DNA from: a virus | Lineage: Duplodnaviria > Heunggongvirae > Uroviricota > Caudoviricetes | Reading direction: 5' to 3' (one strand) | Virus record (IMG/VR): IMGVR_UViG_2563366874_000009 | Length of the DNA stretch: 6,802 nucleotides | In this document: one piece after another, positions 1 to 6,802 of the stretch | How the letters are laid out: the number at the start of each line of letters is the position of its first letter | How positions within the stretch are numbered: the stretch's first letter is position 1 | Notes under the pieces: generated by a model | The model's input: only the letters and a program-made list of their open reading frames with translations | What the model was told of the DNA's origin: nothing | Databases searched by the model: none | Made by a program: the position numbers and the translations under genes

Positions 1-102
1 TATATAATTATAGATTTATATAAAAAGTGCTTTACAGGTGGGAAAAAATTTCCTATGGTTATACCCGAAACCGAGCGATACCCGCCCTGGTTAAACCGGA
101 GA
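1..102. repeat. Terminal direct repeat, copy 1 (identical to 6701..6802); implies circular or tandem unit of 6700 bp
   Basis: Exact identity of bases 1..102 with 6701..6802 by direct reading; contains junction motif A and the 5' end of the first ORF. Confidence 0.9.
31..59 (+). promoter_or_regulatory. Putative sigma70-type promoter for the DUF3560-like gene
   Basis: TTTACA (31..36), 17 nt spacer, TATGGT (54..59); lies just downstream of AT-rich motif A. If used, it would exclude ATG 55 as the start and favour ATG 109. Confidence 0.3.
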
Positions 103-108
103 AATCTG

Positions 109-1176
109 ATGAATAAACAAGTAATTATTTCTGACTGGATCAACAACCCTAACAGCCTGTTAAGCACTGATACTGGCTACCTATTACGCCATGTTAATGG
201 TCGTATGGTCAAAAGCGATGAGCACGAAACCTTTTTCTTTGTTGAAGACGATGGGCGTATCTATGAGGATGGTTACTCTTATGAAGCCCAAACTGGTTGT
301 ATCCCTGCGGAGCTGGTGGATGTAACAGAAGATCTGCGCAAAGCATGGCTTGAACAGCAGCAGCGCGGAGATGATTACGTAAACACCTATCAGGAACGCC
401 AGAACGCGCGTCTTGCCCGATATATTGCTCGTGCAGAAAAAGCCAGAAAAGAAGGTGCGGTAGCGCGTAAGCGAGCGCATGACCTGTTGGATGTGATCCC
501 GTTAGGCCAGCCGATTTTAGTTGACCATTATAGCGCGAAAGGCCATCGCCGCCGTTTGTCTAAAGCTGATGCGTTATTCAGAAAAGCGTTTGTTGAATGC
601 GAAAGTAAAGCATCACACTACGAGAGCAAAGCCGCAGGTGTTGGTCGTAATGGAATTTCGTCTGATGATCCTGATGCGCTATTTAAGTTGCTTCGTAAGC
701 TGCAAGGCTGCATGAAGTCACACGTCAAAATGAAGGCCGCAAATAAGGCCATTCGCAAATACAAAAAAGACCAATTACAGCAGCTTTCTGCATTAATCGA
801 TCTCAGGTTTACAGAAAGCGAAGCCAAAGAGTTACTGGCCGGAGATTTCTGTGGGCACATCGGATTCCCTTCATACGCACTGAGCAACAATAACGCCGAA
901 ATCAAACGACTACAGAGCCGTATTAAGGAGCTTGAATCGGTCAAGTCTGTAACAGGAGCACAGCGCGAAGAATACGACGGCTTTTCTATGGAGATAGATC
1001 CAGAGGATAACCGCATCCTGTTTTATTTCCCTGGCAAACCAGAGGCAAACATTCGTTCGCTGCTTAAATCACGCGCCTTTAAGTGGAGTCCAACCCGTAA
1101 TGCATGGGTTCGCAAGATTACTCCAAACGCCCTGGCTGATGCCCGATATCTAAAAGAATCGCTATTGAAAGCCTGA
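109..1176 (+). CDS. DUF3560-like protein (function unknown; family often found in prophage/plasmid accessory regions)
   Basis: ORF 55..1176 in track; GGAG at 98..101 is 7 nt upstream of ATG 109, whereas ATG 55 has no well-spaced SD. Central motif GQPILVDHYSAKGHRRR plus flanking Arg/Ala-rich helices match my recollection of DUF3560. Alternative start 55. Confidence 0.55.
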   Translation: MNKQVIISDWINNPNSLLSTDTGYLLRHVNGRMVKSDEHETFFFVEDDGRIYEDGYSYEAQTGCIPAELVDVTEDLRKAWLEQQQRGDDYVNTYQERQNARLARYIARAEKARKEGAVARKRAHDLLDVIPLGQPILVDHYSAKGHRRRLSKADALFRKAFVECESKASHYESKAAGVGRNGISSDDPDALFKLLRKLQGCMKSHVKMKAANKAIRKYKKDQLQQLSALIDLRFTESEAKELLAGDFCGHIGFPSYALSNNNAEIKRLQSRIKELESVKSVTGAQREEYDGFSMEIDPEDNRILFYFPGKPEANIRSLLKSRAFKWSPTRNAWVRKITPNALADARYLKESLLKA

Positions 1177-1187
1177 CAGTAAGCCTA

Positions 1188-1207
1188 CGGCGGGACGTCT
1201 CCCGCCG
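1188..1207 (+). terminator. Perfect 8 bp inverted repeat hairpin (CGGCGGGA / TCCCGCCG) 12 nt after the ORF stop; possible intrinsic terminator
   Basis: GC-rich stem with 4 nt loop, followed by AT-rich sequence with a T-run only further downstream (TATATAGAATTATATATTT). Confidence 0.35.
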
Positions 1208-1240
1208 TATATAGAATTATATATTTATATAAATGTATAA
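1208..1240. repeat. AT-rich junction motif, copy B (ATAGAATTATATA-TTTATATAAA)
   Basis: Shares a 13-mer ATAGAATTATATA and a 10-mer TTTATATAAA with copy A (which has an extra 8 bp ATTATAGA between them); lies between block 1 and block 2. Confidence 0.7.
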
Positions 1241-1253
1241 GGACGCCTCGGCA

Positions 1254-1535
1254 ATGAAACGCAAAATTATTAACCCCCAAGATGTGATTAATTTCCTGAC
1301 CGATCACCCATGTTCAAAAGTGGACGTAATCGCGGAGCACATTGGTGTGTCGCAGAACTCTATGCGTTGCAGACTGAGAAGCATGGTTGCCGAAGGACAG
1401 ATAACAACCAGGAAAATAAATGGTTGCCTGTACTACTCCGCTAAACCGGAATTGCCATTTGGCATGAATCCTAACTCCATGTTGTTTAACACCTTATTAG
1501 CCAAAGTTAAGCCGTTGAGAGGGGCTGTGGCATGA
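1254..1535 (+). CDS. Small winged-helix/HTH-like DNA-binding protein (putative regulator), first gene of the coupled operon
   Basis: ORF 1233..1535 in track; AGGA about 10 nt upstream of ATG 1254, ATG 1233 has no SD. Segment VDVIAEHIGVSQNSMRCRLRSMVAEGQI looks like an HTH. Stop overlaps next start (ATGA at 1532). Confidence 0.45.
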   Translation: MKRKIINPQDVINFLTDHPCSKVDVIAEHIGVSQNSMRCRLRSMVAEGQITTRKINGCLYYSAKPELPFGMNPNSMLFNTLLAKVKPLRGAVA

Positions 1536-1897
1536 GCATCAAAACCCATACCGGAATAATCATTACCAATGATGGTGAGAAAAAAGTGAAGTTGCGCGAG
1601 ACGCCGACAACCTGGTGTGTTGGTCCGAAAGAAACATATCGCAAGGAAGATGGCCGTCGTTGTGGGGCACCACTTTCCCGCCGTCGCCTCCTCTTGAGCA
1701 CGATAAAACCTATCGGGCAGGTTGAGCAACCAACGACTCCGGTAACGAAGATTTCAGACAAGAGTCTGGCAAACCTGATCGCTGATGCGGACAAGGTGCT
1801 GGAGCGGAACACCCCCGTTGCAGATGAGGAATGGTGGCAGGATTTCCGAGCCGCAATGCTAGAGCTTCAGGAACGTCGTCGGGAGGAGTTGAAGTGA
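1532..1897 (+). CDS. Hypothetical protein (121 aa)
   Basis: ORF in track; ATGA overlap with upstream stop and GTGA overlap with downstream start indicate translational coupling; no family recognised. Confidence 0.5.
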   Translation: MSIKTHTGIIITNDGEKKVKLRETPTTWCVGPKETYRKEDGRRCGAPLSRRRLLLSTIKPIGQVEQPTTPVTKISDKSLANLIADADKVLERNTPVADEEWWQDFRAAMLELQERRREELK

Positions 1898-2085
1898 ACA
1901 AGAAAAATGCCGGATGGGTCAGGCCAATGAAGGCGAATAAACATCATTATTTTAATGAAGGTGAAGTAACCAGCATTTGCGGCCGTTGGATGTATTTTGG
2001 TGATTACCGTGAGCCAGACACTTTTGAGAGTCCTGATGATTGCGTGTCTTGTCGCCGGAAATTGAACAAGGTGGCTTCTAAATGA
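1894..2085 (+). CDS. Small hypothetical protein (63 aa) with three Cys
   Basis: In frame with track ORF 1831..2085; GTG 1894 overlaps upstream stop (GTGA) and stop overlaps next ATG (ATGA at 2082). Start codon choice uncertain. Confidence 0.35.
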   Translation: MNKKNAGWVRPMKANKHHYFNEGEVTSICGRWMYFGDYREPDTFESPDDCVSCRRKLNKVASK

Positions 2086-2702
2086 AAGAACGTGGTGTTG
2101 TTTTTAATGACGATATGGTTAGGGCCATCCTCGAAGGAAGGAAGACGCAGACTCGCCGACCTGTAAAAAATGTCAGGGCCGATAACTGCCTGGTTATCCG
2201 TAAACCGACAAAGAAACGCAATGGTGTCTATACCCACGTTATGGATGCACCGGAACATGGTTTATGCCCGTTCGGTAACGTTGGTGATCGCATATGGGTC
2301 CGTGAAACATTCAACGCTTTTTGGCTGGATAACGATGTCATTCAGGAAATCAAAGATGGTGTCTCTCTGGCTTCTGAACTGTGTGATTACAAGGCTGATT
2401 ACTCAGATAGTAGCAAGCCAGCTGAGGGCTGGACCCCGTCGATTCACATGCCGCGCTGGGCTTCGCGTATTTTGCTGGAAATTACCGACGTGCGTGTGGA
2501 ACGGCTGCATGACATGAGCGAGGCAGATGCTAAAGCGGAAGGCGCATCTCCGGCGACGTACAAGATTACACCGCCGGAAGCGGTTTATCGCGTTGGCTTT
2601 GGTGATATCTGGCGCGGTATTTACGGGCAAGAGAACTGGCTATCTAACCCGTGGGTATGGGTAATTGAGTTTAAACGTATTCAGGGGGCAACCAGTGAGT
2701 AA
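2082..2702 (+). CDS. ASCH-like domain protein (PUA-fold; predicted nucleic-acid binding or modified-base recognition)
   Basis: N-terminal MVRAILEGRKTQTRR resembles the ASCH GxKxxExR signature region and DRIWVRE the second conserved motif; assignment from memory of this common prophage family. Confidence 0.5.
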   Translation: MKERGVVFNDDMVRAILEGRKTQTRRPVKNVRADNCLVIRKPTKKRNGVYTHVMDAPEHGLCPFGNVGDRIWVRETFNAFWLDNDVIQEIKDGVSLASELCDYKADYSDSSKPAEGWTPSIHMPRWASRILLEITDVRVERLHDMSEADAKAEGASPATYKITPPEAVYRVGFGDIWRGIYGQENWLSNPWVWVIEFKRIQGATSE

Positions 2703-2952
2703 TTCCGCACGGCTACAGCTTGGTTTTTCACCGCTATCAAAAACCATCGTGTTGGCCAAAATGCGCGATTTAGGTGACGGAACAAAACGCCGTGTAGGCA
2801 ATGATCGCGGTCGTGATGTAACCAACGAGGCCGCACAACTCGTTTGGCATCTTGTCATGGCAGAAGGCGGTGAAATCAATTGGGAGCTGGATGATGGTTC
2901 TCGCATGGTGTTAAGGGCAGAAAAGCAGGGGGCAAACGATGAAAAACCGTAA
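2695..2952 (+). CDS. Hypothetical protein (85 aa)
   Basis: In frame with track ORF 2665..2952; GGGGG at 2684..2688 is 6 nt upstream of GTG 2695, which overlaps the upstream stop (GTGAGTAA). Alternative start ATG 2665 or 2761. Confidence 0.4.
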   Translation: MSNSARLQLGFSPLSKTIVLAKMRDLGDGTKRRVGNDRGRDVTNEAAQLVWHLVMAEGGEINWELDDGSRMVLRAEKQGANDEKP

Positions 2953-3133
2953 AGCAAAGATTCTGTTAGTTCGTAGAAACGCTCCTGGCGTCTGGCAGTG
3001 GGTGAGACTCAGCAACCGACGGATGGGGTTAATGAAACATTACGGGATGATGGATTGTGGTTTTTGCAAAAAGCCCAGCGCGGCGCAAAACCGCTGGAAA
3101 AACCACTGTTATCTGCGCACTAAAGGAGAGTGA
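2939..3133 (+). CDS. Small basic Trp/Cys-containing hypothetical protein (64 aa)
   Basis: ORF in track; GGGGG about 7 nt upstream of ATG 2939, start overlaps upstream stop. Composition is unusual, so it could be a spurious frame. Confidence 0.3.
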   Translation: MKNRKAKILLVRRNAPGVWQWVRLSNRRMGLMKHYGMMDCGFCKKPSAAQNRWKNHCYLRTKGE

Positions 3134-3134
3134 T

Positions 3135-3563
3135 GTGACCACTTTTACCGACAAAGAAATGATTAAAGAAATCAAAGAGCGCATAGGCAGCTTGGACGTT
3201 AGAGACAATATTGAGCGCCGTGCTTATGAAATTGCACTGGCATCACTGGAAGCAGAGCCGGTTGCAGTAAACGACGATATGGCTTACGCATTCCATCACG
3301 CATTGTCAGATTCATCGCTAGGCGCTGATGAAGTAGAGGAAATTAAGGCCGGTTTGCGTGCTGCCTTTGCCAACGTCACTATCCAACCAGAGCCGGTAGT
3401 GCCGGATGATGGGCGCGAAAAGTTCGAAGCACTTGTCAGGTTTCATGCGGGTGATAAAAACCATGAAACATTATTGCTTCGTGCCAACGAAGGGATGAAT
3501 TACCAGGACCCGAATGTTGATCTGGCGTGGATATTCTGGAAGTCCAGTCGTGAACATATATAA
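3135..3563 (+). CDS. Acidic hypothetical protein (142 aa), last gene of the coupled operon
   Basis: In frame with track ORF 3057..3563; AAGGAG at 3124..3129 is 5 nt upstream of GTG 3135. Alternative start GTG 3057. No Cys, so not a Zn-finger Q-type antiterminator. Confidence 0.5.
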   Translation: MTTFTDKEMIKEIKERIGSLDVRDNIERRAYEIALASLEAEPVAVNDDMAYAFHHALSDSSLGADEVEEIKAGLRAAFANVTIQPEPVVPDDGREKFEALVRFHAGDKNHETLLLRANEGMNYQDPNVDLAWIFWKSSREHI

Positions 3564-3579
3564 GCTGTAGTGAGAAGCC

Positions 3580-3759
3580 ATGCGCTTACGAGCAGTATTC
3601 AGATATTCAGAGCGGGTAATGAAGCACATACAACCGAAAACATGGCAGAAACTGGACTCTATGGGAGTTAAGTTGGAGAAGATTACTCAACTTAAGCAGT
3701 GGCATATCGGCGAATATTATGGAAGTCCTGGTCGGGATGTTCGGTTGGTAAAAAGTTGA
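3580..3759 (+). CDS. Possible small ORF (59 aa) in the leader region, absent from the ORF track
   Basis: Read by hand: ATG 3580 to TGA 3757..3759, with internal ATG 3619; non-repetitive peptide; weak SD; antisense to track ORF 3607..3789. Confidence 0.2.
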   Translation: MRLRAVFRYSERVMKHIQPKTWQKLDSMGVKLEKITQLKQWHIGEYYGSPGRDVRLVKS

Positions 3760-3904
3760 ACATTGCTTTTTTATTGATCGATTAACCACGATATGAAGGT
3801 TTTTTTATGGGGAAACCTTGTTTTAGGTGGTAACTGGGTGTAGTGTTTCATTTAACGTAGTAAAACTGCGTTAAGCGATTACCGCGTAATTTGTTGCTTT
3901 ATGA
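3760..3904 (+). promoter_or_regulatory. Structured leader upstream of the lysis cassette (candidate late promoter / antitermination region)
   Basis: Hairpin AAGGTTT..AAACCTT (3796..3819) and imperfect inverted repeat TTAACGTAG..CTGCGTTAA; several weak -35/-10 candidates (e.g. TTGAAC at 3756) but none convincing. Confidence 0.3.
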
Positions 3905-3936
3905 AGCCCTGCCTTTTTCGGCGGGGCTTTTTTTTT
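3905..3936 (+). terminator. Rho-independent terminator directly upstream of the holin RBS (tR'-like position)
   Basis: 9 bp stem AGCCCTGCC / GGCGGGGCT with one G-U wobble, 6 nt loop, followed by a 9-T run; orientation-specific for the + strand. Confidence 0.6.
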
Positions 3937-3949
3937 AACGAGGATTTCA

Positions 3950-4345
3950 ATGTCAGCAGAACCAATTTCCGGTACGGCCGTTGCTGCTGGTGGCCTGATG
4001 GGGGCCAGCGTTTTTGGTATTGCAACTGGTATTGATTACGGCGTTGTATTCGGGGCATTTGCTGGCGCTGTTTTCTATGTTGCTACAGCGGTGAATATTA
4101 GCCGTCTCAAGCTGATTGGCTATTTCTTTACATCGTTCATTGTTGGAGTGATTGGAGCGCCGTTAGTTGGCTCATTTCTTGCCAAATGGACCAGCTACAA
4201 CGATCGTCCTCTTGATGCACTTGGTGCGGTTATTGTGGCTGCATTGACAATTAAAATCCTCACGTTCGTAAACAGCCAGGATCTCGGTAGCATCTTTGGA
4301 ATGCTTTCCCGCTTACGTGGAGGGGGTTCAAATGGTAAGCAGTGA
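3950..4345 (+). CDS. Putative holin (multi-pass membrane protein)
   Basis: GAGGA SD before ATG 3950; three to four hydrophobic helices rich in Gly/Ala; charged C-terminus; sits immediately upstream of the endolysin. Confidence 0.6.
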   Translation: MSAEPISGTAVAAGGLMGASVFGIATGIDYGVVFGAFAGAVFYVATAVNISRLKLIGYFFTSFIVGVIGAPLVGSFLAKWTSYNDRPLDALGAVIVAALTIKILTFVNSQDLGSIFGMLSRLRGGGSNGKQ

Positions 4346-4628
4346 CCCGTCAGCACTGATTAATGCGGTGCTTTGCACAGTAATAGTAATGGCGCTGATG
4401 CTTTATCGACGGAAAGACTCCAGGCATCGTCCATTTGTTTCCTTTCTGGCTTATATCTACGTCATTGTATACGCCAATGTTCCCTTCCGTTATGTGTTCG
4501 GTCTTTATCAAGAATCCCACTGGCTGGTGGTTATTGGAAATCTGATTACCTGCATCGTTGTTCTGTATTTCAGGGGCAATCTGGCGCGAATAGTTGACGC
4601 ATTAGGGTTTAATCATGACCAAAGATGA
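4332..4628 (+). CDS. Second lysis-cassette membrane protein (holin or antiholin-like, about 3 TM segments)
   Basis: In frame with track ORF 4296..4628; GGAGGGGG SD 5-7 nt upstream of ATG 4332; overlaps holin 3' end and endolysin start. Confidence 0.45.
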   Translation: MVSSDPSALINAVLCTVIVMALMLYRRKDSRHRPFVSFLAYIYVIVYANVPFRYVFGLYQESHWLVVIGNLITCIVVLYFRGNLARIVDALGFNHDQR

Positions 4629-5157
4629 GATTTTTAACAGCGTTCTTGGAAAAGAGGGCGGCTATGTGGATCACCCTGACGACAAGGGAGGCCCAACAAA
4701 GTGGGGCATTACTCAGAACACTGCCCGTGCTCATGGATACCGTGGCGATATGCGCGATTTAACCCGCGAACAGGCACTGGAAATCCTTGAGGCTGATTAC
4801 TGGTACGGACCACGCTTTGATCAGGTGGCCGCATTATCCTCTGATATTGCCGCAGAGCTGTGTGATACCGGTGTGAATATGGGGCCAACAGTGGCGTCCA
4901 AAATGCTTCAACGCTGGCTGAATGTGTTCAATCTGCGTGGGAAGCTGTATCCCGATTTGGATGCAGATGGACGAATCGGTCCACGTACCATTAATGCGCT
5001 GCGTGCTTATCTTGGGAATCGGGGAAAAGACGGCGAACGGGTGATGCTGACGTCGCTGAACTGTACGCAGGGCGAACGCTATCTGGAGCTGGCGGAGAAG
5101 CGCGAGGCGAATGAGTCGTTTGTCTACGGCTGGATGAAAGAGCGAGTGGTGGTATGA
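4615..5157 (+). CDS. Endolysin, glycoside hydrolase family 108 N-domain with peptidoglycan-binding C-domain
   Basis: N-terminal LGKEGGYVDHPDDKGGPTKWGIT is the GH108 signature region as I recall it; stop overlaps i-spanin start (ATGA at 5154). Confidence 0.8.
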   Translation: MTKDEIFNSVLGKEGGYVDHPDDKGGPTKWGITQNTARAHGYRGDMRDLTREQALEILEADYWYGPRFDQVAALSSDIAAELCDTGVNMGPTVASKMLQRWLNVFNLRGKLYPDLDADGRIGPRTINALRAYLGNRGKDGERVMLTSLNCTQGERYLELAEKREANESFVYGWMKERVVV

Positions 5158-5432
5158 CTGGTTTGAAGGCCGTTTTGTCATTTATTGGCACAATTATATT
5201 GGTTGCATTCGGCGCGTTTGGTTTTGGTCGTATGAAGGGGCGAGAAAAGGCCGAAGATGAAGCTGAAAAGCAGCGCATAAATGAGAATGCAGCCGCCGTA
5301 AAAGCCACTGCGGAGCGGCGTATAGAAGTGACAAAAGAGGTGGGCAATGTACAGCAGAGTGTTAACCATATGGCTGATGACGATGTTGATCGCGAGCTGC
5401 GGGAGTCGTGGAAGCGTCCCGGTGGTGGTTGA
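5154..5432 (+). CDS. i-spanin (Rz-like; N-terminal TM helix then charged periplasmic helical region)
   Basis: Hydrophobic segment LKAVLSFIGTIILVAFGAFGF followed by Glu/Lys/Ala-rich sequence; position after endolysin; o-spanin starts inside it in another frame. Confidence 0.6.
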   Translation: MTGLKAVLSFIGTIILVAFGAFGFGRMKGREKAEDEAEKQRINENAAAVKATAERRIEVTKEVGNVQQSVNHMADDDVDRELRESWKRPGGG

Positions 5433-5556
5433 TACTGCCTGTGATTGGGTAAAGCCCATCTACCTGACTGATCACGATATCGATGTTATGGACCGCCAGA
5501 CAAAGAAAGATATTCTGGCTCATAACAGGGCATGGGAAATCAACTGCCCCAAGTAA
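5347..5556 (+). CDS. o-spanin (Rz1-like outer-membrane lipoprotein), overlapped architecture
   Basis: AGAGGTGGG SD before ATG 5347; signal peptide MYSRVLTIWLMTMLIASC with lipobox IAS-C; starts within the i-spanin gene and extends past it. Confidence 0.6.
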   Translation: MYSRVLTIWLMTMLIASCGSRGSVPVVVDTACDWVKPIYLTDHDIDVMDRQTKKDILAHNRAWEINCPK

Positions 5557-5590
5557 TATATATTTCTATAATTATATAAATATATAGTTA
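5557..5590. repeat. AT-rich junction motif, copy C (inverted relative to copy B)
   Basis: TTATATAAATATATA matches the reverse complement of the copy B core (about 17/21); begins directly after the o-spanin stop. Confidence 0.6.
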
Positions 5591-5646
5591 CAACATTCTA
5601 TGCGCTTTTCTCATGGGCGCACGCATCAACCATGTTTGTCTGATAT

Positions 5647-5700
5647 GCCGCCGCGCCCAAAAATCCTGAATTTATTGGCTGGGATTTTCGTGCGCGGCGC
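5647..5700. other. Long interrupted inverted repeat 26 bp upstream of the tRNA
   Basis: Outer 8 bp GC stem (5649..5656 with 5692..5699) plus inner 7 bp stem AAAATCC/GGATTTT (5660..5666 with 5682..5688) around a 15 nt loop; no T-run follows. Confidence 0.4.
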
Positions 5701-5725
5701 CACACCAGACAAACAGATCAAATAT

Positions 5726-5801
5726 GGCCCCTTAGCTCAGTGGTTAGAGCAGGCGACTCATAATCGCACGGTCATCGGTTCAAATCCGGTAGGGGCCACC
5801 A
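5726..5801 (+). tRNA. tRNA with CAU anticodon; closest by memory to enterobacterial tRNA-Ile2 (lysidine-modified, reads AUA), phage-borne variant
   Basis: Cloverleaf read by hand: 7 bp acceptor stem GGCCCCT/AGGGGCC, D-arm GCTC-AGTGGTTA-GAGC, anticodon loop CTCATAA (CAT at 5759..5761), T-loop TTCAAAT, 3' ACCA. The 5' half matches my recollection of E. coli ileX; T-arm differs. Confidence 0.85.
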
Positions 5802-6010
5802 ATTCACTCTCACACATAAAGATAAGCGCGGTGGAGTTACTTCCTTCGTGCTCATCTTTATGCGTGCCTGGTGCGCATTTCGGGCGAACGTGGGGCTAAG
5901 TTACAGGCAGGGCCTGTTATCCGCAAAGGGGTAAAAGCTGGAGCGGCACGGAACTGTAGCCGTGTTACCAAAACAGCGTTGTCGGGCGATATCCGGCACA
6001 CAACAGGCAA

Positions 6011-6041
6011 GGGCATTAATCAGTCTGGTTAGTGCCCTTTT
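6011..6041 (+). terminator. Hairpin terminator downstream of the tRNA region
   Basis: 9 bp stem GGGCATTAA / TTAGTGCCC (one G-U), 9 nt loop, then TTTT; T-run is short so strength is moderate. Confidence 0.4.
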
Positions 6042-6109
6042 CGTTGCGTCTGCTGTAGAGCTGGCCAGCGTTATGACTGCCGGAGATAAGCGCCGGAGGC
6101 ACAACTAAC

Positions 6110-6697
6110 ATGGAGGCAATTGCATTGTTTAATCTGATTTATGCAGATCCCCCCTGGGAATACAAAGATAAGTGTAAGGATGGGAATCGTGGAGCTGGTT
6201 TTAAGTATCCAACGATGAAAGCTGAGGATATTGCTCGTATTCCTGTCTGGCAGCTTGCTAATCCTGAATCGTGTTTGTTGGCCATGTGGTGGGTTCCGAC
6301 TCAGCCAGAAGAAGCGTTGCTGGTGGTGAAAGCATGGGGATTCAGGCTTATGACCATGAAGGGCTTCACATGGAACAAATGTGGTAGCCGACAACCAGAT
6401 AAGCTGGTGATGGGGATGGGGCATATGACTCGTGCAAACAGTGAAGATTGCTTGTTTGCGGTAAAAGGCAAATTGCCGACCCGCCTTGATGCGGGGATCA
6501 TTCAGTCGTTTACATCGCCTCGTCTGGAGCATTCTCGGAAGCCTGATGTGGTTCGTGACAAGCTGGTAAGGCTGTTAGGTGATGTTCCTCGTATTGAGCT
6601 GTTTGCTCGCGGTGATTTACCTGATGGTTGGCATGGCTGGGGCAACCAGTGCAATGGAGGTATCCAGTTGCATGATGCTCTCTGGCAAGTGGCATAG
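6110..6697 (+). CDS. DNA N6-adenine methyltransferase, MT-A70-like family (orphan, no cognate nuclease seen)
   Basis: Catalytic DPPW motif (LIYADPPWEY) near the N-terminus followed by MT-A70-like conserved blocks; GGAGG SD about 9-10 nt upstream; stop TAG 6695..6697 abuts motif A. Confidence 0.75.
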   Translation: MEAIALFNLIYADPPWEYKDKCKDGNRGAGFKYPTMKAEDIARIPVWQLANPESCLLAMWWVPTQPEEALLVVKAWGFRLMTMKGFTWNKCGSRQPDKLVMGMGHMTRANSEDCLFAVKGKLPTRLDAGIIQSFTSPRLEHSRKPDVVRDKLVRLLGDVPRIELFARGDLPDGWHGWGNQCNGGIQLHDALWQVA

Positions 6698-6730
6698 AAT
6701 TATATAATTATAGATTTATATAAAAAGTGC
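6694..6730. repeat. AT-rich junction motif, copy A (ATAGAATTATATA-ATTATAGA-TTTATATAAA); also present at 1..30 through the terminal repeat
   Basis: Begins within the methyltransferase stop codon; shares 13-mer and 10-mer with copy B. Confidence 0.7.
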
Positions 6731-6802
6731 TTTACAGGTGGGAAAAAATTTCCTATGGTTATACCCGAAACCGAGCGATACCCGCCCTGGTTAAACCGGA
6801 GA
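6701..6802. repeat. Terminal direct repeat, copy 2 (identical to 1..102)
   Basis: Exact identity with 1..102 by direct reading. Confidence 0.9.

What the first reader, a model, noticed from the sequence alone, without database searches (positions are those of the whole stretch)
109..1176. Stand-alone DUF3560-like gene bracketed by junction motifs A and B, with its own promoter and terminator
The gene sits as a single-gene module between two copies of the junction motif, with a plausible sigma70 promoter (31..59) and a GC hairpin (1188..1207). DUF3560 proteins, as I recall, recur in prophage and plasmid regions alongside anti-restriction genes, but their function is unknown. The N-terminal roughly 90 residues and C-terminal roughly 140 residues fall outside the conserved core and may carry a distinct activity.
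Basis: partly seen in the sequence, partly recalled or inferred. Interest (0 to 1): 0.45.

Follow-up and report, generated by a model that had tools for sequence, protein, structure and literature searches.

The report
DUF3560 early gene of a phage-plasmid
The gene is a real member of the widespread but uncharacterised DUF3560 family, which plasmids and phages carry among their entry and anti-defence genes, and the AT-rich "junction motifs" around it are probably protein-binding repeat arrays shared with the element's partition locus.

Summary
ORF 109-1176 (355 aa) matches Pfam DUF3560 (E 6e-31). A TTTACA-17-TATGGT promoter lies at 31-59 and a 10-bp GC hairpin at 1186-1209. AT-rich motifs lie on both sides of the gene.

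The window comes from a ~47-49 kb myovirus-type phage-plasmid found in 74 of 5426 complete E. coli genomes, and also in Klebsiella, Salmonella and Yersinia phages.

Three corrections:
- The conserved family unit is aa ~92-355, not just the Pfam core. Only the acidic N-terminal ~90 aa are subfamily-specific.
- The hairpin has no U-tract, and the next gene has no promoter of its own. The gene is therefore probably the first gene of an operon.
- The motifs are phased arrays of 8-bp TTATATAA units. There are eight per plasmid, three around parA and three in front of near-identical promoter cassettes. A Serratia relative has the same layout with a different unit (TTAAATAW).

Best reading: a DNA-binding establishment or anti-defence factor, with arrays probably bound by a ParG-like protein. 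The function is untested. Interest is moderate.

The parts
1..25 (.). Array A: phased 8-bp units (~TTATATAA). It is cut by the window edge and spans about -78 to -43 relative to the inferred transcription start in the full plasmid.
   Evidence: The syntenic array is present in Klebsiella, Salmonella and the Yersinia phage.
31..59 (+). Sigma70-type promoter TTTACA-17-TATGGT, part of a 102-nt cassette present three times per plasmid.
41..53 (.). Palindrome GGAAA-N3-TTTCC in the promoter spacer, a candidate operator.
   Evidence: The same palindrome sits in the spacer of a fourth promoter at L001 46941-46974. The Serratia cassettes have AGGA-N7-TCCT at the same place.
60..108 (+). Shared leader with a small predicted stem-loop and the GGAGA Shine-Dalgarno (98-102).
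   Evidence: z = -2.05; identical in all copies within a genome.
109..1176 (+). CDS of 355 aa, a DUF3560-family protein.
109..378 (+). N-terminal beta-rich acidic domain (aa 1-90, pI 4.3). It is found only in the phage-plasmid and leading-region subfamily.
382..1173 (+). Conserved family unit (aa 92-355): a basic helical bundle (the Pfam core is aa 94-216, nt 388-756) plus the C-terminal domain.
949..1173 (+). C-terminal alpha/beta domain (aa 281-355) with a fold like the T4 MotA C-terminal DNA-binding domain.
1186..1209 (+). Conserved 10-bp GC hairpin without a U-tract: a weak or conditional terminator, or an RNA 3'-end stabiliser.
1207..1240 (.). Array B: four phased 8-bp units that end 14 nt before the next gene's ATG (1254) and abut its Shine-Dalgarno.
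5554..5595 (.). Array C, the same repeat type, located after the lysis cassette.
6692..6802 (+). Array D plus a second copy of the promoter cassette. Positions 6701-6802 are identical to 1-102.

Best explanation
The window is the early and accessory region of a ~47-49 kb myovirus-type phage-plasmid with RepA, a type Ib ParA, a toxin-antitoxin pair and a CI-like repressor.

Gene 109-1176 encodes a three-part protein:
- an acidic beta-rich N-terminal 'header' domain;
- the basic DUF3560 helical bundle;
- a basic C-terminal domain with a MotA-C-terminal-domain-like fold.

I read it as a non-enzymatic, DNA-binding establishment or anti-defence factor that acts just after the element's DNA enters a cell. 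It is the phage-plasmid counterpart of the DUF3560/YdbA genes in conjugative-plasmid leading regions and of the DUF3560 modules inside injected polyvalent proteins.

It is transcribed from one of three near-identical cassettes. Each cassette is a repeat array, a sigma70 promoter with a spacer palindrome, and a shared leader with Shine-Dalgarno. The gene is most likely the first gene of an operon that reads through a U-less hairpin.

The 'junction motifs' are arrays of 8-bp TTATATAA units. They are most likely bound by the 82-aa ParG-like (ribbon-helix-helix-like) protein encoded after parA. On this reading they act as dispersed centromere and operator sites. Their position at about -43 to -78 would let that protein shut the cassette promoters once the plasmid state is established.

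Shown: family membership, domain layout, genomic contexts, non-random and positionally conserved arrays, and covariation of the array unit.
Inferred: DNA binding, timing of action, the identity of the array binder, and repression.
For: Family:
- PF12083 E 6e-31 and full-length phrog_6744.
- 5796 clusters at 50% identity.

Context:
- The gene is syntenic in the E. coli, Klebsiella, Salmonella and Yersinia-phage elements.
- A 53%-identical full-length homologue is the oriT-proximal gene of an F-like leading region that also carries a methyltransferase, ArdA, SSB, PsiB and PsiA.
- Other homologues lie beside ArdA, LPD29 and TrwC, beside SSB and a methylase, beside SRAP, AcrE1, AcrF3 and Aca, or directly after psiB.
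- The module is fused to ArdC-N, LPD25/29/30, MPTase or ART in polyvalent proteins.
- DUF3560/YdbA is family 28 of the 'Top 100 leading region families' sheet in Samuel et al. 2024, supplementary file 3.

Structure:
- AF2 model with pLDDT 91.9.
- The core and C-terminal domain have pI 9.5-10, with conserved Arg, Lys, Phe and Trp.

Arrays:
- 46 matches against 0.06 expected. The eight sites are all intergenic, and three lie around parA.
- They occupy the same positions in three other lineages.
- The Serratia relative has the same layout with the unit TTAAATAW at every site, and its small protein is 39-40% identical.
- No such arrays lie near repA.
- Cassette copies evolve in concert.
Against: - No experiment exists for any DUF3560 protein.
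- Neither the whole protein nor the helical core has a structural relative.
- The MotA similarity is fold-level only, at 6-7% identity.
- The ribbon-helix-helix assignment of the 82-aa protein rests on sequence pattern alone. Pfam and PDB sequence searches found nothing.
- The covariation shows that an element-specific binder exists, not which protein it is.
- AT-rich DNA at -40 to -60 can act simply as an UP element.
- A dsDNA-injecting phage lacks the ssDNA entry stage of conjugation, so the leading-region analogy may not carry over.
- Some databases label this family 'hydrolase'.
Confidence: 0.5

Rival explanations
1. The AT-rich motifs have no dedicated binding protein. They are generic UP elements, curved or H-NS/IHF-bound DNA, or conserved patches that serve only as homology for exchanging gene modules.
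For: - The arrays sit at operon and module borders. Variable cargo begins right after array B: an HTH gene in E. coli, a DGQHR protein in Salmonella and Lar in Serratia.
- The position at -43 to -78 fits an UP element.
- AT-rich DNA attracts nucleoid proteins (general knowledge).
Against: - The strict 8-bp phasing.
- The same arrays surround parA.
- In the Serratia element all six arrays switch together to a different unit while keeping position and architecture. A generic AT-rich element would not do this.
Confidence: 0.15
2. The DUF3560 protein is an enzyme. It could be a hydrolase, as some database names suggest, or a replication or priming accessory factor, as the PHROG 'primase' label suggests.
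For: - Invariant polar residues H140, S142, R147, S184 and D187.
- 'Hydrolase / HD superfamily hydrolase' names attached to family 28 in Samuel et al. 2024, supplementary file 3.
- phrog_19458 'primase' matches aa 173-351.
Against: - No HD or other catalytic Pfam domain.
- The conserved residues lie in two loops separated by a ~35-residue helix in the model. They are unlikely to form one pocket.
- The primase label probably comes from multidomain proteins.
Confidence: 0.12
3. It is a transcription factor of the element itself. It would use its MotA-like C-terminal domain to activate or repress the phage-plasmid's middle or late promoters.
For: - Fold similarity to the DNA-binding domain of T4 MotA.
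- Its position at the head of an early operon.
- A basic protein.
Against: - The same module occurs in thousands of unrelated plasmids, in leading regions and inside polyvalent proteins. This argues against an element-specific regulator.
- There is no MotA N-terminal domain.
- The Serratia relative keeps the promoter cassettes but lacks the gene.
Confidence: 0.1
4. It is a lysogeny-expressed accessory gene that benefits the host, for example through defence or superinfection exclusion, and is not an entry factor.
For: It has its own sigma70 promoter, independent of the CI-controlled early promoter.
Against: - No match to any PADLOC defence model.
- Homologues cluster with anti-defence genes, not defence genes.
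- The gene is conserved in this slot in four versions of the element (E. coli, Klebsiella, Salmonella, Yersinia phage), so it is not variable cargo there.
Confidence: 0.08

Closest known systems
DUF3560 (PF12083) / YdbA-type leading-region family of conjugative plasmids (family 28 of the 'Top 100 leading region families' sheet in Samuel et al. 2024, Nature, supplementary file 3)
   Same: - Significant Pfam match.
- A 53%-identical full-length homologue lies next to oriT in an F-like leading region with ArdA, SSB, PsiB and PsiA.
- Function is uncharacterised in both.
   Different: - This copy sits in the early region of a tailed phage-plasmid that has no relaxase or T4SS, so its DNA presumably enters as dsDNA.
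- It is driven by a sigma70 cassette, not an ssDNA promoter.
- It carries an extra acidic N-terminal domain.
- IncF YdbA itself was too distant for tblastn to retrieve.
Modules of polyvalent proteins of phages and conjugative elements (Iyer et al. 2017, J Bacteriol; ArdC-N, MPTase, ART, LPD domains)
   Same: The aa 92-355 unit occurs inside 0.4-2.9 kaa proteins with ArdC-N, MPTase-PolyVal, ART-PolyVal or LPD25/29/30. That paper notes that solo versions of such modules are common.
   Different: - This is a solo version.
- DUF3560 is not named in that paper's main text.
- Delivery with the DNA is not shown.
T4 MotA C-terminal 'double-wing' DNA-binding domain (PDB 5jlt, 6k4y)
   Different: - Identity is 6-7%.
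- There is no MotA N-terminal domain and no AsiA or sigma-appropriation context.
- DNA binding is untested.
Repeat arrays bound by ribbon-helix-helix partition proteins or global regulators: ParG/parH of TP228 (8-bp periodicity) and omega of pSM19035 (heptad arrays at several promoters). Also the dispersed sopC centromeres of phage-plasmid N15. All three are from my own knowledge.
   Same: - A small type Ib ParA followed by an ~80-aa protein with a basic tail and a beta-helix-helix pattern.
- Short phased repeats upstream of parA.
- The same repeats dispersed at other promoters across the replicon.
   Different: - The unit sequence (TTATATAA) and the element family are new.
- Three arrays are built into duplicated promoter cassettes.
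- Two arrays abut ribosome-binding sites.
- Neither binding nor regulation is demonstrated.

Membership tests
Pfam PF12083 DUF3560 | HMM score above the gathering cut-off | tested here: met
   107.5 bits against 27.2, E 6.4e-31, aa 94-216 matching model positions 2-124 of 124.
PHROG 6744 | Full-length profile match | tested here: met
   E 8e-233, residues 1-355 matching profile positions 1-355 of 355.
Conjugative-plasmid leading-region gene (YdbA-type) | Location between oriT and the establishment genes of a conjugative plasmid | tested here: not met
   The host replicon is a non-mobilizable phage-plasmid without a relaxase. The homologue P0015 does meet the criterion.
Polyvalent-protein module (Iyer et al. 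2017) | The domain recurs fused to ArdC-N, MPTase, ART or LPD domains in large proteins of mobile elements | tested here: met
   The window protein itself is a solo form.
ArdC anti-restriction protein | ArdC-N ssDNA-binding domain plus a C-terminal metallopeptidase | tested here: not met
   No PF08401 or PF18818 hit in the window protein. These domains occur only in fused relatives.
HD-superfamily hydrolase (a database name given to some members) | HD-domain profile match or H..HD..D motif in an HD fold | tested here: not met
MotA C-terminal-domain-like double-wing DNA-binding fold | Structural superposition of the domain | tested here: met
MotA C-terminal-domain-like double-wing DNA-binding fold | DNA binding | not testable with these tools
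   Only indirect support: the domain is basic and has conserved Arg, Lys, Phe and Trp.
Sigma70 promoter | -35 and -10 hexamers with 16-18 bp spacing | tested here: met
   TTTACA-17-TATGGT, 9 of 12 positions. Conserved across lineages. Activity is not testable here.
Intrinsic (Rho-independent) terminator | GC-rich stem-loop immediately followed by a U-tract | tested here: not met
   The stem is present. The tail UAUAUAGA has no U-run, and the scan did not call it.
Type Ib partition system with a ribbon-helix-helix centromere-binding protein | Small Walker-type ParA | tested here: met
   217 aa with CbiA, ParA and MipZ hits.
Type Ib partition system with a ribbon-helix-helix centromere-binding protein | Downstream small protein with a ribbon-helix-helix fold | tested here: inconclusive
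   A basic tail followed by a beta-helix-helix sequence pattern, conserved in the Serratia homologue. No Pfam or PDB hit.
Type Ib partition system with a ribbon-helix-helix centromere-binding protein | Short repeat arrays adjacent to the par operon | tested here: met
   Arrays at L001 5720, 6428 and 6498, and at the equivalent places in Klebsiella, Salmonella and Serratia.

The most novel reading that the evidence does not exclude
The phased repeat arrays and the ParG-like protein form a plasmid-wide entry switch. In a naive cell the three identical cassette promoters fire, one of them driving the DUF3560 operon. They are then silenced as the partition protein accumulates and occupies arrays that also serve as dispersed centromeres. 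This would be a dsDNA-phage equivalent of the transient 'zygotic' expression of conjugative leading regions, with DUF3560 as a shared DNA-binding establishment factor.
Probability: 0.25. Interest if true: 0.65.

Novelty: new member of a known kind. Interest (0 to 1): 0.4.

Why it matters
DUF3560/YdbA is one of the largest uncharacterised gene families in plasmid leading regions, and the module also occurs inside polyvalent proteins.

This phage-plasmid offers a compact, genetically tractable copy. It is even present in E. coli ATCC 25922, and related elements have been deposited as phages isolated on Yersinia pestis. It comes with a defined promoter and a testable structural lead, the MotA-like C-terminal domain.

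Separately, the repeat arrays suggest that a partition protein may double as a global regulator in a common clinical E. coli phage-plasmid. That would matter for how such elements establish and persist.

Tried and rejected
- **PDB sequence search with the family profile.** Nothing.
- **Pfam scans of the N-terminal, middle and C-terminal pieces alone at E <= 10.** Nothing.
- **PADLOC defence models.** No hit, so a defence-gene reading was rejected.
- **Element identity.** I considered the pSLy3/SSU5 group. It is a ~100-kb group and was rejected.
- **Arrays as RepA iterons.** Rejected. No arrays lie near repA, and different repeats occur there.
- **CI repressor control of the cassette.** Rejected. 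The cI-cro intergenic operators are unrelated palindromes.
- **The 82-aa protein.** Pfam, PDB sequence searches and a homologue search gave only close, unannotated relatives, so the ribbon-helix-helix assignment remains an inference.
- **parA promoter.** The scan found no clean sigma70 promoter for parA on the minus strand.
- **Literature.** Only five papers mention DUF3560, and none is functional.

Full report
**Where the window comes from**

Positions 1-2306 are 99.5% identical to the E. coli plasmid pECO-b75 (NZ_CP009861.1, 47.6 kb). The whole window is 97% identical to Yersinia phage vB_YpM_39.

The replicon has repA, a small ParA, a RelE/ParE toxin-antitoxin pair, a CI-like repressor, a lysis cassette and a full P2-like contractile-tail virion module. 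It is a phage-plasmid. It occurs in 74 of 5426 complete E. coli genomes, almost always as a plasmid, including ATCC 25922. Diverged versions exist in Klebsiella aerogenes, Salmonella Concord and Serratia.

**The observation**

- ORF 109-1176 is real. RefSeq annotates it as a 'DUF3560 domain-containing protein'.
- It matches PF12083 at E 6.4e-31 over aa 94-216 and phrog_6744 over its full length.
- The start at 109 is preceded by GGAGA. The longer ORF from position 55 would start inside the -10 hexamer.
- TTTACA-17-TATGGT lies at 31-59. This and its copy at 6731-6759 are the only sigma70-like matches in 6.8 kb, where shuffles give about 10.
- The hairpin is a 10-bp GC stem at 1186-1209. Its stem is invariant and its loop variable in the Klebsiella and Salmonella relatives. 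It has no U-tract and was not called as a terminator.
- The next gene's ATG (1254) lies 14 nt after array B, with no room for a promoter. The next canonical terminator is at 3903-3930.

The DUF3560 gene is therefore more likely the first gene of an operon than a closed one-gene unit.

**The protein**

About 265-aa homologues align to aa 92-355. Invariant residues run from Q134 to R335. An exhaustive search found 5796 clusters at 50% identity. The C-terminal half (aa ~174-351) does also occur on its own in other proteins.

Only aa 1-90 are subfamily-specific. In other members this position holds ArdC-N or LPD25/29/30. The module also sits inside 0.9-2.9 kaa polyvalent proteins with ArdC-N plus MPTase, or with ART.

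AlphaFold gives a confident model (pLDDT 91.9, pTM 0.81) with three parts:
- a small beta-rich N-terminal domain;
- a long helical bundle (aa 67-280);
- a beta-beta-beta-alpha-beta-beta-alpha C-terminal domain.

The N-terminal domain is acidic (pI 4.3). The core and C-terminal domain are basic (pI 9.5-10) and rich in conserved Arg, Lys, Phe and Trp. No catalytic domain or defence model matches.

**Neighbourhoods**

The gene occupies the same slot in the E. coli, Klebsiella, Salmonella and Yersinia-phage elements, after Ref nuclease and DUF1064.

Outside this element family the contexts are:

| Homologue or locus | Neighbours |
|---|---|
| P0015, 53% identical, full length | Last gene before the oriT gap of an F-like leading region with a methyltransferase, YubE, DUF1380, ArdA, SSB, a ParB-like gene, PsiB and PsiA |
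| Dickeya and Xenorhabdus | ArdA, LPD29, KorA/KorB, TrwB/TrwC |
| ENA metagenome contig | SSB, a DNA methylase, TrwB/TrwC |
| P. aeruginosa pBR164 | SRAP, AcrE1, AcrF3, Aca |
| Mesorhizobium plasmid | Directly after psiB |

Samuel et al. (Nature 2024, supplementary file 3) list 'Uncharacterized; DUF3560' (YdbA) as family 28 of the 'Top 100 leading region families' sheet. The pO157 copy is induced about 5-fold by ciprofloxacin. No functional study was found.

**The junction motifs**

They are arrays of three to five phased 8-bp units, WTNTATAW, with consensus TTATATAA. The three-unit pattern gives 46 matches in the plasmid against 0.06 expected. These fall at eight intergenic sites, all within the 1-17 kb maintenance and early region:
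- three lie around parA;
- three lie immediately upstream of the -35 of three copies of a 102-nt cassette (array, promoter, leader and Shine-Dalgarno), each followed by a different gene;
- one lies after the DUF3560 hairpin;
- one lies after the lysis cassette.

This explains why window positions 1-102 equal 6701-6802. The Klebsiella, Salmonella and Yersinia-phage versions have arrays at the same places. Cassette copies within one genome share at least six substitutions that distinguish E. coli from Klebsiella, which indicates concerted evolution.

The most informative comparison is the Serratia phage-plasmid pJSRIV006_2. It keeps the whole layout:
- two arrays upstream of parA;
- three array-promoter-leader cassettes;
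- one array abutting a ribosome-binding site.

Every array there is built from a different unit, TTAAATAW. This rules out generic AT-rich DNA and points to an element-encoded binding protein.

The best candidate is the 82-aa protein encoded after parA. It has a basic disordered tail followed by MAFNVDPEF...SLKEVLTKSFELLK, a beta-helix-helix pattern like ParG, Arc or omega. It is 39-40% identical in Serratia, with changes in the putative DNA-reading strand. No profile or PDB sequence hit confirms the fold. The arrays are not RepA iterons, and the cassette is not under the CI operators.

**Most likely mechanism**

Sub-claim confidences:
- Family membership and context: about 0.95.
- Establishment or anti-defence role: about 0.5.
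- DNA binding: about 0.5.
- Arrays as sites for the ParG-like protein: about 0.5.
- Repression of the cassettes by that protein: about 0.3.

I read the DUF3560 protein as a DNA-binding establishment factor made early after entry. The arrays would couple the cassette promoters to occupancy by the partition protein. The rivals are an enzymatic role, a MotA-like regulator of the element itself, a lysogeny-expressed accessory gene, and generic AT-rich elements. All are less well supported.

**Novelty**

The gene is a new member of a known, uncharacterised family and was already annotated as such. The new points are:
- the true extent of the conserved unit;
- the MotA-like C-terminal domain;
- the link between phage-plasmids and plasmid leading regions;
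- the dispersed, covarying repeat arrays built into duplicated promoter cassettes, which are a new variant of ParG/omega/N15-type systems.

Noticed in passing
window 1-102 and 6701-6802; L001 955-1056, 10264-10371, 17216-17318: A 102-nt cassette (array, promoter, leader, Shine-Dalgarno) is present three times per plasmid in front of unrelated genes. Copies within a genome are homogenised, sharing at least six positions that differ between E. coli and Klebsiella.
   Followed up: yes
window 41-53 and 6741-6753; L001 46950-46962: The palindrome GGAAA-N3-TTTCC sits in the -35/-10 spacer of the cassette promoters and of a fourth, array-less promoter (TTGCCA-17-TACCAT) near repA. The Serratia cassettes carry AGGA-N7-TCCT at the same place. 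This is a candidate operator for a second, unidentified regulator.
   Followed up: partly
window 3778-3935: A sub-threshold but full-length match to the GcvB sRNA model (34.3 bits against a gathering score of 42, E 8e-5). It ends in a strong terminator (3903-3930) only 20 nt before the holin start. It could be a small RNA, or a lambda PR'-tR'-like late leader that needs antitermination.
   Followed up: no
window 5633-5801: A tRNA with anticodon CAT (5726-5801). ARAGORN calls it Met and RefSeq calls it Ile. It is preceded by a 34-nt-arm inverted repeat (5633-5666 / 5682-5715).
   Followed up: no
window 1-6802: Sigma70-like promoter matches are depleted: 2 found against 9.8 +/- 2.7 in shuffles. 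Both are the cassette, which suggests long read-through operons.
   Followed up: partly
window 1207-1256; L001 5707-5754: Two arrays end 12-14 nt before a start codon and abut the Shine-Dalgarno. One precedes the HTH gene after DUF3560. The other precedes the ParG-like gene itself. The Serratia element has the same arrangement before its Lar gene. This may be a transcriptional roadblock site.
   Followed up: partly
window 1894-3563: A mosaic accessory block (DUF7446, Ea22/EaA-like genes) is shared at 87-93% identity with Stx-converting and other lambdoid prophages. It differs between otherwise near-identical phage-plasmids. In Salmonella a DGQHR (DndB-like) gene follows array B instead.
   Followed up: partly
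window 3950-5556: A lysis cassette: two holin-family genes, a GH108 endolysin, and an Rz-like gene (5154-5432) overlapped by an ORF with the lipobox LIASC (5347-5556), probably an Rz1-type o-spanin.
   Followed up: no
window 109-378: The N-terminal 90 aa of the DUF3560 protein are strongly acidic (pI 4.3, net charge about -10). They occupy the place taken by the ssDNA-binding ArdC-N domain in other family members. This could be a protein-binding, DNA-mimicking or autoinhibitory domain.
   Followed up: partly
L016 (Serratia pJSRIV006_2) 14832-37350: The same maintenance and early backbone and the same cassette architecture are joined to a lambda-like siphovirus virion module in place of the myovirus one. 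This element lacks the DUF3560 gene.
   Followed up: partly

Follow-up and report, generated by a model that had tools for sequence, protein, structure and literature searches.

Tandem 8-bp box arrays in an enterobacterial phage-plasmid as putative dispersed binding sites of its ribbon-helix-helix partition protein

The window, i.e. the whole 6,802-nt stretch of DNA that was analysed, shows 97-99% identity both to E. coli phage-plasmids of ~48 kb and to Yersinia phage vB_YpM_39. It carries a DUF3560 gene (its real start is at 109, its stop at 1176), an operon headed by a winged-helix gene (1254-1535), lysis genes with a last lysis-block ORF at 5347-5556, a tRNA and an MT-A70 methyltransferase gene. 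Short AT-rich arrays, which we name A, A', B and C, lie at or 3' of the stops of the MT-A70 gene, the DUF3560 gene and ORF 5347-5556 (Table 1). The end of the window repeats its start exactly, and the motif copy at 6694-6730 is therefore identical to that at 1-30.

Table 1. Arrays and associated elements in the window
Feature	Position	Strand	Content
Array A'	1-24	+	Units TATATAAT, TATAGATT, TATATAAA, then the A-tract AAAAAG (22-27); truncated by the window start
Sigma-70-like core promoter	31-59; second copy 6731-6759	+	TTTACA-N17-TATGGT
Leader hairpin	69-92	+	AACC..GCG-loop-CGC..GGTT; two A-U to G-C compensatory pairs in Serratia copies
Shine-Dalgarno (SD)	98-102	+	GGAGA, 3' of the leader hairpin
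Hairpin before array B	1189-1206	+	GGCGGGA-CGTC-TCCCGCC, G+C-rich
Array B	1210-1241	+	Units TATAGAAT, TATATATT, TATATAAA, TGTATAAG
Array C	5555-5588	-	Minus-strand units TATATATT, TATATAAT, TATAGAAA, TATATATT at 5555-5586
Array A	6693-6724	+	Units CATAGAAT, TATATAAT, TATAGATT, TATATAAA
Exact 102-nt repeat	6701-6802 = 1-102	+	Array, promoter and leader cassette

An earlier note on this DNA had described three copies of a near-palindromic core of ~23 bp at the ends of gene blocks. The copies and their positions relative to the genes were confirmed, but the core itself proved to be a different structure: each copy consists of four boxes in tandem, in exact 8-bp register, with the consensus TATAKAWW (T54 A50 T58 A58 K A56 W W over n=58 units). 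The box becomes an 8-bp palindrome when it is read as TTATATAA. Searching the window for TATATAATTATATA with at most two mismatches found 11 sites, whereas 200 dinucleotide shuffles predict 0.03; every one of the 11 lies within 1-22, 1210-1239, 5557-5586 or 6693-6722. The motif is thus real and far more frequent than chance would give, and 86 other pure A/T runs of at least 20 nt in 2.1 Mb of viral DNA hold no arrays. The statement that it marks every block boundary was too broad, as the boundary before the lysis genes (3563-3950) carries a terminator and an sRNA-like element but no array.

Each array has its own relation to the neighboring genes. The MT-A70 gene ends within the first unit of array A (TAG, 6695-6697), and array A' is an exact copy of 6701-6724. 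Array B begins 34 nt past the DUF3560 stop, just 3' of a hairpin that is terminator-like but has no clean U-tract; equivalent hairpins lie upstream of arrays at 27.4 kb in the complete relative L002 and at the par promoter described below. The array continues directly into AAGGA-CGCCTCGGCA-ATG(1254), a junction that the end of the parA 5'UTR resembles (array-GGAG-TCTCGACAA-ATG). Array C follows the stop of ORF 5347-5556 at a distance of 1 nt and lies ~135 nt upstream of the tRNA; on the plus strand it can be read as four TATA-type units at 5557-5588. The proposal that this copy is inverted is plausible because its single TATAG unit lies on the minus strand, although a nearly palindromic unit defines the orientation only weakly.

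Array A belongs to a promoter and leader cassette, the element that is repeated at the two ends of the window. Its core promoter is the sole consensus promoter of the window (two matches, against 9.8 expected from shuffles), and scans for consensus promoters found none at arrays B and C. Some of the consensus promoter matches take array units as their -10. The array ends 6 nt before the -35 hexamer (6731-6736) and so spans about -41 to -72, the position of an UP element, with an A-tract, ATAAAAAG, at about -38 to -45 in the position of the proximal UP subsite. The promoter spacer contains a palindrome, GGAAA-AAA-TTTCC (41-53), whose symmetry is kept in relatives. Complete relatives have three such cassettes, each ahead of a different gene, and the genes behind the A-type cassette are unrelated from one relative to another (DUF3560, DUF4942, small ORFs). 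Cassette copies within a genome are more alike than their orthologs, i.e. they show concerted evolution. The repeated 102-nt cassette also has a practical consequence, in that it breaks short-read assemblies and a 6.7-kb fragment may look like a circular genome.

We then considered the distribution of the arrays over whole genomes. The complete relatives L002, L003 and L005 have exactly eight arrays each, three at the par operon and five dispersed, and the window holds three of the five; the structural genes of these relatives (~30 kb) have none. L002 as a whole gave 21 motif matches against 0.19 expected. In the other viral loci that were fetched (2.1 Mb), arrays of this type were confined to relatives of the element, except for two unrelated loci with a single array each. 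A scan of viral contigs with the 15-mer TTTACAGGTAGGAAA returned mostly chance matches and two loci that are relatives, both of the same box class, and a search of genome contigs with a single ParA gave one match, an unrelated MAG.

The par genes lie outside the window and were read from the replicons that are 97-99% identical to it. The par promoter region runs, in order, hairpin, four units, ACGC, TTTTCA-N17-TATGCT, 8 nt, four units, SD, parA, and a third array of four units lies between parA and the next gene. Judged by its sequence, this layout is the classic type Ib autoregulatory arrangement, and it recurs with other box sequences in more than 20 related loci. ParA is a small Walker ATPase of 217 aa that matches CbiA, ParA and MipZ. 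The product of the following gene is 82 aa long and resembles ParG: its N-terminal tail is basic and disordered, and its C-terminal part is a ribbon-helix-helix (RHH) domain. In its AF2 model residues 1-40 are unstructured and 41-80 form a strand-helix-helix with pLDDT >90. Almost all of the 50 Foldseek matches listed from the PDB are RHH proteins (CopG, Arc, AmrZ, ParD, AtaR), two being the anti-CRISPR AcrIF25, with target-normalised TM up to 0.87 and rmsd of 1-2 A among the best matches. Similarity to TP228 ParG by hhalign is marginal (E = 1.9e-4, probability 47%, in the RHH region), 15 of 53 homologs weakly match Pfam RHH_10, and PDB sequence searches with the protein and with its family profile returned nothing useful.

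Box and protein change together among relatives. More than 15 related phage-plasmids have different boxes (TCTTTAWW, GATATAWW, TAGCGTTA and others); par-promoter and dispersed boxes change together, in parallel with the beta-strand residues of the protein. For example, a Serratia plasmid whose partition protein is ~38-40% identical to that of the E. coli element lacks TATA arrays; TAAATAWW/TATTTAWW/TCTTTAWW arrays are present instead at its par promoter and at four dispersed sites, on homologous promoter cassettes. The strand QMAFNV pairs with TATAKAWW, xNFNx is found in four loci of the TCTTTA/TAAATA class, and KQLLLRLD pairs with GATAT-containing arrays whereas KQLLLQLD has no GATAT arrays at its own par promoter; the Arg/Gln switch in the strand accompanies gain or loss of a G in the box. 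One class, AGCGTTAW, contains G+C and is placed directly 5' of SD+ATG in the same architecture, and AT-richness alone is therefore an insufficient explanation.

The same pattern was seen when arrays were compared by 7-mer content. Dispersed and par arrays of one genome have 0.6-0.96 of their 7-mers in common (one exception, 0.37), against mostly 0-0.3 across box classes, with higher values for related classes. For the arrays of the window, the shared fraction of 7-mers is 0.73-0.93 in comparison with the E. coli par arrays and 0.25-0.50 with the near-related L008 class, and it falls to 0-0.12 with the classes of Serratia, L009 and L007. Dispersed copies of a locus's own par arrays (one to six) were present in 19 of the 24 viral loci with a related ParA that were tested, compared with a mean of 0-0.7 in cross-locus controls (1.09 for L104). 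Part of the similarity of arrays within a genome could be due to gene conversion.

On balance, the arrays are most likely cooperative binding sites, still putative, of the element's type Ib RHH partition protein, i.e. dispersed operator and centromere-like sites, because the same boxes flank the parA promoter. The anatomy of the arrays, their genomic distribution, the RHH fold and the co-variation of box and protein are direct results of the analysis; the link between protein and array is correlative, and from these sequences we infer binding by the 82-aa protein, and repression rather than activation. A single RHH dimer would occupy each box, and contacts between adjacent dimers would lead to cooperative coating of all four. 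At the par promoter, two arrays bracket the -35/-10 and would provide both autorepression and a centromere; the same arrays appear to have been copied to at least five further genome positions. At the A-type sites (6693-6724 and 1-24) the array covers the UP-element position, and bound protein would close the sigma-70 promoter of the cassette. At the B-type site (1210-1241) the array is directly 5' of the ribosome-binding site, as in the parA 5'UTR, and could act as a roadblock or operator, while site C (5555-5588) may serve either as a roadblock that separates the lysis genes from the tRNA/methyltransferase or as a further centromere site. Accessory and establishment genes (DUF3560, the wHTH operon, genes past the methyltransferase) would be on before the partition protein accumulates and would then be damped, and the arrays may supply additional centromere sites. 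The best reading of the sequences is that the arrays ride on portable promoter/ribosome-binding-site cassettes, which also coincide with mosaic joints.

Partition proteins with sites scattered round a replicon that affect transcription of non-partition genes are exemplified by KorB of RK2 and by SopB/sopC of N15, the latter a phage-plasmid with dispersed centromeres among its phage genes. KorB and SopB are ParB proteins of type Ia: large, with an HTH, and spreading once they have bound a single palindrome. The predicted reader here is instead a small type Ib RHH protein on tandem 8-bp boxes. MetJ binds with one RHH dimer per 8-bp near-palindromic metbox, the boxes being contiguous, two to five per operator, and neighbors being cooperative. 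The unit described here is likewise an 8-bp palindrome in its alternative register. MetJ, however, regulates metabolism from the chromosome, depends on a corepressor, has no part in partition and reads an unrelated box, AGACGTCT.

The nearest parallels are with two plasmid RHH systems. TP228 ParG binds ACTC boxes with an 8-bp period, as a single dimer per box and with either orientation tolerated (PMC3130281). As in the TP228 ParG/OF/parH system, a small ParA is followed here by a protein of ~80 aa whose N-terminal tail is flexible and whose C-terminal domain is an RHH, and the boxes are short, of flexible orientation and exactly 8 bp in period, in AT-rich DNA, with arrays that overlap the par promoter (PMC3130281). 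The differences are that the box is TATAKAWW rather than ACTC with a 4-bp spacer, that the arrays are short (three to five boxes) and split over eight sites, and that five of these are placed at promoters and ribosome-binding sites of other genes, kilobases away from par. The omega protein of pSM19035 uses six parS sites over three promoters, and at least four contiguous repeats are needed for ParA activation (PMC9499535). By analogy, the 82-aa protein would be, like omega, an RHH centromere binder that is also a transcriptional repressor through several contiguous-repeat arrays at different promoters, and the four units of the arrays here equal omega's functional minimum of four contiguous repeats (PMC9499535). 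However, omega reads 7-bp heptads in arrays of 7-10 at three maintenance-gene promoters of a Firmicute plasmid, whereas here there are 8-bp units at eight sites and the putative targets include accessory and lysis-adjacent genes of a temperate myovirus-plasmid, on portable promoter cassettes.

Of the other explanations, the one that survives best is that the arrays are operators for another regulator of the element, such as a small HTH protein near repA or an early-operon protein, with par merely co-regulated. The suggestion in the earlier note that the motif is a shared operator for one regulator was supported in kind, copy A being directly 5' of a promoter, and several small putative DNA-binding proteins are common to the E. 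coli, Salmonella and Serratia elements and have diverged. As all of the components diverge between distant relatives, the boxes could in principle be read by a different regulator that diverged alongside them, and the second conserved palindrome, in the spacer of the A-type promoters, suggests that more than one regulator acts there. We nevertheless regard this as unlikely. Contiguous runs of three to five short boxes with an 8-bp period, flanking the parA promoter, are a hallmark of RHH partition systems (PMC3130281, PMC9499535), dimeric HTH proteins are not known to bind contiguous arrays of 8-bp boxes, and the box sequence follows the RHH beta-strand residues, including the Arg/Gln switch. 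A CI-type repressor was rejected as the reader because its ACCAC-N5-GTGGT operators are separate from the arrays and remain similar in Serratia, where the arrays differ. RepA iterons were set aside because IncFII-type RepA replicons are under antisense-RNA rather than iteron control; a Pfam IncFII_repA match was seen only for the RepA of L008, and no array adjoins repA in the complete relatives.

A second alternative, which we consider quite improbable, is that the arrays are an intrinsic promoter feature with no dedicated protein, i.e. an UP element, curved or meltable DNA, -10-like hexamers or a target for H-NS-type silencing. The placement of array A and of its A-tract relative to the promoter fits such a role, as do the TATAAT strings inside the units and the use of units as -10 elements in some promoter matches; because the unit has TATAAT-like hexamers and an A-tract, some of its conservation may serve RNA polymerase directly. 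However, this explanation does not account for the strict 8-bp register and the conservation of T3, A4 and A6, nor for arrays 3' of the par -10 and right before ribosome-binding sites. The box is also element-specific although the RNA polymerase of the hosts is essentially the same, the G+C-containing AGCGTTAW class keeps the architecture, and the long A/T runs elsewhere in viral DNA are free of arrays. Host nucleoid proteins as the sole explanation were rejected because the box changes from element to element and one class contains G+C.

Ranking next, and also improbable, is the idea that the repeats are primarily recombinational, i.e. short conserved sequences at module borders that aid the exchange of gene blocks. 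The precedent is the PeSL of T4-type phages, likewise a promoter and stem-loop cassette that is repeated at the borders of variable genes and at mosaic joints (PMC2839356, PMC4122927). Homology to the Salmonella element is broken exactly at two array edges: at 1242/1253, by a DGQHR gene inserted behind array B, and at 5557, the first base of array C, upstream of which the lysis genes are unrelated; unrelated genes behind the A-type cassette, concerted evolution of its copies and the two identical 102-nt copies that flank the window point the same way. The earlier idea of a recombination site that shuffles modules is thus partly supported by these two joints, but most rearrangements relative to close relatives fall within the operon and off the arrays (1902-2083, 2306-2436 and 3133-3395). 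Mosaic joints in any case sit at gene borders, where a conserved functional site necessarily marks the onset of detectable homology. No dedicated recombinase is linked to the arrays, and an invertase of Hin type adjoins the tail-fibre genes. Moreover, recombination gives no reason for the boxes to be periodic, to be arrayed at the par promoter and to co-vary with the RHH protein. PeSL differ in being early promoters of lytic T4-like phages with no repeat-array operator, whereas the cassette here carries an element-specific array that changes with the partition protein. The pattern resembles homologous exchange at the conserved regulatory cassettes more than it does the work of a dedicated recombination site.

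Very unlikely is a reading in which the motif is either the target of the winged-helix protein or a T4-late-type TATAAATA promoter used with a phage-specific factor: the winged-helix gene does lie directly 3' of array B and matches a PHROG annotated as a MarR-family regulator, and TATAAAT-like strings are present, but the Serratia element retains arrays and cassettes yet has no homolog of this gene, the gene is separated from array B in Salmonella by the DGQHR gene and has a sub-threshold Pfam match (FaeA, 17 bits), four tandem 8-bp boxes are unlike the two-half-site operator of a dimeric HTH protein, the boxes flank the parA promoter beside the RHH gene, the TATAAAT strings are part of the 8-bp units, the only good array-adjacent promoter in the window is an ordinary -35/-10 pair, and the T4-late reading is not supported because a fully PGAP-annotated relative lists no sigma-like or gp55/gp33-like gene. 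For a DNA-unwinding element, also suggested earlier, no evidence was found.

Binding by the RHH partition protein, the explanation that we favor, bears on a family that is frequent in E. coli, where about 60 complete plasmids carry it (one of them in the reference strain ATCC 25922), and that also makes infectious virions, i.e. Yersinia phages vB_YpM_39/41/44. Literature searches on the phage name and on the ATCC 25922 phage-plasmid found no description of the family, and no paper was found that ties phage-plasmids to RHH partition proteins. Phage-plasmids must match plasmid maintenance with the silencing of phage genes, and the smaller families other than those of P1 and N15 are little understood. 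Taken together, the sequences allow a wider and more tentative reading for a broad and uncharacterised clade of enterobacterial and environmental phage-plasmids, in which the RHH partition protein might be a genome-wide switch acting through four-box arrays on portable cassettes: it might silence establishment, anti-restriction and lysis-adjacent genes once the element is established, the arrays might double as dispersed centromeres, and co-evolution of box and beta-strand might produce incompatibility-like classes of 'regulatory immunity' among elements that otherwise recombine. If the link between protein and arrays holds, a single 82-aa protein would join segregation to the control of accessory and establishment genes, and an 8-bp code could be read from natural co-variation, with about eight box classes paired with beta-strand variants that would be useful for the design of RHH specificity. 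The arrays would then also flag the portable regulatory cassettes that shape mosaicism in these elements.

The three copies of the motif lie where the earlier note had placed them, but its ~23-bp near-palindromic core gave way to a smaller repeating unit. With up to two mismatches allowed, the palindrome TATATAATTATATA has 11 matches in the window against 0.03 expected from shuffles, all of them within 1-22, 1210-1239, 5557-5586 and 6693-6722, and the complete phage genome has 21 (0.19 expected). The matches advance in exact 8-bp steps at every site, which makes the repeating unit 8 bp long (here called a box), with four such units in tandem per array. The logo of 58 units reads TATAKAWW (T54/58, A50, T58, A58, T40/G18, A56, A45/T13, T38/A15); if the reading frame is moved left by one base, the unit becomes a palindrome of 8 bp, TTATATAA. 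As a specificity control, 166 other fetched viral loci (2.1 Mb) were scanned for arrays of at least three units. Apart from a single array in each of two unrelated loci, arrays were confined to relatives of the element, and the 86 other pure A/T runs of at least 20 nt in these loci contained none. The observation of a repeated motif is confirmed and sharpened, whereas its placement at every block boundary was too strong a claim, the boundary before the lysis genes (3563-3950) having no array.

The window matches part of a ~48-kb circular replicon at 97-99% identity. The replicon is known as a virion genome (Yersinia phage vB_YpM_39, OR545053.1, 49,027 bp), and at least 51 complete E. coli genomes contain it as a plasmid, E. 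coli ATCC 25922 being one such carrier. The fully annotated relative pMB9698_3 is a phage-plasmid with myovirus structural genes and RepA. It has a gene for a small ParA, with another small gene directly after it, and also encodes a CI-like XRE/S24 repressor, a Rha-family regulator and a toxin-antitoxin pair. The 6.7-kb window looks circular because its ends are an exact 102-nt repeat, i.e. the whole array-promoter-leader cassette, which is present in three copies per complete genome; the window is most likely a contig between two repeat copies of the ~48-kb replicon. The listed ORF 55-1176 begins at an ATG within the -10 hexamer, the real start of the DUF3560 gene being 109.

Features of the window and their coordinates
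Feature	Position	Remarks
Terminal direct repeat	1-102 and 6701-6802	exact
A-type array	6693-6724 and 1-24 (truncated)	two more per genome
Cassette spacer palindrome	41-53 and 6741-6753	GGAAA-AAA-TTTCC
Cassette leader hairpin	69-92	
DUF3560 gene	109-1176	
B-type array	1210-1241	leads straight into AAGGA-N-CTCGGCA-ATG
Operon of small genes	1254-3759	winged-helix protein first
GcvB-like stretch	3778-3935 (+)	
Palindrome-like element	3781-3798	TTAACCACGATATGAAGG
Terminator	3903-3930	strong
Holins, GH108 endolysin, spanin-like ORFs	3950-5556	
Array copy C	5555-5588	no attached promoter or ribosome-binding site
Long imperfect hairpin	5633-5715	34-nt arms, 85% complementary
tRNA	5726-5801	CAT anticodon
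MT-A70 methyltransferase	6110-6697	

The intergenic stretch before the holin gene matches GcvB (Rfam RF00022) along its full extent, with 34.3 bits against a gathering score of 42 (E = 8e-5 on the whole window), keeps part of the G/U-rich R1 seed (UGGGUGUAGUGUUUCA) and has the terminator at the end of the match. A GcvB-like sRNA encoded by the phage-plasmid is one possibility for it, a late-leader RNA another. The palindrome-like element within it is similar to ACCACGATATGTGGT-type palindromes that form a cluster in the complete relative, where they separate the early operon from the gene of the CI-like repressor (L002 ~34,500-34,620), and may be a repressor half-site where the sRNA-like or late region starts. 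The long imperfect hairpin lies directly upstream of the tRNA, which may be a lysidine-type tRNA-Ile2, since PGAP calls Ile in the annotated relative where ARAGORN calls Met.

Each complete relative (E. coli L002 and L003; Salmonella L005) has exactly eight arrays, all in the ~18-kb plasmid-maintenance/early/accessory region and none in the structural genes. Three of the eight belong to the par operon, read from replicons 97-99% identical to the window; the other five are dispersed, three of these being the window's copies. On the parA strand, a terminator-like hairpin is followed by the boxes TATATGAT, TATAGATT, TATATAAT and TATATAAA, then ACGC, the promoter core TTTTCA-N17-TATGCT, 8 nt, a downstream array (TCTATAAA, TATAGATT, TATAGAAT, TATATAAC), a Shine-Dalgarno sequence (SD) and parA; the gap from the parA stop to the gene that follows holds the third par array. 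The dispersed arrays have two architectures. In the A-type, 6 nt separate the array end from a TTTACA-N17-TATGGT promoter, which is followed by a leader of ~50 nt that contains a hairpin and GGAGA, and then by the start codon; this ~115-nt cassette is found three times per genome with a different gene behind each. The window is depleted of sigma-70 consensus matches (2, both of them the duplicated cassette promoter, versus 9.8 +/- 2.7 in shuffles). The B-type tail is also the tail of the parA 5'UTR.

Two further elements of the cassette were noted. The palindrome in the 17-bp promoter spacer changes in sequence while its symmetry stays in relatives (TAGGAAAATATTTCCTA in Salmonella, TAGGA-N7-TCCTA in five Serratia copies, TAGGAAAGAATTTCCTA in L009), which suggests a second regulator at the cassette promoters. 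For the leader hairpin, just upstream of the SD, RNAalifold on 9 sequences shows two compensatory changes, A-U pairs having become G-C in the Serratia copies; both stem from a single lineage split.

The candidate reader of the arrays is the 82-aa protein encoded after parA. It has no Pfam matches, and an exhaustive homolog search gave 61 homologs (53 aligned). In all of them the N-terminal tail is basic and rich in proline, and the C-terminal part follows the pattern LNFKV-EFKREFKxFA-xSMxELLxxFExYK. For residues 41-80, AlphaFold predicted an extended segment and two helices at pLDDT above 90. Of the 50 Foldseek PDB matches listed, almost all were ribbon-helix-helix (RHH) proteins (StnY, CdbA, AmrZ, CopG, Arc, ParD, AtaR, MatP, PutA), two rows being the anti-CRISPR AcrIF25; among them, target-normalised TM-scores reached 0.87 and the rmsd was 1-2 A over ~42 residues for the best matches and 3-5 A for some lower-ranked rows, with weak E-values, as expected with a 40-residue domain. 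Profile comparison with TP228 ParG, whose sequence was checked against PDB entry 1P94, gave E = 1.9e-4 across the RHH region. We count the RHH fold of the protein as shown, as we do the anatomy, distribution, co-variation and positions (relative to -35/-10 and ribosome-binding sites) of the arrays. The 217-aa ParA taken together with the RHH evidence makes this a type Ib partition module.

The boxes co-vary with the partition protein. In the Serratia phage-plasmid pJSRIV006_2, whose RHH protein is only ~38-40% identical, TATA-type arrays are absent; in their place, the par promoter is flanked by TAAATAWW/TATTTAWW/TCTTTAWW arrays, which are also present at four dispersed sites, joined there to a promoter-leader cassette of recognisable homology or, in one case, to the B-type tail (GGACACCTCGACAATG). 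Further relatives have the same layout with other boxes: TTAGCGAW (L007), TAYRTAWW (L008), TCTTTAWW (L009, L103), GATATAWW (L101, L105, L106), TAGCGTTA (L108-L114) and TTCTTTAT (L115-L120). The fraction of 7-mers common to dispersed and par arrays of the same genome was 0.6-0.96 (0.37 for one L009 cassette), versus mostly 0-0.3 with unrelated classes and more between related ones, e.g. Serratia and L009. The predicted DNA-reading beta-strand is QMAFNV or QMSFNV with TATAKAWW, xNFNx (four loci) with TCTTTA/TAAATA and PLNFRV with TAGCGTTA; KQLLLRLD goes with 2-4 GATAT/ATATC in every array, and KQLLLQLD with none at par and 0-2 at dispersed sites.

We also examined 24 viral loci with related ParA, counting a dispersed site if at least 50% of its 8-mers were shared with the par-upstream region of the same locus. 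Nineteen, i.e. those with ParA at least 37% identical to the E. coli protein, had 1-6 dispersed sites (cross-locus controls: mean 0-0.7; L104, 1.09); the five without were L122 (38% ParA identity) and the more distant L123, L129, L131 and L133. The IMG/VR contigs L101-L120 carry dispersed par-array copies, each with its own 8-bp box class, and the arrangement is general in a wide clade of phage-plasmid-like contigs beyond the E. coli family. The 32-nt arrays of L108 (AGCGTTAA, ATAACGCT, AGCACGCT, ATAACGC), inside operons and directly before SD and ATG, contain G+C, and AT-richness is therefore ruled out as the explanation of the arrays.

Overall, the four-box arrays are probably operators of the RHH partition protein, although with appreciable room for doubt; the model is weakest in its binding step, which is an inference, and in the location of the par genes beyond the window. 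The shared operator of the earlier note survives in this form, but the winged-helix protein (1254-1535) that it named as regulator was not supported as the reader, its gene having no Serratia homolog. The CI-type repressor was rejected, having separate ACCAC-N5-GTGGT operators of its own, still similar in Serratia.

The further proposal that the arrays are recombination sites at module borders is partly right, as a secondary property. Relative to the Salmonella element, homology ends at 1253 and resumes at 1242, just past array B and its SD, a joint at which Salmonella has an inserted DGQHR gene; another homologous segment begins precisely with the first base of array C (5557), with unrelated lysis genes upstream. 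The A-type cassette fronts unrelated genes in different relatives, and both window ends are identical copies of it. Cassettes of one genome are closer to each other than orthologs are: the three Salmonella copies (L005 17,580-35,140) share substitutions, e.g. GGTAGGAAAATATTTCC and AGTAACCAG, that set them apart from all three E. coli copies (L002 27,430-44,195). The dispersed cassettes thus evolve in concert, by gene conversion. The overall picture is similar to that of the PeSL cassettes in T4-type phages (PMC2839356, PMC4122927). However, the window differs from its close E. coli relatives mostly within the operon, at a distance from the arrays, and recombination explains neither the 8-bp periodicity nor the link to par. 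Readings of the motif as a T4-late promoter or a DNA-unwinding element were not supported.

As operators of the partition protein, the four contiguous 8-bp boxes around the parA promoter fit the ParG/omega class, because TP228 ParG binds ACTC boxes at a regular 4 bp separation, i.e. with an 8-bp period (PMC3130281), and pSM19035 omega, which binds 7-bp repeat arrays at six sites that overlap three promoters, activates its ParA only with four or more contiguous repeats (PMC9499535). ParG binds as one dimer per box, in either orientation, and coats both the par operator and the centromere (PMC3130281). The likeness to TP228 ParG/OF-parH is in the way of working, and that to omega in multi-promoter reach. 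Our literature search found no description of operator arrays for a type Ib RHH protein that are scattered over a phage-plasmid on portable promoter/ribosome-binding-site cassettes, and no account of such an architecture conserved through a wide clade or of box specificity co-evolving with the protein. RK2 KorB and the dispersed centromeres of N15 SopB are functional analogues from a different protein class.

In the proposed mechanism, the RHH partition protein would coat each four-box array cooperatively. At A-type sites, where the array lies at about -41 to -72 and an A-tract (ATAAAAAG) at about -38 to -45, bound protein would cover the UP-element position and repress the cassette promoter; the two arrays at the par promoter would give autorepression, and at B-type and intra-operon sites the complex would serve as a roadblock or ribosome-binding-site-proximal operator. 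The arrays may additionally serve as centromere sites. We infer the direction of regulation, and early expression followed by damping is plausible for the cassette genes: those behind the cassettes (DUF3560, the winged-helix operon and the genes after the methyltransferase; in relatives, Lar in Serratia, the DGQHR gene in Salmonella and a DUF4942 gene in L009) would fire on entry into a cell without the protein, and would then be damped as the protein builds up.

Follow-up and report, generated by a model that had tools for sequence, protein, structure and literature searches.

A conserved gene pair and a slot of independently exchanged accessory genes: the probable make-up of a tightly packed stretch of early genes in a temperate phage-plasmid

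In phage lambda, the early right operon ends in the nin block, a set of non-essential, overlapping small genes lying between the replication genes and Q and the lysis genes; start-stop overlaps are typical of it, and it is followed by a terminator-containing leader, the holin gene, and the endolysin gene. Temperate phages also carry moron-like slots, in which gene content varies at a fixed locus between conserved flanks. Packed small early genes in highly mosaic arrangement are found as well in the exo-xis (b or ea) region of lambda, of the Stx phages 933W and Phi24B, and of P22. Among proteins with the ASCH fold, YqfB of E. coli (an N4-acetylcytidine amidohydrolase; PDB 1te7 and 9kyf) employs a catalytic Lys, a Thr nucleophile, and an Arg oxyanion hole (PMC6972931). 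ASCH proteins comprise GKTR and GKER subgroups, and 19 of them were reported to remove ac4C from tRNA (bioRxiv 10.64898/2026.02.27.708502).

In this study, we analysed a window of 6,802 nucleotides of a tailed-phage record (IMGVR_UViG_2563366874_000009), with emphasis on seven small genes, g1 to g7, at positions 1254-3563. The window was found to be part of a circular myovirus phage-plasmid of ~48 kb that encodes RepA, ParA, and an XRE repressor. The family is present in ~70 complete E. coli genomes and in the Yersinia phages vB_YpM_39, vB_YpM_41, and vB_YpM_44; in these three phages, 82-96% of the window is covered at 97-98% identity. At least 80% of the window was covered by 51 E. coli records and, among the matches listed, all were plasmids of 47-57 kb. 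One family member, the plasmid pATCC25922_4, comes from the reference strain ATCC 25922. Kinship with the published pseudolysogenic Yersinia phage vB_YpM_HQ103 was rejected; HQ103 is an unrelated peduovirus of 32 kb. The full plasmid map comprises RepA, ParA, the XRE repressor, an early operon, lysis genes, and genes for the head and the contractile tail. A sequence-only reading of this DNA had placed the seven genes in an early, nin-like region of a temperate element, and the map agrees with this, in that the stretch belongs to the early operon and is located directly 5' of the lysis cassette. The first and last 102 nt of the window are identical. A circular-assembly artefact was rejected as the sole explanation, because the 102-nt repeat is present three times in complete plasmids at corresponding places; the window spans one copy of the repeat to the next. 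The element also carries a tRNA with a CAU anticodon, annotated as lysidine-type tRNA-Ile, and AUA makes up 26% of the Ile codons in the phage-plasmid.

All seven open reading frames were confirmed from the sequence on the + strand (Table 1), and the tight junctions between them proved real, with successive spacings of -4, -4, -4, -8, -14, and +1 nt. A purine-rich, SD-like sequence lies 5' of each start, and each of the seven proteins matched a PHROG family (E 2e-28 to 6e-84). Further open reading frames of the same stretch (six on the minus strand and one in an alternative frame of the + strand) gave zero family matches; genes on the opposite strand, being without any family support, were rejected. 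Overlap or abutment was also found in 23 of 45 (51%) other same-strand gene pairs of the reference plasmid. Start-stop overlap is thus the plasmid-wide norm, and is therefore no evidence of a complex. Moreover, the run continues past position 3563, with a conserved gene for a 59-aa protein (orf59) 16 nt downstream. As to composition, g7 is acidic (pI 4.8) and g6 very basic, as had been noted earlier, but the two proteins that had been listed as Cys-bearing include g6.

Table 1. Features of the analysed stretch, with positions in the window.
Feature	Position	Strand	Description and basis
Promoter cassette	1..102	+	AT-rich 8-bp TTATAKAW repeats, sigma-70-like promoter, shared 5' leader
DUF3560 protein gene, 355 aa	109..1176	+	Pfam DUF3560, E 6e-31
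DUF3560-g1 spacer	1187..1247	+	GC-rich hairpin, then the AT-rich 8-bp repeat motif
g1, 93 aa	1254..1535	+	ATG start; phrog_1687, E 3e-31; invariant backbone gene
g2, 121 aa	1532..1897	+	ATG start; backbone gene; two-module fusion
Hypervariable cargo block, g3-g7	1898..3560	+	Coverage per 50 nt in 14 relatives, gene table, E. coli counts
g3, 63 aa	1894..2085	+	GTG start; phrog_2358, E 2e-30
g4, 206 aa	2082..2702	+	ATG start; ASCH fold, YqfB-type GxKxxTxR motif, ~100-aa insertion
g5, 85 aa, DUF7446	2695..2952	+	GTG start; Pfam PF24233, 62.4 bits against a cutoff of 24.1
g6, 64 aa, pI 11.1	2939..3133	+	ATG start; phrog_1380, E 4e-38
g7, 142 aa, acidic, modular	3135..3563	+	GTG start; phrog_660 and others
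orf59, 59-aa basic protein	3580..3759	+	phrog_9594, E 9e-46; last gene before the terminator
Structured non-coding element	3770..3938	+	Conserved; strong intrinsic terminator at its 3' end

The promoter scan found no sigma-70-like promoter directly upstream of g1; the nearest one (TTTACA-17-TATGGT) is at 31-59, before the DUF3560 gene. For this reason, the lead position that had been ascribed to a winged-helix protein is uncertain, although g1 itself does look like a winged-helix protein. The cassette that contains the promoter is identical to positions 6701-6802 and occurs in three copies in the plasmid pMB17626_3 (at 3145, 12721, and 19672). This promoter probably drives the transcription unit that holds g1-g7, and the DUF3560 gene is probably the first gene of that unit. 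The DUF3560 protein is part of the conserved backbone, with 95-100% amino acid identity across 16 family loci. The spacer before g1 contains a GC-rich 10-bp hairpin (1187-1210; no U tract; fold z -3.0) and, at 1203-1247, the AT-rich 8-bp repeat motif once more; the two possibly constitute an attenuator or operator. The AT-rich 8-bp repeats are also common to the parA region. Downstream, orf59 is conserved in 13 of 14 relatives and likewise belongs to the backbone. The unit would end with the structured element, which carries the first strong terminator (3903-3930, followed by a T run); the holin gene starts directly after it, at 3950.

To what extent the seven genes are inherited together was assessed by measuring coverage with DNA of at least 90% identity, per 50 nt, among 14 relatives. 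All 14 were covered up to position 1897, the stop of g2, and 13-14 of them from ~3600 onward; inside the block in between, coverage fell to only 2-12 relatives, with steps at 1898, 2085, ~2300-2450, 2700, 2950, ~3150, 3250-3400, and 3560. Slot genes are present, absent, or swapped for divergent alleles, and the breakpoints coincide with gene junctions. This variation was seen even between plasmids with 98-100% identical flanks. In a protein table of 16 family loci, the length of the block ranged from 1.9 to 3.9 kb, g3 was found in 6 loci, and g5, g6, and g7 were each found in a minority of loci. Two relatives, L088 and pATCC25922_4, have none of g3-g7, and the isolated phage vB_YpM_39 is without g3; from these natural variants, we infer that the slot is dispensable. 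In L093, a more distant relative with protein identities of 51-81%, the DUF3560 gene, g1, the N-terminal module of g2, and orf59 are retained, and its slot holds a wholly different set of small overlapping genes. At the level of the species, g1-g2 were covered to at least 80% in 70 E. coli genomes. The DNA of g3-g7 was covered to at least 80% at one place in 6 of 5426 complete E. coli genomes (top match 84%), and fragments of it were found in 1545 E. coli genomes, mostly on chromosomes.

A sub-lineage, exemplified by pMB17626_3 and the IMG/VR contig behind locus L035, has members of all seven families with gene order preserved. Members of this sub-lineage carry divergent alleles (76% identity for g4, 68% for g7), with an extra inserted gene in pMB17626_3. 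The shared order therefore points to some order preference, with the ASCH gene first and the Ea22-like gene last. No terminator-like site was found to bracket individual cassettes, other than the U-tract-free hairpin behind the DUF3560 gene, and none of the cassettes showed a promoter-like site of its own. They would be transcribed with the rest of the operon, and their exchange takes place at SD/start-stop junctions, e.g. at the 17-nt repeat flanking g5. The slot displays the traits of an exo-xis/nin-type accessory region (early-operon location, small packed open reading frames, variability, and joints at gene boundaries). As had been proposed, part of the run is indeed the most variable accessory stretch of the genome; g1 and g2 belong to the conserved backbone instead. 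Taken together, these data suggest, with a probability of about 0.8, that the stretch has two parts: a g1-g2 backbone, and g3-g7 as independently swapped accessory cassettes, within the early operon of a temperate phage-plasmid.

Outside the family, the genes are found apart from one another; most are located in lambdoid prophages, within the exo-xis/ea region. Seeding with g3, g4, g5, g6, or g7 gave 194 non-family loci with good flanks; g1 was absent from all of them, and none of the other six genes accompanied g3 in the 21 loci seeded with it. Co-occurrence of g4, g5, and g6 in non-family loci reached only 10-48%, with variable spacing; over all gene pairs, the range was 0-48%. The genes g4 and g6 lie within 6 kb of each other in 31-48% of such loci, which could reflect a hidden weak functional link instead of shared lambdoid-prophage ancestry. 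A linked pair of g4 and MT-A70 was rejected, because, of 49 g4 loci outside the family, only 5 had an MT-A70 gene within 6 kb.

The two backbone genes were characterized individually. In all 16 family loci, g1 is 98-100% identical. Its PHROG family is annotated as 'MarR family'. Alone, g1 scores below all Pfam cutoffs (FaeA 17.1 against 20.7; HTH_24 15.3 against 21.9), and HTH_24 is matched by four of six members of the g1 family (best E 2.3e-5). A profile of g1 gave 47 matches against the PDB, nearly all of them wHTH proteins, yet with E of 0.011 or higher. Homologues of g1 numbered two proteins in a word-indexed search and 15 representatives in an exhaustive HMMER search. These similarities agree with the earlier winged-helix assignment, and a role as a small DNA-binding regulator of the winged-helix type is probable for g1. 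The g2 protein (98-100% identical in the family loci) combines a small all-beta N-module (residues 1-62) with a helical-hairpin C-module (72-121), and each module is found separately elsewhere; the AF2 model of g2 had a pLDDT of 76, and a fold search returned no informative match. The N-module exists as a stand-alone protein of 66-70 aa in many prophages of the Enterobacter group, with no g1 homologue nearby, and in prophage locus L095 it adjoins xis-int. The C-module is a portable tail that also occurs on unrelated proteins.

Of the cargo genes, g4 is the only one with a mechanistic assignment. The earlier ASCH-like label held, with a PUA-like ASCH beta-barrel fold. The Pfam ASCH profile (PF04266) gave a sub-threshold, partial match (15.4 against 21.2 bits; E 0.03; residues 132-157), and RefSeq names some alleles 'ASCH domain-containing protein'. 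The gene is absent from 2 of 16 loci and is otherwise 62-100% identical. The octapeptide G19-R-K21-T-Q-T24-R-R26 contains the GxKxxTxR motif; among 35 homologues, K21 never varies, and conservation of T24 and R26 is at least 90%. YqfB has the identical GRKTxTxR octapeptide, and Lys21, Thr24, and Arg26 carry the same residue numbers in both proteins. In an hhalign comparison, E153 and Y181, both invariant in the g4 family alignment (A1), corresponded to Glu74 (the catalytic acid) and Tyr89 (which positions the substrate) of YqfB, at an alignment probability of only 10.8%. Unlike YqfB, g4 is phage-borne and twice as long, with an insertion of ~100 residues holding an invariant W117-x-P-S-I-H-M-P-R-W-A-S-R, and it has Asp149 in place of His70. 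We regard g4 as a probable N4-acylcytidine amidohydrolase of the YqfB (GKTR) type, which would be expected to take N4-acyl groups off cytidine, with free or tRNA-borne ac4C as substrate. To our knowledge, the wobble base of elongator tRNA-Met, which has the anticodon CAU, is the only site of ac4C in E. coli tRNA. Because the element has a CAU tRNA and a 26% share of AUA, g4 could, though with low probability, serve phage remodelling of AUG/AUA decoding. The phage ASCH family comprises at least 8000 proteins, from phages of Enterobacteria to Salinibacter phages and cyanophages, and no experimental study of phage ASCH proteins was found in the literature searched.

The remaining cargo genes are small. 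A presence/absence cassette with edges at gene boundaries, g3 was present in 6 of 14 relatives. RefSeq starts this gene at ATG 1927; PHROG homology begins exactly at GTG 1894 and therefore supports the start chosen in the sequence-only reading. His17, His18, Cys29, Cys50, and Cys53 are invariant in 24-25 distinct homologues, and g3 is possibly a zinc-binding mini-protein (zinc knuckle). The match of g5 spans positions 2-68 of the 70 in the DUF7446 profile, a family not mentioned in the literature searched. Its cassette, present in 4 of 14 relatives, lies between 17-nt direct repeats (2682-2698 and 2926-2942). Stx phage 933W carries, between exo and xis, a reading frame 94% identical to g6; zinc binding by g6 was rejected because homologues do not conserve its Cys residues. 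At its N-terminus, g7 shares 85% identity over 47 residues with the corresponding end of 933W L0065 (EaA-like), residues 29-92 of g7 are common to many prophage proteins, and the middle and C-terminal parts recombine separately. For g7, no Pfam match was found at E <= 0.1, including Ead_Ea22 (PF13935), and PDB sequences gave no match to Ea22. Searches of PDB sequences with g1, g2, g4, g5, g6, g7, and a g4 profile yielded no significant match, and NCBIfam yielded chance-level matches only. In PADLOC-DB, eight of nine proteins had no match, and g1 matched SoFic at chance level (E 0.012).

A working model can be proposed for the two-part stretch. The space between g2 and orf59 would serve as a cargo slot, in which single-gene cassettes, and even sub-gene modules, would be gained, lost, or replaced by recombination at gene junctions; their source would be the pool of small exo-xis/ea/nin-type genes of enterobacterial temperate phages, with g5, g6, and g7 as presumptive orphans of the lambda/Stx-phage exo-xis gene class, whose members collectively influence host physiology and the choice between lysis and lysogeny. 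Transcription would be joint, probably from the promoter at 31-59, with the hairpin and AT-rich repeat 5' of g1 as possible sites of modulation. Translation would proceed by coupling, merely as this genome's way of packing genes, and the products would act singly on host physiology and not as one complex.

What the cargo genes do was weighed among several alternatives. They may, as we tentatively consider, be developmental modulators like ea22, orf60a, orf61, orf63, and ea8.5 that act on the choice between plasmid and lytic states or on induction efficiency. The resemblance of g6 and of the g7 N-terminus to 933W frames is consistent with this, as are the 'ead/Ea22-like' label that RefSeq attaches to several alternative slot cassettes, the g2 N-module next to xis-int, and the influence of exo-xis genes on lysogenization and induction described in two papers (PMC3824215, PMC7093339). 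However, g7 lacks the Ead_Ea22 match, none of the proteins shows PDB-sequence homology to orf60a, orf61, orf63, ea8.5, or the Ea22 C-terminal domain, and the genome position is nin-like (before lysis), not exo-to-xis. It is unlikely that the slot is an anti-defence or exclusion island of single-gene factors whose turnover is driven by the defence repertoire of hosts. Hypervariability among otherwise identical elements would fit an arms race, and the proteins are small, early-expressed orphans; but they have no homology to known defence proteins in PADLOC-DB, the same families occur in lambdoid exo-xis regions, where the phenotypes reported in the literature consulted concern lysis-lysogeny and not defence, and g4 retains the full catalytic motif of a nucleoside/tRNA amidohydrolase, unlike an inhibitor. 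Quite doubtful, in our estimate, is the more specific proposal that g4 erases host-tRNA ac4C in phage development, or that the orphans g3, g5, g6, and g7 include single-gene anti-defence or host-takeover factors.

An even less probable view is that g1 and g2 form the real system, as a two-gene module of regulator and effector or an antitoxin-toxin-like pair. The two genes overlap by 4 nt and are jointly invariant in all family members, L093 keeps g1 together with the g2 N-module, and regulators and effectors are commonly laid out in this way, with a small protein after an HTH protein. On the other hand, the N-module stands alone in many Enterobacter-group prophages, the two genes in L093 are separated by ~100 nt instead of being coupled, the C-module is shared with unrelated proteins, and neither PADLOC-DB nor the fold search of g2 was informative. 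Finally, the claim that all seven genes form one undescribed multi-component anti-defence, superinfection-exclusion, or host-takeover system did not stand and is highly improbable: six consecutive overlapping or abutting junctions, the early accessory location, and the same-order sub-lineage speak for it, but it fails because co-conservation across genomes, set beforehand as the test, is absent both in near-identical plasmids, where g1-g2 are invariant and g3-g7 vary independently, and in E. coli genomes generally, and is largely refuted already by the viable vB_YpM_39, by pATCC25922_4, by the separate occurrence of the genes outside the family, by plasmid-wide coupling, and by the lack of a PADLOC match.

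These findings call for caution, in that start-stop overlap in a phage operon is no sign of a functional unit; a comparison of close relatives dissolves the seven-gene system. They also define a well-delimited recombination slot in widespread E. coli phage-plasmids, with natural presence/absence variants for tests of cassettes, and point to a very widespread phage ASCH family that retains the catalytic motif of ac4C amidohydrolases. The triplicated promoter cassette, the AT-rich repeats, and the structured RNA element before the lysis genes may explain the silencing of lytic genes in the plasmid state.

Compared with described systems, the locus is an ordinary mosaic accessory region. It resembles the exo-xis region in its packed, mosaic small early genes and through direct sequence kinship, via g6, the g7 N-terminus, and the ead/Ea22-like alternative cassettes. 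It differs in that the array belongs to the rightward early operon of a plasmid-borne myovirus, directly 5' of the lysis cassette, and not to the exo-to-xis interval of an integrating siphovirus; moreover, none of the seven is homologous to the studied orf60a, orf61, orf63, ea8.5, or Ea22 C-terminal domain. With the lambdoid nin region, the slot shares the logic of its position, whereas homologues of NinA-NinI, Rap, or NinB/Orf were not detected with Pfam, PHROG, or NCBIfam, and no Q-like antiterminator was identified. As in moron-like slots, the g3-g7 locus varies between conserved flanks; unlike them, its cassettes come without promoter-like sites of their own or bracketing terminator-like sites.

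The seven plus-strand genes at 1254-3563 (g1 to g7) are best read, at a probability of about 0.8, as a cargo slot prone to recombination, g3 to g7 (1898-3560), that lies downstream of a conserved backbone pair, g1 and g2. All seven were confirmed to be present as the sequence-only reading had described them. The seven are real genes: each matches a PHROG family (E 2e-28 to 6e-84), and no family match was obtained with six ORFs of the opposite strand or with one plus-strand ORF in an alternative frame. The GTG start of g3 at 1894 was likewise upheld and is preferred over the RefSeq ATG at 1927, because family homology begins exactly at the GTG codon. The successive junctions from g1 to g7 measure -4, -4, -4, -8, -14 and +1 nt, with an SD-like sequence at every start. 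Such overlap or abutment is the norm of this genome, occurring in 23 of the 45 further gene pairs that share a strand, and the run extends past 3563 into a conserved 59-aa gene (orf59, 3580-3759), ending only at a strong terminator (3903-3930). The sole upstream sigma-70-like promoter (31-59) lies ahead of the DUF3560 gene (109-1176), and the 77-nt spacer 5' of g1 contains an AT-rich repeat as well as a GC-rich hairpin that lacks a U tract. DUF3560 is therefore the probable lead gene of the transcription unit, in place of the putative winged-helix gene g1 that had been proposed; additional local control of g1 is possible. The winged-helix signals in g1 are consistent but weak, and its family is narrow (15 representatives among 1.84 billion proteins).

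The window was matched by 51 records of ~48 kb circular E. coli plasmids (at least 80% coverage, 97-99% identity) and, in Yersinia pestis, by the three phages vB_YpM_39/41/44. The complete plasmid pMB17626_3, mapped in full, encodes RepA, a ParA partition locus and an XRE-family repressor; divergent from the repressor runs a long rightward operon, and after it come the lysis cassette, a tRNA gene, methyltransferase genes and a full set of head and contractile-tail genes. This gene content makes the element a temperate myovirus maintained as a plasmid. In PLSDB, the backbone segment of the element was found in 56 plasmids, 46-52 kb long and non-mobilizable, which come almost entirely from Escherichia; one of them belongs to the reference strain ATCC 25922. 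The genes g1 to g7 occupy the last part of the early operon, with two holin genes, a GH108 endolysin gene and spanin genes directly downstream. Downstream of the lysis genes is an MT-A70-family methyltransferase gene (6110-6697, plus strand), and two ParB/Srx-domain proteins are encoded beside a large methyltransferase in pMB17626_3 (21654-25534); the element thus makes a heavy investment in nucleic-acid methylation.

Sixteen family loci were compared: six spaced evenly down the E. coli match ranking, the two top window matches and eight IMG/VR contigs. In every locus that reached them, DUF3560, g1, g2, orf59 and holin showed 95-100% protein identity. DNA alignment at 90% identity or more covered 14 of 14 loci up to 1897, the g2 stop codon, and 13-14 of 14 again from ~3600; between these positions, coverage fell to 2-12 of 14. 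The coverage steps coincide with gene junctions (1898, 2085, 2700, 2950, ~3150 and 3560) or, in two cases, with a module boundary inside a gene (g4, ~2300-2450; g7, ~3250-3400). As a plain present/absent cassette, g3 occurs in 6 of 14 loci; g4 alleles span 62-100% identity and are absent from two loci, and g5, g6 and g7 each occur in a minority of family loci. Locus L088 and plasmid pATCC25922_4 carry none of g3 to g7. Across members the slot is 1.9-3.9 kb long, its alternative content being Ea22-like, DUF551 and other small genes. The exact g1-g7 set was found in no sampled relative, the nearest (locus L089) being without g3. In one sub-lineage all seven genes have homologues, in unchanged order but as divergent alleles; its member pMB17626_3 also has one extra gene. 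The diverged relative L093 (proteins 51-81% identical) retains DUF3560, g1, the N-module of g2 and orf59, and its slot holds four unrelated small overlapping genes.

The relatives of the individual genes were also traced. The product of g6 shares 94% identity with a reading frame of Stx phage 933W that lies in the exo-xis region, and the N-terminal 47 residues of g7 match the start of 933W L0065, an EaA-like protein, at 85% identity. Moreover, g7 is modular, residues 29-92 occurring without the remainder in many prophages (78-98% identity). The backbone protein g2 is itself a hybrid of an N-module (1-62) and a C-module (72-121). Alone, the N-module is a 66-70 aa protein of many Enterobacter-group prophages, adjoining xis and int in locus L095; the C-module is a portable helical tail with varied partners, one being an Ead_Ea22-domain protein. 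A g2 model of moderate confidence has a small beta domain, a linker and a helical hairpin, for which an informative fold match was not found. A 17-nt direct repeat, CAGGGGGCAAmCrrTGA (2682-2698 and 2926-2942), comprises the SD and start/stop junction and brackets the g5 cassette exactly; it may provide short homology for cassette gain and loss. We found g5 to be a bona fide member of DUF7446, of which the literature searched contained no mention. An invariant His2-Cys3 pattern marks g3, and g6 is very basic, its Cys residues not being conserved. Individual cassettes may modulate lysis-lysogeny in the manner of exo-xis genes or, with slightly lower probability, may be anti-defence factors, each of these being less likely than not; the two readings are not mutually exclusive. 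Models of defence systems gave no match for the proteins searched, except a chance-level match of g1 to SoFic (E 0.012).

Of 5426 complete E. coli genomes, 70 had at least 80% of g1-g2 covered and 6 had that much of the g3-g7 DNA (best 84%); fragments of g3-g7 occurred in 1545, chiefly in chromosomal prophages. At IMG/VR loci not belonging to the family, g1 was never alongside g3, g4, g5, g6 or g7, and g3 never alongside any other of the seven; g4, g5 and g6 co-occur in 10-48% of such loci, at variable spacing and with other genes intervening. Because g3 to g7 vary independently within the family and occur separately outside it, the seven genes are not co-conserved across genomes, an outcome that the sequence-only reading had itself named as refuting, and the proposal that they form a single seven-gene system is hardly credible.

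Within the cargo slot, g4 carries the YqfB-type octapeptide GRKTQTRR, with Lys21, Thr24 and Arg26 numbered as in YqfB (sequence checked against PDB 1te7). Profile alignment, at an alignment probability of only 10.8%, pairs g4 Glu153 with YqfB Glu74 and Tyr181 with Tyr89. Among 35 homologues, these five g4 residues are fully or almost fully conserved. YqfB uses Thr24-Lys21-Glu74 as its catalytic triad and Arg26 as its oxyanion hole (PMC6972931); 19 ASCH proteins, from both the GKTR and GKER subgroups, are reported to strip ac4C from tRNA (2026 preprint, bioRxiv 10.64898/2026.02.27.708502). Unlike YqfB, g4 has an insertion of ~100 residues, which sets the g4 family apart from minimal ASCH proteins and contains an invariant motif specific to that family, W-x-P-S-I-H-M-P-R-W-A-S-R (residues 117-129). 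The family numbers at least 8000 proteins, with full-length members in phages of Enterobacteria, Pseudomonas, Burkholderia, Vibrio, Myxococcus, Sinorhizobium, Salinibacter and cyanobacteria, and in a P1-type (Punavirus P1) record; given this breadth, g4 appears to function on its own. Several UniRef homologues are named 'Morphogenetic protein', a name for which no evidence was seen.

Genes of the run and regulatory or RNA features (window positions unless a plasmid is named)
Feature	Position	Strand	Description
g1, g2	1254-1535, 1532-1897	+	backbone pair
g3, g4, g5, g6, g7	1894-2085, 2082-2702, 2695-2952, 2939-3133, 3135-3563	+	cargo slot
Structured non-coding element	3770-3938	+	between orf59 and holin gene; conserved; strong terminator at 3' end
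Repeated 102-nt cassette	1-102 and 6701-6802		identical copies at the window's two ends
TTATAKAW arrays	1-24, 1203-1247, 5550-5602, 6686-6730; pMB17626_3 8176-8209, 8884-8984, others		8-bp periodic AT-rich repeat
tRNA, anticodon CAT	5726-5801	+	ARAGORN: tRNA-Met; PGAP in matching plasmids: tRNA-Ile (lysidine type)
Imperfect inverted repeat	5633-5715		34-nt arms, 85% complementary, 15-nt loop; just 5' of tRNA gene

The structured element scored 34.3 bits with the Rfam GcvB model, below the gathering score of 42, and had a fold z-score of -4.3. In L093 (7544-7717), whose proteins are only 51-81% identical, its ~100-nt core is 88% identical and the terminator hairpin differs in sequence. Possible identities of the element are a small RNA and the leader of a late transcript, which would have to be transcribed through to reach the lysis genes. 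The 102-nt cassette contains AT-rich repeats, a TTTACA-17-TATGGT promoter and a common 5' leader up to the RBS. Three copies, with a different gene after each, occur in pMB17626_3 (3145-3247, 12721-12822 and 19672-19773), and the window spans exactly one copy to the next. The TTATAKAW arrays occupy seven intergenic places of the plasmid, including both sides of parA, 5' of g1 and 5' of the tRNA. They look like binding sites of a regulator that reads the repeats, with g1 and a ParG/omega-like partition protein as examples; such a putative regulator could coordinate plasmid state with silencing of the phage operons. In plasmid plus-strand genes, 26% of the codons for Ile are ATA (16.4 per 1000), in keeping with a phage-carried AUA-decoding tRNA. 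That the g4 ASCH enzyme would erase ac4C from tRNA as part of a decoding strategy is a speculative and quite improbable link.

Under the reading of a conserved backbone with a cargo slot, the slot would be supplied from a common pool of exo-xis/ea/nin-type genes. Its genes would be co-transcribed and translationally coupled owing to genome packing, and their products would act singly. The arrangement is a mosaic accessory region of a temperate phage, of a type already known.

What the first reader, a model, noticed from the sequence alone, without database searches (positions are those of the whole stretch)
2082..2702. ASCH-like reader candidate and orphan MT-A70-like adenine methyltransferase on the same element
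ASCH is a PUA-like fold implicated in recognising modified nucleic acid, and the element also encodes an orphan DNA adenine methyltransferase (6110..6697) with no partner nuclease. Together these suggest a phage epigenetic module: self-methylation to evade host restriction, possibly paired with a protein that senses methylation state. The genes are about 3.4 kb apart on a linear map, but on a 6.7 kb circle the methyltransferase is only about 2 kb upstream of the operon.
Basis: inference. Interest (0 to 1): 0.45.

Follow-up and report, generated by a model that had tools for sequence, protein, structure and literature searches.

The report
Phage ASCH enzyme and unlinked methyltransferase

Summary

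The "6.7 kb circle" is not supported. The window's first and last 102 bases are identical, and this promoter-like repeat occurs three times in ~48 kb phage-plasmids that contain the whole window. The two genes lie 3.4 kb apart. A strong terminator-like hairpin, the lysis cassette and a tRNA separate them.

In 80 matched prophage loci, PmgT-like genes and methyltransferases co-occur no more than chance (odds ratio 1.6, p = 0.58). Methyltransferases are simply common in that region. Verdict: gene identifications confirmed, coupled "epigenetic module" not supported, modest interest.

The parts
1..102 (+). Copy of a 102-bp promoter/leader repeat, identical to 6701-6802. It holds a sigma-70-like site (TTTACA-17-TATGGT) at 31-59 and a GGAGA ribosome-binding sequence just before the RefSeq start of the DUF3560 gene.
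   Evidence: three direct copies in plasmid NZ_AP022814.1 (1945, 10832, 18087), each just upstream of a gene
55..1176 (+). DUF3560 protein, first gene of the early operon. The RefSeq start corresponds to window base 109.
   Evidence: (PF12083, E=7e-31)
1233..1535 (+). Small protein matching a PHROG family labelled MarR-type regulator
   Evidence: phrog_1687
1532..1897 (+). 121-aa protein of unknown function. Its start overlaps the end of the preceding gene.
   Evidence: phrog_7520
1831..2085 (+). 84-aa cysteine-containing small protein. Its stop overlaps the ASCH start (ATGA). No CDS is annotated at this position in vB_YpM_39.
2082..2702 (+). PmgT-family protein. It has a YqfB-type ASCH core (octapeptide G19-R-K21-T-Q-T24-R-R26, plus D149 and E153) with two insertions (about residues 28-64 and 76-128). 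Predicted N-acyl-nucleobase amidohydrolase.
2665..2952 (+). DUF7446 protein immediately downstream, overlapping the ASCH gene end
   Evidence: (PF24233, E=5e-17)
3057..3563 (+). Last gene of the early operon. Its N-terminus is 78% identical to 933W L0065 (EaA-like), a mosaic with Stx phages.
3903..3930 (+). Strong intrinsic-terminator-like hairpin (11-bp stem, 7 G-C pairs, T-run) between the early operon and the lysis genes
3950..5556 (+). Lysis cassette: two holins, a GH108/PG_binding_3 endolysin, an Rz-like spanin, and an overlapping ORF (5347-5556) in the position of Rz1
5726..5801 (+). tRNA with anticodon CAT. It is a tRNA-Ile2 (ileX-like, AUA-decoding) homologue, not tRNA-Met.
   Evidence: (RefSeq annotates it as tRNA-Ile; 89.5% identical to a chromosomal tRNA-Ile found in 5424 of 5426 genomes)
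6110..6697 (+). Stand-alone MT-A70 family N6-adenine methyltransferase (DPPW motif), short form without a PNB-2-like partner
6701..6802 (+). Next copy of the 102-bp promoter/leader repeat. In the plasmid it precedes the next operon.

Best explanation
The window is one repeat-to-repeat segment of a ~48 kb myovirus-type phage-plasmid of E. coli and Yersinia (it carries RepA, ParA and a RelE/ParE-type (HigB2) toxin with an adjacent HTH protein). It holds two functionally independent accessory genes.

(a) ORF 2082-2702 belongs to the very large PmgT family, named after phage P1 pmgT. Its core is a YqfB-type ASCH domain that keeps the Lys-Thr-Arg-Glu residues of the N4-acetylcytidine amidohydrolase YqfB. 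Two insertions of about 37 and 53 residues carry invariant Arg and aromatic residues. I infer that it is a hydrolase removing an acyl group from an exocyclic amine of a nucleobase. The most likely substrate is N4-acylcytosine, probably within a nucleic acid such as tRNA. It is made from the early operon that starts at the repeat promoter (31-59).

(b) ORF 6110-6697 is an intact stand-alone MT-A70 N6-adenine methyltransferase. It lies downstream of the terminator-like hairpin, the lysis cassette and a tRNA-Ile2 gene. It most likely methylates phage DNA late in infection to blunt host restriction.

Shown: gene identities, fold, residue conservation, genome context, lack of co-occurrence. Inferred: enzyme activity and substrate, timing of expression, DNA as the methyltransferase target.
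For: Fold and closest structure:
- AF2 model with pLDDT 92.8.

Catalytic residues:
- In a spliced-core alignment YqfB K21, T24, R26 and E74 map to K21, T24, R26 and E153 (29% identity, z=6.4 against shuffles).
- These positions are kept in 341/342, 336/342, 340/342 and 342/343 of the distinct family members that have a residue there.
- In YqfB, K21A, T24A and R26A are inactive and E74A is 100- to 1000-fold slower (PMC6972931).
- All 19 ASCH proteins tested in a 2026 preprint removed ac4C from tRNA, and the Thr ('GKTR') octapeptide marks the YqfB type (doi 10.64898/2026.02.27.708502).

Family:
- 43,418 cluster representatives at 50% identity match at E<=1e-3.
- 44% identity to P1 PmgT, which sits in a C1-controlled operon.

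Context:
- The window lies inside 48-49 kb phages and plasmids.
- The 102-bp repeat is present three times.
- Terminator-like hairpin at 3903-3930.

Methyltransferase:
- PF05063, DPPW, PADLOC MTase_II model.
- 99% identical to the vB_YpM_39 homologue and 73% to the Stx2a-phage P13374 methyltransferase.

Independence of the two genes:
- Matched control odds ratio 1.56, p=0.58.
- 5 of 80 MT-A70-centred loci carry an ASCH-like gene.
Against: - No biochemical data exist for any PmgT-family member.
- YqfB H70 is Asp here (D149). The equivalent of YqfB Y89 is uncertain.
- The protein is twice the size of YqfB, so the substrate may differ from ac4C.
- I could not inspect the model's coordinates to confirm that K21, T24, R26 and E153 lie together.
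- ASCH domains can also bind nucleic acid: TRIP4-dsDNA structure 9kyl and ZmASCH ribonuclease activity (PMC5615036).
- PmgT-like genes do lie within 2 kb of a methyltransferase in 30 of 80 loci, and Iyer et al. reported ASCH-N6A-methyltransferase fusions and operons (PMC4738411). Some lineage-specific coupling cannot be excluded.
- The promoter and terminator assignments come from consensus scans only.
Confidence: 0.6

Rival explanations
1. The MT-A70 enzyme methylates phage DNA, and the ASCH-like protein is a non-catalytic PUA-like reader that senses the N6-methyladenine state. Together they form an epigenetic module.
For: - ASCH belongs to the PUA-like superfamily, which includes the m6A reader YTH and the 5mC readers SRA and EVE.
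- Iyer et al. predicted ASCH as an m6A discriminator from fusions and operons with N6A-methyltransferases (PMC4738411).
- In 30 of 80 ASCH-centred viral loci a methyltransferase lies within 2 kb on the same strand. One example is Klebsiella phage 2 LV-2017, with the order MT-A70, cytosine methylase, PmgT-like.
Against: - In matched prophage loci there is no excess co-occurrence (odds ratio 1.56, p=0.58; dereplicated 1.10, p=1.0).
- Methyltransferases occur in 56% of these regions whether or not an ASCH-like gene is present.
- The MT-A70 clade of this window has an ASCH-like neighbour in only 5 of 80 loci.
- In this element the genes are 3.4 kb apart, across a terminator-like hairpin and the lysis genes.
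- The catalytic residues are almost invariant.
Confidence: 0.08
2. The ASCH-like protein is a non-enzymatic nucleic-acid-binding protein (an RNA-binding, regulatory or 'morphogenetic' factor). On this view the conserved octapeptide serves binding or fold stability, not catalysis.
For: - Some homologues are annotated 'RNA binding protein', 'virion protein' or 'morphogenetic protein'.
- The insertions are rich in invariant Arg residues (R74, R125, R129).
- TRIP4 ASCH has been crystallised with dsDNA (9kyl).
Against: - The 'morphogenetic' label is only the putative P1 pmg naming.
- Near-invariance of exactly the residues needed for YqfB activity, Thr24 and Glu153 included, is hard to explain by binding alone.
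- Every ASCH protein tested so far has deacetylase activity.
Confidence: 0.2
3. The MT-A70 enzyme is not a DNA methyltransferase but an RNA (16S rRNA) methyltransferase, like its Stx-phage relative M.EcoPA8orf6770P. It would tune host translation or prophage induction and would not protect DNA.
For: - The window enzyme is 73% identical to the Stx2a-phage methyltransferase (P13374 gp37). I infer that this is the group containing phiPA8's enzyme.
- The phiPA8 enzyme together with the winged-helix partner PNB-2 preferred 16S rRNA and 30S subunits over DNA (PMC10810198).
- The closest solved relatives include METTL3.
Against: - The element has no homologue of the upstream ORF08 (the PNB-2 position) of P13374.
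- The enzyme is a short form (195 aa against 208 aa). That paper says short isoforms lack PNB-2.
- The best PDB matches are the Tetrahymena MT-A70 family proteins of entries 7f4r and 7f4l.
Confidence: 0.15
4. The window is a real 6.7 kb circular molecule, for example a circle excised by recombination between the 102-bp repeats. On such a circle the methyltransferase would sit just upstream of the early operon.
For: - Terminal 102-bp identity.
- Several assemblies contain contigs of about 6.7-7.0 kb that carry this protein (longest contigs of 6744, 6784 and 6996 bp).
Against: - The repeat occurs three times in complete 48-49 kb genomes that hold the whole window in order. Short-read assemblers break or circularise at such repeats.
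- I recognised no replication initiator, partition or packaging gene in the window; these lie elsewhere in the plasmid.
Confidence: 0.03

Closest known systems
E. coli YqfB, N4-acetylcytidine amidohydrolase (ASCH domain; PDB 9KYF/1TE7)
   Different: 206 aa instead of 103, with two insertions (about 28-64 and 76-128) that carry family-invariant residues. YqfB H70 is Asp here. The gene is phage-borne and sits in an early accessory operon. Activity and substrate are untested.
Phage P1 PmgT (and P7 Upf86.8/87.4), 'putative morphogenetic function'
   Same: True sequence homologue: 44% identity over residues 1-192 to P1 PmgT and 48% over 1-206 to P7. Both are in phage-plasmids, and in P1 the gene is in a C1-repressed sigma-70 operon.
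   Different: P1 PmgT is annotated as 309 aa. Its function is unknown, and the 'morphogenetic' label is only a naming convention. I found no paper in the searchable library that deals with phage PmgT, so none linking it to ASCH or YqfB.
Pfam ASCH (PF04266) and the PUA-like superfamily, including 'GKER' ASCH proteins (TthASCH, EOLA1, TRIP4)
   Same: [quoted passage not shown]
   Different: Below the Pfam gathering score (15.4 against 21.2 bits). It has Thr, not Glu, in the octapeptide, and large insertions.
Stx-phage MT-A70 methyltransferases (P13374 gp37; the M.EcoGV and M.EcoPA8orf6770P group, by inference)
   Same: 73% identical over residues 7-181, DPPW motif, prophage-borne orphan enzyme.
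   Different: Short C-terminus (195 against 208 aa). No upstream PNB-2/ORF08-like partner. It lies after the lysis cassette, not near int/xis. Its target (DNA motif or rRNA) is unknown.
ASCH-N6A-methyltransferase fusions and operons described by Iyer, Zhang and Aravind (BioEssays 2016)
   Same: An ASCH-fold protein and an N6-adenine methyltransferase are encoded on one mobile element.
   Different: Here they are not fused, not adjacent and not in one operon. In matched loci they are statistically independent.

Membership tests
ASCH domain (Pfam PF04266) | Sequence match to the family HMM at or above the gathering score | tested here: not met
   E=0.03, 15.4 bits against a cut-off of 21.2, and only residues 132-157 match. 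50 of 95 homologues give weak hits, best E=1.3e-4.
ASCH domain (Pfam PF04266) | [quoted passage not shown] | tested here: met
ASCH domain (Pfam PF04266) | N-terminal octapeptide GxKxx[E/T]xR | tested here: met
   G19-R-K21-T-Q-T24-R-R26. K21 and R26 are invariant and G19 and T24 at least 90% conserved in alignment A1; counts of 326-341 in 346 distinct members.
YqfB-type N4-acylcytidine amidohydrolase | Residues Lys21, Thr24, Arg26 and Glu74, whose mutation inactivates or strongly slows YqfB | tested here: met
   They map to K21, T24, R26 and E153, each conserved in at least 98% of members. The mutagenesis basis is in PMC6972931. The spatial clustering of these residues in the model was not inspected.
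YqfB-type N4-acylcytidine amidohydrolase | Accessory residues His70 and Tyr89 | tested here: not met
   H70 aligns with D149. Y89 aligns with W177 in a gapped region, so that equivalence is uncertain.
YqfB-type N4-acylcytidine amidohydrolase | Compact single domain of about 103 aa | tested here: not met
   206 aa with two insertions of about 37 and 53 residues.
YqfB-type N4-acylcytidine amidohydrolase | Hydrolysis of ac4C or N4-acylcytosines | not testable with these tools
   Needs an enzyme assay.
P1 PmgT family (phrog_874) | Full-length sequence homology | tested here: met
   phrog_874 E=1.1e-83. tblastn to P1 pmgT gives 44% identity, E=3e-41.
m6A readers of the PUA-like superfamily (YTH) | Closest structural similarity to YTH-type domains | tested here: not met
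MT-A70 methyltransferase (PF05063) | HMM match above the gathering score plus the catalytic DPPW motif | tested here: met
   82.9 bits against a cut-off of 23.9, full profile coverage. 'YADPPWEY' at residues 11-18.
MT-A70 / PNB-2 16S rRNA methyltransferase holoenzyme (phiPA8) | Co-encoded winged-helix partner directly upstream, and the long C-terminus | tested here: not met
   No homologue of P13374 ORF08 in the window or in the 48 kb plasmid. The protein is 195 aa against 208 aa.
Restriction-modification system | Cognate nuclease next to the methyltransferase | tested here: inconclusive
   Upstream there is a tRNA and 308 nt in which no gene is annotated. Downstream in the plasmid there are small ORFs with no Pfam hit, then ParB-like genes. 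Absence of a recognisable nuclease is not proof.
Coupled methyltransferase-plus-reader module | Same operon or adjacency in this element | tested here: not met
   3.4 kb apart, with terminator-like hairpin 3903-3930, the lysis cassette and a tRNA between them.
Coupled methyltransferase-plus-reader module | Co-occurrence across phages beyond the background of the region | tested here: not met
   Matched excisionase-centred loci: 11 with both, 6 ASCH only, 34 methyltransferase only, 29 neither (odds ratio 1.56, p=0.58; dereplicated odds ratio 1.10, p=1.0). 5 of 80 MT-A70-centred loci carry an ASCH-like gene.

The most novel reading that the evidence does not exclude
The PmgT family has more than 43,000 clusters at 50% identity, is present in P1 and many temperate phages and prophages, and is still listed as 'unknown function' in PHROGs. 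It may be a phage-borne class of nucleic-acid deacylases. On this reading the YqfB-type core removes an acyl mark (ac4C or a related N-acyl base) from host tRNA or rRNA, or from nucleic acid acylated by a GNAT-type defence or toxin system. The two family-specific insertions would provide the grip on the polynucleotide. Phages would then carry an 'eraser' of a host RNA or DNA modification as a common early gene.
Probability: 0.25. Interest if true: 0.65.

Novelty: new variant of a known kind. Interest (0 to 1): 0.3.

Why it matters
As posed, the finding is ordinary. An orphan phage methyltransferase and an unrelated accessory gene sit on a phage-plasmid lineage already present in the databases, and the ASCH-methyltransferase idea was already in the literature.

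The part worth keeping is the assignment of P1 PmgT and its very large family to the YqfB type of ASCH enzymes, with the residues needed for activity intact. ASCH proteins have only recently been shown to erase N4-acetylcytidine. A widespread early phage gene of that type would be a cheap and direct target for testing whether phages edit host RNA or DNA acyl marks. It would also replace the uninformative 'morphogenetic protein' and 'hypothetical' labels on many thousands of database entries.

Tried and rejected
1. tRNA link. ac4C in E. coli sits on elongator tRNA-Met (my own knowledge), and ARAGORN called the window tRNA 'Met'. The tRNA is in fact an ileX-like tRNA-Ile2. Among the first 60 ASCH-centred loci only the close relative L008 has a tRNA(CAT). 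Rejected.
2. PNB-2 link. I asked whether the genes next to the ASCH gene (DUF7446, the 64-aa ORF) are the PNB-1 or PNB-2 partners of the Stx-phage MT-A70 enzyme. 933W L0065-L0068 and P13374 ORF08 gave no such match. Only the N-terminus of the 168-aa ORF resembles the EaA-like L0065. Rejected.
3. First control. YqaJ-centred loci gave 11 of 80 with a methyltransferase, against 38 of 80 next to ASCH (p=6e-6). This suggested enrichment. Those loci are mostly environmental contigs of other phage types, and the matched excisionase control removed the effect.
4. Sequence-only comparisons. phmmer and a family profile against PDB sequences found nothing. hhalign of the family against YqfB aligned only the 25 N-terminal columns (probability 18%) because of the insertions. 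A cheap-gap global alignment was messy. A spliced core guided by the model's secondary structure was needed.
5. NCBIfam and PADLOC gave no hit for the ASCH-like protein.
6. The afdb50 fold library was unavailable.
7. The 5' leader inside the 102-bp repeat folds no better than shuffles (z=-1.7) and matches no Rfam family.
8. A literature search for PmgT returned only unrelated papers.

Full report
**What is in the window**

The window holds a run of + strand genes.
- An early-type operon comes first: a DUF3560 protein (55/109-1176), a small protein matching a MarR-type regulator family (1233-1535), a 121-aa and an 84-aa protein, the ASCH-like ORF (2082-2702), a DUF7446 protein (2665-2952), a 64-aa ORF (2939-3133) and a 168-aa ORF (3057-3563).
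- Most neighbouring genes overlap at their start and stop codons, for example the ATGA overlap at 2082.
- Next come a lysis cassette (two holins, a GH108 endolysin, an Rz-like spanin and an overlapping ORF in the Rz1 position; 3950-5556), a tRNA (5726-5801) and the MT-A70 gene (6110-6697).

**The element is not a 6.7 kb circle**

- Megablast places the whole window inside Yersinia phage vB_YpM_39 (49,027 bp, 97% identity). It also lies inside 41 E. coli and Salmonella plasmid records, those listed being about 48-52 kb.
- One such plasmid, NZ_AP022814.1, encodes RepA, ParA, a RelE/ParE-type toxin with an adjacent HTH protein, a terminase, portal, capsid, contractile tail and baseplate. It is a myovirus-type phage-plasmid.
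- The window's first 102 bases are identical to its last 102.
- This unit carries the only two sigma-70-like sites found by the scan (TTTACA-17-TATGGT at 31-59 and 6731-6759). It occurs three times as direct repeats in the plasmid (1945, 10832 and 18087), each just upstream of a gene. It also occurs three times in the stretch of the Yersinia phage that I fetched.
- The window is therefore the stretch between two copies of a repeated promoter/leader. An assembly would break or close on itself at such a repeat. Contigs of about 6.7-7.0 kb carrying this protein recur in public assemblies.
- I recognised no replication, partition or packaging gene in the window.

**The ASCH assignment**

- By sequence alone it fails. 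Pfam ASCH scores E=0.03 and 15.4 bits, below the 21.2-bit cut-off, and covers 26 residues. PHROGs lists the family (phrog_874) as unknown. NCBIfam, PADLOC and PDB sequence searches find nothing.
- The family is very large: 43,418 cluster representatives at 50% identity match at E<=1e-3. Half of 95 diverse members give weak ASCH hits.
- An AlphaFold2 model built on that alignment is confident (pLDDT 92.8, pTM 0.85).
- Foldseek gives the same top hits. The best named hit among viral models is an ASCH domain protein. The fold is ASCH.

**Enzyme or reader**

- YqfB is an N4-acetylcytidine amidohydrolase. K21A, T24A and R26A mutants are inactive, and E74A is 100- to 1000-fold slower (PMC6972931).
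- The window protein has G19-R-K21-T-Q-T24-R-R26. This is the Thr-type ('GKTR') octapeptide that a 2026 preprint uses to define the YqfB type. That preprint also reports that all 19 ASCH proteins tested removed ac4C from tRNA.
- hhalign aligns only this N-terminal motif, because two insertions interrupt the core.
- I removed the insertions as guided by the model's secondary structure. The core then aligns with YqfB at 29% identity (z=6.4 against shuffles). YqfB K21, T24, R26, G36-D37, H70 and E74 map to K21, T24, R26, G68-D69, D149 and E153. The C-terminal strand VIEFK is shared. I checked my YqfB sequence against PDB 1te7.
- Among 346 distinct family members, of those with a residue at each position, K21 is kept in 341/342, T24 in 336/342, R26 in 340/342 and E153 in 342/343.
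- The insertions (about 28-64 and 76-128) contain further near-invariant residues: G65, G68-D69, W72, R74-E75, Y103 and the I-H-M-P-R-W-A-S-R stretch at 121-129.
- I read this as an active YqfB-type hydrolase with an enlarged substrate-binding surface. Catalytic activity and the substrate are inferences. I could not inspect the model's coordinates.

**What family it is**

tblastn against phage genomes shows 44% identity to phage P1 PmgT and 48% to P7 Upf86.8/87.4. This explains the 'morphogenetic protein' names seen in databases. In P1, pmgT heads a C1-repressed sigma-70 operon (pmgT-pmgU-pmgV), and its function is only 'putative'. I found no relevant paper on PmgT in the searchable library.

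**The methyltransferase**

- The MT-A70 domain is complete (PF05063, E=3.4e-23) with DPPW at residues 13-16. It also matches phrog_359 'DNA methyltransferase' and a PADLOC type II methyltransferase model.
- The closest solved chains are Tetrahymena MT-A70 family proteins, followed by METTL3.
- It is 99% identical to the vB_YpM_39 homologue and 73% to the methyltransferase of Stx2a phages such as P13374.
- A related Stx-phage enzyme (M.EcoPA8orf6770P) was reported to act on 16S rRNA together with an upstream winged-helix partner, PNB-2. According to that paper, the similar M.EcoGV methylated GATC in DNA when overproduced (PMC10810198).
- The window enzyme is a short form (195 against 208 aa). 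The element has no homologue of the upstream partner-position ORF of P13374. The paper notes that short isoforms lack PNB-2.
- I therefore favour a stand-alone DNA adenine methyltransferase, but the target is untested.
- No nuclease is recognisable next to it.
- Further downstream, in front of the terminase, the plasmid encodes a second methyltransferase, a ParB_N-Methyltransf_23 fusion.

**Are the two genes coupled?**

- In this element they are not adjacent. A strong terminator-like hairpin lies between the early operon and the lysis genes (3903-3930; 11-bp stem, 7 G-C pairs, T-run). The scan finds no promoter-like site in front of the methyltransferase.
- I fetched 80 viral loci centred on PmgT-like genes. 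11 have an MT-A70 gene, 20 a Dam-type (PF05869) gene and 9 a third methyltransferase type. 38 loci have at least one. 30 of the 40 methyltransferase genes lie within 2 kb on the same strand, against 11.8 expected for uniform placement.
- This looked like support for the ASCH-methyltransferase association published by Iyer et al. (PMC4738411). A first control, YqaJ-centred loci, had only 11 of 80 with a methyltransferase. That control sampled mostly environmental phages of other types.
- PmgT-like genes usually sit in the accessory region between the recombination genes and xis/int. I therefore took 80 loci centred on the DUF1233 excisionase of the same kind of prophage.
- In those loci methyltransferases of the three families occur in 45 and PmgT-like genes in 17. 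Both occur in 11, against 9.6 expected. The odds ratio is 1.56 (p=0.58). After dereplication to 76 loci it is 1.10 (p=1.0).
- Of 80 loci centred on the window's MT-A70 clade, only 5 have a PmgT-like gene, and two of those are contigs already counted.
- So methyltransferases are common in that region, and PmgT-like genes share it without specific linkage.
- Limits: only three methyltransferase families were modelled, the loci span only ±10 kb, and the samples are not phylogenetically corrected.

**Conclusion**

- The most likely picture is two independent accessory genes of a phage-plasmid lineage already present in the databases: a predicted YqfB-type deacylase of the PmgT family, expressed early, and an orphan MT-A70 adenine methyltransferase downstream of the lysis genes.
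- The most interesting residue is that a very common, unannotated phage family keeps the catalytic apparatus of an RNA-modification eraser.

Noticed in passing
window 1-102 and 6701-6802; L082 1945-2046, 10832-10933, 18087-18188: A 102-bp unit is repeated three times in the 48 kb phage-plasmid, each copy just upstream of a gene. It consists of an AT-rich stretch, a sigma-70-like TTTACA-17-TATGGT site, a 45-nt leader and GGAGA. It looks like one regulatory cassette driving three operons. The leader does not fold better than shuffles (z=-1.7) and has no Rfam match.
   Followed up: partly
window 2-31, 1211-1240, 5550-5603, 6694-6731: A family of AT-rich ~30-nt repeats (consensus near ATAGAATTATATATTTATATAAA) lies in intergenic gaps: before the repeat promoter, before the gene at 1233, and as overlapping copies after the lysis cassette. 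They could be binding sites for a regulator or a DNA-bending protein.
   Followed up: no
window 5726-5801: ARAGORN calls the tRNA 'Met' (anticodon CAT), but it is an ileX-like tRNA-Ile2, presumably lysidine-modified and AUA-decoding. RefSeq annotates the identical plasmid copy as tRNA-Ile. It is 89.5% identical to a chromosomal tRNA-Ile present in 5424 of 5426 E. coli genomes.
   Followed up: yes
window 3903-3930: A strong intrinsic-terminator-like hairpin sits just upstream of the holin gene, and I recognised no antiterminator gene in the window. How the lysis and late genes are turned on is unclear.
   Followed up: no
L082 20868-22241 (plasmid NZ_AP022814.1): The same element encodes a second methyltransferase, a 457-aa ParB_N-Methyltransf_23 fusion. 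It is flanked by two more ParB/Srx-like genes in front of the terminase.
   Followed up: partly
L243 5470-5835 (phage 933W L0064): The 933W gene L0064, close to xis/int, contains a classical Glu-type ASCH octapeptide (GEKTEEYR). Stx phages therefore appear to carry a small canonical ASCH protein in the same accessory region. This was seen by eye in the translation and was not tested with an HMM.
   Followed up: no
L040, L046, L058 (alignment A2); L247 2057-2713: Several MT-A70 genes that sit next to PmgT-like genes have DPAW instead of the catalytic DPPW motif. Whether these are active is unknown.
   Followed up: no
window 2925-3235: This stretch has 93% nucleotide identity to the int-proximal 'ea' region of many Stx-converting phages (933W, VT2-Sakai and the PA phages). 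This shows recent mosaic exchange between the phage-plasmid and lambdoid Stx phages.
   Followed up: partly
L247 1626-4872 (Klebsiella phage 2 LV-2017): The gene order is: ORF08-like protein (related to the 'regulatory protein' upstream of the P13374 methyltransferase), MT-A70, cytosine methylase, a small ORF, PmgT-like, a DksA/TraR zinc-finger protein, excisionase, integrase. This compact accessory block recurs in many enterobacterial prophages.
   Followed up: partly
window 1831-2085: An 84-aa ORF with cysteine pairs (…SICGRW…CVSCRRK…, phrog_2358) lies just upstream of the ASCH gene. No CDS is annotated at this position in vB_YpM_39, so it may be an indel cassette within the lineage.
   Followed up: no

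What the first reader, a model, noticed from the sequence alone, without database searches (positions are those of the whole stretch)
3564..3949. Lysis cassette has a lambdoid-style leader and terminator but no recognisable Q antiterminator
The strong terminator at 3905..3936 just before the holin RBS, preceded by about 340 bp of structured non-coding sequence, mimics the lambda pR'-6S-tR' arrangement, in which late genes are read only when an antiterminator modifies RNA polymerase. Yet the upstream gene (3135..3563) has no cysteine and does not resemble Q. Either antitermination is supplied in trans by a helper prophage (which would fit a satellite-like lifestyle), or a non-Q factor from the upstream operon does it, or the leader encodes a small RNA or small protein (ORF 3580..3759).
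Basis: partly seen in the sequence, partly recalled or inferred. Interest (0 to 1): 0.45.

Follow-up and report, generated by a model that had tools for sequence, protein, structure and literature searches.

The report
Terminator-gated lysis genes; hidden Q-like antiterminator
The strong stop signal in front of the lysis genes is real and conserved, but the "missing" antiterminator is only missing from the window: the parent 48-kb phage-plasmid encodes a very divergent, unannotated relative of phage 21 Q about 60 bases upstream of the window.

Summary
A strong intrinsic terminator (3903-3936, 11-bp stem, T9, -20.5 kcal/mol) ends 13 nt before the holin ATG, so lysis-gene transcription must cross it. 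The "340 nt non-coding" claim is half wrong: 3580-3759 is a real, purifying-selected 59-aa gene. The true leader is 190 nt (3760-3949) and contains a near-invariant block (3834-3875) and a possible 8-codon uORF.

The window is a repeat-bounded fragment (identical 102-nt promoter cassettes at both ends) of a ~48-kb E. coli phage-plasmid with a full set of head, tail and replication genes, not a satellite. About 60 nt upstream of window position 1, that replicon encodes a 125-aa protein with no Pfam hit. A profile of its remote homologues matches phage 21 Q (E 3.4e-5), its model resembles Q21/AlpA, and relatives hit "Q-like" families.

Every lineage carrying this gene keeps a terminator before its holin, even where the leader or the lysis cassette is replaced.

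Best reading: Q21-type antitermination gates the early/late boundary. This link, and where the factor loads, are inferred, not shown. It is a new variant of a known kind, of moderate interest.

The parts
1..102 (+). Promoter cassette, identical copy at 6701-6802. It holds the 3' part of an AT-rich array of 8-bp units (1-27), -35 TTTACA (31-36), a spacer with the inverted repeat GGGAAAAAATTTCC, -10 TATGGT (54-59), a shared ~40-nt 5'UTR with the -10-like GATACC (77-82), and RBS GGAGA (98-102). In the parent replicon it follows the Q-like gene directly. It is the candidate Q-loading promoter (inferred).
   Evidence: the only sigma70-like sites in the window; three copies per genome, each before a different gene.
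3135..3563 (+). Ea22-like accessory gene (142 aa), not an antiterminator.
   Evidence: No Pfam hit and PHROGs of unknown function only. The N-terminus is shared with ea-region genes of Stx phages. RefSeq names a homologue 'ead/Ea22-like'. It is replaced or absent in some relatives.
3580..3759 (+). orf59, a real 59-aa gene of unknown function, restricted to this phage-plasmid group.
   Evidence: phrog_9594 at E 8.6e-46; purifying selection; found only in the three Yersinia phage records; absent in L031/L040 and some E. coli plasmids that keep the leader.
3760..3949 (+). True non-coding leader of the lysis cassette, single copy in the genome. It travels with whichever lysis cassette follows it.
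   Evidence: fold z = -4.3.
3796..3819 (+). Hairpin H1 (AAGGUUUUUU...GGGGAAACCUU). It contains the SD-like GAAGG.
   Evidence: RNAalifold: one-sided G-U/A-U changes and two compensatory pairs in the Salmonella-type sequences, together with two mismatches.
3807..3833 (+). Possible 8-codon upstream ORF MGKPCFRW*. Its SD GAAGG lies at 3795-3799.
   Evidence: A start codon (ATG or GTG) lies 7-8 nt from the SD in 15 of 16 distinct variants, and PCF(R/M/G)W-stop is kept. Suggestive only.
3834..3875 (+). Near-invariant block: a GU-rich single-stranded stretch plus hairpin H2 (3854-3872).
   Evidence: 88-93% identity to the Salmonella-type relatives, where orf59 is 56-58% identical at the nucleotide level and its synonymous sites are saturated. 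H2 is invariant. Sub-threshold Rfam GcvB hit of 34.3 bits against a gathering score of 42.
3903..3936 (+). Strong intrinsic terminator at the early/late boundary; the tR'-like gate.
   Evidence: Compensatory stem changes across lineages. An analogous terminator precedes the holin in every related lineage.
3940..5556 (+). Lysis cassette: RBS, holin 3950-4345, 3TM holin 4332-4628, GH108 endolysin 4615-5157, i-spanin 5154-5432, o-spanin 5347-5556.
   Evidence: Pfam Phage_holin_8, Phage_holin_3_7, Glyco_hydro_108 + PG_binding_3, and a weak LysC hit.
6701..6802 (+). Second copy of the promoter cassette. In the parent replicon it precedes two small genes, then two strong terminators and the packaging/head genes.

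Best explanation
Region 3564-3949 is the early/late boundary of a ~48-kb plasmid-prophage.

It consists of a small accessory gene (orf59) and a 190-nt structured leader. The leader ends in a strong intrinsic terminator that abuts the holin ribosome-binding site.

Transcription arriving from the upstream early/middle operon stops at this terminator, which keeps the lysis genes silent. That operon is driven by the repressor-controlled early promoter and by the repeated 102-nt promoter cassette.

A 125-aa early-operon protein, encoded about 60 nt upstream of the window, is a divergent member of the phage 21 Q / PF06530 antiterminator lineage.

Once this protein accumulates, it loads onto RNA polymerase at a promoter. 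The most likely site is the cassette that directly follows its gene and recurs before the morphogenesis genes. Loaded polymerase becomes resistant to this terminator and to the further terminators downstream, which switches on lysis and late genes.

Shown: the terminator, its conservation, the coding status of orf59, the identity of the parent replicon, and the homology of the 125-aa protein to Q21.

Inferred: that this protein acts on this terminator, and where it loads.
For: (1) The terminator is unique and strong, and no promoter fits between it and the holin.

(2) The arrangement is conserved where the sequence is not. In the Pantoea (L004/L020), L016-L018, L017 and L019 lineages an intrinsic terminator precedes holins of 30-38% identity. 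The Salmonella-type L013/L014 have a non-homologous holin/SAR-lysozyme cassette behind the same leader, with a different terminator hairpin. The stem shows compensatory changes.

(3) The parent replicon has at least three strong sense-strand terminators in the unit that runs from the early operon through the packaging, head and tail genes, plus a weaker one at 6009-6039. Those before the holin and at L003 21107-21084 sit just upstream of the next RBS.

(4) Several independent tests link the 125-aa protein to Q:
- A profile of 114 remote homologues hits the Q21 chains 6jnx_P/6p18_P at E 3.4e-5, aligning the LELWGAWV motif.
- 10 of the 114 hit Pfam PF06530 Phage_antitermQ.
- 20 hit phrog_79 and 5 hit phrog_943, both 'anti-termination protein Q-like'.
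- For the AF2 model (pLDDT 77), the top Foldseek PDB hits are Q21 structures (TM ~0.5, prob 0.9).

(5) Gene position fits Q. It is an early right-operon gene divergent from a CI-like repressor. It is followed within ~100 nt by a sigma70-like promoter. This matches the 'Q gene followed by PR'' rule quoted.

(6) The cassette's identity extends 40 nt into the transcribed region in all three copies, before three different genes. This is what a promoter-proximal loading/pause region would give.
Against: - No experiment links the protein to this terminator.
- The homology to Q21 is remote. The protein itself hits no Pfam Q family, and its close-family profile finds nothing in the PDB.
- The C-terminal half alone is a generic sigma-R4-like HTH that many regulators share.
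- The cassette promoter lies 3.85 kb upstream of the terminator, not tens to hundreds of nt as in known Q cassettes.
- The cassette spacer holds an inverted repeat, not the direct-repeat QBE of phage 21.
- The -10-like pause candidate is weak (GATACC).
- In Vibrio and Pseudomonas phages the homologue is not adjacent to lysis genes.
- The near-invariant leader block and the possible uORF are not explained by this model.
Confidence: 0.55

Rival explanations
1. Same antiterminator, different loading site. The near-invariant leader core is itself a weak late promoter: -35 TTGTTT (3818-3823), a 17-nt invariant spacer acting as the binding element, -10 TAGTGT (3841-3846), and a -10-like TAGTAA (3859-3864). 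It makes an ~80-nt terminated RNA, a true pR'-6S-tR' analogue, and the Q-like protein loads here.
For: Both hexamers and the whole spacer lie in the most conserved stretch of the region, at 88-93% where neighbours are 43-58%. Sequence constraint on a spacer is what a QBE lying between -35 and -10 would give. The distance to the terminator would be canonical. All late genes lie downstream and co-directional.
Against: The hexamers match the consensus at only 6 of 12 positions, and the consensus scan finds no promoter in 3564-3949 on either strand. The spacer has no 8-bp-spaced direct repeat. The Q-like gene would lie 4 kb from its promoter, against the adjacency rule. Lineages with 53-64% identical Q-like proteins have no comparable element before their holin terminators.
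Confidence: 0.15
2. Leader-autonomous control. The conserved leader RNA decides read-through by itself, without a protein antiterminator. It would act either as a ribosome-coupled attenuator, or as a put-like cis-acting RNA that modifies polymerase. The components are the SD-sequestering hairpin H1, the 8-codon uORF MGKPCFRW with a rare AGG/AGA codon next to the stop, the invariant block and H2.
For: The invariant block and H2 lie 30-70 nt upstream of the terminator. SD-start spacing of 7-8 nt, with ATG/GTG retained, holds in 15 of 16 variants. G-U pairs make the helices strand-specific. The leader stays attached to two unrelated lysis cassettes.
Against: No alternative pairing between the invariant part and the lineage-specific terminator arms was found. 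The uORF evidence is thin: most of it lies in invariant sequence, and one variant has a stop at codon 2. There is no Rfam family match above threshold. More distant lineages gate the holin with a terminator but have no such leader. The three other sense terminators have no leader of this kind.
Confidence: 0.15
3. The terminator simply ends the early/middle operon and is leaky. The conserved 3' UTR is processed into, or transcribed as, an Hfq-type small RNA with a GU-rich seed that acts on host mRNAs. Lysis genes are expressed by basal read-through that scales with copy number after induction.
For: The architecture is sRNA-like: a 5' hairpin, an exposed GU-rich stretch, a second hairpin, a U-rich linker, and a terminator with a long U tail. 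Rfam gives sub-threshold hits to GcvB (34.3 bits, E 8e-5), Spot 42 and others. The 'seed' is near-invariant.
Against: A hairpin of -20.5 kcal/mol with U9 is not expected to be very leaky. The GcvB score is below the gathering threshold. No target was found on the plasmid better than shuffled seeds give. This reading does not explain the series of terminators before other late genes, or the presence of a Q homologue.
Confidence: 0.12
4. Antitermination is supplied in trans by a helper prophage because the element is a satellite.
For: Within the 6.8-kb window there are no structural genes and no Q, and the ends are identical, which suggests a small circle.
Against: The window is a segment of 47-50-kb plasmids found in 70 complete E. 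coli genomes and of an isolated Yersinia myovirus. Both carry full morphogenesis, repressor and replication modules and a Q-like gene. The terminal identity is a three-copy internal repeat. Similar ~6.5-kb repeat-bounded contigs exist in IMG/VR.
Confidence: 0.02

Closest known systems
Phage 21 Q (Q21/Q933W family, Pfam PF06530) late-gene antitermination cassette
   Same: An early-operon gene encodes a small sigma-R4-like protein homologous to Q21, by profile, fold and family links. A promoter follows the gene directly. A strong intrinsic terminator sits immediately before the holin. All late genes lie co-directionally downstream.
   Different: The protein is too divergent for Pfam or PGAP to name: it is 125 aa against 162, and falls in phrog_5285 'unknown'. 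About 3.85 kb with nine genes separates the adjacent promoter from the terminator. That promoter cassette is triplicated in the genome. No TGAGCA-type direct-repeat QBE is present. The host element is a plasmid-prophage with a P2-like tail, not a lambdoid phage.
Lambda pR'-6S RNA-tR' leader
   Same: A structured leader of about 190 nt ends in a strong terminator just upstream of the holin gene.
   Different: No consensus promoter was found inside the leader. There is no sequence similarity. The Q protein is of the unrelated Q21 type. The leader carries a possible uORF and an invariant block that lambda lacks.
Pseudomonas aeruginosa AlpA (Q21-like antiterminator controlling the alpBCDE lysis genes)
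   Different: AlpA is chromosomal and its binding element lies in the promoter immediately upstream of the lysis operon. Here the nearest recognisable promoter is kilobases away. No sequence-level match to AlpA was tested.
HK022 put RNA (cis-acting RNA antitermination)
   Same: A conserved two-hairpin RNA segment lies upstream of terminators that must be read through.
   Different: No homology is known or detectable, and a protein antiterminator candidate exists. The put RNAs occur near early promoters, not before the lysis genes.

Membership tests
Q-dependent antitermination cassette, Q21/PF06530 type | A protein homologous to Q21 | tested here: met
   - Profile of 114 homologues against the PDB: Q21 at E 3.4e-5.
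- 10 of 114 hit PF06530.
- 25 of 114 hit Q-like PHROGs.
- The protein on its own hits no Q family, so the homology is remote.
- The gene lies outside the window.
Q-dependent antitermination cassette, Q21/PF06530 type | The Q gene is immediately followed by its target promoter PR' | tested here: inconclusive
   A sigma70-like site, TTTACA-17-TATGGT (9/12), begins ~95 nt after the stop codon. Whether it is the target is unknown. In L013/L014 and L019 another ORF intervenes.
Q-dependent antitermination cassette, Q21/PF06530 type | A Q-binding element between -35 and -10, made of direct repeats 8 bp apart as in phage 21 | tested here: not met
   The cassette spacer GGTGGGAAAAAATTTCC is an inverted repeat, conserved across lineages as AGGA-n7-TCCT. 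No TGAGCA-like direct repeat is present (compare). The 8-bp direct repeats that do exist (the AT arrays) lie upstream of -35 and also at the parA promoter.
Q-dependent antitermination cassette, Q21/PF06530 type | A -10-like sigma-dependent pause element in the initial transcribed region | tested here: inconclusive
   GATACC, GATACT or GATAGT lies at about +12 to +17 of the cassette transcript. The match is weak and the transcription start was not mapped.
Q-dependent antitermination cassette, Q21/PF06530 type | An intrinsic terminator between the promoter and the late (lysis) genes | tested here: met
   The terminator at 3903-3936 ends 13 nt before the holin ATG and is conserved in all related lineages. 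However, it lies 3.85 kb from the cassette promoter.
Q-dependent antitermination cassette, Q21/PF06530 type | Q-dependent read-through of the terminator | not testable with these tools
   This needs reporter, in vitro transcription or RNA-seq data.
Lambda-type pR'/6S leader RNA | A constitutive promoter inside the leader giving a short terminated RNA | tested here: not met
   No sigma70-like site of at least 9/12 occurs in 3564-3949 on either strand. The best manual candidate is 6/12.
GcvB sRNA (RF00022) | A score at or above the Rfam gathering threshold | tested here: not met
   34.3 bits against a gathering score of 42.
Phage satellite dependent on a helper | Lacks its own morphogenesis and late-control genes and exists as a separate small element | tested here: not met
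   The window is part of 47-50-kb replicons with a complete virion module.

The most novel reading that the evidence does not exclude
The 190-nt leader may be more than a passive spacer. Its SD-sequestering hairpin, the 8-codon uORF (MGKPCFRW, with a rare Arg codon next to the stop) and the near-invariant GU-rich block plus hairpin could form a translation- or factor-sensing attenuator, or a dual-function sRNA. Such an element would set lysis timing on top of a Q21-like antiterminator that loads at three identical promoter cassettes dispersed in a plasmid-prophage. That two-layer late switch has not been described for Q systems.
Probability: 0.15. Interest if true: 0.65.

Novelty: new variant of a known kind. 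Interest (0 to 1): 0.42.

Why it matters
Q-type antitermination is treated as a hallmark of lambdoid phages, with Q next to pR'-tR'. This case suggests three points.

- A large, unannotated branch of the Q21 lineage exists (phrog_5285; 130 representative clusters at 50% identity) in plasmid-prophages of Escherichia, Salmonella, Klebsiella, Yersinia and Pantoea, and in Vibrio and Pseudomonas phages.
- In these elements the antiterminator gene and the gated lysis cassette can be kilobases apart.
- The terminator-plus-leader acts as a portable junction behind which whole lysis cassettes are exchanged.

These ~48-kb plasmids are common in clinical and reference E. coli, including ATCC 25922. Knowing their lysis switch is therefore useful for induction studies and for annotation.

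Tried and rejected
- **Gene 3135-3563 as an antiterminator.** Pfam and PHROG scans found no support; it is Ea22-like.
- **orf59 as an N-like factor.** It has an Arg-rich N-terminus and sits beside conserved hairpins. It was rejected as essential because it is absent from plasmids that keep the leader and lysis genes.
- **Direct Pfam and PDB-profile searches with the 125-aa protein and its close family.** These gave nothing. The Q21 link appeared only after broadening the profile.
- **The AT-rich arrays of 8-bp units as the Q-binding element.** This was attractive because the Q21 QBE is an 8-bp-spaced direct repeat and one array follows the Q-like gene in every lineage. It was downgraded because arrays also flank and overlap the parA promoter and lie between parA and its small partner gene. 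That fits an operator or centromere of the partition protein better. The 82-aa partner gave no Pfam hit, so this too is unproven.
- **An sRNA target on the plasmid.** The best duplex was -21.3 kcal/mol against a shuffled-seed mean of -23.2.
- **Rfam.** Only the tRNA passes threshold.
- **Other copies of the leader.** A search of the genome found none. In IMG/VR the core occurs only in this group.
- **My recollection that this is the 'pSLy3' phage-plasmid group.** This was wrong: pSLy3 belongs to the SSU5 supergroup. I leave the group unnamed.
- **Phage homologues of the Q-like protein.** Those in Vibrio and Pseudomonas phages gave no informative adjacency to lysis genes.

Full report
**What the window is.** The first and last 102 nt of the window are identical. 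The whole window is 97% identical to a contiguous stretch of Yersinia phage vB_YpM_39, a 49-kb genome. The finding region is 100% identical to plasmid pP136-7 of E. coli P13-6, 48,077 bp. Seventy of 5,426 complete E. coli genomes carry the region, and 71 of 72 places are on 46-52-kb plasmids. PLSDB adds E. fergusonii, E. albertii, Salmonella and Klebsiella plasmids.

The RefSeq annotation of pP136-7 shows a complete plasmid-prophage. It has RepA, ParA, a toxin-antitoxin pair and a CI-like repressor (HTH_3 + Peptidase_S24). It also has terminase, portal, protease, capsid and a P2-like contractile tail.

The 102-nt repeat occurs three times in the genome, each time in front of a different gene. 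The window is therefore a repeat-bounded piece of this replicon, not a small circle or satellite. IMG/VR holds several similar ~6.5-kb fragments.

**Checking the observation.** The terminator is real. Its stem is GAAGCCCTGCC / GGCGGGGCTTT with loop TTTTTC, and the T-run reaches 3936. The hairpin energy is -20.5 kcal/mol. It is the only site of its strength on either strand, and none of 300 Markov-1 simulated windows had one. The RBS GAGGA (3940-3944) and the holin ATG (3950) follow at once, so every transcript of the lysis cassette must cross the terminator. The cassette is a Phage_holin_8 holin, a 3TM holin, a GH108 endolysin and two spanins.

The "340 bp of non-coding sequence" is not correct.
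- ORF 3580-3759 matches phrog_9594 end to end at E 8.6e-46.
- Against homologues with 61-63% protein identity in Salmonella-type relatives, it shows saturated synonymous change (pS 0.75-0.88) and low non-synonymous change (pN 0.23-0.28).
- Differences by codon position are 13/8/28.

It is a gene. The real leader is 3760-3949. It folds better than shuffles (z = -4.3) into hairpin H1 (3796-3819), an exposed GU-rich stretch, hairpin H2 (3854-3872), a U-rich linker and the terminator.

The upstream gene 3135-3563 is indeed not Q. It has no Pfam hit and matches only PHROGs of unknown function. It is homologous to ea/Ea22-type accessory genes.

**The missing Q.** In the parent replicon, the gene immediately upstream of the window encodes 125 aa (L003 28367-28744, minus strand). 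Its stop codon lies about 60 nt before window position 1. The gene sits in the early operon that diverges from the CI-like repressor. It has no Pfam hit and belongs to phrog_5285, "unknown function". A profile of its close family finds nothing in the PDB.

A full HMMER scan found 130 representative clusters. A profile of 114 of them gave the following links to Q:
- It hits the phage 21 Q chains 6jnx_P/6p18_P at E 3.4e-5, aligning profile positions 4-90 with Q21 residues 11-94, including the LELWGAWV motif.
- Ten members hit Pfam PF06530 Phage_antitermQ.
- Twenty hit phrog_79 and five hit phrog_943, both annotated "anti-termination protein Q-like".

**Conservation of the arrangement.** I fetched loci encoding relatives of this protein.
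- In lineages whose Q-like proteins are 53-64% identical and whose holins are 30-38% identical, an intrinsic terminator again lies just before the holin RBS. These are Pantoea L004/L020, L016/L018 and L017. In L019 it lies 430 nt upstream. Energies range from -12.7 to -15.8 kcal/mol.
- In Salmonella-type relatives (L013, L014, L037, L038) the lysis cassette is non-homologous: a 97-aa holin and a SAR-type lysozyme. It nevertheless sits behind the same orf59 and leader, with a different terminator hairpin at the same position (-16.5 and -17.6 kcal/mol).
- The terminator stem shows compensatory changes, CG to UA and swapped C-G/U-G pairs.
- In pP136-7 the same co-directional unit holds further sense-strand terminators. 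Two strong ones lie at L003 21107-21084 and 19894-19869, before the packaging genes, and the first sits just upstream of the next RBS. A weaker one lies at window 6009-6039.

A string of terminators inside a long late unit, together with a Q homologue in the early operon, is the signature of antitermination control.

**Where would the factor load?** Known Q proteins need three things: a promoter next to the Q gene, a binding element between -35 and -10, and a -10-like pause element in the initial transcribed region.

The 102-nt cassette that follows the Q-like gene contains:
- the only sigma70-like sites in the window, TTTACA-17-TATGGT;
- a spacer with an inverted repeat conserved across lineages as AGGA-n7-TCCT;
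- a 40-nt transcribed part that is identical in all three copies and holds a weak -10-like GATAC(C/T)/GATAGT at about +12 to +17.

The second cassette copy is followed by two small genes and then by the two strong terminators before the packaging genes. This makes the cassette the best candidate. However, the spacer is not a Q21-type direct repeat, and the promoter is 3.85 kb from the holin terminator.

An alternative site is the leader core: TTGTTT-17-TAGTGT, with an invariant spacer and a downstream TAGTAA. It matches the consensus at only 6 of 12 positions and was not found by the scan. I cannot decide between these two sites.

**The leader itself.** Identity between the window and the Salmonella-type relatives varies sharply by segment:

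| Segment | Identity |
|---|---|
| orf59 (3580-3759) | 56-58% |
| 3760-3792 | 70-76% |
| 3793-3833 | 76-83% |
| 3834-3875 | 88-93% |
| linker (3876-3902) | 43-50% |
| terminator (3903-3936) | 71-74% |

With synonymous sites saturated, the block 3834-3875 is under strong nucleotide-level constraint.

Upstream of the block, an invariant GAAGG (3795-3799) is followed after 7-8 U by ATG or GTG in 15 of 16 distinct variants. This opens an 8-codon frame, M-x-K-P-C-F-R-W-stop (3807-3833). The SD lies inside hairpin H1. This could be a leader peptide, but the evidence is only suggestive, because most of the frame lies in invariant sequence.

- Rfam gives only a sub-threshold GcvB match, 34.3 bits against a gathering score of 42.
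- No better-than-random target for the GU-rich stretch exists on the plasmid.
- The leader is single-copy in the genome and, within IMG/VR, confined to this group.
- orf59 is missing in some plasmids that keep the leader and lysis genes, so it is not required.

**AT-rich arrays.** Each lineage has its own array of three to five 8-bp units. The E. coli type is TAKAWWTA, ending in TATAAAAN. The array occurs seven or more times per genome, always in intergenic DNA. One copy follows the Q-like gene, and in distant lineages another lies directly before the holin terminator. Because copies also flank and overlap the parA promoter and lie between parA and its 82-aa partner, I think they are more likely operators or centromere sites of the partition protein than Q-binding elements. 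This is unresolved.

**Verdict.** The lambda-like logic is supported. The "no Q" premise and the satellite idea are not.

The most likely mechanism, at confidence about 0.55, is antitermination by a divergent Q21-family protein encoded just outside the window. The terminator at 3903-3936 would act as the early/late gate. The alternatives that remain open:
- The same factor loads at a promoter inside the leader core rather than at the cassette (0.15).
- The conserved leader acts on its own as an attenuator (0.15).
- The leader is an sRNA behind a leaky terminator (0.12).

The case is a new variant of a known kind, of moderate interest.

Noticed in passing
window 1-102 and 6701-6802; L001 10443-10544, 20007-20108, 27055-27156: A 102-nt unit is present three times per phage-plasmid genome, in front of three unrelated genes. 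It comprises an AT array, a sigma70-like promoter with an inverted repeat in the spacer, a 40-nt 5'UTR and an RBS. The copies evolve in concert: the Salmonella-type genomes have their own version in all copies. The unit explains why the window looks circular.
   Followed up: partly
window 1-27, 1208-1240, 5555-5590, 6694-6727; L003 32039-32071, 32113-32141, 32816-32851: AT-rich arrays of three to five tandem 8-bp units (TAKAWWTA ... TATAAAAN) occur at least seven times per genome, all in intergenic DNA. The unit number varies between genomes (five units in pP136-7 copy C against four in the window). Each related lineage has a different unit sequence. Copies flank and overlap the parA promoter. 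They are candidate operators or dispersed centromeres of the ParA partner; a Q-binding role is not excluded.
   Followed up: partly
window 3795-3833: A possible leader peptide. The SD GAAGG is followed after 7-8 U by ATG/GTG and the frame MGKPCFRW-stop, with a rare AGG/AGA Arg codon two codons before the stop. The SD is buried in hairpin H1. One Salmonella-type variant reads ATG-TAA followed by a new in-frame ATG.
   Followed up: partly
window 3834-3875: This block is 88-93% identical between lineages whose neighbouring gene has saturated synonymous sites. It contains the GU-rich stretch GGGUGUAGUGUUUCAUUU, which produced the sub-threshold Rfam GcvB match, and the invariant hairpin AACGUAGU-AAA-ACUGCGUU.
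   Followed up: partly
L013 15163-16542; L014 11660-12300: Salmonella-type relatives keep orf59 and the leader but carry an unrelated lysis cassette (a 97-aa holin, a SAR-type lysozyme, different spanins). The leader/terminator therefore marks a module junction at which whole lysis cassettes are exchanged.
   Followed up: partly
window 5590-6105: A long non-coding stretch follows the lysis genes. It holds an inverted AT array, a 34-nt-arm hairpin (5633-5715), a tRNA with anticodon CAT (5726-5801; ARAGORN calls it Met, RefSeq calls it Ile), a second hairpin (5811-5866) and a weak terminator (6009-6039). In L016/L018 the same GTTACAACATTCTAT motif opens a ~400-nt structured non-coding region placed before the holin instead.
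   Followed up: no
window 1185-1240: A GC-rich hairpin, ACGGCGGGACGTCTCCCGCCGT, has no T-run and is followed directly by an AT array, between the DUF3560 gene and the winged-helix gene. The same hairpin-plus-array pairing occurs upstream of parA (L003 32020-32071).
   Followed up: no
L003 21107-21084 and 19894-19869 (minus strand): Two more strong sense-strand intrinsic terminators lie downstream of the third promoter cassette and before the ParB/Srx-methyltransferase-terminase block. The first sits just upstream of the next gene's RBS.
   Followed up: partly
window 1894-2085, 3135-3563, 3580-3759: The accessory genes between the cassette and the lysis leader are mosaic among otherwise near-identical plasmids. 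Gene 1894-2085 is absent in pP136-7. Gene 3135-3563 is replaced or absent in several IMG/VR contigs. orf59 is absent in a few.
   Followed up: partly
L003 30738-30771: A perfect 13-14-bp inverted repeat, CACGATATGTGGT-n6-ACCACATATCGTG, lies between the CI-like repressor gene and the early operon. It is a likely operator and is unrelated to the cassette spacer repeat.
   Followed up: no

Follow-up and report, generated by a model that had tools for sequence, protein, structure and literature searches.

The window analysed in this work, a stretch of 6,802 nt from a virus of the Caudoviricetes, is 100% identical over the studied region to NZ_CP032259.1, a circular 49.9-kb (49,921 bp) E. coli plasmid, and shares 97–98% identity overall, and ~99% across the hairpin-tRNA region described below, with the Yersinia pestis phages vB_YpM_39, 41 and 44. 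The replicon is a myovirus-type phage-plasmid, with RepA, ParA, an XRE-type repressor, a toxin-antitoxin pair and an IS21 transposase in the RefSeq annotation, in which no integrase is annotated over the complete 49.9 kb. A single strand encodes nearly all of its genes (early region, lysis, terminase, head and tail), and a one-strand block starting at ~30.7 kb covers the lysis, tRNA, terminase, head and tail regions. This phage-plasmid family is common in clinical E. coli, infects Y. pestis and is carried by the reference strain ATCC 25922, where the copy is plasmid NZ_CP009073.1 with the region at ~31.3–31.9 kb. The part of the window considered here contains the following features.

3950–4628: two holins.
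4615–5157: GH108 endolysin.
5154–5432: Rz.
5347–5556: Rz1.
Between Rz1 and the MT-A70 methyltransferase gene: untranslated gap of 555 nt, with the only tRNA of the replicon.
5555–5600, no strand assigned: AT-rich element immediately past the Rz1 stop codon, with repeats at an 8-bp period, TCTATAATTATATAA among them.
5601–5621, plus strand: small 7-bp stem-loop from the predicted fold, UGCGCUU / GGGCGCA, with a 7-nt loop.
5633–5715, no strand assigned: hairpin 1 at its full extent, 83 nt, three helices, 34-nt arms.
5633–5642 / 5706–5715: outer helix of hairpin 1, 10 bp, perfect.
5643–5648 / 5700–5705: interrupted segment of hairpin 1.
5649–5656 / 5692–5699: middle GC helix of hairpin 1, 8 bp.
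5660–5666 / 5682–5688: inner AT helix of hairpin 1, 7 bp, plus the pair C5658-G5690.
5667–5681: loop of hairpin 1, 15 nt.
5647–5700: middle and inner helices with the loop, the part first reported, making up the inner two-thirds of hairpin 1.
5716–5725, plus strand: unpaired 10-nt leader GAUCAAAUAU, from the base of hairpin 1 to the tRNA 5′ end.
5726–5801, plus strand: tRNA with a CAU anticodon and encoded CCA (ARAGORN; Rfam tRNA, 67 bits).
5802–5810, plus strand: 9-nt trailer AUUCACUCU.
5811–5866, no strand assigned: hairpin 2, 25-nt arms that are 80% complementary, 6-nt spacer.
6110–6697: MT-A70 methyltransferase.

The tRNA was called tRNA-Met by ARAGORN and tRNA-Ile (lysidine-type Ile2) by RefSeq; it is full length and 89.7% identical to the chromosomal tRNA-Ile genes of E. 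coli. Its leader, in which position 5716 is polymorphic (G in 19 and A in 13 sequences), is A-rich (A at positions −4 to −6) and ends in a U at −1, a combination that would suit bacterial RNase P. We take the A|AUU found in the trailer right after the CCA to resemble the A/U-rich context of RNase E cleavage. A 99-codon ORF (5600–5899) spans hairpin 1, the tRNA and hairpin 2, matches phrog_23857 (E = 1e-41) and has 13 protein-database relatives (E ≤ 0.001); because it has no ribosome-binding site and overlaps the tRNA, phrog_23857 is probably an artefact of gene calling. The small stem-loop at 5601–5621 contains most of the spacer positions that are polymorphic (5612, 5615, 5616 and 5620), and the segment 5610–5623 of this upstream hairpin (CTCATGGGCGCACG) resembles the anticodon arm of the tRNA at 5757–5770 (CTCATAATCGCACG), with 11/14 matching positions in the window and 12/14 in the ATCC 25922 variant, a likeness that may be due to chance or may be the relic of a tRNA fragment.

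The earlier note on this DNA had described a stem of 8 GC-rich and 7 AT-rich base pairs with a 15-nt loop, and this part was found as described at 5649–5699. The hairpin extends further, since an additional 10-bp helix encloses the reported part; likewise, the 26-nt spacing given between hairpin and tRNA is that from position 5700 to the tRNA start at 5726, whereas the true base of the hairpin is 10 nt from the tRNA 5′ end. The complete arms form 29 Watson-Crick pairs over 34 positions (85% complementarity). As plus-strand RNA, hairpin 1 folds at −40.7 kcal/mol (z = −4.4) and as minus-strand RNA at −57.0 kcal/mol (z = −6.7), with none of 200 shuffles being equally stable in either case. No local inverted repeat in the whole 49.9-kb replicon is longer, and no 90-nt window is more stable, among ~20,000 windows covering both replicon strands. 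For the middle and inner helices, pair probabilities were 0.9 or higher in all the sequence contexts tested; that of the outer helix was context-dependent, ranging from 0 to 0.97. The structure of hairpin 1 is well beyond chance. A long-range stem enclosing the tRNA, in the manner of rRNA processing stems, was predicted for the window and rejected, as this alternative pairing is lost in the ATCC 25922-type variant, in which the local hairpin 1 is kept. Elsewhere, the five most stable 90-nt folds predicted in the replicon include two at the repA start (plasmid L068, 18291–18470), one per strand, as would be expected for antisense-RNA copy-number control.

The two strands of hairpin 1 differ in stability by ~16 kcal/mol as RNA and by ~8 kcal/mol with DNA parameters (−33.7 versus −25.2 kcal/mol), in both cases in favor of the minus strand, whose RNA fold ranges from −53.5 to −57 kcal/mol and is the most stable of the replicon. 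The three fixed mismatches (A5643·C5705, A5645·C5703 and A5659·C5689) read as A·C in the plus strand but as G·U in the minus strand, and the same is true of the polymorphisms G5716A (13/32 sequences) and T5664C. All five transition-type mismatches or polymorphisms are therefore wobble pairs on the minus strand (5/5, one-sided p ~0.03), an asymmetry based on five sites only and partly offset by a possible U5667·G5681 pair on the plus strand. These observations speak for an action of hairpin 1 on the minus strand or as DNA, the options being a single-stranded DNA hairpin (for primosome or primase loading, oriT-like, or as a cruciform), a palindromic protein-binding site or a minus-strand antisense RNA, and the adjoining AT-rich repeat array and the invariance of the loop and mismatched positions described below would suit such a role. 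However, no promoter-like site reads through the hairpin on the minus strand, where the best candidate, at 6253, matched only 8/12 positions, nor does a terminator follow hairpin 1 on that strand; repA is ~20 kb distant, and this kind of action leaves unexplained why both top hairpins hug the tRNA ends. We thus regard it as unlikely, though not negligibly so.

Hairpin 2 starts 9 nt past the tRNA 3′ end, folds at −31.5 kcal/mol (z = −5.5) and is the second-longest local inverted repeat in the replicon. Its sequence does not resemble that of hairpin 1 (173 of 500 shuffles score equally well), hence the two are not a duplication, and the possibility that they are copies of one element was rejected. 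The placement of two unrelated, top-ranked hairpins at nearly equal distances around a single tRNA cannot reasonably be a coincidence. Two contigs from metagenomes or assemblies, L065 and L066, have a hairpin 2 with an inverted core: the ~38 nt enclosed by ATAAAGAT and ATCTTTAT are present as the exact reverse complement, and the outer bases are oriented as in the window. The change is a small inversion by arm-to-arm recombination, and it swaps the strand that bears the G·U pairs. Beyond hairpin 2, a Xer/dif-like site was considered and rejected, because GGTGCGCAT at 5870–5878 lacks a XerD arm and lies in a variable region. A short hypervariable patch at 5885–5901 occurs in two allelic forms (GGGCGAACGTGGGGCTAAG and GGGAAGCCGTTGGTTAGTGA) with conserved flanks, not related by simple inversion.

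Sequence variation was counted in 21 distinct haplotypes of the surrounding 2.1 kb, all from one closely related family. None of the 83 sites of hairpin 1 was variable, compared with 189/2100 in the surrounding sequence (Fisher p = 0.0006), and the invariance extends to its loop and mismatched positions; in the same haplotypes, coding regions had 6–17% variable sites and the tRNA 3/76. Only two stretches, 5617–5715 and 5949–6046, hold an 83-nt window free of variation, and the first of them is more conserved than the tRNA. In a wider set of sampled sequences, two rare variants of hairpin 1 were seen, G5655C and T5664C. Given the absence of variable sites among the 83, the sequence of hairpin 1 is under constraint and is no neutral scar. 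The second invariant stretch is non-coding and ends in a 14-bp hairpin followed by UUUU (~6011–6047), so that 5949–6047 may be a small RNA or an RNA 3′ end. Just downstream, at 6052–6107, the rydB model matches weakly (27 bits versus a threshold of 50).

The same counts bear on the idea that hairpin 1 is a neutral quasi-palindrome, the scar or hotspot of the insertion of an extra-gene module with the tRNA after the lysis cassette. Such an insertion would agree with the relatives that have an Rz 67–69% identical to that of the window, which carry different DNA past Rz1 and no tRNA, as well as with the flipped hairpin 2 of some genomes and with breakpoints at or inside the module in the short metagenome contigs L063 and L084. 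Yet hairpin 1 is significantly less variable than both its coding and non-coding neighbors, and two unrelated long hairpins symmetric about the tRNA would be hard to obtain in this way, which makes a scar very unlikely.

That the block 5617–5715 is among the two most conserved stretches in the 2.1 kb, ahead of the tRNA, also counts for a further possibility, in which ~5600–5725 would be a discrete small RNA derived from the tRNA leader, with hairpin 1 as its body and a 3′ end made by RNase P, acting in trans or as a protein decoy. The loop of hairpin 1 carries a UUGG (YUNR-like) motif that would serve such an RNA, and there is precedent in the C4 RNA of phage P1 and the CI RNA of P4, which are matured by RNase P. 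On the other hand, a search of the replicon for trans targets of the hairpin loops retrieved no complementary site with fewer than three mismatches, no promoter could be defined, and no Rfam family reached its threshold, the only matches being eukaryotic microRNA-precursor models (31–34 bits versus 70–86), which reflect a generic long hairpin. We consider a leader-derived small RNA quite unlikely by itself; taken jointly, the DNA-level, single-stranded DNA, antisense and leader-derived small RNA roles amount to a possibility that deserves consideration, though one we would not expect to prevail. The most stable fold of the replicon, the top-two conservation and the minus-strand wobbles do point to hairpin 1 being a sequence-specific element rather than a passive stem, working on the minus strand, as single-stranded DNA or as an RNase P-released leader small RNA, but on balance we think this rather improbable.

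All homologues found in phage, plasmid, E. coli, IMG/VR and metagenome searches were at least 98% identical to the window, and in the absence of any diverged homologue covariation cannot be tested. Distant-mode blastn searches of phages, plasmids and E. coli genomes returned only copies of at least 98% identity, and no diverged homologue emerged either from loci anchored on a spanin relative or from a protein search with the spurious ORF at 5600–5899. The outer-stem pattern was found in 8 IMG/VR contigs and the inner-stem pattern at 17 metagenome loci, with the same sequence and orientation throughout; the inner-stem pattern had no locus in GTDB species genomes, from which this tRNA variant is absent as well. 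In E. coli, hairpin 1 was found at 71 places in 70 of 20,395 records, mostly as one copy per plasmid, and 70 of the 71 places are plasmid-borne, on plasmids of ~31–57 kb and one 94-kb record with two copies; the single place counted as chromosomal was not among the 60 best matches, and all records listed are plasmid-sized. No further copy outside this plasmid family was detected in the E. coli genomes. The hairpin region is also present in three Yersinia phages and in 58 PLSDB plasmids, some of them from E. albertii, E. fergusonii and Klebsiella aerogenes. This distribution, with mostly one copy per plasmid and none in GTDB, led us to reject a REP-, ERIC- or MITE-like repeat. A literature search returned nothing on this region.

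Two IMG/VR contigs, L203 (81 kb) and L204 (48.6 kb), have a near-identical tRNA (1–2 differences) between unrelated flanks that fold no better than shuffles (z ~0) and thus form no significant hairpins. The tRNA itself therefore does not need the hairpins, which would rather serve its context. L203 and L204 share downstream sequence, and conservation stops exactly at the mature tRNA ends. Other tRNA-Ile2 contexts that were retrieved, mostly chromosomal-looking, have in most cases a TATAAT ~12 nt upstream; with these and the hairpin-free L203 and L204, flanking hairpins were rejected as a general trait of phage or chromosomal tRNA-Ile2 genes.

The module appears broken at different points in three short metagenome contigs. 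In L063 the sequence switches to unrelated AT-rich DNA at tRNA position 3, in L084 the DNA left of 5652 is unrelated, and in L064 the switch occurs inside the anticodon arm, to the 3′ half and flank of an E. coli chromosomal tRNA-Ile. L064 is the only hybrid junction with a chromosomal tRNA that was seen. Its interpretation as a plasmid integrated at the chromosomal tRNA-Ile was rejected, the junction being present in none of 5,426 complete genomes and the contig having 1.6x coverage, and L064 is probably an assembly chimera.

These data leave very little room for the suggestion that hairpin 1 is an attP-like attachment or recombinase site, or an element of the tRNA promoter. It had been made plausible by the frequent position of tRNA-Ile2 genes at prophage borders, and many of our pattern matches lie at viral contig ends; a hexamer pair with 8/12 matches exists as well. 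But the annotation contains no integrase, 70 of the 71 places are plasmid-borne, the hybrid junction of L064 is missing from complete genomes, and in E. coli genomes the hairpin occurs only on plasmids of this family, mostly in single copy. The tRNA is complete, and integrated copies flanked by a duplicated 3′ segment of it were not found among these places. As to the promoter, the reported TTGTCT-17-AAAAAT is indeed present at 5636–5664 and is as weak as had been stated, falling below the scan threshold, and its mirror copy on the other arm follows from the palindromic symmetry. We consider both the attachment site and the promoter element highly improbable.

In a standard scan of both strands of 5300–6300, with sigma-70 promoters defined by −35 and −10 hexamers matching at least 9/12 positions at a spacing of 16–18 bp, neither a promoter nor an intrinsic terminator was found. 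A sigma-70 promoter in hairpin 1 was thus rejected, its hexamers matching 8/12 positions in mirrored copies and its start falling inside the loop, and so was the claim that the hairpin is part of a tRNA promoter. The AT-rich element at 5555–5600, with four copies spaced 8 nt, contains a perfect TATAAT at 5567–5572, but its −35 hexamer matches only 3/6 positions. The only promoter-like sites of the window are those of a repeated cassette, TTTACA-17-TATGGT, at 31–59 and 6731–6759 (2 found versus 9.8 expected). Without a promoter of its own and inside a one-strand operon, the tRNA must therefore be cut from a long plus-strand precursor.

The earlier statement that no T-run follows the stem and that it is not a typical terminator was confirmed on both strands, where hairpin 1 is followed by GATCAAATATGG (plus) and TGGTTGATGCG (minus). 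The missing U-tract, the lack of a scan match in 5300–6300 and the 15-nt loop led us to reject a Rho-independent terminator. An attenuator or atypical terminator, ending or dampening transcription of the lysis operon before the tRNA, might still be read into a very stable, GC-containing stem located past the last lysis gene; besides the missing U-tract, it is opposed by the downstream genes on the same strand, which have no promoter of their own, and by the canonical terminator design already in use in the window, and is in our opinion most unlikely. That canonical intrinsic terminator (3903–3936) has an 11-bp stem and nine T, and lies 14 nt before the start codon of the first holin gene, ahead of the lysis genes as is lambda tR′. 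Expression of the lysis genes, the tRNA and the methyltransferase gene would thus depend on antitermination or on a late promoter of a type other than sigma-70.

The ends of the window are identical (1–101 and 6701–6801, 101/101) and represent one of three copies of a ~115-nt cassette, located at ~21.47, 33.14 and 40.10 kb in plasmid L068, whose parts are an array of AT-rich repeats, TTTACA-17-TA(T/A)GGT and, running up to a ribosome site and ATG, the conserved leader GGTTATACCCGAAACCGAGCGATACCCGCCCTGGTTAAACCGGAGA. The AT-rich motif (TCTATAA / TTATATAA; 8-bp units TCTATAAA / TTATATAA) recurs in seven intergenic places of the replicon, among them 5555–5600, 1208–1240 and 6695–6725 in the window and 28.6 and 29.3–29.4 kb in L068. 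It flanks parA on both sides with three or four tandem units precedes several gene modules and is present at the three promoter cassettes; from its sequence and placement, the array looks like a binding array of a partition protein or of a global regulator.

We tentatively propose that hairpin 1 acts in cis, as an RNA stem-loop of the plus-strand operon transcript, and aids excision of the tRNA and the stability of the flanking mRNA, a reading that we find credible while giving it less than even weight. A processing signal, one of the options listed in the earlier note, is favored by hairpins that bracket the tRNA in a one-strand operon with no local promoter or terminator. The structure, position and conservation of hairpin 1, its uniqueness in the replicon and the absence of promoter, terminator and integrase are observed here, and the enzymatic steps and the acting strand are our inference. 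A polycistronic plus-strand transcript would span the holin, endolysin and Rz/Rz1 genes of the lysis cassette, then the tRNA, and reach into the MT-A70 methyltransferase gene, with hairpins 1 and 2 bracketing the embedded tRNA-Ile2. Cleavage by RNase P at 5725/5726 and an RNase E-type cut just past the CCA would release the tRNA, leaving hairpin 1 with its 10-nt tail as the new 3′ end of the lysis mRNA and hairpin 2 at the head of the downstream RNA. At the lysis-mRNA 3′ end, hairpin 1 could block 3′-to-5′ exonucleases, provide an entry site for RNase III, or both. RNase III sites comprise about two or more turns of a largely double-stranded RNA helix, in many cases interrupted by an internal loop, and hairpin 1 is built in this way, the cleavage itself being putative; its structure and position equally fit a putative role as a 3′-terminal mRNA stabilizer. 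Both hairpins would, in addition, prevent the flanks from mispairing with the tRNA and keep the 555-nt untranslated gap structured. The invariance of the loop and of the mismatches hints at specific, sequence-dependent recognition rather than at a simple exonuclease barrier. Against the proposed cis-acting stem-loop stand the higher stability of the minus strand, the 5/5 wobble asymmetry, the hairpin-free L203 and L204 and the fact that all homologues are at least 98% identical.

Many temperate phages and phage-plasmids carry tRNAs within long operons and, to our knowledge, the release of such tRNAs without destroying the neighboring messages has hardly been studied. If the proposed processing role is true, the hairpin-tRNA-hairpin arrangement would be a compact natural punctuation cassette that couples tRNA release to stabilization of the lysis mRNA, and the module would be usable in synthetic operon design. 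Should hairpin 1 instead function on the minus strand or at the DNA level, this lineage of plasmid-phages would possess a previously undescribed cis site.

Imperfect palindromes of 60–140 nt that fold better on one strand, as does hairpin 1, are known from integron attC sites and from the subterminal hairpins of IS200/IS605 elements. The outer boxes of hairpin 1, GTTTGTC...GACAAAC, are in the reverse of the attC order RYYYAAC...GTTRRRY, and the replicon has no integron integrase or TnpA. We rejected an attC site, because the ends TGTTTGTCTG ... CAGACAAACA match only partially and in the wrong box order and IntI is lacking; the unrelatedness of hairpins 1 and 2 is a further difference from these palindromes. 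The ileZ-argN-argO cluster of Stx and other lambdoid phages likewise includes a CAU Ile2-type tRNA in a temperate enterobacterial phage with late transcription, but is located upstream of stx and the lysis genes, unlike the tRNA described here, and a homologous flanking hairpin was not found for it in the phage collection.

Closer to the proposed function are the E. coli secG-leuU and tufB operon co-transcripts, in which RNase P and RNase E cut the tRNA from an mRNA-containing precursor, and the REP-type 3′ stabilizer of malE-malF, a stable stem-loop that shields upstream mRNA from exonucleases at a new 3′ end. The hairpins in these systems are short terminators or multi-copy REP sequences, whereas hairpin 1 is much longer, belongs to one plasmid family and has a second hairpin beyond the tRNA as its counterpart. 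The R sites cleaved by RNase III in T7 and the sib and N leader hairpins of lambda are, like hairpin 1, long, irregular and mismatched stem-loops between transcript units, whose cleaved remnant stabilizes the upstream message or, in sib, destabilizes it. Hairpin 1 has no sequence or Rfam relation to them, is longer (~34 stacked positions and a 15-nt loop) and abuts a tRNA, its cleavage being putative. It is most appropriately grouped, as a new case, with the stem-loops punctuating polycistronic transcripts of phages, coupled in this case to an embedded tRNA.

Follow-up and report, generated by a model that had tools for sequence, protein, structure and literature searches.

The stretch of DNA analysed here, the 6,802-nt Caudoviricetes record IMGVR_UViG_2563366874_000009 (hereafter called the window), is very probably a linear contig cut from a circular Enterobacteriaceae phage-plasmid of ~48 kb, in which a unique body (B) is bounded by two copies of a repeat (R-B-R), and not a circle. 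Its two ends match because each is a copy of a 102-bp cassette present three times in the parent genome, and the apparent 6.7-kb circle thus most likely arose in assembly, with no real small replicon behind it.

Self-comparison and a repeat search of the window showed that its longest prefix equal to a suffix is 102 nt, the two ends being the same base for base as the preliminary description had reported. An exact match of this length is effectively impossible by chance within 6.8 kb. The two copies, the elements predicted within them and the body between them are listed in Table 1.

Table 1. Features of the 6,802-nt window (coordinates are window positions)
Feature	Position	Strand	Basis or remark
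Repeat copy 2 (c2), promoter-leader cassette before DUF3560	1-102	+	Exact copy of 6701-6802
Repeat copy 3 (c3), same cassette	6701-6802	+	Equals pMB17626_3 19672-19773, 100%
Imperfect leftward extension of repeat homology	6695-6700	+	ATAGAAT versus CTATAAA in copy 2
AT-rich head, three 8-bp TATA-N4 units (TATATAAT TATAGATT TATATAA)	1-23	+	Repeated at 6701-6723
Sigma-70-like promoter, TTTACA-N17-TATGGT	31-59	+	Also at 6731-6759
-35 element TTTACA	31-36	+	
17-bp promoter spacer	37-53	+	
-10 element TATGGT	54-59	+	
Spacer palindrome GGAAAAAATTTCC, GGAAA-N3-TTTCC	41-53, 6741-6753		
Leader, about 45 nt (small hairpin predicted)	60-108	+	Near-invariant in all copy classes
Shine-Dalgarno sequence GGAGA	98-102		Ahead of ATG 109
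Unique body B of the R-B-R contig	103-6700	+	Pfam, ARAGORN, gene order common with pMB17626_3 and pECO-b75
DUF3560 protein gene, first of the segment	109-1176	+	Pfam PF12083, E = 6e-31; PGAP in pMB17626_3
tRNA, anticodon CAT	5726-5801	+	ARAGORN: tRNA-Met
MT-A70 family methyltransferase gene, last of the segment	6110-6697	+	Pfam PF05063, E = 3e-23

The 6.7-kb unit was 97-100% identical, over 87-100% of its length, to an internal segment in about 40-50 complete records of circular, non-mobilizable plasmids of 46-52 kb. These plasmids, which include pECO-b75 (NZ_CP009861.1), pMB17626_3 and the 48.5-kb plasmid of ATCC 25922, were mostly from E. coli and in a few cases from E. albertii, E. fergusonii, Klebsiella or Salmonella, and the unit also matched three 49-kb Yersinia pestis phages (vB_YpM_39/41/44). 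The gene order of the window is that of the DUF3560-to-MT-A70 segment of these parent phage-plasmids, of whose ~48-kb genome the window makes up only about 14%, and in the records and contigs examined the segment was always found at the same position in the same phage-plasmid backbone. By annotation and Pfam, the parent encodes an IncFII-type RepA, a small ParA, a RelE/ParE toxin-antitoxin pair and an XRE/S24-like repressor, together with the virion functions terminase, portal, ClpP-like protease, major capsid and P2-like contractile tail with a lambda-like head; a Ref-family nuclease gene is also present. The RepA gene occupies pMB17626_3 1-981, about 11.7 kb before copy 2, and none of the RepA, ParA, terminase, portal, capsid and tail genes is part of the 6.7-kb unit. 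The earlier remark that a circle of this size with no replication, integration or packaging genes would be odd was therefore apt, such genes being located elsewhere on the ~48-kb parent. A phage genome with packaging-derived direct terminal repeats was considered and rejected, as terminase, portal, capsid and tail are on the parent outside the unit, and a small-plasmid reading was rejected on gene content and context.

A literature search returned no published name or description for the ~48-kb phage-plasmid group and no experimental work on vB_YpM_39. Three elements from the literature were set aside: pSLy3 as a member of the SSU5 supergroup, the ST405 'phage-like plasmid' for being P1-like and HQ103 as a peduovirus of 32 kb. 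Two scans of a contig collection with one genome per species gave no match, the scanned genomes evidently being without this plasmid. One PLSDB record, NZ_CP032086.1, is 94,204 bp long, about double the usual size, and contains the full segment twice, probably as a result of head-to-tail dimerization of the phage-plasmid or of a duplication during assembly.

In pMB17626_3, the cassette (window bases 1-102) was found three times, at positions 3145, 12721 and 19672, each time directly upstream of a different gene, encoding a 126-aa protein, the DUF3560 protein and an 89-aa protein, respectively. The native left neighbour of copy 2 is a 125-aa gene. The window is the exact interval from copy 2 (pMB17626_3 12721-12822, corresponding to DADZAO010000036.1 7920-8021) to copy 3, and in complete genomes copy 3 lies downstream of the MT-A70 gene and upstream of the 89-aa gene, not before DUF3560. 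Ten large contigs were obtained by a look-up of the window's ASCH-like protein, and two of them, DADZAO010000036.1 (47,636 bp) and CAJCLR010000030.1 (53,724 bp), contain all 6,802 nt of the window without a single difference, the repeat copies at both ends among them. In both of these contigs, copies 2 and 3 lie 6,700 bp apart, the DNA on the two sides of the window differs and is unrelated, and copy 3 is followed by ...GGAGATAACCCGATGAAAGTA and not by the DUF3560 start.

In five contigs (these two and three further ones), the longest exact run common to copies 2 and 3 is the core corresponding to window 1-102, with mismatches directly outside it, on the left as given in Table 1 and on the right as GGAGA-AATCTG versus GGAGA-TAACCCG. 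Window 6695-6802 has three mismatches to pMB17626_3 12715-12822, and copies 2 and 3 of DADZAO010000036.1 show likewise, so that the left edge of the exact 102-bp match is set by the mismatches in 6695-6700. As the two copies share exactly the core, the redundancy of the window is the parent genome's maximal exact repeat. The cassette, which measures ~110-130 bp in the phage-plasmid, is restricted to this phage-plasmid family, with 190 places in 65 plasmid records (about three per genome) and three places in each of three phages. Two PLSDB records, NZ_CP037908.1 (28.5 kb) and NZ_CP140467.1 (27.7 kb), contain only cassette nt 1-47 at 100% identity, a part comprising the AT array and the -35 region.

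In the source genome, a stretch of exactly 102 bp is the same in copies 2 and 3, whose spacing is 6,700 bp. Judging from how assemblers work, a short-read assembler would be blind beyond such a repeat. The assembler would extend the unique 6.6-kb segment into the repeat in both directions and halt where the copies diverge, and the outcome would be a contig with identical ends and hence a circular look. An assembly collapse across the AT-rich repeats had been among the possibilities raised in the preliminary description, and the collapse was essentially right, although the repeat responsible is the whole 102-bp promoter-leader cassette and not the AT-rich head alone. De Bruijn assembly of a true circle usually leaves a k-mer-long overlap whose position is arbitrary, whereas the overlap of the window equals in length the maximal exact match of two interspersed repeat copies of a larger genome to which the contig is internal, which argues against a true circle. 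A truly circular phage with a 77-bp assembly overlap artefact has been described (PMC11177050).

Independent assemblies were also found to break at the same repeat. Record IMGVR_UViG_2548876936_000006 (6,544 bp) begins within copy 2, ends within copy 3 and has a terminal overlap of 23 bp; two further contigs also begin within the repeat. Contigs encoding the exact ASCH-like protein were either 20-50 kb (49 blocks) or 2-10 kb long (64 blocks), with none of 10-20 kb. The 6,544-bp IMG/VR entry and the other contigs starting inside the repeat indicate that the same artefact recurs in public catalogues. False 'circular' or 'complete' R-B-R contigs, which terminal-repeat detection picks up in viral and plasmid metagenomics, resemble the window in that their terminal redundancy stems from a repeat dispersed within a larger genome and their ends join other DNA in complete assemblies, and nothing essential differs between them and the window. 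An exact terminal repeat, widely taken as proof of a complete circular contig, can thus mislead; a public viral catalogue already holds at least one similar fragment (the 6,544-bp contig), and treating such pieces as mini-replicons or satellites would create phantom elements.

We then searched for the junction that a closed or tandemly repeated unit would contain, using a 1.2-kb query across the wrap from the MT-A70 end through the repeat to the DUF3560 start. The wrap junction was contiguous in none of the 74 complete E. coli genomes in which the element is present, and the reciprocal deletion junction was likewise absent from all 74. In addition, 67 repeat instances from complete plasmids, IMG/VR contigs and metagenome contigs, scanned with the conserved part of the repeat, were classed by their left and right flanks. 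The flanks paired as c1-c1 in 14 instances, c2-c2 in 24 and c3-c3 in 19, and the remainder comprised 7 instances with one variant flank and 3 in which the contig ended inside the repeat; the flank combination of a circle or of a deletion was seen in none of the 67. No record of ~6.7 kb was present in PLSDB, where the records covering most of the unit were all 46-52 kb long, bar the one 94-kb record with two places. Contiguous DNA across the closure junction was accordingly not found in independent sequences, and no finished genome or contig examined supports a real circle or tandem array. The circular or tandem unit proposed in the preliminary description was supported neither by these missing junctions nor by the occurrence of the window as an exact linear substring of the 47.6-kb and 53.7-kb contigs with unrelated DNA on either side, and the same evidence left its alternatives of a minimal satellite or an amplification unit unsupported. 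We consider a real recombination-derived circle or tandem array, both taken together, to be very unlikely.

One form of such an event would be a tandem duplication or amplification in the source strain (R-B-R-B-R) that the assembler collapsed into a closed unit. Unequal crossing-over can start from direct repeats of 102 bp, and the window alone cannot tell an array from a circle, but the MT-A70-R-DUF3560 junction that an array requires occurred in none of the 74 complete genomes and in no contig, the plasmid sizes are tightly distributed at 46-52 kb with a sole 94-kb outlier that looks like a whole-plasmid dimer, and virion packaging should limit extra DNA. This explanation was therefore judged extremely improbable.

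The gene content of the body was also evaluated. It comprises the DUF3560 gene, small HTH and hypothetical genes, an ASCH-like gene, a DUF7446 gene, two holin genes, a GH108 endolysin gene, spanin-like ORFs, a tRNA(CAT) gene and the MT-A70 gene, and Pfam scans of its ORFs found no replication, partition, integration or packaging genes. No replication initiator, which an autonomous replicon would be expected to encode, was detected among the window ORFs by Pfam, and the integrase, replication/primase and capsid-size or packaging-redirection genes that define P4-like, PICI and cf-PICI satellites were all absent from them. That the segment is an autonomous minimal satellite or mobile element with a lysis cassette, a tRNA and a methyltransferase, a reading favoured only by the apparent closure of the window, has a practically negligible probability, given the lack of integrase, replication, primase and packaging-redirection genes, the constant position of the segment in one phage-plasmid backbone and the absence of the cassette outside that family.

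The three cassette copies do not evolve independently. Two polymorphisms, TATGGT or TAAGGT in the -10 element and G/T in the array, were each found in all three copy classes, and a copy-2-type spacer between the Shine-Dalgarno sequence and the ATG was found at copy 3 in two contigs. In a Salmonella Weltevreden relative (NZ_LN890526.1), whose flanking genes are 71-80% identical to those of the E. coli plasmid, the copies at 30366, 38180 and 45575 do not differ from one another along about 110 nt, and each departs from the E. coli version (pMB17626_3 3145, 12721 and 19672) by the same eight substitutions. Conservation of the cassette is about 91%, higher than that of the neighbouring coding DNA. 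From the shared polymorphisms, the swapped spacer and the homogeneity of the Salmonella copies, we concluded that the copies exchange sequence by gene conversion. A gene for a Ref-family recombination enhancement nuclease (Pfam RecA_dep_nuc) is located at pMB17626_3 11545-11949, about 0.8 kb upstream of copy 2, and this nuclease might promote gene conversion among the cassettes.

Because the copies do recombine in this way, excision of the segment through reciprocal crossing-over is physically feasible, and a genuine 6.7-kb circle could have formed from copies 2 and 3 through homologous exchange of this kind and become abundant enough to assemble. The perfect 102-bp direct repeats that demonstrably exchange sequence, the spacer swap in two contigs with the eight substitutions shared by the three Salmonella copies, and the nearby Ref-family nuclease gene all speak for this explanation, and the plasmid's nuclease might stimulate circle formation during lytic growth. 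On the other hand, the reciprocal deletion product was seen in none of the 74 complete genomes and in no examined contig, a ~6.7-kb record is missing from PLSDB, the circle would be without RepA, origin, partition or packaging function, and the overlap is the maximal exact repeat instead of the k-mer-sized overlap at an arbitrary position expected of a true circle; we therefore consider it highly improbable. There is likewise only a very small chance that the 102-bp cassettes serve as in vivo recombination substrates through which the phage-plasmid sheds a non-replicating 6.7-kb circle or amplifies the segment. Were it true, the shed circle would carry the lysis cassette, the tRNA and the MT-A70 methylase, and the assembled contig would represent this product.

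With the window read as an R-B-R contig of the phage-plasmid, the cassette itself can be described as a control region. The two cassette sites were the only sigma-70-type matches in the window on either strand, compared with 9.8 +/- 2.7 in shuffled sequences, and the promoter architecture, with -35 and -10 elements at 17-bp spacing, is conserved in the E. coli, Yersinia-phage and Salmonella copies. The predicted promoter, leader and ribosome-binding site would drive three transcription units from identical control regions, with a transcription start predicted at about window 63-68. This functional reading is favoured by the promoter scan, the palindrome counts, the conservation and the concerted evolution of the copies. 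The leader had no family match in Rfam and its predicted fold of -9.9 kcal/mol was not significant (z = -1.9); with Rfam empty and fold z-scores of an unremarkable -1.7 to -1.9, a reading of the leader as an RNA element was rejected as unsupported. As the Salmonella substitutions fall outside the predicted stems, covariation speaks neither for nor against the stems.

The spacer palindrome GGAAA-N3-TTTCC occurs four times in pMB17626_3 and four times in NZ_LN890526.1, where about 0.1 occurrences are expected. Three of the sites are those of the cassettes, and the fourth (pMB17626_3 1580-1592, NZ_LN890526.1 29092-29104) is within a promoter built like that of the cassettes (TTGCCA-N17-TACCAT), which precedes by about 45 bp a gene for a 95-aa protein (pMB17626_3 1625-1912) that adjoins repA and is annotated by PGAP as helix-turn-helix. 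At this fourth site, divergence has affected the sequence around the palindrome but not the palindrome itself. From this distribution, we infer that a single regulator may control all four promoters, and since the fourth palindrome is in a promoter of the same architecture upstream of its own gene, the 95-aa HTH protein is possibly an autoregulated regulator of the three cassettes.

The AT-rich head of the cassette also belongs to a wider set of arrays. The pattern TATA-N4-TATA-N4-TATA gave 11 matches at 8 sites in the 48-kb pMB17626_3, all of them intergenic, where 0 were expected. The arrays are located at window 1-23, 1203-1247, 5550-5602 and 6694-6723 and at pMB17626_3 3138, 8174-8210, 8883-8988, 12708, 13927, 18520 and 19664, with some of them flanking a small ParF-like parA gene on either side, and keep their positions in the Salmonella relative. 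They could be operators or centromere-like iterons. The 82-aa gene adjoining parA had no match in Pfam and no sequence match in the PDB, for which reason the idea of a partition protein acting with iterons remains a lead. A cassette that acts as a regulatory node, coupling a partition-type iteron array to a shared spacer operator in front of three lytic-cycle operons, is more likely than one through which circles are shed, and gene conversion may in that case keep the cassette copies identical.

Phages with dispersed identical promoters or operators include T7, with its conserved 23-bp promoters, and P1, with its C1 operators and late promoters, and 'putative mobile promoters' are known upstream of unrelated genes. 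The cassette resembles these dispersed units in placing the same control region before non-homologous genes, but it is much longer (about 110 bp), includes a leader and a ribosome-binding site and is homogenised by gene conversion. Among partition iterons, the omega heptads of pSM19035 are found at three promoters, the tetramer boxes of TP228 parH have an 8-bp periodicity, and the phage-plasmid N15 has dispersed sopC sites; likewise, short AT-rich arrays with 8-bp periodicity flank the ParF-like parA gene of the present phage-plasmid and occur at several of its promoter regions. A repeated control region would place several transcription units under one regulator, and here an identical promoter, operator-like palindrome, leader and ribosome-binding site precede three operons that are unrelated to one another, in an E. 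coli phage-plasmid that is widespread and clinically common.

The cassette also bears on the start of the DUF3560 gene. PGAP annotates a 355-aa form that begins at ATG 109, with GGAGA 6 nt upstream, while ATG 55, the longest-ORF start, gives a 373-aa product for some gene callers. Since ATG 55 falls within the predicted -10 hexamer and TAAGGT, a common variant of the repeat, abolishes it, the start is most likely ATG 109. The sequence had earlier been described as running without a break from the MT-A70 stop through the repeat into the DUF3560 start; the MT-A70 stop indeed lies 3 nt before the repeat, but the gene start concerned is most likely ATG 109 and not ATG 55.

Several other features were observed within the body. 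The tRNA was identified as tRNA-Met by ARAGORN and in the Yersinia phage record and as tRNA-Ile by PGAP in pMB17626_3, and it may be a lysidine-type tRNA-Ile2. Immediately upstream of it is a 34-nt inverted repeat (5633-5666 and 5682-5715) with 85% complementarity and a 15-nt loop. Downstream of the endolysin gene, a 69-aa ORF (5347-5556, plus strand), which has an N-terminal lipobox-like motif (LIASC) but no annotation in the plasmid records inspected, overlaps the 3' end of a 92-aa ORF (5154-5432, plus strand), and the two look like an overlapping i-spanin/o-spanin pair. Finally, window 3778-3935 (plus strand), an intergenic region just upstream of a holin gene, gave a sub-threshold Rfam match to GcvB (34.3 bits against a gathering score of 42, E = 8e-5), in which a GU-rich stretch is aligned to the GcvB seed region. 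The match ends in a terminator at 3903-3930, the strongest intrinsic-terminator-like hairpin of the window, and the region may encode a GcvB-like sRNA of the phage-plasmid.
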